The translations under genes and the position numbers were made by a program. A stretch of DNA of 64,000 nt from NCBI GenBank assembly GCA_964304625.1, contig OZ199838.1:1901927-1965926 (forward strand), written 5' to 3'. The DNA comes from Kudoa neothunni. Its lineage: Eukaryota; Animalia; Cnidaria. Positions 1 through 64,000 of this stretch are shown one piece after another; positions within the stretch are counted from its first letter, which is position 1; the number at the start of each line of letters is the position of its first letter. The notes beneath the pieces were generated by a model. It had not been told where the DNA came from and searched no databases. It saw nothing but the letters and a program-made list of their open reading frames with translations.

Positions 1-95
1 GTAACCAATATCGGATTTAATGAATATAAAAAGAAAGTGTCATTTCGAACATGTAAAAATCATTCTAATCATTGCATCATTCAAATTATATTTAG

Positions 96-1275
96 CTGAT
101 GGTGAAGCATTAACCGAAATTATTTCATCTCCAACCATAAAGGCTGGCAATGCTACATTAACAGCATTTGCAACTCATAATTCTTTGCCAATCTGTAGAA
201 TTTACCTTAAAAAGCATGGTTCTGATGAGCCTAAATATATGGCCACATGTGATGGACTGGGAGCTTGCGAGAATAAATGCGAGAGTGAATTCAAAATTAT
301 CAACCTCGAATTAGGATCAACTTACAATGTAATTGTTGAACCATCTGAGGGGAAAAAAGAGAGGAAGTATAATGTTACAACAAGTATTTGAAATCCAAAA
401 TGCTATGGTTGAGAACATTTTTTAGAGAATCTTGCTATTACTATTACGCATAAGTTGGGTGGAGGAAGTGATTTGGTAATTGAAGTAACATTCGAAGGTA
501 AAGATGAAAATTCAAGGTGTCCGTTCTTCTTGCAGGAAAAAACAGACAACAATCAATCACGACCAACTGTTACATGGTGTAATGATGATGAAGATTGCTT
601 GGCTAATAACTGTATTATCAACGTCAATGCATTGTCAAAGGATAAGGATTACATAATGAAACTAAAAGTGAAGGATCATTCACTATATAATGAACATACT
701 ATTCCGTGTAAATAATTTATTTAAATATTGTAATCTTTATCATCTAATAATATAATTTATGAAGATTCGAGGATGATTCAGGCTACAGGGTAATAAAATT
801 CTAATTATATAATATAATTGTAATTGTTTTTTAGTAAATTTCATCCAAGCCATATTAGATTAAAATATTTATAGAAGAAAATGTGAGGAGCGAGTATGCC
901 AACATCGAGATAGAAGATATCGTTCAACAAGTAGTTAAAATAGTTGAGACAGGGTAAAAAATGTTTTTGTAATATTATCCATAATATATCATTTAGTAAA
1001 TTATAATAAAATCAATTTTACAATATAAATCCTCTAGATAGTAAGAATAAACAAAACTTTGAAGCCGAAAAGAATAGTCAATCGTAATTTTTATATAAAA
1101 TTCATAATTTAACATTAGATAGGTTTGTCAGAATTTACATGTAAAAACATAACTTTGAAGCTATATAAACTTTTTTAGATTATACGCAATGGTATCCGTC
1201 GTAGCTTCACTACTGTTGATTTTATTCGTAGTTATTTATAAGAAGAAATCTAAGGACTATTCTTATGAGCTATAA
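96..1275 (+). CDS. 3' part of a type I membrane protein with tandem Cys-containing FN3-like domains (5' end outside window)
   Basis: Two symmetric phase-1 exons (96-383, 426-707; 42-nt intron), each about 95 aa with 4 Cys and an FN3-like strand motif (IINLELGSTYNVIV / VNALSKDKDYIMKLKV). Last exon 1179-1275 encodes TM LYAMVSVVASLLLILFVVIY plus KKKSKDYSYEL*. Small exons between 765 and 1140 are not resolved. Confidence 0.6.
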
Positions 1276-4262
1276 AGAGAAGGATCCATTCAACGTATAT
1301 CACCTCAATTATTTAATATATTATTAAATAATAAAACAATTATTTATTATTTTTTACGAGTTGAAGTATGTAATTCTACATGATATTTTTCTCGTGACGT
1401 AATTAGTCCAGCTTCAGCGTAATTTTTTTCTTATGGTATAACATTTCTATTTTATTAATCTAAAATATTTGAATTGAATTGAATAATAGAATAAATTGAT
1501 GATTGATTCTTTGATAAAATGGACAATGTGTTGTACAAACTAATATTTGCGCTTTAATATAAAGGAAAGTCCATTTATTAATTTATATTTGTCAATATGT
1601 TTATTAAAGTATACAAAATAAATGCAGAATTCCACGTTTTAATATAATCGAAGGTATTTAAATATCTTAGAAGGAACCCTATTAATTTTAAGGTAAAGTA
1701 TAGATCACATTAGTATACATTGCGAATGAAATATAAACGTTATGGAGAAACCACGTAAATATATTTTGTGAACAATATAACATTTCTAACGGTATTTGAT
1801 GAATATCAAGATCCCGTAGACCATCTTCAACAATAACGATGCTTTTATGACGTTTTCCATGATATCATAATCCGGAAATATATTATTAAATTATTTGTTG
1901 TATGTTCTAATATATAGGGATTTTATAGACGACGATTAGGTACTGAATAGATCATCAATTTTGAATTTATCTATATCAATAAAGATATTGATCAACAAAT
2001 AATTTTGGAATTTTAAATAGCTAGCTAACTATGTCTAATTTAAAATATTTTTGGATTTAATAAAAAAATGTTGAATAGTTAATAAAAATTTTTGGGAATC
2101 TAAATTTTTTATCGATCTGATCCATTTCTTGAGACAATTTTTTGGTACCAATCTAGTTGAAGTAACAATCATTGAGCTTAATCATTAAGCCACAAGATAT
2201 TTTAAATTTATTAAGCTTTAATTATGATCAGGCGTTTACATAGACACATTAATTAAAATAATTAGTTTACTATAGCACCTTATAAATTAATAAATTCGCA
2301 TATATCAATTATTTTTGTATTTATCAAATTAGTGAAGTAATAAATATAGGAATTATTGAAATATATTTTGAATATAAATAAACGTCATAAAATAATTAAT
2401 TAAAAATAATACACCCCTGAACTCTATAGACTTTTGTAACAATTGGAATCAACATCCATATAAACCAGCACTGAACAGTTAACACGATTGTCGATAAAAT
2501 GGCCACAGTAAACAGAGTAGAAATAGCAATTATACACAACAAAATAATTTAAAATGTATTTATAATTTTTTGATTTATATGTGATAAGTAGAATGCTAAT
2601 TGATTGCTTTAATTTCATCATAAAAACATCCACGGCCGTGAATATGTGTTAATGATTTCAAATGCAATTATTAACTCTCCCGTGCTTCTTGTTCATTTAT
2701 AATTTAAATGATCACAATGAAAATTGTATTTCCGTTTCTTTCTATTCTGAACATTTTATCCAAAATCGTTTAAAGATGTAATAACAGTTTTTTATCTAAT
2801 AACAAATTAAAAATAATTTAACGAATTATATCAGTATAACAAGCATTCAAAAATTTGAAAAAGCGTCATTTTAAATAATATAATTTATTTTAAAGCATGA
2901 CCATAATATATCCCTTGTTAAGACAAGACACCATTGTTATTAATATCACTATATGTATATCTATAAAGCTGTTTATATATGGAATTTAGGATCCAGAATG
3001 TTCTAGAAACATCTAGGCCGATGATAGGTTGTTATAGAAGCTTTCAGTGTATTCTATGTTAAACTAGAACCATCTAGAAGCACTAACATTCCTTAATAAC
3101 TTTTTGTTAAAATCTATTATTCGTTATAGTTTAAAAAATATTCACATATATATTTGAAAAGCGGGAAAATTAATATAAACAAGTTGAAAGGGGATAATTT
3201 TTTTATTATCGAATAAAAGATTATTAATATTATTATTACTTATAATTGTATATTGTTTCAGAAAAAATATATATATTAAAACTCAATCAGTTTAAATTTT
3301 TTAAAATATTCAGATATAAATATTTTTTATATGGAATGGCAATCTGCTGTAATTCTTTTTAAAAGCGTTAGCTTAAAATATTTTGAAATATGGTGCAATT
3401 TTAAATATGAGAAGTTGACATCAAAATTGTCGCCTATGCACAAAAATATTGATCGACGTAACGTTACTGATTATATTAAGTCCGTTTTTACAAATCAGTC
3501 AACTGCCACTCTTTCAAAACAAATTTTCAATGCATTTTAGGAACGTTTGAAATTTTTACATTATTTTGAAAGGTGCGATTATTGTTTTTATTTATTTTCC
3601 ACTTTTTAATGTAATTTAACGACAATGGCTGATAACAAAATTTTTATGAGCAGCTTAACTTTTCAGATAATTTAAAAACCATTTTTATGATATATTCTTC
3701 TCGGATTACGAGCAAAAAATTTGGAAACGATAGGGATAAGAGTTTTCTATTGTGTTAATTTATACATTAAATTACTACATATTTAATAGTGTAGAATAAC
3801 TGTTAATTAATTATAAACACATTCCATCTTGATATAAATTTAGTATTATATAAGTAGCAATATTTTTTGATTAATAGTTAGTTAATTCACAGTAACAACA
3901 GAAAAGCATTGAATTTTTTCGAGCGTGGTCTATGAAATAAGCCAAGTTATGATGTTTTTAAATAATTATTCTGTCAAACAAGCTAGATCAAAGCTGAAAC
4001 TGAACCTTATTTTAAGAAAGACTACAAAGGGGTTTCCGAATCGTTTCGTTATGTGTTTATAAATAGTCGATTTCATAGGAAACTTTCATATTGGTATGCA
4101 TACAACTAAAATATTGGGAATAAACAATAATTCTTCTAAATGTTCAAGTATTAATATATTAGATAATAATAATAATAAACAGCAAGTGTCTTCAAGTCAA
4201 AAAAATAAAAAATTTTCTGACGCACTAGAAGAATCATTTCCGCGAATTGAAGAATCATGTAC

Positions 4263-5291
4263 TTAACCTTCTAAGGATTTTGAGGTGAATTTATCCCACC
4301 ACAACTTTTCTTTGATTATTCATCCAAGAAATTTGCTAATTGTTCAAAATGAATTCTCTCTTAGTTCATTATATTAAAAAGATAAATTAAGTTAGAAATT
4401 AAAATAAATACGTCGTAGTTACATTTTTTACTTTTAAAATAGATCGTTTTACTTCCGTGCGTTATCGAAGAATTGGTGACTTATACCGTATTAAGTTTTA
4501 TAAGGATTAGTAATGTGAGTAATATTTTTTCTCTGTACGTAATCTGTCAAACCATACAATATTTACGAATAATTTTAAAACATTTTTTGTTTTAATATAT
4601 TTATCAAAATTCTGGCCTGAATTTTACCCCGAAATATTTGGAAGGTAGTTCATTCTTAGACACTTTAGGGCGGGGGTTCTCAACGGCTTGTTCAAATTTA
4701 CCCCCTTAACTTGGAAACAAAGTTCATATCTATTTAAAGGTTTTTTATTGGTTTGAATAAGGCGGAAGGTATTTTCACGGTAAATTTTAATCCTAAAAAT
4801 TATGTACGTCCGCGTAATGACAATTTTTAATCTCAGAAACTTTTACTAACACGCTGTCTAAAGATTGAGTTTATCAGATTCTACAAAAGTTAATTATTTC
4901 CGAACCTTTTCTGCGCTCTTAGATGCCAGAAATAATTAAAAATAATCAAAATTAGTGGCACGTGAAAATTATTTACTACGGAAATAGCCACTTAAAGTAC
5001 TATTATTATTGAGCTACATCTCTAAAAAATAAATGAGGCAAAACAGAAAGAGATTGATGGCATCTATATAAATAATTGTTAAATGATTATTCCTAACAAT
5101 TTCTTAAGCATTTCTGTCAACTTCTCATTAAGTTTAAATGCCCTAAATAATATAATTCCCTAGACATCATTAAATAAGTCACAAACCGCATTTTGCAAAG
5201 ATTTCACCTATCTAATTTTAATGTTACTTAATTTACCCACTTACATTTAAAATTTACCTCCCGGTTGGGAACCCTTGCTTTAGAGGGTTAA
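4263..5291. mobile_element. piggyBac-family MITE carrying a nested hAT MITE
   Basis: TTAA at 4263-4266 followed by CCTTCTAAG; right end TAGAGGG-TTAA (TTAA 5288-5291); 4263-4665 aligns with the MITE at 43930-44261. Confidence 0.8.
4671..5277. mobile_element. hAT (Charlie/SPIN-like) MITE
   Basis: TIRs CGGGGGTTCTCAAC (4671) and GTTGGGAACCCTTG (5264-5277); 8-bp TSD ctttaggg/ctttagag (7/8 match). Confidence 0.8.
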
Positions 5292-6684
5292 GGAACAATC
5301 GCGAAACGAATCCATACTTATAAATTAAATTGATGGGGGAGTTAGAACTACTTCACCTTCTGATTGTCTAGGATATTAAAAAAATGTTCCTTTTTCTCGT
5401 CAGTTACCTTAATAAAGATATAACAATGGAATAAAACATTTTCTTATAGTTATGTATTATTTTATTTTGATTTTCTCCGTGTCTAAACAAAATATAATTT
5501 ATTATGTTTAATAGTGTATTCATTAATTTAAGTCAATGTAGACGGAAAAGCTTGGAAACCCTATAACTGCTGTTATTAACATAGCACAGATGCAATCTCA
5601 AGCATTTACATACAAAATAGTACTAACACTTAGGTAATAAAATAGTCATTAACATTAATTTCCATCGGGTAAACTTATCAAACAAAATCAGACGTTCAAG
5701 TCCAACTGGCATGAATTAAATACAATAAGAATGTAATTTGTGGACATAAAAAATACGCATTATCTTACTACTTATATATAATTGTTTAGGTATTTTAATA
5801 GAATAACTATTTAATTTAATATTGCCGCATAACTACATTTGGAAGATAAGAGTAAAATAGGAGAGTCAAATCAATAACCAGTACAGAAAAACTAGGAAGA
5901 AAATACGAAAAATAAGAATTAGATCGGAAAAATTTTAATACAAATATTTTATACGACCTTGGAGAGCTTTACAATCATTTTATATGAACAAATTAGAGCA
6001 TGTACATTCGATGGAAAGCAAGCGCGAAAAAAACGCGAACTTTTTAGAACCAATTATATTATAGCAAAAAAATAAAAATGACGAACTTGCATATATTTAG
6101 AGAATAAATATAATAAATATTGATTATTATTTATATTTGGAAGATATTTAAAAATAAGACCAACCATTCAATTCATATATAGAGCACTTTGATCAAGCCA
6201 AAACGATGAGAAAGCAAAACCATGTAATAGAATAGTCTGCCAAACTTAAAATTCTTATAAAAATTCTAATAATCACTTCAAAAAGGTGAAATTAATTATT
6301 CAGTTTAGGCTTACAATAATCACATACAGAAATTAAGAAAAAAAACCAAATCTGAAAGAATCTCCTCATGATGATGTTTGACTGAGAACACAAACCTACG
6401 GCTCGAGACGAAATCAACAAATAACTATATTCAAACCTAATAGTAACATAAAAAGGGGAATCTCAAATCTAAGAAGACACCTCAATATTCGATAAAATCT
6501 ATTACGAGAGGTTGCCACAAGAACACAACTTAGAAATCAACACAAACGTGGTGGTATACACATGCAACGCGATCAGAAAATAATTTCATAACACATCAAC
6601 CAAGGTGAAACATTGAAAATAGAACAAATATATTCATAGGCCGGTGTTAACGTAGATAAAGGAGGAAACGCCCCCACAGAATTA

Positions 6685-8375
6685 TTATCTACGATACCTA
6701 CGATAGTCATCAGGTTCTCTATCATAATTTGGACGACGGGGAAGAGAAGTGTTATTATTCTGGTAATAATTAGGATTGGGGTATCCTCGACTATGTGAGG
6801 CAGGCGGATGTGTGTACATAGATTCTTGAGGATTAGCATAATAATGAGAATTCGAAGGTGGGGGTGGCTGGTAATAGCTCTCATATGGGCCACCATTCGC
6901 ACCACCGCTATACCTGGAATCTCTTTCGTAATATCTATCGGAGTGATAGTCACGGGGATAACGAGGAGGGGGAACATAGTTGTTTGGGGGTTTACGATAC
7001 GGATGTTCGTGGAAGTTGGCTCGAGTATTATTGACGGTCGATCTGTTATATGGTTGAGGTGGATAATCTCTACGAGGCCTAGATGCTAACCGATATGCAT
7101 TATTGGACGGGGGTGAATTATGACGTCGACTAACGCCACGGTTATCATTAGACGACCACTCATTAGAGCTGTTATCCTTCGGTTTACCATACTCAATGAT
7201 AACAGCTCGTCCATCAATCACCAAATCCTCGGCCGACTTTTTAGCTTCCTGAGCCAACTTATACGAGGGAAACTCCACAAAAGCTATTCCACGACAATCC
7301 CCAATATCGCTCCGCATCACTCGTATGTCAGTGGTATTGTGGAAATGTTGTCTCAACACAGTGGTTGTACAATTTTTCGGCAGATTACGTAGGAACAGGA
7401 CATTAGATTTTTGATCGCTCGCCCTACTAAACGCCTTACCGGTGGCCGTGGCAACAACTGCTCGGCAACCCTTAAACATAATAGAATTCATTTTCAAAGC
7501 TTGGTTGAATTCCTCCACTGTGGAAAAACTAACAAAGCCATAACCTTGTGCACGTCCTCTTTTCAGGGGAACGTATGTGTCGGTAACATTGAATCCTTTT
7601 TTTACAAAATATTCTCTAATATCTTCTGCTGTTGTTTCAATTGGGATAGGTTTCAAAAACATTCGAGTTGCATCATAATCATCAACCGATACCACGGATT
7701 TGGAAGCACTAGCAGTATCTGCAGTCTCAATAGTTGAAGTGGTGACTTGACCCTCAGTAGATGTGGTGGTGGTTTCCGCCGAAGTAGTTAATGAGACAGT
7801 AACAGCAGGTGCAGAAGCAGTAGTAATAGTTGGTTTAGATTCGGGCTCAGATGATACTACAGCTATAGATCGAACAGTTTCAGGTTGATTTTTATCATCG
7901 TGTTCAATACTACTATCGTGGTGGCTGGCATCAACCGGTTGTGAAGGTTCACATTTTGTTGGTTGATCATTTGTTTCGATATCATCAGTATAGGGGTATT
8001 CAATTATTTTTACATCGTCGTCATAGTCCACGAAACTACTCTCATCGCTAGATGTCGAACTTGAGTCACTTTCTGAAGTTGATTCTAATCAAGTGAGAGT
8101 CGAATTAAGGTAAGCAAATAAGAAGTGCTACCTTCGGATCTTATGGGTGAATCCTGCTTAGGTACAACTTCAACAATTGGACTTTCAACTAAAATCTCTT
8201 GGTTCTCAATCTCATTCGTAGGAATTTCTTCTACATGTGGCTCAACAACTTCTATTTCGACAGGTTGAGTTTTCTTTCGATTTGCGGTGGCTGTTTTTCT
8301 ACCCCTCTAAAATACAATCGTTAAATGGGTTTGAGAATTGCTAATAGGAACCGCTCTCTTTCTAGAAGCAGCCAT
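6685..8375 (-). CDS. nucleolin-like two-RRM RNA-binding protein
   Basis: Exons about 8375-8352, 8307-8132 and 8084-6685. Basic N-terminus, acidic Ser/Thr tract, RNP1 motifs QGYGFVSF and RGIAFVEF; the second RRM resembles nucleolin RRM2 (NLP...DIR...GIA.EF...IDGR). Y/N/P/R-rich tail. Confidence 0.75.
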
Positions 8376-10342
8376 TTCCTTATATGCGTGCGCGTACCGC
8401 ACTATTTGCCAGATTGATTCTAGTATTTCGCAATTATAACTTTTCTTGTATTATAATTCAACTATATTTTATATATGACGATGATTCTCGGCCATTAAGA
8501 TATTTAGAGTCTTTTTTGAAGAGAGATCAATGATATACATGTTTGCGCATGACAAGAAATAATTAATTAGCGAGATTAATAATAATCACCACCCTTTCGG
8601 AATTAATTTTAATATATTTGACAGGCTAATTACTACTTTTTGAATTTTATGGCGTTAATACTGCCATAGTGAAATCTCAAAGTAACAAATGCACGTGGGC
8701 GAAAATCGATAATAGTGAATGTTGCATGTTACGAGCGTTCGAACCGTCCATTGCACGTGTAAAAAATACACCAATGACAAAAAACGATATACTAAATAGA
8801 ACCACTTGGTTAAATAGATAACAAGTCAATTCTCAATATATTTAAAATTACGTCACCCTCATAATACAACATATATAGGATAGTCTAATTTATGCATACT
8901 ACACATTAAAGTGAATAATTATATTAATTATCATAATATAAATAAGCACACATATTAATTTCAGAGTGCATTCGTGGGTAAATGATAATGCGACTAATGA
9001 GAGTGTATTCTAAATTATTTGAGAACTGGGAAAATACACGAATGAACAATCATTTTTTATTAATTCGCCCTTTTCGCGCGCGCGAAAGTTCTATAATGTT
9101 GATTTCTTTTTCTAAATTTTTTATTTTTGGTAAACTATTTAAAATATATAGCTTTGTAAAAATATATCCATGTATTCGTTTTCATGACATTTGTGATTAG
9201 TAGTTAGCAGTTAGATGGTCTTCTGGGGGCATTCGTGAAATATATAATTCCAAAAATGCAGTCAGATGTACATATTCTGTATTTCATATTTTAATACAAA
9301 TTGAATGGACATAATTTTAGAATATAAGACCAGTCAAAATTTGGTTTTATTTTCAATACTAAAATGTTGCTGATAATCCAACATCGATAACATTGTGCAT
9401 AATATAATGCACATTGTTGTAGTTTGGTTTTCTGCCTGTATTCTACTCAAAATAAACTCATTTTTTATTAAATAAATATTTCTATCAGCACTAAAATTAA
9501 AATAAGTTCAATCAGATCAAACTTAATTTACCGATGAATCTTATAAATTAACATCTTTAGTTCTTTATTACTATAAAAACAGTATCAAATGAAACTCGTG
9601 GTAATCCAACCTTCATTGGAGAACACTTTTATGTATACAGGGCTAATGAACCAAAAATAAATAATATAAATACAAAATTAATCAATATTATATTAGGTTT
9701 AATCAAAAATGGGGGTATACGATTCGAAATGAGACAAGATTGAGATTTAAACCATTCTGATTCTGATTCTATTTAGGTGAGAGGCACGTTAGATATTATT
9801 ATTAATTTTTACATTATTAATCTTTTATTTTTTATGATATTAATCGTCACTTAAAAATCAGCGATATTGGCTTCAAAGTAAGTCATAATGTTTAATTATC
9901 TAATTATTATCCGTTTCACACCAATACTCAAGATCTATTGCGTCCCACCAGGGCGGCTCATTAAACGTTTGAAAATTTCTATGCCCTACAAAAATTTTAT
10001 AATGTCCCACCGGTGACTAGTGAGGCTTGCGAAACATTGCTTTACATACATGAGATAACGATTATAAGATCGTTCTCCAATTGTTAAAATAAAATAAGTG
10101 TGAACGATATTTTAATATGTATAAATTATACACCATCACTCAGTGAAATGGTCAAAACAACAAAGTTTACGAATAACATGTGAACAAGAGAATACATAGA
10201 AAGCTATCTGAATAATTAAGCAAACGCAAATGCGAGTAAAATAAATAAGTTCAATAATCGATCCAACTCAAAATTTGAATAAAAATTATTTATAACATTA
10301 AACGCTAACTTCAGTCCAACTAATCACACAGACAGCCAACTG

Positions 10343-12118
10343 CTAACCGTCGGTCATATCTAAAGCTTCCAATTCTTTTTCCAAAAGCTCTTCATCAATA
10401 ACACCGTCATCATTACCAGTCGGTTTGTTCTTGTCTTGTTTTTTCAGTTGTTCCTCAAAATCTTTGTTAGAGAGAAACAACATAGCTTCACGTTGTTTGG
10501 GGTTAAGTGAGCTGGCGAAAGTAGCTCGATCGTCAGGAACGGATTTTTCTTTTGTTGCAAACTTGTCGTTATCAATATCGACAATTTTAACGCTGGCTTC
10601 TGGTTCATGATCATGTTCCTATTTTAATCACTTAGATGATCAACTCCTTGTAAATAAAAATTGGAACTTCGCGTGCATAAATATCATCATTTTTATCGGT
10701 GATTTCATCGTCGTCTTGGTTAGCCAAATTTGGATCGAACGTAAATATTTCTTTTCCACTAATCTAAAGTTTTCTCATGTATTAATTAAGAAATAGGATT
10801 TTTGGGTGATACCTTGCTGGTGATTTTACCGGATAAAATCTCCATTTTCTTCTTTTGTTGGTCCTTGGAAAGCTCAGCTCTTTTCTGTTCAATCTATAAG
10901 TGGGTTGAAAGAAAGATTACAGATATTCATAACGTAAAATCTATTACAATTTTACGTTTCCATTGTCTAAAAGTTTCCTCATTCACCGGTGTCAAATTAT
11001 CACCAAGGTTGTATCGCTAATATTAATATTATCCTCGGAAACAACACAATCCGTCAAAACCTCTTCTTCTACCATCTCTTCAATAGATATGGTGGGTCCA
11101 ACGTTCTCGTTGGATTTAGCACGATCTTTCTTCAGCACATATCCAGGAGGAAGCGCGTGTCGATATTGACAATTATCGCCATTGTTAGGACACACCCAAA
11201 ACCATCCATATGTTTCCTTTTCGACAGCATCAAGAAAATATTTACATACCTATATTAATATATGAGAAACCAGAATGACACATGATAACAGTGGGTGTAA
11301 TAGCATACAATTTCTGTCTTATTGGAGGTGTTTTTGCCGCCATGTTTTTTCTGTATAACATCTTCCAACTCAGATTGAGTCCAATTAGAGGAGGTTTCAT
11401 CTTAAATGTTCGATTGGTTTAAAAGCCAATCTTTCCTGTCATTTATTACCTTGTCGTGTGTCCTGATAGAGATCTTTCTTCTCGCTTTTCCTCACAACAC
11501 TTGGGTCATGTGAGTAGATACACTTGTCACCTTTTTTACATAGGCCATGTTTAAAGTGTGGACAAAAAATCGATTTCGGGTCGACTCCTACCAGTATCAT
11601 CAACCATAAAACGGCAAAAGAAGCATCAAAATACCTGGATTAACTTTCGGTTTATCTATAACCACTTTAAACATTGAATTCATTTCGTCTTGTTCCTTTT
11701 TAGCAGCTTCCATCATTTTTTTCTAACAACCCAGTCATTTACAGTTAAACAATAGTTAAGATAACCCTTTGTATTTCTGCTTGTTGCTTTTTGGTTAGAA
11801 AAAAATAAGTCAGTTCCATCCATCTCCAAAAATTATTACCTCTTTATGTGATTTGTTTCCTTGAACCTAGTCAAACGTTGTATAAAGTAGATCGATCTAA
11901 CTAATAAACAAGCCAAAAATTCATTACTTGCTGTTGGACATTTTTGATGTATTGCTGTTGCTTTTTCCCTTTTTTGTTCTTCAACCCAAAAGTCTTGTCC
12001 TGTTACATCACATTTAATATTCCATTGTTACGTATCGAGGTAATTATCCTACTTCAATAATCTTTTGCCTGGCTTTATCCTGCGTTTTCTTGCTAGGGGC
12101 GTTTCCTTTCGGGGGCAT
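10343..12118 (-). CDS. ZC3H15: zinc finger CCCH domain-containing protein 15 (DFRP1/Tma46)
   Basis: [11 protein letters not shown]...[20 protein letters not shown]; two CCCH fingers ([19 protein letters not shown]; CKYFLDAVE...[22 protein letters not shown]); many short introns. 3' end is approximate. Confidence 0.92.
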
Positions 12119-14483
12119 GTTACTACGGTGACAGCCTAAACTCTCTTTGCTCAAACCAGCTAATCCTCGTGTTACTGTCGTGAAATTTTATAATCAGCCC
12201 TTAACTTTTTACTTCGTCGAAAAACTATTAATTAAATTTTTTAAGTTGTTTTATGAGTTTATCATCAAAAGTACTGTGTTGTAGGTTGATTAAAACGAAC
12301 TTATAAAAACTAACACCAGTATTAGGCATGCGCCCTAAGTAGCAACAAAGCTGATCACAGACCTTTTTGCTCTCGTGGGAAGTTTATAATTTTTGATAAT
12401 TTAATATAGAATATTTGTGTTTTTATTTGATCTGATTTTAAGTTATAATATCTATACCTATATGGTATCCAAATGGAGCATTTGATTCCCTAGTACATGT
12501 TGATCTTAATGAAGATATCTCCAATTGAGCTCATTTTTTAACTCTGTTATGAACCATTTATTATATTGATTTCAGAATTAAATGATTACGTTGTATTATT
12601 TTCCAATGAATACTAGTATGAAATGGGATATTTTAGGGACACAATTTAAATGATATTAAGAATTTATAAAATTAAAATATTTTTATTTCATATTCTTGCT
12701 GTTGATATTTAACTTAAACATTATTTAAGTTAAAAACATCTTGTTTGTGACAAGTGAATGAATTATTTATGTAATACAAATGTTTTCTTTGGAATTAATA
12801 TATTTATTGATTTTCATTATAACAACGAATAAATGTTGTAGTAATTCTGATAATTAGTATAAAATATATTTTTCATTGTGTTAAAGTAGAGTAAATGGGA
12901 ATACTTTCTATTAGTATAATTGAGAACTCGCAATTTACTTCTATTTTTTACATTATGATAATGAATAAAGTGCGAGGAAGAAATTAAAAGAGTATATACA
13001 AGAATACTCGTTTTTTTTAATTGAAGAGGATTTGTTTACAAATAAAAAGCATTGAAAAATTTTACCATAGAATTTTTTAGTGGGAGCTTAGAAATATATA
13101 ATTTATCTGGATTTACACAATTTATTATCAAAATTTGTTAATGAATGTGATGTTAAAAAACCAAAATTCTAATTTTGTGAAAAGCATTAAGTTTGAGAAT
13201 AAATTTGGAAGTAAATCTTGAATTAAGTTACTCAACTATTGTCTGTTTCTTTTTTATTAGGCATATTTTTATTTTAATTAAACGTGTGAACTTTAATATA
13301 AATTAATTAAATTAATTAATTAATGAAGAAAATGATAGTGAATAATATATTCTCTAAATTTTTAGAGCTTAACATTTTGCTCATTTTATTATGTAAGAAT
13401 ATGTTTTAATAGCTTAGGGTAGAAAAATTTTGCAATAATTAATAAACTTTTGTGTGTTCAGTAACGAGTTTGTAATTGAGAGTTATTATGCGAATTTTCA
13501 ACCATTTTATCTGTAATATTTTAATATTTCGATCATAAAAGTTATATTTAAAAATATTTTTCGTTATTTAAGCTGAAAAAAGGCTTCAAGTGTAGTATAA
13601 AAATTCAACAATTGATATAAAATTACCAAATTGAATACAAAATTATGATTCAATTATTTAGAATTAAAAAAAGTATGAAATGGGTGACGTGTAGTTCGTA
13701 ATTAGAGAAAAAAATTACAAAATTAACGTATATATATATAAGATTATATTAAGTTATTTATTTCTTTAGCTATATAAAAACATTTATTTGACCGTTAAGA
13801 ATATAAATAAAAATTTTTTAAATTAATTAATTATGTTTTTTATGGATTACTTTGTAGTGACGTGTGGTTCGTTAAATATCAAGTGCGTTGAGATTTTCGT
13901 TTTCAGTTAGTGGCGGGATGGAGGACAGAAATAAAAATTTAGTTATGATATTAAAAGAGAAATATGCAATAATAAAGTCTTTCAAAAACTAATGAAAGTA
14001 TGGGCGGAGACAATATTGAAAACGCCGCCAATATTAGTGATTTTATAAGTGATGGTAACCGTTATAGAGATGAAAAATTTCGTAAATATGACTATAAAGC
14101 ATAATATTTTATTCCGTTCTAAATTGCCTCTATCATTTGTCCGATTTAAGACATTATTTGAAATATCAAAGTTGAAATAGATATAAACATAAAACAGATA
14201 TTGAACGAGAAGTATACAATATAATTGCCATAAAACTTAAAAATATTACTAACTGACTAATTTTCTCCAAAATAATTTATCATTATAGTTGATTCATCAC
14301 ACAGTAATATTGCACGGGAAATCTTAGAAATTACGAACCACCCGGCATCCACTGTAGTCCGCTATTTTAACAAATAATTGATCTTAAAAATTCTTTTAAA
14401 AAATAATTTACTTTATATTTTGAATTTTATCTTTCATAAAATCACAGTTTATATTAGTTGAATTCGCAAACCGATCTATTATT

Positions 14484-14567
14484 GTCAGGATGGCCGAGTG
14501 GTCTAAGGCGCTGCGTTCAGGTCGCAGTCTACGCAAGTAGGCGTGGGTTCAAATCCCACTTCTGACA
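14484..14567 (+). tRNA. tRNA-Leu(CAG)
   Basis: GTCAGGATGGCCGAGTGGTCTAAGGCGCTGCGTTCAGGTCGCAG...GGTTCAAATCCCACTTCTGACA: full cloverleaf, long variable arm, TTTT just downstream. Confidence 0.97.
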
Positions 14568-14880
14568 CTCCGCATTTTGTCGCTGTAACTTTTGGGCCTT
14601 TTTTCTTGTCGTGGTGATAGTTAAATTTATTTTATCCTTAACTCTAGGTTTGTTAATCATTGATTATTTTTTTTGTATAACTATGAGGTTATATTTGACG
14701 GTGTCTTTCTCTCCCGAACTAAATTTTGTTAAAATTTTTGGATATTGAATCATGTATGGTAGTCTGACAAAAAATGAAATTAAATATTCACGAGTAAAAT
14801 AATACAAGAATTTAATGCATTCAACAATTTTTTTTAAGAAATTGTTTCTAATGTCACAAGATTTTTATGTTTCTGTATTA

Positions 14881-15195
14881 TCAGTGAGCTGACGGTAATC
14901 TGGTTCGTATGCTGTTGACGCTGTACGAATTAGTTCCGTCAGGTGTTTGTTTGTGAAGGAGGGATCCGCGATGCTTCGATTTTACAAACGCCATCGTTGA
15001 ATAAATAGGTGCACAACAATAAGTTTTTCTAATGATAAAAACATGTTTGGGGAACATTTCTTTTAATTTTGAATATTTACATTCTAGAACGTATTTCCAA
15101 GGTTCGCTTGGTGAATTGGAATTGTGAATCATCTTTAAAGCTTTAATACTTTTTTCATCCTTTCGATATCTATAACTTTGGTAATGGATAAACAT
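14881..15195 (-). pseudogene. hAT (Charlie/GTF2IRD2-like) transposase C-terminal relic
   Basis: WKYVLECKYSKLK...TYCCAPIYSTMAFVKSKHRGSL matches the hAT dimerisation-domain pattern (W...KYP.LK...TY.CE..FS.M..IKSK.RSRL). Confidence 0.7.
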
Positions 15196-16441
15196 TATTT
15201 CTGATTGTATTTCCTAATGAAACTAGTAAGAGTTCAAGTTTGCACAAATATTAAAACTATATGATAATTTGTAACTATGTTTTGTAATCAAAAATATTAT
15301 CTAGTTTAAGATTACAGAGTTCATTTCTTCACTTGATTTAATACTTTAAACTTTGTACTTATTGGAATCAACGCGCTGGTTGAGTTAGAAAAAAATCAAC
15401 TCAGAAAAAAATTTTCGAGAGCCACGGTTTGGCCACCCCGATAATATATAAAGGACGAACGTCCGTGCTTGACAGCAAGCATGTGCTAAAAAGCTTTTCC
15501 TTATAGAAAGACATTTATAAAATTTTATGTTATTTATAAAATAGTGATTTCGTCTATTTATTGTTTGTTGAACGGATTATGGGATTCCATCAATAAGATT
15601 AGCATCTGTTCATGCCACGGTTAAAGTCGGTTGAAATTAACATTATCTCTTGTATGCTTCGTCAAATCATAATTAAAATAAGCTCTTTCTTTATATATAA
15701 AGTTGACGTGTTTATTTGGGTGTTTTCGCAAATGCACTCTTTATGCCGGGACTTTAATGTATTTGAATTGATAAGTATACTTTGAGATTTCAACTAATGG
15801 CGTCAGATGTAACAAAAAGTCTATATTCGTTTCATGGACGACAAATTAGCAATGCATGCTATAATTGGACATATTGAAGCCTTATAAATTATAATACAAG
15901 TGCTGTGCCAGTAGATTTCATTGAAATCGTCCGCGAAGTTGAACTTTCAGTGGTTAAATTCAATGCAGATGGTTGCACTTTTACTTCGTTTAATTATTTA
16001 AATTATTTATGTTGATATTGACGAGATTCAAAGCTGTTTGTTGGGAAGACTGCACTAAAGTTTCTGGTGACAAAAGGATATAAATTTGTGCAATAAAAAT
16101 TAATTTTCGTAAGTCTTCTGTCTCTATACCTTTTCTATTTTTACCTCTCATAAACTATGATGCACAAACATTCTGATCCGGACCAGAATTCAACCCTAAA
16201 AAATCTTTGGCCGTAAGTAACGTCTTAGATAACACTTTATGGGTATTTAATTAATTCGGTAATGCGGAATAAATACGACATTGAAGTTTAATTATTTAGT
16301 ATTGGTTGCAGGTTACAAACTTGTTAACGTAAGGCCAACGTCGGTACATCCCTGCACAGGAATGATCGTGATTTTAACTTTACAATCCAAATAGTTAAAT
16401 GTATGATGCTTGAAAAGTTTTAGTTTGACATTGTGTATAGG

Positions 16442-18507
16442 TTAACCCTAATACACATGTACAAAAAAACTTACGTTAACTCGCAATCGGAGTCACTTTT
16501 GACCCCTACTAAAAACTAAACACATGAAAACATTTTTAACATTAAAAAAATTATAATTGATATTTTTTAATTCAAAAATTCAATATAAATGATTTCTTAT
16601 TTATCATGAAGTTTGCACGCCATGTTATTGCATAATTTGCATTGTGCTGACGTTTTCAATCTCCTCGAGCGAATAAAAATTTGGAACCACTTTCTAGCAT
16701 TATTTTATAAGATTTTAGGCCTTTTTAAAAGTTGAATAACTGCTTCGGAACTTTTAGATGATAAAGAGTAATTTTAGAAATTCTCTTCTGGATCGCTTTC
16801 TATATTTATTCAAGAGTGCGAGATGCTTTTGTCAATACAACAAGTAGGCATTATATGCAGAGATGTCAAACAAATTATAAAAATGAGCCATTGGCCATCT
16901 TCGTGTGTATCTTTTTACCGAAAAATGCCTTACTACTTTATTGGGGTATCAACTCCACCTTTTGTAGAATTATAGTAAGATATAATTTCAGGTTTTTGGC
17001 GTCCTTCATCAATATTCGCATCTCTTCAAAGTGTTCACAACAAGACAACTGATTCGTTTTTCTTAGGGTTGTATTTGACGAGTGTGACCTTATCTTGGAA
17101 CAAGAACTGACTATTATCTTTATTCCCTTTCGACACTTGAAACTCTGGTATTAACAAATTTTTATTTTTTCGAATAGTTCCTACAATTATCAATTTTTGG
17201 CCAAGCAGAAATCTTGCAAGGGGAAGAGTAGAGAAAACATTATCTGTTGCAATATTTCGACAAGATTTAAAAATTGGTTCACAAAAAGTTTCCACAACAT
17301 TTTACCCTCGATTAAACTGTACTTCGCCATTTTCTTATCTAAGATATACCTTTTAATTGAATAGTTAGGCTTTCTTTGAGTCGCACAAATTCCACATTTT
17401 AACACCATACCGTCTGGGTATGTTCGGAATGTACATTTTGAAACCGCATCTCCCTCTAAATGTCACCAGTTGTTCAACAACGATCATTTGTTCATTTGGT
17501 GTATAATTTTCTCGACAATTTCCAATCAAGTGTTAAAAAACTTCTCTTAAGGGAACTAAATCGTCATCTTGCATTCTGGATTCTGTTTTATCAAACCGCA
17601 TACATGAAGATATTTTTTCAAACAAATTAATGGAGATTGGCTGATTTATTGTAGGTTGACCAGAATTCACGAATATCCATATTTTTACCCTTCATTACAC
17701 CAATTATTATGCAATCACCTATATATTTCATTCAATTATATTTGATAATCACAGTTAATTTGGATTTATGGTTTTTATATAATGATTGGTGCATTCAACA
17801 ATAAAATCAAGGATTTCGTTGTCAAAAAAAGTTTAAAAATGCCATGAATGGGGTACCCGATCGTTTTAACACATGTGGTTTGAGATCTGGTTGGCAATTA
17901 AAAATATTTTCCGCGTCAGTTCTTCATTGGTTTCTTGTTGGTTTTTGACCATTTTTCGAAGTCAACGGAGCAATCAATTCAGTACTAAATTCCGAATTAT
18001 CATAATCGGCCGCAGAATTTTAAATTAAATAGTCACTAAACTCAGAATCAATGTCATCCAAAAGAATTACATGTTCATCTCTTTCCATCTCTAAAACGGA
18101 CCAAAGTTCAGCTGATTTTGGATGTGTATGATCACGTAACATACTAATAACTAACAGATTTGTCTCTTCTTAAAAATTATTTTACTTATTTTTAAAATTT
18201 AAATAAATATTTAATAATTATATTTTGTATTATATATATCAATTACAGAGTAATTATCATAGATTTTCTAATAAAGAGTGGGTGTCAAAAATGACCCCCA
18301 ACGTGTGAAACGGAAGTTTTAATGTTTCGATGATTTATTAGTGTTTATAATTTATTTTAATATTATTTCAGTAAATATTTTAAATCAATAAAATAATAAC
18401 ATAAATTAGGAAAAATTACTTAAAATTCTGTACGAGAGATTTTAAGAAAATCGCTGATAAAAGACGCTTCGCCCATTTTTGACACCCAATGTATGTACGA
18501 GAGTTAA
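16442..18507 (-). mobile_element. decayed piggyBac transposon with a frameshifted transposase
   Basis: TTAA-CCCTAATAC...GTACGAGAG-TTAA ends; subterminal palindromes at about 16489 and 18280; minus-strand fragments EQLVTFRGRCGFKMYIP, IATDNVFSTLPLA, VGTIRKNK, KGGVDT, RRWPM. Confidence 0.9.
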
Positions 18508-19665
18508 GTTGAAAGATAAATATATTTTTGTATTTTTTGAGAAATATCTCAGCGCAAAATATACCCAAACGAAACTGGGAAATTCGTGCTAATTACATAA
18601 GCGAAAAAGCTTAAAAATAACACAATTATCCTTAAATTTCGGATAAAAATAAGCACTTACAATGATTGCTTGTCAAAATCATTCATAACCAAGATTTTAT
18701 AAAAATTATGATGTATTTATTTTTCCTAATATTTATATTTAACTAATTGAATATTTACATTTCTATAAAAAATGTTTTTAGATAAATACGGCATCCATAC
18801 TAAATCAATATGTTGTTATCTGTTCGACGCGGCATTACTAATACTTGAATATAGCAAGATATCTAAGAGAAGTAATATTTTTACTGAAATCTAATGATAC
18901 CTAAAATTGTTTTATATATAAGTTATATCAAAATAATGGATTTTAACCTATATCTTTTTCATTTCTCCTGGTTATCTGTTCCCCAAAATGCATTCATGTT
19001 AATCGTTCATTGGGGGCATTAATGATCTGACACTGCACCGTAAATGAAAATTTAATTTTTAAAAAAATTTTTTTAATAGAGATAAATATCATACATTAGA
19101 TAATTCCGCGGGTATAACTGACTTTCTGTCTAGATTCCACATTTTTCGTAATAAATTTAATAACAACCCGGCAATATTCTATGCACGTTAAAAATATTGT
19201 ATTTTTGAATAGACCGTTTATTTTTTATAAAAATTAACTTGATATTATTTGGATTCGAGTTGTAAGTTTTGAACTATTGTTACTTTATGCGATTATTAGA
19301 ACAGAATTAGCTGCTTTCCGATTATCAAATAATGTTGTCTTATTTATACACTGATAGTTTTAACATATTAAATCCTAAACTTCAAAAAGATAATGCGTAG
19401 TCTCATTTACCATTTTGCGCCTTCATAATCTCAGCATTAATAAACTTAAACCCCAACCTTTCTAAACGCCCTGAAATATTAAAAGAATTGCTATAAATTA
19501 TTCAATCTATTAATTATCTCTAATGTATGGCAGAAGTTAATAATAATGATTGAATTGGATAATATTGAGAAATATTGATTTGAGCAGGGCCGCGCGAATA
19601 ATAATCCATATTAAATTTCAGTTAGGATCCAAGTTATTGACCCACTCAATTGATTGAGGGACAAT

Positions 19666-20428
19666 ATGGAGTCCTTGTCGGAAAATCAAGTTGTTTGTTT
19701 GCTTAGATTAGCATTCTATAAAGATAATGCGGATAAGCTTTCCCTATTTCATGAATATTGGGATTCGGCATTCTTTAAAGAACGCTTCAATTATGAATTT
19801 TATTTGCAGGTATCTAACATAGGGACTCTATAGTGGATATTGTAGCATCTTAGTTTGATTAGTATCATCTGTTATTAGAATAATTTACTAACTAACTTTT
19901 AACGACATTTTTATGTATTTTAGACAAAAATATACGTCGAGCTAAAGAGAGGAAACCATGACATGTTGGTATATCTCATAAGAAATAACAATTTTGATAA
20001 AAGGTTTCACGAATATTTACAAGTATATTGCAAAATATAATCAGCATATAAACCAAACTATTTATTATTATTACATTTATTCATTATAGAAAGTATGGTA
20101 TCAATCATTCTATCAGCAGTTTGAGGATTCTAAACGAAGAAAAATAAGTGCTGTGGACCGTTTTCGAATTCGCAAAAAACATCCTTTTCCTTCAACTATT
20201 TGGAATGGAGAACGTATTTTCTATTCATTCTCCGAAAGGTGTGTTTCAATACTCAACGAATATTACGACAAAAATAAGTATCCTTGCGGTGAAGTGAAAG
20301 AGGAAATAGCAAAAATAGCTGACGTCACTTTAACAAGAGTAACCAATTGGTTCAAAAATCGGCGCCAACGAGATCGTGTGAAGCAAACGAAGACCTTCAA
20401 TAAACCTCCTCCAATTAAGAATATTTGA
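19666..20428 (+). CDS. divergent SIX/sine oculis-class homeobox transcription factor (193 aa)
   Basis: Exons 19666-19809, 19924-20022 and 20090-20428 join in frame. Six domain end AVDRFRIRKKHPFPSTIWNGE; homeodomain helix 3 VTNWFKNRRQRDR (K50). Confidence 0.92.
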
Positions 20429-21764
20429 GATAATGATTTATTCTTTATAGACAGTTTTTGTCGAGTCTATATTTTGTCTTTGATTAATTTACAATTGTAA
20501 ATGTTTCTGACTGTTATCATCAATAAATAAATATTTAAAAATATTTATGAGGGGTTTAGGCGCGCAAGAACTAATCAAGCAGCACTGATACAGATGGATG
20601 CAATAATTTCTTTTAAATAAATAATTATTGATCTCGATGTCACTATTTTTCTAGAATATTTTTACTCTTGTTTTGAGCTTTAAAAATCTTTTTAATCTTA
20701 TACAATGATTTCTTAATAAATCAAAAAGCCAAATTATAATTCTAAATTACTCATTAATTTTTGTTATTTATATAGGAGTAATAAAAATATTAGTGCTTCC
20801 ATCATAATTTCATTTTTAAATTAGTGATCAGTTAAACGTCTAAAATAACGAAATGTTGGTTATTAAAAATATTTTTCTAATTAATAAAAAATAATTTATA
20901 TAATTTGACATAATTGAGGTCTAATAAATTGGAATAATTAAAAATTTTAATGAATGATTCATATTATTGTCATGTGAGATAAAATTTTTAACTTTAATAT
21001 AAAATAAAATATATTTTGTTATTAACTATTGAAGAAATTTTATAATAAATCCCATCTTAATTTTTAGTTCAAATTATTATTAATTAAAAAATGTATTTCC
21101 TTATAAGTTTGGAATAATTTGTATTAGCTTTATAGGTGTAAAAAGTAATTTATTTAAAAATAAAAATACGCTAATAAATTAGCTCATTAATAAAGAAATA
21201 ATTTATTTTGATATCTTCTTACAATACGAATATTTAAAAATATAAATTTTGAAACAATTATCCTTTCTCTAAATAGATTACAAGATATATTGACTTCTTC
21301 ATCAAACTTTAAGTTTAATACGTTTTTTTCAAACATTATGAGTTAGTGTAATGTTATCTTGTATATCTCCTTTTATCATTTTTTTAGGATAAAAGCTAGG
21401 GTTTACATGAACAGTTGAATTCACGTAGGTATAAAATTTAATCAAATTAAACTGTTTTATATTAAAGTTCTTTAAGACTTTAGGTATCTGATATGTACTT
21501 TCAGAACGATTTAGAGCATAACTCAACCTTCAATAAATGCGACTATCTATTTCTAAAAAATAAGCATAATGGCTTAGTGTATTTTCCTGGGGATACATTT
21601 TTTATTTATAGAAACATTTTTAAATCTTAGAAAATAATCATAACTCAAAGAAGGATAATTGAAATTTTTTAAATAGTTACGGTTTAGGAGATATTATTAA
21701 TTATAACAATAATTAATTCATTATAAAAAATGGAATAACAATTTAAAAAAGTGATATACCAGAA

Positions 21765-22457
21765 TATTTTTTTGATGCTTAAATCTCTGCTTACTGAATG
21801 GATGGCTCATTTATCGCAAGAAATATAAACTAATGGATATAGATAGTAAAAAGATTATGGATCTTCAAAACTTTACATTGAAGATAAGTGAACGCCTAAT
21901 GTTTTATTTCTAAAACATAGAACATGTGCCAAAAAGGGGTAGAACATCATCCACCAAAGTATCTGCCAACCAAAGTATTCCTAATCGCTTACTAACGTCC
22001 GATGGAAATGGATTGCTCCAGATCGCTCATTTCGATGGAATGTTTCATTATCCAGAATTTAGAAATCCAAAAAAAAAAAGATGCAATTACTGCTCGCTGT
22101 GTTCTAGGATGTACTGCATAAAATGTAACGTCGCTCTGTGCTTAACATTATCAGACATTGTTTAAACTTTAAAGAGTGTCATACAATATAAAACTATATA
22201 AAAACATCACTTCTTTGTTCTTATTTTCTTTATAAACAGAAAAATTGTGTCTGTTTTTGAATCATACACGCGCATTAGCGGTTTGAAAATATGGGGAGGC
22301 CGAGTGATGCCATATGGCATCATGCATTTAACTTTTTTATTTTAGCACTCTCAAACCCCAAAATGTTACACATGATTAATTCTACTTTAGAAATGTCATC
22401 TATGTTATCAAATATTTTTTTCCAATCATCAAAAAAATCTCGGTGTGAAAGGGTTAA
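21765..22457 (+). mobile_element. 3' fragment of a piggyBac (PGBD2/3-like) element
   Basis: NGWLIYRK motif, Cys-rich C-terminus HYPEF...RCNYC...YCIKCNVALCL, terminus AAAGGG-TTAA ending at 22457. Confidence 0.8.
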
Positions 22458-23899
22458 GCATGTCTAGATATCGAATAATGTTCAACATTCAGTTTTTGGT
22501 GAATAATTCTGTATTAAAAGTTTCCTGTTCTCATCGAATACTTACTTTTACAGTAAAATGTTAATCCTATTATATTTTTTATTTTAGTCAGATTCGCCTT
22601 TAGTAAGAGACAATATAAATTATCAAAATTAAATTTTTTATTTAATCCGTCGGGTACATTCGTATCATTTAGATATTTTTATTATCTCTTAATTTTAAAA
22701 TAAAATATTATTACAAAGAGAATTGCAAAAATTATTATTTCTCTATATTAAATTTGATAAATTTTGGACGAAAGGGACTCAGTCAATATCAATTCATGAA
22801 CGAGATAATCTGATTCGGTATTTATCGATTAATGACTATTATAATAGCTTTTTTTAAAATTACTTTATCAAAAATTTTAAAAAAGAGTTATCGTAAAGCT
22901 AGAATCGAATGATTTTGAAAACCACTAACAAGAGGATAGACTCTTAAGAAGATAAGAAATAAACTAAGAAAGTTATATACAAACAAAGTGATCTGATTAT
23001 TTAAAATTTATTCTTTCTTTTATGGATAAATTAAATTTAAACTTTTTTTTCAACTTTTATATACATTATATATAACTATCAAAACAATATGGATGTGATT
23101 ATCGATAATAAAATAATTTAATGCAATTTACAAGTTACCTTGTGTCAAAATTTCTCAATATAGGTAATTCATAAGAATATTTTTACATATCGTCTTTAAT
23201 ACGATAAGACGATGACTATAGCCATTCAGGTATAGTCGGTATGGTTATCTTGAGTCAATATTGCTATCTTAAGTTGATTAACTATTTCATTAGTAAATTA
23301 CCGTCAAAGTATATTTGCCTGTGCTTATATAAATATGGACGTATGTATTTTTGAATATAATACTTGACATGAGAATATTAACTAAAATTTAAAATTAAAT
23401 TAGATCAATAGAAAAACAATCCATGTTGTTTACGAATATTTCGGATAAATATATATCACTTATCATTTAATAATGGCGTATAAAAATTGTAACAATCCTA
23501 ATCTATCAGTTACATAATTTATCGCTTCATAAACTTTATAGAATCGAATTCGTAACATTTAATACGCCGTAATACAGATTGTGTGTCTAATCATAAAACA
23601 TCATCGATCAATAATCTAATCTAAGGTCCTATTAAATTGTAAATGGATAAAATATTGATTCAAACTTAATTTTCAAAACTTTTTTAATCATGTTGTTCTT
23701 TCTAATGTATTATACATAAAAACTACATCAAACTAGTGATTGTTAAGCTATATGTGGTCATACAGATAATTTACGAGGATGCAAGAATAAATATTTTATT
23801 GCCTTTGGTATGCAATAAATTAAAGGATAAAGATTAAAAGTTTTTGTTATATATCACCAAGTAGCTTCGTCATTGTTCCCCTATTTTATTGGTGGAAAA

Positions 23900-25308
23900 A
23901 TGCTACGAACATTGGTATATTCAAATGGCACCATTTTATGACCTCAATTTACGAATATAGACCAAATTAGTACTCGATGTAGTATTGATAGCGACTATAT
24001 GTGTGATGAACATACTGTTTCTGTTGAGTGTATTCTCAAACGAGCTGGTTGGATATATCGACAATGACAAAGTACATTTTTCCGGGCTGTTTGCTGGATG
24101 TGGTTCAAATTCGAATTTCTCAGTCTTTTGCTCAAATAGCACCATATTTCTTTACGATGGTGATACATTTTTGAATAAATAAATTTATTATTTAAAAATT
24201 TTTTAGGAAAGATAAGTAATCTATAAATTTTTTACATCAAAAATACCATTAAAATATAGACAGTTCCAGGTATTATACAGAAATCCAGGAAATGTTAGCT
24301 ACAGGTAGAAGAATTTGGGTGTTATGCGTATTAATTCTCTAAACTTTATAGTGGTAGGCCCGAGTCCATGTAAATGGAAATTTTAGTTTTATACTAAAAT
24401 TAACCTATTATAGACTCTCAACACATACATAATATCACCCTCCAACCTAACAATAACTCTAAAAATTCCTTACAAAATAACAATCTCAATCATTATTCAA
24501 ATATTAGTGGATTTGAGAAATTTGTTTTCAAAACAATCAAATACCTGAACAAAATGATTGAATGTAATGGTTTCTAATAACTCTAATCTATTAAAATATT
24601 ATTCATAGCCAAACATCTTACACCTGACTTATTTTATGGCTTGAAAGAGAAATATAAGAATAATGGGTTTATAGCTACATCAATCCTTTATTTTAATGAG
24701 TTCGGACGAACATTAAAGGGGGTTTTCTCTAGTCGAAAAAGTAACAAGTCATTGAGATACGATAATTAGACTTTTTTATTTCAGATATACCATCCACAAA
24801 ATATTTCAATCATGGTATACTAATTTTTATAATTCGCTAGTTGTTGATATGAATTTTTTAGGTGGATACTTTGGTATTATATCAATGGGCCCTGTTTCCG
24901 ATATATTTGGTAACACTCACATCCAATGAGTATCTAATAGATTGGGATTTAGAGGGTTCACCTGCCATAATTGTTCTTAGGATTGGAGTTTTTGTATATC
25001 TGTTCATGTTATTTCAATTAAATTTGTTAGTTGTCCTCGACATTTTTATGAGAGTGAAATACATATTCTTTGTCGCTGTGGTGGCTATGTGTAATTTTTT
25101 CTTATAAATTTTTGAATAATCTAGCATAGGTATGTGTTGTGAAATGTGTATTATAGCAGTGGTTTTCTCTTTGAGAACTCAAATTTTAAAATACGATTTT
25201 GGTGACAAATTCTTCCTTGGTAATGGATCCATTCTGGCAATATACCACTATGCGTTGATCACGGTAGCATTCATAATTATATCCGCTTCGAGATTCATAC
25301 GAAGTTGA
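23900..25308 (+). CDS. claudin/PMP22-superfamily-like four-TM protein, paralog 1
   Basis: 11 exons by my parse. TM1, then SGLFAGC-x9-C (similar to claudin GLW..C..C), long loop, three further TMs, DKFFLGNG before TM4. Exon sizes match paralog 2. Confidence 0.75.
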
Positions 25309-26089
25309 AACTACACTCTTCACACAAAGAAATGGTCTTCTAACAGTTCAATTTTTACTCTTTTTGTCGCTGAATTATTAGTTTATGCACATATAAATCT
25401 ATTTAATTCTTCAATGTATAAAATTAAAATGACGCAGTATATCCAGGTATATGTGTTCGCGGGAAAAAAGTTTTCAAATATCTTTATGTCTAGAAATATT
25501 TTGTTTAAAATTTATAAGAAGTATATCCCTTAAACTCAATTGTTTATTGAATCTAAGATAACTATATTAATTTAAAAATAAAGCAAGTACTTTGATATGA
25601 TAATATTCTGAAGATGTAATTTTTAAAATTAATTCTAAATGTTAAGATTTAATTTTCGTCAAAATAAACTCTTGTCTTAGTTAATATGGAAAATATTTCT
25701 TGAAAATTAATAATACGAAATTAGATTTACTATGAGATATATTTTTATTCTACTTTATTTTCTTTTTTAAATATTTCACTTAGGAATAATGCAAAAAAAA
25801 TTAATAAACCCTTGTTGCATGTCTAAATTGTTTAGATTACACTTTGAAGATAGTATGCTACGTAAAAATATTTAGATATAACGAGTGAAAGATTTAAAAT
25901 GTTCAGAAAAATTGTTATCATTCATTATCATCAAATTACAGGGAAAAATAAAAATCCGATTCATATGTATTATAATCATTTAAAAATTTCAATTCATTTT
26001 AAACGCATTGAAAATTTGTTTTGTAAACATTTGTTTCATTAATCAATATGCTTACGTCCCTCATTTTTTGCAATGCGCACCTAAAGTAT

Positions 26090-26275
26090 TTTAAGAATTT
26101 CTACCTAATTCTTATTGATTTTAATAACCGCGAATAATATAATTCCTTAGAAATCATGAAATACGTCACAGAACCATTATGCAAAAATTTCCCTATCCAA
26201 TTTGGATGGGACGTAATTTACCCCATGTCATTAAAATTTTACTCCCGGTTGAGAACCCCTGCCTTAGAGAGTTAA
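26090..26275. mobile_element. right end of the same hAT MITE, followed by a piggyBac terminus
   Basis: Aligns with 5101-5291; TIR GTTGAGAACCCCTG 26248-26261, then ccttagag-agttaa. Confidence 0.75.
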
Positions 26276-28138
26276 ATAGATAAAACTCACTATAACATTT
26301 CGAAAATATTTAAAATAGAGCGTCATAGAAACGCCATTTTTACTCTTGTTCATTTAAACTTTAAATGGACATTTGGCATGAAAGAGTGAAAAGGCCATAA
26401 TTGATCAAATAAATTCTATATTAATATTGTATATAAAAATATTAAAGAAATTTTTATTTAGCTCTCTCATCGAAAAATCAAAAAAATTCTACTCGAATTT
26501 AATGTAGAACGTGTTTTTACTGAATAAAATAAGTTTTTTAGAATTATTTAGAGGAAATTTTTATAGACGTAAACATAATTCAAAATATGTCGCGTTTGTG
26601 CGCACGCGTGTAAAATCAGGATAGCATATGCGTGAGTTTCGTTCGTGCGAACAAAAATTGTTGAAAATAAAAACGAACGAACGAAATTGCCATCCCTGAT
26701 GAGAATATTGGTTAGTATTGACGGTTTTAGAGCTCGCCTTTGCTTAAGAAACACATAAGGACAAAAATAGCTTTTTCACAAACAATCTTAATTTAGAATT
26801 TTATTTTAACGTAATAGAAAGAGGACAAACGTGTTTCGACGTATCTTCTAAGACGATTTTTACAAAATAAAATTCATAGACATATTTTCCTATTTATTAA
26901 ATAAAAATATTTCAATTTAATTATTAACACATATGTATTTTCATTATATTGATAGTTAGTTGGAATGTGACTAGTTTTCTAATTATTCACCTTTTTGATG
27001 AACTTAATGACCTAATATTCTAGATATCTACAATGATATTACTGTAATCATATTAGATTTCAGAATATTTGTAATCATAATAAGATTATAATTACAAGTG
27101 GAGGATAAGGAGATATAGATTTGTGAGTTTAGGTTTGTGATGGTGCATTCACTTTTTTAAGTAACATAACCTTAATGTAAAGCAGCCGTTAATCGGTAAA
27201 AAGAATTTGACCTTCAATCAATCCTTAGATACGCATAAATTTCGAAAAAGACAGCTATAAGCTGATAAAAGTAATCTAGGTTGTTTCATTCAATATATTC
27301 AAAACTGTAAATTAAGACCTTTGAGAGAATTAAAAATTTTGAAATAATAAGTTTTGGATTGAAAGTAGAGAATTCCTACGTAAAGTACATTAATCCTCTA
27401 ATTAGATCTATTTGGGATAAAAATTATTTTTGTGATAGTAAATTTAGTACATATCATTTTAAATTAAAATTAAAATATTCGGTAAAAATAAACTTGTCGT
27501 AGTATAATATTTAAATATTTAATTCGAAAATATTTTTAATTATTAAATATATAAATAAATGCGTTACACAATTGTTTTTATCTATTTAAAATTATTCAAA
27601 AGATTTTGAGGTGTTTATATTAATAGCTTTCAGTATTATTTAACATTACATAATAATCATTCATCTAACACGACAGCGAGAAATCGAAGAAATAATAATA
27701 TAAAGAGATATTTTGAAGATAACTTAATACATGAAGACAGCCCCAACTTTTATAATCGATTAGATAATGAATTATTCATTCGACTTAAGAATATATTAAT
27801 TTGATCTCAAAATTAGCTATAATAAATGGCAGTTTCATAAAATTTTATAATATTATCAACAGGGATTGATATCAATATTAATTGACACTGGATAAATATA
27901 AATATCCACCATTAGAATAAATTTTATGATAATTTCTTAAATCACAACAAATAATTACATTAAATTAATTTTTAATTCATTAATCACCACGGAATTACCT
28001 AAGAAATTTATGTGCGGGTGAAGGGAAGTGAATATTTTATCAAATTCTCACACTATATTTAAAATACTAACCAAGATAAAGATTTTCATTAACACCTCTA
28101 CCTATTTTCGGTAATTCTAATAACGACTAATCGCAAAA

Positions 28139-29582
28139 ATGCTGACAACTTTGGTAGGCACATGTGACATTTAATTATGACTTCTAAATTGAAAATATAG
28201 ATCAGACTAGTTCTGGATGTAGTACTGGCGGCAGCCCTATGCGTGATGAATATACTCTTTTTGTTGAGTATATTCTCAAACGAATTTATTGGATATATTG
28301 ACAATGGCAATGTACATATTTCGGGATTGTTTGCTGGATGTGCCATCAACTCGGATTCCACCGTCTTTTGTTCGAATAGCTCTATTTTTCTTTACGATGG
28401 TAAAATTAATTGTATTTATAAAATTTCTAAAACCAATTATTTAGGCATGATAAGTAAATGATATATTATATTTTCTAGGTAGTTTTATTAAAATGTAGAT
28501 AGTTCAAGATATTATGAAGAAATCCAGCAAATGATAGGATTAGGTAGACCTCACTCTTTTATACATCGACTAATTTTATTTGTTGTAGTTCAAGGTCCAA
28601 GTCCTTGTAAAATTTAAATTAGATCCTAACCAGCATTAATTCTATTCATAGATTCCCAACACTTGTACGATCTCGAGAAACTACCTAGTGGTATCTCGAC
28701 ATTTCGTTACCTATGAATATCTTTAATCATAATTTAGATATTAATAGATTTGAAAAATTTGTAATTATTTCAGTCCAATTCATGAATAAAATGGTTGGAT
28801 GTAATAAATAATTTTGGTCGTTCTTAATTACTCAATTCTATTTTCACAGCTAAGCATCTTATTCCAGACTTATTCTATGATGTGAAAGTGCAAATAAAAG
28901 ATAAACGAATAATGGCAACATTATCATATTATTGGAAACAACTGGGTAGAACATTGAGAATGTGTTTTTCTGGTCGAACAGGTTTGTTGTTTATTGAAAT
29001 AAAAAAGTCAACCTTTCTCATCATTATTTTAGCTATAGAATCCTCGACGTATTTCTATCATGGTAAACCAATTTATGTAACACTTGATTCTCTATAGATT
29101 TCTCTTCTTATTTAGGTGGTTTCTTTGGGATTATTTCAATGGGACCCATTTCCAATATTTTGGGTATATCAAGTTCAACTCGTTTTCGTTAAAAACAAAT
29201 TTAGATGGTTCCCGAACCGTTATCTTTCTAAGACTTTGGGCATTTACATACCTGTTTATACTGGTTCAACTGAATATCATGGTTATTCTCGATATACTTG
29301 TAAATATCAACTACCTATATTTCCTTTTTATCATTACAATATGTAATTTTCAATGATTCTTCCTCACGTCGATAATTTTTTTTAGGTTTTTTCTGCGAAA
29401 TGTGTATAGTTTCCCTTATTTTGGCTTTGAGAGTTCAGATCAAAAAGTATCCATTTGGAGACAAGTTTTTCCTTGGAAACGGATTCATCCTCGCAATTTA
29501 CCATTGCTTGTTGATGGCTGGGATATTTCTGACAATATCCGCCATGGCTATTCTAAAAGATGGCGCAATTAGACGCAGATAA
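28139..29582 (+). CDS. claudin/PMP22-superfamily-like four-TM protein, paralog 2 (310 aa)
   Basis: 12 exons of 15,199,9,45,18,39,63,132,30,48,138,197 nt give an open 933-nt CDS; introns are 41-53 nt; clear paralog of 23900-25308. Confidence 0.78.
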
Positions 29583-29712
29583 TTTCTGTTGTAGGTTAAA
29601 TTTATTTTTTTTATAATTTCCTTATATTTGATAACTTTTTCCCTATTGCGCGTATCTCTTACTTGCTAGAGTACTGCCTTAGAAATTTTCAAAAATAATG
29701 TTACTTCTAACT

Positions 29713-30649
29713 TTAACCCTCTAATGATCCCAAAAACGATGAACGTGTACGTGTAATAGACTTTGGGGTAAATTCTACCCCCCCCCCCCCATTTTTTAAC
29801 TGTAACACTTTAAAAATTCTAATAATCAATATTGTAGAATAACATTTAATTCCTATGGATGAAACACTGGCAAATGCATATTACATTTTGACTTAATCCA
29901 CGTGATAATCAGCTTCGTTTACTATCCGTCTTGTGTCGGAACACATCGATGTGTCATTAAAAAGTTATTGTGTTAACGCAGCGGAATTGAATGTTTACCA
30001 ATTGAAATATTAAAGAAAAAAATATGAAAAATTATTGAAAATTATGAAAAGTTTTAAAATAATTGAAATGGACAATAAAACTTATTACAATTTTCGCACC
30101 ATTTAAAATTTAAAAGATTTTTTATCATTTTTCCTTCCACTATAATCACATGTTTCTCGCTTTACATTAAGAAGAGATTCCTGTTGGGATGCATAAACAA
30201 TGTTGAGACCTGTTTTTATTGCTTTGTTTGTGGAATTTGTTGTCAACATTGTTTTGTTTAATTGTTCAACGATTTCTTCAATAAAATAACGTATTTTGAT
30301 TTATTGGGAACATAAGATATCAACATATAAGTTTTACGGAGTACAAAAATGCTGCTACAAAAACTACTCGTACAAATTTCATTATGTTTAAATTAAAAAT
30401 TGTTTACATTTTTTAAATATTTTTAACACAAAAAAACATGGGATAAATTTCCCTCAAAGACCATTACAAGGTGAAATAAAAATTAAAACGTATACAATAA
30501 TTTCTCGCGAAACAATTTTTCATCAAACCAAAAAAAAAATTTTATTAGAAGAATAACTGGAATCTATTATTGGTTTACTGTATAAAAAGATATACCATTA
30601 ATAAAATCGTTTTGGTGTAACATTTCCCCAAAGACAATTAGTGGGTTAA
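29713..30649. mobile_element. non-autonomous piggyBac element
   Basis: TTAA-CCCTCTAATG...CAATTAGTGGG-TTAA; subterminal GGGGTAAATTCTACCCC-type palindromes. Confidence 0.8.
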
Positions 30650-30789
30650 ATTATAGAATTTTTAGTAAGTTATAAAAGTATTTTATATGTGCTTATATCT
30701 CTAAGTGGATTTTACAATAAAATTTGCATTTATATATCTCGATCATTTTAAAATCAATTTTTTTATCATTCGCACAATTAAAATTATTG

Positions 30790-30794
<5 letters not shown>

Positions 30795-30828
<34 letters not shown>
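30795..30828. repeat. (AT)n microsatellite
   Basis: About 17 AT units. Confidence 0.95.
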
Positions 30829-30832
<4 letters not shown>

Positions 30833-32088
30833 TTATATAGGTATGTATAAAACTGACATAAAAATGTTTGTAATATCGAATGATTTTTAATTTTGAGCTA
30901 CACTGGGTCTTAATTTATAAATGGCATGCCCGCTTGCATAAAGAGAATTTTTAATCTCACCAACTCTAACTTACAAGCCGGTTACAGATTTAATTTTTTA
31001 GAATCTTCTATATTTGATTATTTTCGGCCTCTAAGAATAGAGCGGTGGGTCAGAAATAATCAAATATAGTCAAAACTAATGCCACCTGAATGTTATTTAC
31101 CATGCCAATAGCCACTTCCTTTATAAATACATTTGACATTCACGTTAAAAAAAATTAGATTACATATTCTAAAATTTTTAGTCTTTGAAAATTAAAATAA
31201 AATATCACGCAGATCTCAAATGGGCTATGGGAGTTGGTTTTTGTCAATTTTATCGATTCTATCATTATTAATAGGTTGTAAAAACAAATTCATTTAATTT
31301 GCATATGTACATAATATTCATATGTCAATTTTCAAATCGACATTTCCTCGAACCTTCTTCAATTAAAATGAATTAGGTATTAGCAGTAAGCTGGATTGTA
31401 GGGATTTAGAATGGCCATGTGAAAAGCGCAACAAGTAAAATCGCTTCCTACCAACAATAAACCCACCCGACTTTATTTAAATATAATCTTGGTATCGTTT
31501 TTTGGTTTATTAACTTTACTTGACGGATGAATAGGTGACTCTATCTCGTATGATTACAATCATTCAGCTTAATAATACCAATTCAACTATTATTGGATTA
31601 AACAATACTGAGAGTTTATTGTACTAACATCATCGATCATCGTCTAGACTTTTAATGTATTTCTTTTAAATAGTTTGTGATGCAGGAAATTCTTGTATTA
31701 ATGAACCGAACCAACCAACTTAACATCAACTTAGAGATTAGTTCAATTTCTCTCGAACTTAATCGCATAACGAATATTAAATGGTTAATCTTGCAATGAT
31801 TATAAATGCGTTCGTTACATTGCTGTGGTAATAAGTTTGTGGATATTAGCATTAATCTTATTCGATCGATCGATCGATCCTATCAACTAAATTCATTTGT
31901 TATAGTGCTGTACGATCGCAATCCCAGATGAAACCTGCCTATTGTATCACATAACAACGTGACAGCTACTCTCAATAATACCCATCGATGCTGATCAAAA
32001 TAAGCATGCGCACATAAGTTGGTTAAATAAATTAGAGCTTTGTGACATCGTAATTCGTTTGCCCCTACAACTATTTCCCAGCCTTGAT

Positions 32089-32803
32089 ATGGCCACCGAT
32101 CAAGATAAGTTGAGCAAATTCTTTGCTAAACAAGACCGAAAAATTCAAGACAGTGGATACATTACCATCAACAAGATTGCAGATAAAAAACACTCGCGTA
32201 TACAGTCCGTCAAGATGGGATCCAATAGGGACAAAACCAATGATGAAGCTAACAAATCTGTATTTATTGTGGGGTGATGTTGTGACTGTTCTATGTGGAT
32301 GTTGTTTTAGGATGATGAATGGGGTCAAATTGATAACGAAATGAGCTCAAGTATTGGTTATCTACCTACACACACCGATCTTTCCATTTTTAAGTTGATC
32401 GACCATAAAAGAATTCAACAGCAACAACAAAAGTAATTAATTAGCTTTTCGTGATTTTGACCGTGCGTTGATCAACACATTATTTGTGGATTCAGGAAAC
32501 TACCACATAGTATCTCTGATGAAACAAAATATAAAGATGCCGACCACACTCAAAATAGTAAAGCTTTCTGTTTCCACCAAAATTATTTGTTGTTTAGGAG
32601 TTACAGCTCCGGTTTTTAATCTAAGTACCGTAAAATCTAAACCCGTTGCTGACAACGGTGGTAGTGCCCCTGTACAGTCTACTACTACACCACCAGAAAC
32701 AAAACCATACCAACCTGGTGATCTTTCGAGAAGAAAAGCCACCAAGCCTAATAGTTCCCTCTCGCAACTTCTGCTAGACGAAGCCGAATTTCCAACTCTA
32801 TAG
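32089..32803 (+). CDS. CDV3: CDV3-like protein
   Basis: N-terminal LSKFFAKQDRK (cf. LDDFFAKKDKK), internal DEW, C-terminal PYQP...DEAEFPTL* (cf. YRPP...DTQFPSL); short introns. Confidence 0.7.
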
Positions 32804-33180
32804 GAAGAACTTTGAGTCTTTAAATACTAGAAATAAACCAAACAACTCCTCTTAGTTTATGATAGTAGTGTTTGCTTCATAAATTTTTTTCTTATCTGTC
32901 ACTTGTTTAACTTTTTTCGCGTATAATCATTGAAACTTAATTCGAGTATCAGCTTATTTAATATTCTATTCTAAAGAATAATGTGTCTCTAAGTGTCCTA
33001 ATATTTATGGTGATTCTCTAACTCGATCTCATCCCAACTTTAGTCCAATGACTAGTAACTGATAGGATCTCACAGCCGTTTTTTTAAGTCCTAATTTGGT
33101 ATCGCAAATTTACTATATATGGCTTGAAAAATACAGTGATATTTATTTTTGGATATGTAGTTAAGTAGGTTGATACCCAT

Positions 33181-36029
33181 TTAGTTCGGGAGAATTATTC
33201 GCGGTGTCAATTCAGTACACTCCATTAACCCTCGGAAGCCAGAACTCAAAAACCTTAAGCGTGATGCGTGTTGCGTGTTGCGTATTCCGGTGGGAGTATT
33301 TCACTCACCCCAGAGATTCTCAATGTTGCTGCGCCTACTTGATAAGATTTATTATTTCAAATGGTTAACAATCAGTTAAATTTGAATAAAACGATATTGG
33401 ATGTAAAAATAATTAAACCATTTAGAAGAAAAATACAAGTGATTAATAATGAGTATTTCCATAAAAAAGGCACAACAAAACATTATACTAACCAGAAATA
33501 CAGATTATGTGATAAAATGGCTATTTGTAAATTTATAGAAAACTTGGTGTTAATTTTTAGTGAGTTTCTATCATTTTTTAGAAACAACCGGCGGCAGCAC
33601 CGTAATGAGATTACCCAGGGATATTAGTTAATCTTATCATTCTGCCGAGGATTAAATTAGCCGGGAAGCAATATGAAGCAATCAGTGTTAATAAACTAAC
33701 TTCAAATTTGTATTATTCCGATGTAAATTTATTTTAATATCAAAAATAATTTTTTTTAATAAAATTAACCAAAAGATTATAAATTTACAGGTTAACAACC
33801 ATTATATGTTATTATTTCTAAGTAAATTTTCAACAAAATTCCTAAAATAGTGTTTATAGTATAAACTGTGAGAAACTAATTATTGTTCATAGATACGACT
33901 AATTTCTAAATGTAACAAAATATGTTGTATTATACGATACAATAGTTTATCAATTCGGATTTAAATTGCAATGTGATCATTGCATAACACTTTTTTTAAC
34001 TCGATGTGACAGACATACAGGTTATTTGCATACACTGAAAAAAATTCTGGTCAATAGTTCTAGGGCAGTGGACACATCTTGAATGCGATCCTGTTGAAAT
34101 TTCGTTGTTCGATGTGGATAATTCATTATTTCCCACGTGGTTATTAAATACATCGAATACAAATTTGAGGTGTGCATGATAAACATTGGGTTTGATGAGT
34201 TCCGTCGCGAATTCACGGAGAAAATACTGCCTGCGACTTCGATCAGTTGATCGCCAATCTGGATTGTTTGACACCCAAATTATGTAAGCATTTAACGCTG
34301 ACATGACAATCAGGTCCATAAACATTCTTAAGGGCCATCTTCTTGTTGTTCGCGAACAGGTATAGAGTTGGGTCATCCGGTCACCATTATCAACACCTCC
34401 CTCGTCCTATTGTAATGAACAATAATTTCTGGCAGTCTTCTTTCTGATTGTTCAACCGAGCTATCGTGAAAGTCCGTGGATAACAGAAAAACATTACGAT
34501 TCTTCTTTGGAACATACGACACAATTGTCAAGTCGTCACAGAAATAAAAATTTGGGGCGAGTTCATCGCGATTAGCGTTGTTTCGGAGGATTTCAGGAAT
34601 ATATCTGTTATTTTTTCTTAGTGTCCCAGTCCAAGTTATATTTCTCTCCAATAAAAATAACGTCAAAGGAACGGAGGTGAACAAGTTTCGATAGTCAATC
34701 CTCGTCCACTACCACAAAACGGACTCATGAGATCCTTGACAACCCTTTCACTTTGCTTACTTCCTTTGACGTTTCCGATGTTTCCGGTGTATGGTTGAAC
34801 GTTCAGCAGATATGTCGTATTAGCGTCAGCGAAAACCTACCATTCGCTCATCAATCGTTATATGCGTACCAAGCGAACAGTTTTTTTAATGCTTCGTTAA
34901 TTTGTTCCAAAATATCACGGATCGGTTCAAATTTATCTCGAGAAGCATAAAACCTTGATGCTCTTGTTGACCTGTCACCGAAACGGATGGTTCGGTAAAT
35001 AAGACTGAATTTATCTCTCGATATCGCGGCTGAAAAGAATGCTCGCTTAAATAACGGGTTCATTTCCCGAATGTTTCTCAGTGATACTCTAGATCCATTA
35101 CCACGTCCAGCTGAAATCAAAACACCCAGAAAAGCCATCAATTCCTCCATTGTTATTGCATTGGTGCTATTATAGCGATCAATGGATTGCCGAAACTTAT
35201 TCGTATAGAATAATATTTTTTCAAATACAAAATTAAAAAAAAATAGCATGAATGATGACAAAATATCCGAGATATTGCTTGCGTCCCTGATAGGGTCAGA
35301 ATTAACATTAACAAAATTGTGGAAACTGGTGCGTTTTTTGGATTTTAGACCACACTCCCACTGAAATCCTGATTTAGACGTCGATATTTCAATTAGGTTC
35401 CCATCATTGTCATTATTACTCATTTTTTGATTCTCCGAGTCCTCAGGATATTCCCTACAATCCTCATAAAATGATTCATCTGATAAATGACCTTCAAAAT
35501 CTACGTCACTATCAACAAATGCTTCTTTACCAACAAAATCGTTGATGAGATCATCTGAATTATCTTCGTAGGGCATTTTTTCTATAGAAATATTAAGTTT
35601 ATGCAAAATTGTTCGTAAATTGGCATACACTTACAAAACTGAATGACGAAAACGTGATTGGCGCGACTTTCTGGATCATCACATATTTATACGATAATCC
35701 GTCGGTGACAATTAAGGACTTACTGTTATTGGGCTCATTCGTCTTCTATTTATACTCCAAAATCTTTTTTGACGTTTTTTTTATTTGTTTATAATAAAAA
35801 TAGCATTAGAAAGTATTATTAACGCGAAAATAACTCCAAATTTAAAGATGCCTTGTCTACGTTTAATTTAAAGGATATAAACAACATTTTCTAATATATA
35901 CGAAGCATTAATTATGTTGGAAGATTACGTGGAGCCAAATAAGGTTCTTTAGAAATTTTAAGAGGAAAATTTCAACAAAAACATACATTGGGGTGTACGA
36001 ATTACCCCGCTCCGTCCCGGAAAGGTTAA
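33181..36029 (-). mobile_element. decayed piggyBac transposon (PGBD4-like transposase pseudogene at 33996-35630)
   Basis: Fragments ELMAFLG, SRDKFEPIRDI, FTSVPL...WTGTLRKN, RRWPLRMF. Right end CCGGAAAGG-TTAA at 36029. Subterminal GGGGTGTACGAATTACCCCGC is mirrored imperfectly at 33201-33223; left end is degenerate. Confidence 0.85.
33225..33655. mobile_element. piggyBac MITE nested in the larger piggyBac element
   Basis: TTAA-CCCTCGGAAG...CTGCCGAGGA-TTAA. Confidence 0.75.
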
Positions 36030-37173
36030 AGTTTAAACAGTGATTTTTTGTAAAAGGTACGAATTTCAGCGACAACTCCCAATCTCATGTATAAGAATTG
36101 CGGCACTTTTGCTATTCTATATGCGACTTTAGACAAAAAAATACATTTTATAAGTTCAGATACTAAAAATTAAAATAAATATATTTATTTTTGATTATAT
36201 AAAATAATTTCAAAATCCACTTTTTAAGATTTCGTTGATTACTATAGTTTGTATTTTGTATCATATCTAAATTAACAGTGCAGGATTTGGTTGGGGAAAA
36301 GTATATAGTTATAAGACATCAAGATTGAAAATTGAACAATACTAAATTTTTTTTGTGTTAAAATGTTTACACGAATTCCGTGATAGGATTTGATCTGCTG
36401 TATAAAAACATAACGAAAAATTCTAAAAACTAAAAGACTTATTTTAATATTACAAGCAAGAACCATATCCATAAATTTCTTTTTTTATACTTGGAAAATT
36501 TAACGTCAATATATAGAGCACTTAAACTCATTTGTTGGTTGGATAGGTTTGCGAAAAAATAATATAAGTTGTTTTAAGTAAGAGACGTTCCAAAATATGC
36601 AGATAATATGGATTTTTTAGGTTTTTGTAAACAAAAGGAGATTACACGTGAGCACGATATCGCTCGAATGTGTTTTTATCAATTTTCTTTCTTTATTTTT
36701 AAAATAATGACGTTGAATTTGGTTCCATTGGATTATTTTACGTTATTAGACCATGAAAAATGTTTGTAGATAAATTTCAATAATTGCAATTAATTGAGAT
36801 AATTGATAGTGTCATATTGAAATTAAAAATAATTTATTGCGAGACTAATGATTGATTTTATGTAAAAATCAATTATTTCCAGGCCATGTCAATAGGACTG
36901 CTTTTAATCGACGTACATATCCCTCGTGTTAAAGTGCTACATATCGTTAAAGAAAAAATTTTGTTCACTCATTTTGTAAATTAACGTTGATTATTAATAT
37001 ATTTTTGCATTTTAACAGACGAAAATTGTTCAGACTAACAAAATAACTATGAATTCATAATTTATAACGACTAAAAATCAAAAAGTAATAATTTCTTCAA
37101 AACAAAATTATCGAAAATTATTTTCAATTTTGTTCGGATCTCGCATCCCCTGAGACCAAAGTTCGCACCTCCA

Positions 37174-37187
37174 GTTGGGAACCCCTG
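37174..37187. mobile_element. isolated hAT TIR
   Basis: GTTGGGAACCCCTG followed by ctctaagt (TCTAGA-like target); same TIR family as 5264 and 26248. Confidence 0.6.
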
Positions 37188-37189
37188 CT

Positions 37190-37430
37190 CTAAGTGATCT
37201 AGGTTATATTCACGAAATTGTAATCCATGAAAAAGAGTTCGTGTCGTCTGAAGGTTCCCATACCAACCGAATCGAAGGTACACTGAGCGCGTTCAAACGC
37301 AAATCTCGAAGAATCACCAATAAACAAAATTCGATGATATCATCGTATAAACTGAGTGGTGGTGCTTCAGAAGAATTCATACGACCGTAGTATTCGAACA
37401 GATTATTGATGTTATAGATTTAATTTATAA
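37190..37430 (+). pseudogene. Merlin/IS1016 (ISXO2-like) transposase relic
   Basis: LSDLGYIHEIVIHEKEFVSSEGSHTNRIEGTLSAFKR matches the GY.H..V.H...FV...G.HTN.IEG motif. Confidence 0.8.
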
Positions 37431-37847
37431 TTTTTATTAAAAATGTTGCAATTATTCGTAAAATAATAAGTTGTGCTGCTCGGGTGTTTCAGTATTCGAA
37501 TTAAGAAGACGGTAGGGGACATTCTAAACTTTAAACTTCTGCATGTATTAAAGGCAAACAAATACCACTTAATTAATCAATACACCGTAAAATTTAAATA
37601 TGGCATAATGCTCCACAGGATGTACTTCGCCGACCACTGACCTAATTTGTGTGAACCTAATATCCAAAGGGATCACAGGTTATATTTAACGACACCTAAC
37701 GAGGGTACCAAGAAATATGATGTTCAGATTATTGAAGATTAATTTTCACAATAGTTATTGATTATTACAATAGTTTGACGATAGACTTCTCCCAAAGTGT
37801 TCCAATCGTTTTTTGACCATTTTTCAATTGGATTCGTTGAAAAAAAT

Positions 37848-37950
37848 CTGGGGTCTTTTTACCCTAAAGTCCGTTAAAGGATAAATTTTTTTCTTGGTCA
37901 CTTTAAATTATTTTGAGGTAAAATCAACCCCAAGTCCTTTAGAGGGTTAA
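37848..37950. mobile_element. orphan piggyBac terminus
   Basis: ACCCCAAGTCCTTTAGAGGG-TTAA is nearly the reverse complement of the TIR at 60932. Confidence 0.75.
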
Positions 37951-39698
37951 ACATAAAATTTTGAAGTTTTCTTAATAACACAGTCATTTTAAAAGTTAAA
38001 TTATATTACTTTAGCCGATGTTTTTTTTATTTGTATAGTGTAGTAATATATAGCTATAGCTATTTTAGATATACAAGTGCTGATTCATTACTGTAACCTC
38101 GCCTGAATTGTAAAGGCTTTTAATTTTATTTTTAAACATCTCATCAGACTATAATACTAAGAATTTTAAAATTTCTACGCAAATTTTTAGCTTAATTATT
38201 TATCAACTGAGAATTTTCTCAAAACTATAAATAAACAATAAATGCTCTGGAATTGCACGCAGGGAGGAGGGAAATGCTAATTTTTCTAAGCGTGATAAGG
38301 CAGTCGAAGTATAAAATAGTGACTTTATGAATTATTTTAGTCATCATTTTGAAAATAATAACAAAAAATATTATAATTTTCTTGGCTTAATTATATAAGA
38401 AGAAAATAGTTATAGATCAGAATATAAAATAATTCAGCCATCTTTATATTTTATTACCAGCAAATGGATGTGGTTATCAGTTAAGTTATTCTTCCACATT
38501 TATTTATTCTTTTGTTCAACGAAATGTGGATCAAATTTTTGGTAAAATATTAGCTTCAGAAGTTTCTAAAAACAATTCTGATGTTTTATCAATTAAATAG
38601 TAACCATTATTTTTACCAAGATTCAATGACGAGACATTACACGAGCTAGCAAGACAACATCTGTAAACTGTTTAACGTGTTAATTGAGTATTAAAACGAT
38701 ACTGTAAGAAAATAATTTAAATTCCAACAATATTTTAGTAAATATATTCAGAAAAGACAAAATATTCCACATCTGTCAACTTGAATTCTGATATACACCA
38801 TCAATTAGAAGAATGAACAAAATAAAGCACGATAAAGGAACAGAAATAAGAGCGCATAAAAATAGAAGCTTTAACCACATAAATTTTATCTTAAAATTCG
38901 CGTTCATGCTCAAAAAACAATAATTGTGTAGGTAATTATGGCAAAAGCCATTAGGATATAAACGTTCGATTTATAATATTTTCATGAGATATTAAGGTAA
39001 CTCGGAATTTATGTATTTTAAATAACGTCAAGTTCTGTTTTATTTGATTACGTAAACCACATTGAAATACACGTTTGAATTCAAACTAGGGTTGCTTCCA
39101 AGTGAAAACCAATCAAGAATTAACGAATATTATTATGCTGTTAGTTATAATAAGAGTAGAATTAAAAAATAAATTGTTTCTCGTTAAAATTAAACACTAT
39201 AAAATTAGGGCTATAACACGAAATAGAAGATGAAGCTGAAAGATTATTTCATTCTAAATAGGACTTTTGTTTGGGGTACACCTGGAGAATTAAAGGGTGG
39301 CAACTTTCGGCTTATATTTATTGATAATTTGGAGAAATAGGCGTGGAACTTGAGTGATTTTTTCCCACTGATAAAAAAGCAACAAGGCTAATTATTTGTT
39401 AAACAGGGTACCTTAAAGATTATGACACAGCATTTATTTCTCAGCAATTAATCTTCTTAGAGTATAGAAACTCAGGTTATAACAATTTTGTAACTCCTAA
39501 TTATGTTTCATATAAAGACAATGAAGTGAAATAATTCCTATTTAGACCCACATAAATTACAAAACTAATTTGACATTTCAGAGAACAATCAAATACAGGA
39601 TAAATTAATAGCTTACGTAATGCGTGAAATTCCTATAAAGGATCAAACTTCGATAACAAAAGAATCGTCGTTAATACCTCGTGTTTGGCAGTTTTGTG

Positions 39699-40991
39699 AT
39701 GGCTGATATTATCAAGAGTGTTCACGCAAGAAGAATTTTCGACAGCAGAGGTAACCCCACCGTAGAAGTTGAGGTTACCACCGGAAAGGGCATGTTCCGG
39801 GCTGCCGTTCCATCTGGTGCCAGCACTGGTATTTATGAAGCCGTCGAGCTTAGAGATGGTGGTTCCAAGTGTATGGGAAAAGATGTCTCCAAAGCTGTTG
39901 CCAACGTTAACACCATTATTGCCCCCAAGATTGTAGGCATGAGCGTCTCTGATCAAGCTGCTCTTGACAAGCTAATGTGTGAGCAATTGGATGGTACCAA
40001 GAACAAGGGAAAACTCGGAGCCAACGCCATTCTCGGAGTGTCGATGGCTGTTTGCCGTGCTGCAGCTGCCGCCAAAGATCTTCCTCTCTACGAATACATC
40101 GCTGAACTTTCCGGATCCAAACCTATGCTTCCAGTTCCATCATTCAACGTTATCAATGGTGGTAGTCACGCTGGAAACAAATTGGCTTTCCAAGAGTTCA
40201 TGATCATGCCTACTGGTGCCACCTCTTTCACCGAAGCAATGAACATGGGATCCGAAGTTTACCACAATCTCAAATCTCTTATCAAAAAGAAGTATGGTAT
40301 TGATGCCACCAATGTCGGTGATGAGGGTGGTTTTGCTCCAAACATCCAAGAGAACGGTGAGGGAGTCATTCTACTTATTGACGCCATCAAGCAAGCTGGT
40401 TATGAAGGTAAAGTTAAAATTGCCATGGATGTTGCCGCTTCCGAATTCTACAAGGATGGTAAATACGACCTTGACTTCAAATCGGCCAACTCCACCAGTG
40501 TCATCACCCCCGATCAACTTTCTGACATGTACGTCGAACTTATAAACAAATACCCCATTGTCAGTATTGAAGATCCATTCGATCAAGACGATTGGGAATC
40601 ATGGATTAAACTTACCGCTCGCGTCAGTGCTCAAGTTGTTGGTGATGATCTCACTGTCACCAACACCGAAAGAATTTCCACCGCGGTTGAGAAGAAAGCC
40701 TGTAATTGTCTCCTTCTTAAAGTCAACCAAATTGGTTCAGTTACCGAAGCTATTGCCTCTGCTCAGTTGGCTCGCAAAAATGGTTGGGGTATCATGGTCT
40801 CCCACAGAAGTGGCGAAACCGAGGACACTTTCATTGCTGATCTCGTTGTTGGTCTTGGTTGTGGTCAAATCAAAACTGGAGCTCCATGCAGATCCGAAAG
40901 ACTCGCCAAATACAACCAAATTCTCAGAATTGAAGAAGCTATGAAGGACAAAGCCATCTATGTTGGTGAAAACTTCAGAAAACCTCAGTAA
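39699..40991 (+). CDS. ENO: enolase (intronless)
   Basis: [70 protein letters not shown]; true ATG at 39699. Confidence 0.99.
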
Positions 40992-41515
40992 TCGGCATCT
41001 CAATGACGCCTTGCTGGGAATAGAGTTTCCGTTAGTTTCTTTCCATTATGAATTGCATATTAATTAGTATAATTTATGTTTGCAAGGCTCTTTATTTGTT
41101 ATTTTATTTGCGCTTCTAATGATATTTCGCAATTTTTCATTATTTAAGCGAGGTATTCTATCTACTATAGAATTATGAGTTATATTTATTTTGAAGAAGC
41201 TCTAAGATTTCAATCGCTCCTAATGATTAGATTATGTTAATTTCAACTACGGAGAAATTTTTCGTTGAGTTCCCTCATCAAATTTCCACGCTCTAAAAGT
41301 TATATTACTATTATTCAACCTACATTGACTCCAATAATCACAAATGTGGCAGATGAGCTTTAACTGAGTTTTTCGAAATAAATAGAATGTTTTTGAAAAA
41401 ATATTACATGAAAGTTAGGTAGATGACAAAGCGAAATCTTCAATGAAAATAATAGATATAAAAGTGATATTTTGCGAGACGTCTCAAAGAAAACACAAAA
41501 ATACATAAAAACAGA

Positions 41516-42555
41516 CTAAAATCTGGAATGAATAAAAGAAATGTTGGCTGTGGCCTTCTTGTGTGCTTTAACACGCAAATCCCATGCATATCCCTAGGGA
41601 AAAACAACTATCAAAGAAGCATCTCCAACACATCACATACTCTTTTCTCAAAAGCATTGATGATCTCTTCCACAAAAACATCTTCATATTTAAGAGATTT
41701 ATTTTCCTTCAATCTTTCTTGGATGGCTAATTTAAGCCATTTTATAGCAAAATGAAGTTGTAGGTTTTCGCAGATTGCGGTTGGTTTCTAAAAAGATGAT
41801 GTACATTAACACCCAACTCAAACATACCTACAACTAGTCAACTTACATGAATTTCAAGGTGTCCCTTTTTCAAGATTTTAGTTGTAGCTAGTGGTTTAAC
41901 ATTGTTGACAGCTTGGTTGAAGATTTGCATGGGAGTTAGGCTAGACTCAGGATGAATTTTTCTAGCCAAATCACCGACATTTTAATAACACCACAACAAC
42001 GACGAAAAATTACTTTAATTCAATTGATAATTGTTTCAATGCCTATATAAATGTTTTAAAAATTGATAAACAATAAATCACCTTTTGAATGAGCATATGA
42101 AGCATGCCTTTTTCATAAAGTCGAAGAGAAGCATTCATAAATTTACTAAGCAATATCCACAGTTACTTTATTAGTCTACAGAATTAATATTTCTTAATTA
42201 CAGGAGAACTGGGTCATGATTTGTATCATATATATTGATAGGAGGGGCGGCCTTTGGAATAATGTTTTTGGTCGCGATTAAATTTATTCTACACAAATTG
42301 TAAAACTAAAACAATTCACACACTACTTGCATGTGTATGGCGCTTCAACGCCGTTGAAGAATACCATCTTCCTTTCATTCAATGGAACAGTTTTCATTTT
42401 GTCGTCACTATCGCGAATAGTGTTGCATTCTTATTATAATTCAACTTATTTAACTCTTACCATTCAACTCCCACATCTTGGGTAACTGAATAAAACCTGC
42501 TTGAGATTTTTTTAATCACACGCTTAAATTCAAGGTTGGCAAGCACGCGGAGCAT
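41516..42555 (-). CDS. MRPS7: mitochondrial ribosomal protein S7 (uS7m), divergent
   Basis: Basic presequence-like MLRVLANLEFKRVIKKISSRFYS; DPVLLKFMN, PMQIFNQAVNNVKP...LKKG, FAIKWL, IINAFEK, G...HKKATAN align with uS7 motifs. Confidence 0.8.
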
Positions 42556-42726
42556 TTATTTGCTTTAGTTTTCATCACGCCTGCGCAGAAATTGAAGTTT
42601 AAAAATTGCTACGAACAACAGGCTTTAAAATTAATTCAAAGATAAATTTAAATATTTTTGAGAAGAAAAATAAAAGTGTGAACAAACAAGCAAAAAGAAG
42701 GAAATATACAAAAAGGACTAAAAATA

Positions 42727-45700
42727 TTAGGGTTTTTTAGAAGGAGTATTCACATTTTTTTGTAAAGCCTTTGAAAGATTGACTTTGGCTCTTCGCTTGT
42801 TATGTTTCCCAGTTTTTAGAATTTTATCTATAATTTCGGAATCTTGCAAAGTGCCAATATTTGTTTTGTTAGGGCTATTTTGGGAATTTTGAGAAAGTTG
42901 TTTGACTGGAGTGGAATCGCCTATTTAGATTTAGCAACCGAGTTAAAATTCTAGATTAGCTGGTGAATAGAATAACTTGAATCCACTAAATTGGTGGAGG
43001 GTTGAGTTTGGTTGGAGATGTTTGCGGTTTCATTTTGGACAATATGTTGAACAATTTCCATATTCAAGTTTTCGTTAGTTCTAGATGAGCTTTTATTTTC
43101 GGAATTGTTATTATTGAGTTGATTGGCGGATGAAGGTTTCTAAAGGAAATAGAATCGTTAAACAAATCACAATTTAAAATAATGTTTACTTTTCTTTTTC
43201 GTCGGCTCATTTCAACTTTCAATTTCTCTTCCCTTTTTCCTAATAACACATTTATATTTGTTGCAGATTCAACTAGTAAGCAACAACACGAATCATCATT
43301 ACTTTGACGTTCCTTTAGGAATTCTTCATTTTCAGATTCCCACATTTTTTGTTTATATTCGCTTTCAGTGGTGGAAAGCAAGCACTAAAATTTTTAGGTA
43401 TTTTTAAAAATTCGAGTAGATTTAATCAGAGATGAAAAGAAATTTATATTTAGTGGGAAATTATAAAATTTGGTCTAAATTAAAAAAATGAGTTAAATAT
43501 CAGCTAATGCGATACATATCATAATATTTAATGCGCAAAAATTATTAAATCAAAAATTAAGGCGAATATAGACAACACTGAATATAACTGTAATCTGCCT
43601 TTATTAAATTTTCAAAATTAATTATACATTTTATTAATGTGTTTAATTATGAAGTTTACTTAATTTTTTATATAATTATTGATTAATAAATGTGTTTTCC
43701 ATTGAAAATCTCCCAAATATTCAAAATAACCTGTATTTTTATTACTTAACAATATCAACCGTAATAGATTTGATCAATAAATTGAACCTTGAAGGGTACC
43801 ATTCATCGAAAATAAAATTTCAAGATGAATTAAGTTGCACAAAAATTGGAAAAAACAATAATAAAGTAACCTTTGAGTTTAATTAATTAATTTATGAAAT
43901 AAATAAATAAATACCAATACAAGTAGTAATTAACCCTCTTAGGAATTTGGGGTGAAATTCACCCCAGCATAATTTTCCATTAATTATTCATCCAACAAAT
44001 GTGTTCATTGTTCAAAATGAATTCTATCTATGCTCATTATATTAAAAATATAAATTAAAATAAAATACACCGTATTTACATTTTTTACTTTTATGCGTTA
44101 CCGAAGAGTTGGTGACTTATGCCGTATAAGGTTTTATGAATAAATTTAGTAAAATTTTTGTTTAAATTTACTTAAAAAAACTCTGGGGTAAATTTCGTCC
44201 CAAAATACTTGATACCTTGATACTTGGAGGTAGTTCGATTTTTGATATCTTAGAGGGTAAATGTATAAAAGTCGTATCGAATATTAATATTTAGCGATGA
44301 TACGATACAAAACTTATTTCCAATGACAAACTCAGGTATGGTTATGAATATGAAATTTTTTCAAGTTTATATATATAGCCAAACCTCAATTATCCAGAAT
44401 TTGATTATCCGGAAGATGTTTTAAACTTTATTTGGATTTTATTGAAATTACGTGTCAATAAATCTTCGATTATCCCAAACAACTGTTGAATCAGAATTCC
44501 AAATAAAAGTACCAACCACCACCGTTCGACATATATAATGTAGCATATATACCAACGCAACATTTAAAACCAACAGATTTCTAGGTTAATTATTTATAAA
44601 TTTTTATATCAGAATTTAAATTAAGAACTGAGTTGTTATTTAAAGTTGTACTATATCTGGATATATGTCTATGTGGATATTAAACAAAAATTAATAACGA
44701 TTATTTAAAAAAGTAGATTATTCCTTGGTAGACATGGTTTTCTCCTATAATTATATACTGTTTTTCCTTTAGGTCTCCATATTCTCAGTTAATAGATATA
44801 TCAACATTTTCAGTTTAAATGACAGAATTGAAAATATTTTACTTAATAAATAGGAAAACATTGCTTATTAATCTAGTAAACAATCCTTTAAGTGGAAAAT
44901 TCAAAAATATGCGCATATGACAATGTATATGTTCATTTATCCAGAATCTGGCTATCCGAAAAGAAAATCGTCTGTCCCAAATTTAAGCACAACATACCTA
45001 CTGCACGTATAATTATCGCGTCTTCCCGATTATAGAACCTACCTCAAAAATAAGACCTAATGTTATTCTTTGAGCTAATTTTTAGTGTAAGACCTAGTCA
45101 AATACTCGAAATCTAGATATTCTGAATTACATAACAAAATATCTCTAATTATCTAATTTTATTTAATAGTTAATAATTATACTCATCGTATTTCTTTCAA
45201 TAGAAATGTTATTTTCTCTATTATTAAATTTTTTATTCTGTTGTATGATCTCAATAATTTATAAAACGCTTTTTCTGTAACAAATATAAGATTGTCACCG
45301 AAAATAATACCTTATGCCATGTATTACATTAAAAATATATAAAAATGTCATATTCGGGGAATAATCTATATGTGAGATTATCTTAATTATTTAATATAAG
45401 TAAATTTGCGCTAATTGAAATTCTCATGTAGAAAAGCATCAGTAAATTATTTTTTTGGTTATTTATTAACATTATGAAAATTTTAAACTTAAAAACTTTG
45501 AATTTAATAAATAAAGAAATACATTTTCGATTTCGAAATCGTCATAATCTGAATTGATTTCTTCAGTGTCAGGAATTTCAGGATATTGTTGCGCGTACTG
45601 AGAAGTATCAATTTTGGAGAGAGACGACACAGTGCGGTCTCCACCAGCCGCTGATTGCTTAATGATCTTTTTGAGTGGGTACAATAGAGTCAATTCATCC

Positions 45701-47240
45701 AAATCTTCATTCTTAGGTGAGTCAGGTTGATCTGCGGAGTTTTGTTCGTCTTTTGAGAATATTATTGAGAATTGTTCATCAATAGATGATAAAATATCGT
45801 CGGAATCTTCGTCGTCGTCATCGCCGACGCTCTCAGCCCCAGCCTTTGATTTCGTATCAGCGTCATTCTGATCATTTTTGGGTGATTCTATGATGGGTTT
45901 TCCTTTTGTTTTTATTGGTTGTTTTTTCAAAATCGTTCCAGTTCGTTGTGTTTCTTCCATACCCACTGTGATTGCTTGACGAATACCCATGAAAATTTCG
46001 ATTTCAGTTTGGGTTTTGCTGACCTGTTGTAGAATACCAGGACCTAACCAGTTGTTTTTTTGTTCAAACTTCTTCAGCCGTTCCGCTTGCTCGACCAATT
46101 GCACGTAGGCAGGTGGATCCGCTTCCACACACTCAGCACTAAGATCCATGTCCTTGAATTCGTCAATAGTGAGCAATGCTGTTTGGGTGTTGCTAAAGTC
46201 TTTGAGGCGTTTTAATAGGATGGATGAACTGATGCGAACAACTCGTACTATTTGTTTGATAGATCGTTTGACACCATGCAAACGGGCAGCTACCAATATT
46301 GCGGCACCACAGAGACCGGCAGGTCTGCGCCCATGGTGAATCCAATCGCGTTTCATTCGTGAAACCAATCTTACTGCGGTGACGCAAATGGCATGAGTTT
46401 GTTCGCCGAGATTCAATTTGTGACCGAATCGTTGAATATACAGGCATGGATCAACAATTGGCAGTTGGATGGATAGTGCTCGAGCGAGAAACAAAAAGGT
46501 TTTCCCCAATGTGAATATATCCAGCTAAAAATTAATTTAATCAAGCGATAAATCAAATCAAAAAATAAGTTCCAATTAAGGTATAAAACAAAATAATTAA
46601 TTGATGCATACTTTAACAACTTCTGTAAAATCCACCAACAAATCTAAACAAAATAAAAAATTAAACAACATCAAAAAACAACGATGAGTAATACGTGAAG
46701 TTTTCTCAATTCGACAACACATGTAAAGACAGGCGACAGCAACATTTTCAATTTTACGCGCTCTAGTCAAATTTCGATGCAACGCCATACGATAGAACGA
46801 AAGCGCCGATTCAACAAATTCCACGGTGAGCGAGGTTTGATTTGCTATATTCAGCATGTAATCCCTCACTAGAACAACCGAGTTAGGTGAAATCGCGGCC
46901 CAAATACACTACCTCGATTAACTGAGGACTCTTGTGAGGGTTTCAAAAGTTGAGCGTTAGGGTCGTCACCTATTTACATATATCATGTATTTACATATCC
47001 GAATATGGTTTAAAAATTAATATAGAATTAAGTGCTATATTTCAAACTGCTTAATATAGATATATTACTTGAACCTACAAATTTCCCTATAGCTCTACTA
47101 GTTGAGCCGGTTTCAACAAATTCAACTTCAGCGACCAAATTCGCCACACTGGAAACAGTACCACAACTTATACAGCAGCTCTCACCAGTTGTGGGGTCGC
47201 TTTCAAATTTTTCACCTCCACATTTAATACAAACAGTCAT
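42727..47240 (-). CDS. BRF1: RNA polymerase III transcription factor IIIB 90 kDa subunit BRF1
   Basis: Zn ribbon CIKCGG...CISCGTV; cyclin repeats (VACLYMCCR, DPCLYIQRF, RMKRDWIHHGRRPAGLCGAAILVAAR, EADPPAY); BRF1 homology block LLSTTESEYKQKMWESENEEFL after a 2138-nt intron (43385-45522). Confidence 0.95.
43930..44261. mobile_element. piggyBac MITE inside the large BRF1 intron
   Basis: TTAA-CCCTCTTAGG...CTTAGAGGG-TAAA; homologous to 4263-4665. Confidence 0.8.
44383..44415. mobile_element. possible Tigger/pogo-like terminal remnant
   Basis: tagccaaacctcaattatccagaatttgattatccgga with repeated TTATCC(G/A)GA; partner TIR not found. Confidence 0.35.
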
Positions 47241-47334
47241 TAATTGATTGATTTGTGGGTGTGTTTTTTCTCTAAGGCCTCGCAATGTATATAAATACTA
47301 TTTGCGCATTGGGCTGCGCGAGCATAAATCATAT

Positions 47335-47440
47335 GCTGGGTGCAGTTAGCGCATCATTCAGCTGCTATTGAAAGTCCCGGGTTCGAATCCGCTTACCTCA
47401 CAACTAAATGAGGAAATACGATGTGTGAGCTTTCTTGTTT
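47335..47440 (+). ncRNA. degenerate tRNA-like Pol III unit (A-box-like motif plus perfect B box) divergent from BRF1
   Basis: GGTTCGAATCC at 47380-47390; D-like stem GTGC/GCGC; anticodon-like stem TTCAG/TTGAA with a 6-nt loop; resembles tRNA-Asn (GTTAGCGC..TTCGGCTGTTAACCGAAAG); no acceptor stem; T-rich end. Confidence 0.6.
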
Positions 47441-47510
47441 GTTATTAGGTAGTATAAAAAAGAGAGAACGTATTATGAATTAAAATAACTAAACAACAAA
47501 GTGGGAATTG

Positions 47511-48341
47511 TTATTTATTAGATAAATTATTCCTGAGGTGTAGCAAACAAATTTTGTCAAAATCGTACAACCACAATGTCACGAGCACATATCCGGAAAG
47601 TACTAAATAGATTATATATAGAGTAGGATAAGTGAGAATCCAAACAAAATACATCCTGTCCATGTTGCTAGCCCCCATGGGAAATAAATTAGACCAAAAA
47701 TAGACATAACTACGCCCACTAAACAAACCGCATTAAATTATCAACTTTAAGGTTTTGTGAGGGAATTTTACCTATCAATAAAAAGATACGAGAAACGTCG
47801 GTGGAAAAATATTTGTTGAATAAAGAAGTCGACTGATTTTTAAGTTGAACACAGAAAATATTCCAACTTCGTCCAACAATTTCGTACGTGAATAATTTCC
47901 TATGTCCGACTCATTGTATGCAACAGTAAATCGATTTACGTTCTCGATGGGGATAGTTTCCATTTGAATCGACCTAAATTATAGTAATAAATCTACTATC
48001 AAAAATTTACTTTCTATATGGTACATTGAAATGAATTTTTTAGCAAATTTGAAAAGAACAAGAGGGAATGCTATTCCAAGGACTAACCTGAACGCGAAAC
48101 AACCATACCAAACCAATGATAAACTAACAAAGTGGACGATTAAACATAACCTCGCACGTCTATGTTACATCCAATTCACTAAGAGGATCGAAAAAATAAA
48201 CAACGAATAGTTGCTTTTCCATGCAAATATATCCACAATGAGATTCCAATTTTTTTCTAACAACTTATCCACATTTACTTTATCTTGAGTTTCGTTATTG
48301 GTAGGGGGTGCTTCAGTGTTTTTTACCTGAGGACCACTCAT
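47511..48341 (-). CDS. reticulon-homology-domain membrane protein (FAM134/RETREG or ARL6IP1-like), paralog A
   Basis: DIFAWKSNYSLFIFSILLVNW first hairpin; GLIYFPWGLATWTGLLSGYVLVTLWLYDFD second hairpin (spliced parse); similar to 50827-51858. Confidence 0.55.
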
Positions 48342-50826
48342 TATTGTAGTCGATATAAGCCTTAACACGTCGCTAAAATAATGATAATCCCTTTCTTGTC
48401 GGGGATAAATTCACCCGCCCAAGAAAGTTGTTATTCCGCCAAACCCTAAATCTACATTTAATTGCCTACACTTGATAAATTTATAATGATATTATTAAGT
48501 GTTATTATTTTAGAGGATTTTTTGATCAATAAGCAAATAACTCAATGTATTAGACATAATCAGAATTTCTGATGCTGAAATGCGTGGGAAAGATTATATG
48601 AATTGCCTACATTTTTCCTATTCAGTTGGTTAAATGGTCGTTTAAAGCTTTTCTTACTCTTACCCTGTAAAATAACAATTTTGAATTCTATGTTAATTTT
48701 ACTTTTCAGTCATGGATATTTAAAAAATCGTATAATCATTATTTTTATTGCATCAGAAACAACTTGATGTGAAAGATTATGATTAACTCATTTAAAATTT
48801 TAAAAGTTTCTTTAATAATTTAACCCTATACATATATTTCAATAATTAGTACATAAGAGAAGGTCCGATTTTGACATTGTTATAGTCGTTTTCACGTTTA
48901 CAGAGTTATCCAGTCCACATTGCTTGATATTTTTTTAAACTTACATAATTTTTTGACAGGGTTATTAAAAAATATATAATTTAATTCCATATTTCAAATA
49001 TTAATCTTAAAAAGCTATAAAATAATTTTATTATACATGTTTCATACAATTTTTTCATAAAAAGTCATTGGAACCCGAAAGTAAAAAATACCTTAGTTGT
49101 TTTATCAAATTTTATATCGGCTTATTATATGTTTAATTAGTATTATTATTTTTTAAATTAATATAGAAACTAAAAGTTTAAATTTTTTTTGTTACATTAA
49201 TTTCATGCTTGTTACAAAACCACCTTTGGAGCAATCGGCAACAAGGGGGCATTCTACTTCGTACGAAAAACGGCCTAAATTAAAAAATATAATTCATTTA
49301 GTTAAATAATTGTTAAATAGGTAAATGTTTCTTCTGAATAAAGTTGTAAACCTGCGAATCGTGATATAATATTATCGAGTTTTTTTTTGAAATTGTAATA
49401 GACGATTCCACCATACGTATGTGTAAACTTTAGCTTCGCGAATTTGTAAATCATAAGCTATACACGTGGATATTACAACCATTCATTTTTGACGAATTTC
49501 AATATTTTATTTTTCTATCAATAATCATTAAAATCGTCTTATTATTTACATTTATTTTTGCGCTATTATTAATTTTAAACACAAAAACTAAATCTTCACA
49601 TTAAATGATAAGATTACTTAAAAATTCGAAATTTTTGTTATTGATAACTCTAATAAGTGAAATATTTTAGGAAGACTAAGCAAATTTGTTTTTTAATAAA
49701 GTTAACTCTCCCGTGTCTAATATCTATTAGAATGAACAAAAGAAAAAGTTACATGTTTGTGGCGCTCTACATTGAATATTTTTTTCAAATAGTTTAAAAA
49801 CGTTATAGCGAGTTTTGTCTATTCAAAAGCAAACTAAAAATTATTCTAATGAGCTATAATGTTAGAATGCGCATTCAAAAATAAAAAAAAGAAATTGTAA
49901 ACAATACAATTTATTTTAAGACCTAATCTTAAAATATTCCATTAAGACATTTTATAAAATTATTATTTGTCTAAGTGTATAAATATTTATATGTATATTT
50001 TAGAAGTTTGGAAATTAATTAAAAATAGTTATAGAGGGATTATAGTCGTGGATCATCTAATAAAATCATTGTTGCCATTATTTATAATTTTATAGTATAT
50101 ATACTTCAATAGAAAAAATATATGAACTAATACACAATTTTTTGTACCTCTTCTTAAAAACTTCAGCTTCAAATATTTTCAGGTGTAAAATGCTTTATAA
50201 AATGAGAAGTTAACATATTATTTCGGTGCGCATGCACAAAAAATTTGATCGGTGTAACTATATTGACTATACTAAGTCATTATTTACAATTCAGACACGA
50301 AATAAATTTTCAATGCATTATAAATACAACGTAAAATTTATAATTTATGTGAGGTTATGATACTTAGGAATAGGATTTATATTTCATTTTTTCCTGTAAT
50401 AAGATGATAATGGCTGACAAAAATATTTTTGAGAATTTAAAATTTGTGAATTTTTATTACTAACTATTTTTACGTAATGTATTATTTTCAGACCGCAAAC
50501 AAGAAATTTTGGTATTTGGAGGTTAATGGGTTTAATATTTTGGAAAAACGAAGCAACTCTGCTTTTTAATAAAATAAATATAATGTACATTAAACTAAAA
50601 TGAATGGATTATTTATATAAAATATTTATATTTTTCCAAAATTAAGCTCACAAATTCCCTATTTATGACTAGAAAATATTTTGTTACTACTGGATTTGAC
50701 ATAACACCTAATTATCGCATAAATATGAAAAAAGAATTTTTTACATTAAAAATACAAAATATAATATTAATTTAAAATTTGACATAAGTTCGACTGTTAA
50801 TAAACATTAAAATGACAGAAACAAAT

Positions 50827-51858
50827 TTAATCCATTTTAAGTTCCTCCCTTTTTTGAGACTGAGTGGGGTTGGTCTCTGTACCTAGCACAATCGTAAACA
50901 TTTTGGGGTTATTTAAAATAATTGAATTACCTGGGAACAGATGTTGACAAAGTTTTGAGGTGGTTTTATCAGCCAAATATTTGGGAATAGTGATATCTAG
51001 TTGATGGTACCACATTAGAGGGGACACATAAGCCATGACCGCTAAAAGTTGAATTCAAAAAAACCCAAAAAGCTCAATTAGCTTACCAACTACAATCATC
51101 AAATTTACAAATGGTATATATGCTATGGTGTAGAGAGTGATGGGAACGAAAATAACCATAAATAGGGAAAACTAATCAAATAAATTATTAAATCCTCACA
51201 AAATCAACTATATCTAAATTGATCAATACAAAAACATACAATGAAAGGACATTGTGAACGGAAGTAATCAAAGCAAGTGTATTGCATTCGGACCAACTGC
51301 AAAAATACCAAAAGCGTAGAGCGAAAATTTGTATAACTAAACTGCTCCCTTGGTAAATCAAGTCAACTCACACAACCAACCCAAGAAACTACCATCTCTC
51401 CTGAGAGGGATTCGAATAATGTTCTAATTTAAATTTTATCAATATCATTACATCCGAAAATAACATACGAATATATGGTTGAATAAGAGCAAAATTACGC
51501 ATCACTCCCACATATTGGATTGCGCCGAATATGATCCCAAAAATGACCCAGAATATGATCGAATCGAAAAAGATACCAGACCTATATAAATATAAGATTT
51601 ATATATACAAAAATACACGTAGATCCAATGCATCGAATTGAAGACTAACGAATGTATTAAAAACTAATATTACCATAGTAAGCCACAAAATAGACAAAAA
51701 GGTTTAAATGCTATTGGATTCGACCACAACAATACATCTCGAATACGATCCCAATAATCTTCTAGCAGCTCGAAGCAACCTACAATTTTGTCTATTTTGG
51801 TCCTGATGTTGTCTTTGGACATAGTTCTTTTGAGGGTGTTGCCTAGGGACTTTAACAT
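50827..51858 (-). CDS. reticulon-homology-domain membrane protein (FAM134/RETREG or ARL6IP1-like), paralog B
   Basis: DVLLWSNP (cf. LLSWKRP) and IAYIPFVNLMIVVAVMAYVSPL (cf. FAM134 SYIPG...AFLCPL); multiple short introns. Confidence 0.62.
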
Positions 51859-52849
51859 TTGGGATAGGTAGTTGTGGTTGCTATGGCTGACAAAAAGGGG
51901 TAAAGTTAATTAATTGCAGAGAACGGCGCAGCGCTGCACTTAAGAATCGTCAATAGATATTCAACATTAACCCGATTATTGGAATTGTAAATGCAAGTAG
52001 AATTACGACATCACATCGATAGTTAAAACACCAAGAAAAAGGGTATCTTTTTGATAGGTCAATCAGCTCACTCGTAAACCACCATTTAATTTCCATATTG
52101 ATAGTTGAAAATAGGTTGTATTTTAGGCCAATAATATTACGACTATCGATAGCTGAATATAAATATTCGGAAAATATTTTGACAATTAATATTCGCAATA
52201 ATTAGTAAATAATGTTACCGTCATCATCAACAATTACAGTATACTCGTATTTTTATCAAAAAAAAGCGAAATCGCATTATTAATAATTTATTGGTCGAAT
52301 GACGATATTTGGATAATTGCGATTTCCAGCTTAAGGTGTTTGGTTGAAAATCGGCATTCGCTCTCAAGGTGGAGCAAAGGAACACCGCACCGCATCAACA
52401 ACTGCAATCAAAGACCAACCAAAATGTGTCATTAAAGCCTTGTTTGATATTATTACTAACTCCGATTATTATTTTCAATAACAATGCTAATCACCCTTTT
52501 TAAAAATTTCCAGATAAGACTCCATGAGAATGATTAATTTCTGTGGGAACAACTCACAAGGGAAATGAGTAATGTAGTTGAGTGTGTGTTAACCGAATCA
52601 ATGGTGTTAGTGATGGGGGTTCGATCAAAAAATATATTTAATCAGCTTGATTCCTCCACGTTTTCTAAGTTCATAAATAGCTCGATAGTATAATCTCCTT
52701 AGCGATAGGGGAACGTCGGCGTGGTTACACAAGTGAACCCTTTGGGAACAAAGATTGGCACGTCTCAATAAAATCGAAGCAACTGCAGTTGATTCGGTTG
52801 TGACTATCAACAAATACAAGCTGTTAATTCACTTCTGATTGGCAGGTGG

Positions 52850-53224
52850 ATGAAGATGGGTACATACGAAATGACTCCACCGCCACCACTAAACGACATC
52901 ACCATTAATGGTTATAAACAAGAACCGGTTTTAATGCCGGAACAAAAGTTGCCTCAACCTAATGTAACCGATGAAGAATTGTTGAATATGTCACTGAAAG
53001 AATTGAATGATATGTTACGATGTGCACCACTGGAGGTTTCCAAATCGTTGAGATATCGCAGAAGGACGCTGAAAAATAGAAACTACGCTCAATCCAGTAG
53101 AAATCGTCGTGTTCAGCAGAAAAAACGTTTGGTCGGCGAGAATATATCACTCTGCGACCAAATAAGTAGTTTTATAGAAACCTGTACATCAACAGCGATC
53201 AACAAAAATATTAACTCTAAATAG
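52850..53224 (+). CDS. Maf-family bZIP transcription factor (probably has further upstream exons)
   Basis: Extended homology region DEELLNMSLKELN and basic region RRRTLKNRNYAQSSR; acceptor ggcag ending 52845 with a plausible in-frame upstream exon at about 52703-52796. Confidence 0.88.
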   Translation: MKMGTYEMTPPPPLNDITINGYKQEPVLMPEQKLPQPNVTDEELLNMSLKELNDMLRCAPLEVSKSLRYRRRTLKNRNYAQSSRNRRVQQKKRLVGENISLCDQISSFIETCTSTAINKNINSK

Positions 53225-53373
53225 ATTGTCTTTGTTTGAACAATTAAGCTCACTCTAATGTTACTATTTTGTTTTTATAACTCCAAATTTTTATTGCGCG
53301 CCATTTATTTATCACCACAAAAAAACACACTCATATCTAACATCAGAACAAACGTTACCAACTACTGTTGTTA

Positions 53374-55372
53374 CTACAGATTTCTAATATCGTTATCGTA
53401 TTGAGCAGCGATTCCAGTTTGGCCTTTAAGCACATCCCCAATTATCGCGTCGTTCTGTGACTCGAGACCTTTCCAAGCGGTTTCGCCGGCGATATTGCCA
53501 CCAGTGGTTGTATTGTTAGATTCAATCACTGACGATTCGTCAGAATAAGGTGATAATGCCATCAGCACATCCAATTTCTCTTCCAAATAAGCATTGATAT
53601 CCATAGGTGTACAATTGGGGTAAGGTAATTGGAGCTCATTTCTACAACAAGACAAAAATCAACTATTTATTACTACACACGCATCTAATTATGGTGGTAC
53701 TCACATTGTTTCATACTCCGCCGAATTTTCGATAAGACCATGAATTAGTTCTATGGGGGTAATCACAGGTTTATATAGTTCCTAAGGATGTATTTTTGTA
53801 GATTAGATTCGACAAACTAAAATAGCCTACTGTATTGTCAATATAGATGTTATTGTAGCAGGAGAGCGACACCCACAAATCCACTTGTAAAAAGTTGGCC
53901 AATTTAGCAATAGTGATTCGACCGATTGAGACATTCACACACTACATACATCATCCGAGTTAATTCAACAAATAGTCTCTACTAATCGCTTAATAACCTA
54001 CCTTTTTTCCAAAAGCCACTATAATTTTCTTTAGATTCTGAGCCAACACCATCAATCCCTTAACTGCTGGTCCATACAATAAAAATCCTATTGTTTTGGC
54101 TCCCTCAACCTGCGCCACATATTTCGATCTTAATCAACAACAAATGCATTCCATCAGAAAAAGTTAGAATTCTTTTAATTAATGGGTCTACCTCTTAACT
54201 AGATGTTTCACTATTTGTCTACTATCCACCAATGTGAACGGTTCATCCGTGTCTGACGACGAATCGCCAAATATGAACAATTTGTTATGCGGGAAAGTGA
54301 TCGACAAGTTGAATTCTAATCGACTATCCACTGGGCAGTCTTTAGTTGTCAACAGCAATATATCGTAATTCGAAATAGTAGATTTGGCGAGAATTTGTTT
54401 AGGCACTTTTCGTCCACATCTAATCATAGAAAAAAACTCAATGCTACATATCTGCAATCTCCACTAATTTACAATATCATATATTTATCAGAATTATCGT
54501 GTTGGTCGGCGATGTTTTCGACTGCTCACAAAAAATTTTTTAGTTTTTATCACATTTTTCGACTAATTACTTTCCCGCAGTTGGGACCTTAACATACATG
54601 AGGAATTACACGCACAATGTTTGGTTCCACAATTCTCCCCGCTCGCTGTATATTGAGCCGAATTACAACCACAACTTAAGTTATTAACATTTTTCTCACA
54701 CTCGTTTTGACCTGAGTTAGAATCATTTTCTTTTACAAGCTGTGAAGTGGGCTCAACCAATTGCATCGAATCGCATACTGGATGACCTATCACATCGTCA
54801 ACCTCAAACACACCCCCGATCTCCTGACTGTAACCACTGTAACATAGATCATAAAAAACTAAAAACGGGCGGGTTCTATTGTTGTTGAGACTAGTTATTG
54901 CTGTCTTCAATCTCTCCACATTATGAGATCGACTCTGTGTATTACCAAACGAATATAAAATAGGATATGTGGCATTGTGACTGCATCAAAAAACAAATTA
55001 ATCCTTCACAATCACAAGTTAATTTACTGATTGAAACAAGCATTCCCATAGTGAATGAGTAAATCAGGAATATAGTGCTTGGCGGTGATTATATCCACAC
55101 AACAGTTACCGTAGGTTTCGTCGGCCATCACAAAGAAATCAGCATCCTTACATGCCGCCTTCAATTCATACTCCATATTCGACACATAACATAACAAATA
55201 GTTAGGAACCTGTAATGCAACCTACAATATTCAAGATAACATCACAACAATCTCATTCAACTAAAATTACTATTTTATATTGATTTCTATTGATTATGCC
55301 AGCAATTTTATCCACTTCAAAATATTCTCTCACATTATCAACAATAAATGTTTCTGGAGACGATTGACTCAT
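53374..55372 (-). CDS. DPH2: diphthamide biosynthesis protein 2
   Basis: VALQVP, ADETYGNCCVD, LIHYGNAC, GRITIAKLANF, C-terminal AWKGLE...GQTGIAAQYDND (DPH2-type). Confidence 0.92.
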
Positions 55373-55587
55373 TGCTTTTGGAATATTTAAAAACACACCC
55401 CTCCCAAATAACTGTAACCACCTTAAAGGTCAACTTTATCTATTAACTAACATCGGCAATTTTCGTCGACATGTTAAATTTCTATATTTGATTAAATCAA
55501 TGACATGTATAGCTTAATCTAAATCATTATATTTGTAAAATTATTCTATTGGTTTAAAGAATTAATTTGTACACTCAATATTTTTTT

Positions 55588-55599
55588 TGCGCAAGCGCA
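55588..55599. promoter_or_regulatory. NRF1/Ewg-like site in the DPH2-CWF19L1 bidirectional promoter
   Basis: TGCGCAAGCGCA, one mismatch to TGCGCATGCGCA, in a 268-bp gap between the two start codons. Confidence 0.5.
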
Positions 55600-55640
55600 T
55601 TAACAAAAGAACAAATTGCTAACGCTGGAATTGTTGACAG

Positions 55641-58600
55641 ATGATCATTAAAATGTAGTTGGATTTTATTTTGAGGAGTTTAATTGGTTGTAGCTTATTT
55701 TGTGGAGAAATTAAGGGACAATTCAGGAAGCTGATCGATAAACTCAATACGCTAAATGAAAAACATGGACCTTTTGAGGTGATCGACCTTATGTTGCTAA
55801 CGGAATGATGATTTTTTTGATTCGAATAGGCGGTGGTCACAGCTGGGAATTTATTTGCGGATGAAGACAACAGTGAATTTGAATTATTGAAAAATGGTGA
55901 ATTGAAATGTATGTTTTGCTATTATTTTAGTCTGCGAATCTAATAGAAAGTTATGAATTTACTTGATTTTCATATTTAGTTCCCATTCCGGTGATTGCGC
56001 TCGGTCCACAAAAATCCCAGCATTGTGGATTCTATGGTGATGTAGAATTTTTAAATAGTGGAGGAGAAATATGCCACAATTTGATGTACCCAGGTAATTT
56101 GTTGTTGATTTATCACTTTAAATATTTATAATGACATAAACTGTTAACTAATGCTAATTCTAATGCTAATGAGTGAGTGAGTGGATGAATGAATAAATGT
56201 GCTTTAGGAAAATCTGGAATTTACCGATTTGTGAATGGCGGTTTAACTATGGCGTATATTTCGGCTGCATTCAATGAGGATGTATTTTTGTGCATGTTGA
56301 TTTTCGATCTATTCAACCGATAGGGAACCTGTAGTGTACAAAACAAAGAATTCTCCAATTTGAAAAAAGTAGTCGAAAAATTCGTCGGTTTCAAGGGAGT
56401 GGATTTTTTTGTCACTCCTTGTTGGCCCCAAGGTGTCACCACTTATGCTCAAGTACCCAAGGTAACGTATCAAATTTTGTCATAAACGTATTTTTATGTG
56501 AATGACTCACAAAATGCTCCCTAATAGGAATACAACGATATACAACTCAAATCATCCGTTCACATTTCCCATCTCTCGAAACTACTCAAACCCAGATATC
56601 ATCTTGCCAATTCCACCCTTCAACCTTACGGTTGTCATTATGAACGAGCCCCCTATAGGTATGGTTTGGGTGTAATTGTTAGATGCGAACCAACAAATAT
56701 TAATTGGCGGTTGCGGTAACAACTTTATTCCAATAACACAGCTAATAAGAATTAACACAATAATCTATGGTGAGGCTTTCCATCTGGGGATGGGGATGCG
56801 AAGTACGATTTGGGGGAGCGGGATGGGACCATAATTAGAAATAATTTTTGACGATTTTTTAAGAAAATGCCAATTGTTAAATATACGAACCATACAACAT
56901 TAAAGAACACATCGTTATTATTCTTATTTGAATTAGTTTTCATTTTTTTAAATATAATGCAGAAATATTTTACGAGCCGCGTTTAATTCAAAAAATTTGA
57001 ATTCGCTAATTAACTTAGAAACGAGCCTGGCTGTTAATACTTTTAAAATTAACGAAATATTTTGTTATCAACAAATTTTAGAACATTAAATTTACACCAG
57101 AATGATAAAACGAAATTATCATTACTAATTCTTGGAGTTATTTCTGTATTACATTTTAATTACCCACCTAAATCTTGAGTGAGCTACATTTTTTGTATAC
57201 ACCGGGCGGGGGTCATCAATGCATGGCCCGCGATATCCCCCTTAAAATTCGGATGCGCACACGTACCTATATCGCAGGCATGTGACGTAAGGATATTCAA
57301 TGCATACCCGTACCCTGATGGATACAAAACGAAAAAATTTTTTCTTATAAACATAGTTTTACTTGAAATTAATATTGTTTTATTGATTAATTTACGTATT
57401 TTGCATAAAATAGTAAAATTTTGATAATTTTTCAATAGCATAAGCATAACTTGGCACCGCTTCCAGGTAGCGTTACCAACCCAAATCGGACATCCGATAA
57501 AATTTTTGCTACACAAAATTGAACAACTCAGAATTTCTTGTAAAAGCAGAACTAACATTTAATTATATGTATAAATATTAGGTCAATTTATAATTAATTC
57601 AGAAACTTCAAATTTATGACATCATTTGGTCGATGTGTTGAAAAATTTCCTCATTAGAACAAGATTATAATGTAGAGCACAACATTTTATTTATTTTGAT
57701 GTTTTCGGTAATTCCAGAAGAGAAAATTCTCTTTCAGGTGAAGCGTTAATCAGAGCTAGAGGAAGTAAAGATGTGCTGTATTTTCCGATAGAATTAACAA
57801 GCTGTATCGAAGATTGTTTCTGGTACGTTGCGATAAGATCCAATCTTCTTCCTTTTTATACATATGAATTGTATTGATGTATAAACTTATATCTTCCTTT
57901 TTTAAGTAAATAAAACACCGATTAAAAATTGATAAAAATTAATAATTGCAGACAAAAAGTTATATTTCTGCATGTGTAATTTATACAACTAGTCAACTTG
58001 ATAATTAACATAAAATCCGTAGTGTGTGTATTTGTTTATATCACTATTGTTAAATGTTTTACAACAAAATTTGATTTAACATTAACCTTGTTGATATCCT
58101 CTAAAAGACCTCTATCTTCAAACATCAAATTATAAACTAACTCGTGGGAAATTTTGAATGAAGGTTTAAAGATTGTTCATTTTTTAAAATAAACTCTTTC
58201 GGGATAGAATCAAAATTTGAACTAATACTCACATAATTTAAACAACAACATTTTAAATGTTGGTTTGTATTTAAGATAAGTAATTGTGAGAAATGCAATT
58301 TAAACGATTTTCATGTAGGAACCATCCGACAAATGCCACTCTACAGGAACATGTTACCAGATTTGTGAGTTTGGCGTCAGCCTTCAATCCTGATGATAGT
58401 AAAGTGAGATTGAAAAATTTTAGTTATTGGGACTGAGAGTGGTTATTTATAGTGGTTGTATGCGATTCGAATCACTCCATTAACCCTTATGCCATTGTCT
58501 GAGTTGGTAGAACAACCTTCCAACACCACCGAATCCCCTTATATTGCTCTTCCTTCTCTTCTCAAAACTGGTTCTAAAAAATACAGTAATACATCATTTC

Positions 58601-60148
58601 GTGGGTTATTTTCAACAAAACTATGTTTAGTTAAGAATAATAGTGACCTTCATTCTGGCGGACCTATTCGAACCGATCGAAGACCTAAGTCGGGAGGTTT
58701 TTGTCAATTTTTATTTAATTAACCGATACATGCTCCTTTAATCGATGATCGAAATAAAAATTTTCTGATGATTAAAACATAACAATTTATTGTAACATCT
58801 TTAACGGATGAATGGAATAAATGTTTTCTTAAAATAATTAAATCGTAATAATTTATTCTAATAAATAATAGCTGATCATAAGCATATTAAGGAATACTTT
58901 GATGAATGTAACACAGTCTTCACTGATTTAAGTTATTTTATGCCGAAGGAATGAGGGAGTTTCTGCTATAAATTGGTGCTATATTTTTATAATTAAGCGA
59001 TTCAGAAATTTATCTAAGTCATGAAAAAAATTAGAACATTTTTCCTAATGTTTGCATTATAAAGCTGATTTGTAAAATCCAACTCATTGAAACAGGATAT
59101 TGTTTTATGGAGATTTTTACGCAATATTTGTTATTTAACTTTGTCGTTTTGACTTACTGTAATATTTTTCTATTTTTTTCTACATGATTAAAGGATCATT
59201 TATTGATATAATCAACCATTAATTAAATTGTTGCGTTCACTAGAGGTAAACGTATCGAATGAAGCCTGCTGGTTCTGTCTGAACAATCCTAAATTAGCAA
59301 AACATCTTATAGTTTATGTTGGAACTCACGTGATTAATTGATTCGTTTTATTTTTATTATTAAAAATTAGAATTATCTGGTGTTGGCCAAAGGTGGAATC
59401 GTCCCACATCATTTACTGATCGTGCCAATTGAACATTTCTCCAACACACTAGAGTTATCTCAGGTATTCAATGTTTAAAATCAATAAAGTTTTTTAAGCA
59501 CAATAATTTGATCGACAGCAAGCACTGGATGAGATTCAATATTTGAAAAAATTGTTGGTTTCACTTTTCAAGCTTGAAGGTTCTAGTATGATATTCTATG
59601 AAAGAAATTATGCATCGCGCCATTTACAAATTCAGGTAACTCAACATTGTAGTTAGTGATGTTGGAGTTGTATGAATGGTTGGAATAGGTTGTTCCTGTA
59701 CCTCGTGGCAACCCCGATTCATTAGTTAATACTTTTGTGAATTATGGACGAAAAAACAACATTATCTTTGAAGATCTATCTCAAATAGATAAAAATTTAG
59801 ACCAGGTTTTAAAATTGAAGAGACGATATTTAAACATTAATCCATTATCTAGGTCGTCGAACCTAACGACAACTATTTTTATGTTGAATTTGAAGACCAT
59901 CGAAAACTACTACACAAAATTGAGGGGAAATTTCCACTGTATTTTGGAAGGTGGGTTCAGTTCTTAGCTAATTGGTGTAAAGTATGATATCGATTTTATT
60001 TAGGGAAGTGCTCGCCAGCAAAGAAGTCCTATCACTACCTCCCTACAGAGTTGATTGGAGGAAATGTGTGCTCTCTGAACAAGATGAGACAACAGTCGTT
60101 GATGAAATAAAAATAAAACTCAACGCATGCAGAAAAAATGTTAAATAA
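55641..60148 (+). CDS. CWF19L1: CWF19-like protein 1 (Drn1)
   Basis: ILFCGEIKGQF...HGPFE; GVDFFVTPCWP; PRYH...ERAPYRNH...TRF; WLYAIRITP; CWFCLNNPKLAKHLIV; LAKGG...HLLIVPIEH; ERNY...HLQIQVVPVP; FGREVLA...DWRKC. One 1660-nt intron at 56659-58318. Confidence 0.93.
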
Positions 60149-60188
60149 AACAATTTGTTTTTTTGACCCTGTAATTGTCTACATATCA

Positions 60189-60875
60189 CTACAAGTGTAG
60201 ATTTTTTGCCAATAGATTAATTATTAAGTGGTAATTTGACGTGACCCTTTCGTCCGTCACAGTCTTAATCTGTTCCTCTACGCCTATTCAAATTTAAAAA
60301 ATATCAAAAAATATGCTAATTACTTCTTTGGCGCGCATAAACATTCATTGAAAGGTTAAGAGCCTGCTCAATAGGATAAAAATGCCGAGGGTGCACTCCC
60401 TGTATGGGTTTGGCGAGCATAACATTTATATTGTACACATATTTGACGATCCATTGAAGCAGCTTTAATTGTTGCATCGTCTTAGAGTAGGCTTTCGATA
60501 CGATGAAACTTTCCCCCAAGTCTCGTGTCTCGTAGTCCAGATTATAAAATGACATCAAAATGGATCCAAGGATTATTTTGATATAATTTGTTGAAGGATA
60601 AAATAATTCATTGAAAAGTTCAATAACAACAAATATAAACCACAATGAATCATCTAAATTCGATTCTTTCATCAAAAAGTCATTTTTGAGGTTTAACACA
60701 TCCCTTAACAATTCGCATGATGATGGAATGGCTGTGTTGTCGTTTGGAGTCAATAAAATTGGAACAGACAGTTGTTTCTCATCATGATTTCCAGTCATTT
60801 CATCAACTGTAAAACAATCAGTTGAATGTTCAATTGTTTTGTTATAAATTTTGTTGATTGTAATCATCATCTCTC
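60189..60875 (-). CDS. hypothetical protein, probably the 3' exons of a longer gene
   Basis: 184-aa open frame in AT-rich DNA, then a GTAATT...AATAG intron and an in-frame last exon SVEEQIKTVTDERVTSNYHLIINLLAKNLHL*; no family recognised. Confidence 0.55.
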
Positions 60876-60931
60876 TTTAAATAATATATGAATGTTAGAT
60901 TGTTACAAAACAAGTATATAATGGTAGACTA

Positions 60932-63900
60932 TTAACCCTCTAACGGACTTGGGGTCGTCAGTGGGACCCCAATGCCACATTATATTTCCCATAAAATTTT
61001 TTCTAATATACATTCAAGCCTGTAATTCTGGCTATTCTTCTATATTTATGAAAAGTATATATTGATATATTTTTTAGTTTGTAATTGCTATTACATAACA
61101 CGAAAATAAAAATCCATCTTCCAACGGAATATGGGGTCCGTGAATGATTTCAGCAAAATCTTAATCCTATTTTATCATTATACATTCATTATAATTAGAT
61201 ATTTTTTAACATTGCGTGATTAGTGAAAATTTTAAATATATCCTTTCGTTATTGTTTCTTATAAATATTTTACATTCATTACAATATTTCCTTGTGTTAT
61301 AATTTATTTTGTAAAAAATCTATAAAAAACAAAAGTTATTCAGTAGGTTATTTGATATTAACTAAAAATTTCCAAAAAATATTTCTTAATGTTGCAGATT
61401 ATGCAATTAGAATCATTGCTCCTATTACAACAGCGTATTCGTGCGAAACTAGAATTCCTCGCAGGTTACCTAACAACTAAGCCATCAAATCGCTTAAATG
61501 CGCGTTGTTCCTTCAAAGACTGTCAAAATTCAGTGAATTTATGGATAAAATACAACTACAAAAATCTCATTAACCTTCCAAGTAACACAAAATCAGGCAC
61601 CCTCCGAGTAACAATGAAGTGAAAAAAGGCTCCCAAATTTTTTGGGCATATTTCATATTCTTAGGTTATTTACTAAAAAAATGAAACAAAATTGTAAAAT
61701 GTGTAGGTTTTCCATATTATTTTCACGTTTTAAATTTATGTGCGTATGTACATATTGTCTATATAACACGCCATTGTCGAACTTTAAAATTACTGTTTCT
61801 AGAATACTCCTAAAATCCTCAGAAAATGTAAAAAATCTATAAAATAATAATTGGTTTATTCAAAAAATCCAATTTTTGTAAAATTGACAATCTAAGCGTA
61901 ATACAGTAAACTACACAGGTGTTTATTTCATTAAATATTTCCCATTTTTAGGTCATTGTTTAGGAGTGAATACGTTAAGTTTAAAAATCATTTGATATAT
62001 TGAAAATAATTGGACAACTCTAATGAATTAATATATAATATTGTGAACAAATTAATTAAAACTTATGCTATAAATATCAATCTTTGCAAGAATAAGTTGG
62101 ATGTTCTTTGCAACATGGACGCTTACAGAGATCACATGTGATGGTTGTTTTTTATCTTTGTCTCGACGACACCAGATACATCTTTTTTCAAAAAGTCTCC
62201 CCTTTTATTATTTGGGTCGTTAAATATCTTCTTGTAAGCTACAAATGCATTTACAAGTGAGATATCAATCATGTTGTAAAACACAACTAACGGCCATCCC
62301 CTCTGGTGAAACGTCTCACTGAGATCGATGCCAACACACGATCTACAGTATCAACGCCTCGATTAGCAGCATTATACTGTAGAATAACATCTAGCTTATG
62401 GGGAAACATTCTACAAAGTTTTGTGTTATGGTTGGATGTACAAATTAGGAGGACATTATTATTTTTCTTTGGAGTGAACGATACCAACATTTTCTTTTTG
62501 TTGAAAACAAATTTTGATTCATTCACCGGGGTTTTTCTATTAGGGAGGAGAAATGGTGGTATAACTCGTTTGTTCAAACGAATTTTACTAATTATGGTCA
62601 TTCTTCTTTTGATTAATTTATCATCCAAAGGAATCGATGGAAAATAATTATCGCAAACCGAACTGCATCCTGGACCAATTAGATTTTCGGTTAATTTCAG
62701 AGCAATATTCTTACCAACACTATGAACTTTGACATCAGTCGAGCATTTTTTACCAATATATGCGTTCGTATTTAATACATAGAAAGTCTGCGGATCTATT
62801 ATTAATAAAAATTTTAACCCGTATTCCGCAGGTTTATTCTTAATGTATTGCGTGAACGAGCAGTTACCCCTAAAGGATACAAACTGTTCATTAAGACACA
62901 CATCAAACCCAGAATTATAACTTTTTCTCACAATATTGACCCAGATTTCTCTAATGGGGAAAAATTTATCCAGTAATTTTCTCTGATCTGTTGTATTTGC
63001 GCCGTCAAAATGGGTTGCTATAGTTAATTGTCTAAATATTCGCAAAGAGAATAAATCTATGTATATTTGACTGCCTTCAGTAAAACTAAACAAATCAACT
63101 AATGGCTCTTGTCGATCTTTACGGATAGCCGCATATAAGATGCAGCCAATAAAACCATGTATTTCATCACATCAACGTTTTCCCATTTATTCGCATAATG
63201 ATTATTCCCGTATTGGTTGGTAAATTCAATGATTTTGTTCATTATTTCCAACGGGAAAAGTGGTGAAAACATCCAGCGGCATTATAAATTCTTTGAGTGG
63301 CGTATGGAGTCACACCTTCTTTAAAAATTACTATTTTTTTCCGCTGCATCATTTGTTTTTCTTGTTATAAGACGCTCCACAAATTATTATTTTTATCAGC
63401 GAGGGAATCAGCCTTCGCTAATCATGGATTCATCTTCAAAGTCTTCATTATCAGACTCCCTTATATATATATATATATATATCGAATCTAATGTATCGAG
63501 GTCAGATTCATCGCTATTTGCTAACAAATATTCCATCGCCACAAAAACCATGTTTCGCGCTTGTGCGCTCGGACGAGTTTTAAGTATTTTTCATTTTTCA
63601 ACATGAAGCTACTGTTCGATTTGAGTTTTCTTTTATTAATGAAATTATTTAATTATACAGTATTGAAATTCCAAATAAAAATATGGGGTCTTTTTTCATC
63701 CCATTTGTTATCGTTACTTGGAGGGTGTGTTTTTCCAAATCCTTGCCATGTTGATTCATAATTTTTTAAGGTATTTGAGTTATAAAGACATATCTGAAAT
63801 CTTATTATTGACAATTTTCTGGTTTTAAAGATTTCCAAAGAAATTACTGGGAAGGGTTTCATAGTTGTTAGTTTTTTGTTTTAATATAAAAAATAATTCA

Positions 63901-64000
63901 TGTCTTATTAATTAAAAATTTTCAATATATATTTTAAAACAAAACCACAACATAATTAATCTGCATAATAAAAATTTCAATAAAATTGGGTATATTCAAT
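60932..64000 (-). mobile_element. piggyBac transposon with a decayed PGBD4-like transposase (about 62090-63536); far end not seen
   Basis: TTAA-CCCTCTAACGGACTTGGGG TIR. ORF 62287-63093 contains CLNEQFVSFRGNC (catalytic D changed to N), KPAEYGLK, VCDNYF, NRGVDTVD. Frameshifts and an (AT)n insert near 63462. Confidence 0.88.
61360..61480 (+). pseudogene. hAT transposase dimerisation-domain relic nested in the piggyBac element
   Basis: FQKIFLNVADYAIRIIAPITTAYSCET resembles YP.LA..A.R.L.PF.TTYLCE. Confidence 0.6.

What the first reader, a model, noticed from the sequence alone, without database searches (positions are those of the whole stretch)
47240..47440. tRNA-like Pol III promoter inside the BRF1 promoter: candidate TFIIIB autoregulatory loop
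Seen: a perfect B box GGTTCGAATCC (47380-47390) lies 140 bp upstream of the BRF1 ATG (47240, minus strand) in a decayed tRNA-Asn-like scaffold that points away from BRF1. The scaffold has an A-box-like TGGGTGCAGTTAG and D-like and anticodon-like stems, but no acceptor stem and a broken T stem. Between it and BRF1 lie TATATAAATA (47288-47297) and a GCGCA promoter-type motif (47303-47320). Known: TFIIIC binds B boxes and places TFIIIB (TBP-BRF1-BDP1) about 10-45 bp upstream of the Pol III start; yeast TFC6 is autoregulated through the ETC6 B box in its promoter. Inference: TFIIIB would assemble at about 47285-47325, over BRF1's own Pol II core promoter, so BRF1 protein could shut off its own gene. 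An intact B box in a lost cloverleaf fits selection on the DNA element rather than on a tRNA. It could alternatively block read-through from the gene ending at 47511.
Basis: partly seen in the sequence, partly recalled or inferred. Interest (0 to 1): 0.82.

Follow-up and report, generated by a model that had tools for sequence, protein, structure and literature searches.

The report
Conserved lone B box upstream of BRF1
A short DNA motif that normally sits inside tRNA genes and recruits the RNA polymerase III factor TFIIIC stands alone about 140 bases upstream of BRF1, itself a polymerase III factor gene, and is kept at the same place and orientation in two distant relatives, so it is probably a working regulatory site, although nothing has yet been measured.

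Summary
The B box GGTTCGAATCC at 47380-47390 (+) is real. It lies 140 nt upstream of the ATG of a minus-strand BRF1 gene. These are GGTTCAAATCT at 146 nt and GGTTCGATACT at 126 nt, both pointing away from BRF1 as in the window. That motif (GGTTCRANNC) occurs about once per 80 kb outside tRNA genes, and it is the only GC-containing block the three spacers share.

The unit is not a copy of the two tRNA-headed SINE families that account for 85 of 100 perfect B boxes examined in this genome. The "decayed tRNA-Asn scaffold" is not supported. There is no tRNA or Rfam hit, the A box is not above chance, the 5' flank is no more tRNA-like than shuffles, and no fold beats shuffles. One relative has a T7 run inside the unit.

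The best reading is an extra-TFIIIC-like lone B box kept by selection at the BRF1 promoter, analogous to yeast ETC6 at TFC6. Factor binding, the direction of any effect and BRF1 self-repression are all untested, because no RNA reads mapped.

The parts
47380..47390 (+). Perfect B box GGTTCGAATCC, oriented away from BRF1. This is the conserved element.
   Evidence: Sequence read. 0 of 5000 shuffles reach its matrix score. B-box cores stand at the matching place in L062 (1796-1786) and L064 (362-352).
47337..47349 (+). Present, but not above chance.
   Evidence: A-box matrix score 2.9; 552 of 5000 shuffles do as well, and 37% of other anchor positions do as well.
47288..47297 (.). TATATAAATA, the only strong TATA element between the BRF1 ATG and the B box. 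It lies 48-57 nt upstream of the ATG and 83-92 nt from the B box.
   Evidence: Its role as a Pol II TATA, a TFIIIB site or both is inference.
47303..47320 (.). TGCGCA / GCGC motif cluster. A TGCGCR motif also lies between the ATG and the B box in both relatives. Probably a Pol II promoter motif.
   Evidence: shuffles with as many TGCGCR copies were 4 of 2000 (window), 6 of 2000 (L062) and 66 of 2000 (L064).
47241..47510 (.). 270-nt spacer between the stop codon of the upstream same-strand gene and the BRF1 ATG.
47028..47240 (-). BRF1 exon 1 (zinc ribbon). Open-frame limits; the 3' splice point was not mapped.
   Evidence: Pfam PF08271. 67% and 63% identical to the first exons in L062 and L064.
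46597..46869 (-). BRF1 exon 2 region (first TFIIB cyclin repeat). Open-frame limits.
   Evidence: Pfam PF00382.
45472..46509 (-). BRF1 exon 3 region (second cyclin repeat and acidic linker). Open-frame limits.
   Evidence: Pfam PF00382, E 1e-21. Best named hits are BRF1 / TFIIIB 90 kDa.
47511..47726 (-). Last exon of the upstream membrane-like gene, with its stop at 47511-47513. The same gene sits upstream of BRF1 in L062.
   Evidence: Collinear tblastx exon matches between the window and L062. No Pfam family.

Best explanation
The element is a lone B box: an 'extra TFIIIC' (ETC)-type site with no functional tRNA gene around it. Selection has kept it about 125-146 nt upstream of the BRF1 start codon, pointing away from BRF1, in at least three related species.

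Shown: the motif, its rarity, its conservation in place and orientation where the rest of the spacer is scrambled, and the absence of a tRNA, a SINE or a conserved RNA.

Inferred: TFIIIC binds it through its B-box-binding module. A factor bound there lies within about 100 bp of the TATA and TGCGCA elements of the BRF1 Pol II promoter and just past the 3' end of the upstream same-strand gene. From that position it could set BRF1 transcription by competing with the Pol II machinery, as TFIIIC does at ETC6 in the yeast TFC6 promoter. It could also shield the promoter from read-through. Either way, the supply of the TFIIIB subunit BRF1 would be coupled to the amount of free TFIIIC. Whether TFIIIB is recruited as well, which would be true self-regulation by BRF1, is open.
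For: - The B box is exact.
- The 11-mer occurs 115 times in the genome against 3 for the control.
- GGTTCRANNC occurs twice in the 64-kb window, once in the 8.9-kb L062, once in the 1.7-kb L064 and once in 83 kb of tRNA-locus flanks. In both relatives the single hit is the site upstream of BRF1, on the strand opposite to BRF1.
- Shuffles reaching the observed matrix score: 0 of 5000, 0 of 5000 and 66 of 5000.
- All universally fixed T-loop bases (G53, T54, T55, C56, A58, C61) are kept in all three species.
- The species are far apart. BRF1 exon identities are 58-67%, and fourfold sites in exon 1 are 25-53% identical, at or near chance for this composition on only 16-21 sites per pair.
- The three spacers share no other exact word of 6 or more bases that is not A/T-only.
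- It is not a SINE copy, not a tRNA or any Rfam family, and has no fold signal.
- L064 has a T7 run between the A-like region and the B box, which would stop Pol III, so a full-length RNA is not conserved.
- TFIIIC subunits (Tau95, zf-TFIIIC) are encoded in the genome.
- Precedent: the ETC6 B box in the TFC6 promoter, bound by TFIIIC at -150 to -90, lowers TBP occupancy and transcript level about twofold (PMC3334521).
Against: - There are no occupancy, expression or transcription-start data. Three RNA runs labelled with this species gave zero reads.
- Only three species are available, and their relationships are unknown.
- The L064 motif is weak on its own (8 of 11 bases, p about 0.013).
- About 10 of 100 perfect B boxes in this genome are orphans, against about 3 expected by chance. 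An orphan in this SINE-rich genome is therefore not remarkable on its own; the case rests on the relatives.
- The motif also lies 63-120 nt past the upstream gene's stop codon, so it could belong to that gene.
- The TFIIIC B-block domain (PF04182) was not found by six-frame search. This is not conclusive, because the domain may be split by introns.
- Nematostella BRF1 has no B box in its upstream spacer, and the distant L066 shows none by eye, so the feature is lineage-restricted.
Confidence: 0.5

Rival explanations
1. TFIIIC at the B box places TFIIIB (TBP-BRF1-BDP1) on the TATA at 47288-47297, over BRF1's own core promoter, so that BRF1 protein represses its own gene.
For: The geometry fits. 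The TATA lies 83-92 nt from the B box, as on a tRNA gene, and 48-57 nt from the ATG. TATA-like runs stand at the matching distance in both relatives by eye. The B box is conserved.
Against: The A box is not significant in any of the three species, and yeast ETC sites bind TFIIIC without TFIIIB. TATA-like runs are common in this A/T-rich DNA: L064 has no canonical TATA there, and the L062 count is not above shuffles. No data exist on occupancy.
Confidence: 0.15
2. Roadblock or insulator. TFIIIC bound at the B box stops Pol II read-through from the upstream same-strand gene into the BRF1 promoter. There is no feedback on Pol III factor levels.
For: The genes are tandem and only 220-270 nt apart. 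The B box lies 63 nt (L062) to 120 nt (window) past the upstream stop codon. The gene pair is syntenic in two species. Known for yeast tRNA genes and ETC sites (recalled from the literature; PMC4228148 was listed but not read).
Against: B-box cores are not a general feature of tandem spacers here: about 1 per 80 kb, and only this one in a 64-kb window with many genes. It is unclear why this pair alone would need one. In L064 the 350 nt upstream show no trace of the same neighbour gene, although the contig is too short to decide.
Confidence: 0.2
3. Neutral relic. A decayed tRNA gene or old SINE head in the window species, with chance look-alikes in the two relatives.
For: The genome is full of tRNA-headed SINEs, and about 10% of perfect B boxes are orphans. 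The flanks (GGGTTCGAATCCGC) equal the family A consensus over 14 nt.
Against: Using the 7-nt core alone (1 per 4.3 kb on both strands), the chance of a same-strand hit within +/-15 nt of the window's distance is about 0.004 per relative, or about 1e-5 for both. With C61 required it is lower still. Neutral sites between these species are at or near saturation.
Confidence: 0.08
4. The conserved word serves something other than TFIIIC. It could be a site for another DNA-binding protein, or an element of the upstream gene's 3' end read on the other strand (GGATTCGAACC and variants).
For: Only about 10 nt are conserved. The position is just past the upstream gene's stop codon.
Against: All six universally conserved T-loop or B-box positions are retained in all three species, and the window copy is a perfect 11-mer. 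No other known motif was identified.
Confidence: 0.1
5. A small Pol III-transcribed RNA gene (tRNA-like) that merely neighbours BRF1.
For: T5 and T6 runs lie 12 and 9 nt after the B box in L062 and L064, where a tRNA-sized gene would end.
Against: There is no T4 run for about 160 nt after the window's B box, and there is a T7 run inside the L064 unit. There is no Rfam hit, fold signal or shared sequence apart from the B box. T runs are common in this A/T-rich DNA.
Confidence: 0.05

Closest known systems
ETC6 in the TFC6 promoter of Saccharomyces cerevisiae (Kleinschmidt et al. 2011, as summarised in PMC3334521)
   Same: A lone B box with no tRNA gene, about 100-150 nt upstream of a gene for a Pol III initiation factor, conserved among related species. 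There TFIIIC binding lowers TBP occupancy and transcript level.
   Different: The target gene here is BRF1, a TFIIIB subunit, not a TFIIIC subunit, so TFIIIC binding would be cross-regulation rather than self-regulation. The lineage is an animal one. Nothing here has been measured.
Extra-TFIIIC (ETC) sites and fission-yeast COC sites; human ETC sites near Pol II promoters
   Same: B-box-only sites in spacers next to Pol II promoters, without a working A box or an RNA product.
   Different: These are defined by measured TFIIIC occupancy without Pol III, which is unknown here. The extended flanking consensus of yeast ETC sites was not compared.
tRNA-relic Pol III loci of yeast (ZOD1, iYGR033c), recalled from the literature
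   Same: A possible origin as a decayed tRNA gene whose promoter element outlived the tRNA.
   Different: Those loci retain A and B boxes and bind the whole Pol III machinery. Here no A box or tRNA remnant is detectable beyond the B box.
tRNA-derived SINE heads bound by TFIIIC near Pol II genes (e.g. PMC3744447)
   Same: The same B-box sequence as the heads of this genome's two SINE families.
   Different: It is single-copy, has no SINE body, and sits at an orthologous position in relatives, so it is not a recent insertion.

Membership tests
ETC-type (extra TFIIIC) site | Match to the B-box consensus GGTTCGANTCC | tested here: met
   11 of 11 in the window, 9 of 11 in L062 and 8 of 11 in L064, with G53, T54, T55, C56, A58 and C61 kept in all three.
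ETC-type (extra TFIIIC) site | No functional tRNA gene or A box around it | tested here: met
   No ARAGORN or Rfam hit. The A-box matrix is not above chance. No fold signal.
ETC-type (extra TFIIIC) site | TFIIIC occupancy without TFIIIB or Pol III | not testable with these tools
   Needs ChIP or CUT&Tag. Only TFIIIC subunit genes were shown to exist in the genome.
ETC-type (extra TFIIIC) site | Conservation of the site among related species | tested here: met
   Same strand, 140, 146 and 126 nt from the BRF1 ATG in three species whose silent sites are at or near saturation in the one exon tested.
TFC6-type self-regulation of a Pol III factor gene | The gene product is part of the factor that binds the promoter site, and binding changes expression | not testable with these tools
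   BRF1 is not a TFIIIC subunit. It would reach the site only if TFIIIB is recruited. No expression data.
tRNA gene or tRNA pseudogene | Cloverleaf or detectable similarity to tRNA beyond the T loop | tested here: not met
   The Rfam tRNA model gives nothing at E<=10. The 5' 55 nt are no better than shuffles against this genome's tRNAs. There is no acceptor stem, and 3 of 5 T-stem pairs are broken.
tRNA-derived SINE copy (families A and B of this genome) | Similarity to the family consensus beyond the B box; multiple copies | tested here: not met
   blastn finds only the unit itself. nhmmer with the family A profile matches 15 nt at E 0.6, and family B gives nothing at the site.
BRF1 (TFIIIB 90 kDa subunit) for the downstream gene | Zinc ribbon plus two TFIIB cyclin repeats, with best matches to BRF1 proteins | tested here: met
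   The C-terminal BRF1 homology block (PF07741) was not found by six-frame search; it is probably split by an intron after ...DYDDFEIENVF.

The most novel reading that the evidence does not exclude
The conserved B box, together with the TATA 83-92 nt away, forms a switch. TFIIIC would direct TBP-BRF1 onto the same TATA that the Pol II machinery needs to transcribe BRF1, giving direct negative self-regulation of TFIIIB. This would be the first such circuit for BRF1 and the first in an animal lineage.
Probability: 0.15. Interest if true: 0.8.

Novelty: new member of a known kind. Interest (0 to 1): 0.55.

Why it matters
How cells balance the amounts of the Pol III initiation factors is poorly understood. 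The only worked example known to me is TFIIIC repressing TFC6 through ETC6 in budding yeast. A lone B box held in place upstream of BRF1 across deeply diverged species suggests that the same logic, a Pol III promoter element wired into the Pol II promoter of a Pol III factor gene, arose or persists in an animal lineage and links TFIIIC to TFIIIB supply. It is a compact, testable case: one 11-nt site in a 270-nt spacer. The weak points are that the organisms are not laboratory models and that all evidence so far is comparative.

Tried and rejected
- **RNA evidence.** Three metatranscriptome runs labelled with this species gave 0 reads on 46800-47800. The one DNA run only reproduces the sequence and may be its source. 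So there is no test of the BRF1 start site, of the upstream gene's 3' end or of a Pol III transcript.
- **More relatives.**
  - Word searches with exon 1 alone and with a three-species alignment found only the two Logan contigs.
  - A JGI metagenome scan found none.
  - P0110's contigs had no retrievable DNA, and L065 lacks the 5' end.
  - L066 is a distant organism (40% identity in exon 1) and shows no B box by eye in the 387 nt upstream.
  - P0005 is not on record.
  - The Henneguya contig L140 has no recognisable first exon, so its promoter cannot be placed.
  - Nematostella (L069) has no B box in the upstream spacer. Its two intronic perfect B boxes are near-identical copies of one repeat.
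- The word search had already been widened with an alignment.
- **tRNA ancestry (Asn, Val, Gly)** was considered and dropped as not above chance.
- **A 'Pol III regulon'.** There is no GGTTCRANNC within about 1.5 kb of the domain hits for Maf1, Bdp1-type Myb or zf-TFIIIC. The only one near Tau95 lies on its 3' side.
- **TFIIIC B-block (PF04182) and BRF1 block (PF07741)** were not found by six-frame search. This is uninformative because introns split exons.

Full report
**1. What is there**

The window is A/T-rich (about 30% GC) and belongs to a 40.26-Mb assembly of four contigs.

- On the minus strand, open frames at 47028-47240, 46597-46869 and 45472-46509 carry a TFIIB-type zinc ribbon and two TFIIB cyclin repeats.
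- The largest frame's best named matches are BRF1 / TFIIIB 90 kDa of cnidarians, a myxozoan and vertebrates, at about 50% identity. The gene is therefore BRF1 of an animal with no close relative among named proteins.
- I searched the exons one by one by reference and built no joined model.
- The ATG is at 47240-47238.
- The B box GGTTCGAATCC is at 47380-47390 on the plus strand, 140 nt upstream and pointing away from BRF1.
- TATATAAATA (47288-47297) and the TGCGCA/GCGC cluster (47303-47320) lie between them.
- The next gene upstream, on the same strand as BRF1, ends with a stop at 47511-47513.

**2. Is the B box more than chance, and is it a tRNA or a SINE?**

The 11-mer occurs 115 times in the genome against 3 for the reversed control. 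I classified 100 of these sites:

| Class | Sites |
|---|---|
| Head of long tRNA-derived SINE family A | 58 |
| Second SINE family B | 27 |
| tRNA genes | 5 |
| Orphans, including this one | 10 |

An orphan perfect B box is therefore not extraordinary in this genome.

The BRF1 unit is not a family member. blastn of 47320-47420 against the genome finds only itself. The family profiles match it only over the B box (15 nt, E 0.6).

It is not a tRNA either. ARAGORN finds only tRNA-Leu(CAG) at 14484-14568 in the window. Rfam finds nothing at the site, even at E<=10 on 500 nt.

- The A-box-like word scores no better than 11% of shuffles.
- The 55 nt 5' of the B box align to this genome's tRNA 5' parts no better than 70% of shuffles.
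- The fold has z = +0.76.
- Three of five T-stem pairs and the whole acceptor stem are missing.

**3. The decisive test: relatives**

Word searches with the BRF1 exons found two related loci on Logan contigs from other sequencing runs:
- L062 (8.9 kb): 58% identity in exon 3 and 67% in exon 1.
- L064 (1.7 kb): 63% identity in exon 1.

Fourfold-degenerate sites of exon 1 are 25-53% identical between the species, on 16-21 sites per pair. That is at or near what the A/T-biased composition alone gives, so silent sites look saturated. The three spacers share no exact word of 6 or more bases other than A/T-only words.

Both relatives nevertheless have a B-box core upstream of BRF1, on the strand opposite to BRF1:

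| Locus | Motif | Distance from ATG |
|---|---|---|
| Window | GGTTCGAATCC | 140 nt |
| L062 | GGTTCAAATCT | 146 nt |
| L064 | GGTTCGATACT | 126 nt |

 All the universally fixed T-loop positions (G53, T54, T55, C56, A58, C61) are kept.

Rarity:
- GGTTCRANNC occurs twice in the 64-kb window (this site and the real tRNA-Leu), once in L062, once in L064 and once in 83 kb of other flanks.
- The 7-nt core alone occurs once per 4.3 kb.
- Against a matrix built from this genome's own tRNA B boxes, 0 of 5000, 0 of 5000 and 66 of 5000 shuffles of the respective spacers reach the observed score.
- Even with the 7-nt core alone, a same-strand hit within +/-15 nt of the window's distance has a chance of about 0.004 per relative, or about 1e-5 for both. 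This is my arithmetic.

**4. What is and is not conserved around it**

- The A box is not significant in any species.
- The distance from the A-like word to the B box varies (about 39-50 nt).
- L064 has a T7 run between them that would terminate Pol III.
- The window has no T4 run for about 160 nt after the B box, whereas L062 and L064 have T5 and T6 runs 12 and 9 nt after it.
- No fold beats shuffles, and Rfam gives nothing credible.

An RNA product is therefore not conserved; a DNA word is.

A second, weaker shared feature is a TGCGCR word between the ATG and the B box in all three species, with shuffle counts of 4 of 2000, 6 of 2000 and 66 of 2000. It is probably a Pol II promoter motif.

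The upstream membrane-like gene is collinear between the window and L062. The B box lies 120 nt (window) and 63 nt (L062) past its stop codon. L064 is too short to show its neighbour.

**5. Mechanism**

The B box alone suffices for TFIIIC binding, and in yeast the ETC6 B box in the TFC6 promoter is bound by TFIIIC over -150 to -90. That binding lowers TBP occupancy and halves the transcript level (PMC3334521). The genome encodes TFIIIC subunits (Tau95 and zf-TFIIIC).

The most economical reading is an ETC-type TFIIIC site kept by selection at the BRF1 promoter. TFIIIC bound there would stand within about 100 bp of the TATA and TGCGCA elements. It could compete with Pol II pre-initiation complex assembly, stop read-through from the upstream tandem gene, or do both.

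But it lacks an A box and any data. I rate it at 0.15, the roadblock-only reading at 0.2, and the general 'functional TFIIIC site acting on BRF1' at 0.5. The two narrower readings are special cases that overlap the general one, so these confidences are not meant to sum to 1.

B-box cores are not a general feature of spacers here (about 1 per 80 kb). None was found near the Maf1, Bdp1-type Myb or zf-TFIIIC loci. The site is therefore locus-specific, not part of an obvious regulon.

Nematostella BRF1 has no B box in its upstream spacer, and none is visible by eye in the 387 nt upstream of the distant L066 gene. The Henneguya contig could not be interpreted. The feature is lineage-restricted.

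**6. What could not be done**

- No RNA reads mapped, so the BRF1 start site, the upstream gene's 3' end and any Pol III transcript are unknown.
- The organism's name is coded.
- No further relatives were found.
- A search of the paper library found the ETC6/TFC6 precedent but nothing on a B box at a BRF1 promoter.

**7. Verdict**

There is evidence for selection on a DNA element at the BRF1 promoter. Self-repression through TFIIIB is untested and less likely than a TFIIIC-only site.
- It is a new member of a known kind (an ETC-type site at the promoter of a Pol III factor gene). Interest is moderate to good, because it is compact and testable.

Noticed in passing
G000 loci L002-L031 and L070-L139 (for example L031 and L029 for family A; L018 and L022 for family B): Two abundant tRNA-headed SINE families carry the exact B box. 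Family A has a body of at least 400 nt and accounts for 58 of 100 perfect B boxes. Family B accounts for 27 of 100. Only 5 of 100 perfect B boxes lie in tRNA genes.
   Followed up: partly
L084 and L110; L017, L098, L125: Among the orphan perfect B boxes, L084 and L110 are two copies of one further repeat. L017, L098 and L125 have an intact T-stem around the B box and may be other tRNA relics or minor SINE heads.
   Followed up: no
window 47303-47320; L062 about 1811-1816; L064 about 415-420: A TGCGCR word (palindromic TGCGCA in two species) lies between the BRF1 ATG and the B box in all three species. It is rarer than expected by shuffles and may be a conserved Pol II promoter motif.
   Followed up: partly
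window 47511 to about 50997 (-); L062 579-1723 (+): The gene upstream of BRF1 is a multi-exon, membrane-like protein with no Pfam family. It is collinear in the window and L062, so the gene pair is syntenic.
   Followed up: partly
window 14484-14568 (+): An intact tRNA-Leu(CAG), the only tRNA gene in the window (Rfam 56 bits).
   Followed up: yes
L067 (G000:C2:5872026-5875355): The Tau95 (TFIIIC subunit) locus holds four GGTTCGA cores in 3.3 kb, against about one per 4.3 kb in the window. One is GGTTCGATTCG, about 1.4 kb to the 3' side of the domain match. Unexplained.
   Followed up: no
L069 3592-3602 and 6429-6439 (-): Introns of Nematostella BRF1 hold two near-identical copies of a repeat with a perfect B box. 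The upstream spacer has none.
   Followed up: partly
G000 as a whole: Three contigs of 17.15, 12.04 and 11.05 Mb leave about 18.2 kb for the fourth contig by subtraction. That suggests three chromosomes plus an organelle-sized piece.
   Followed up: no
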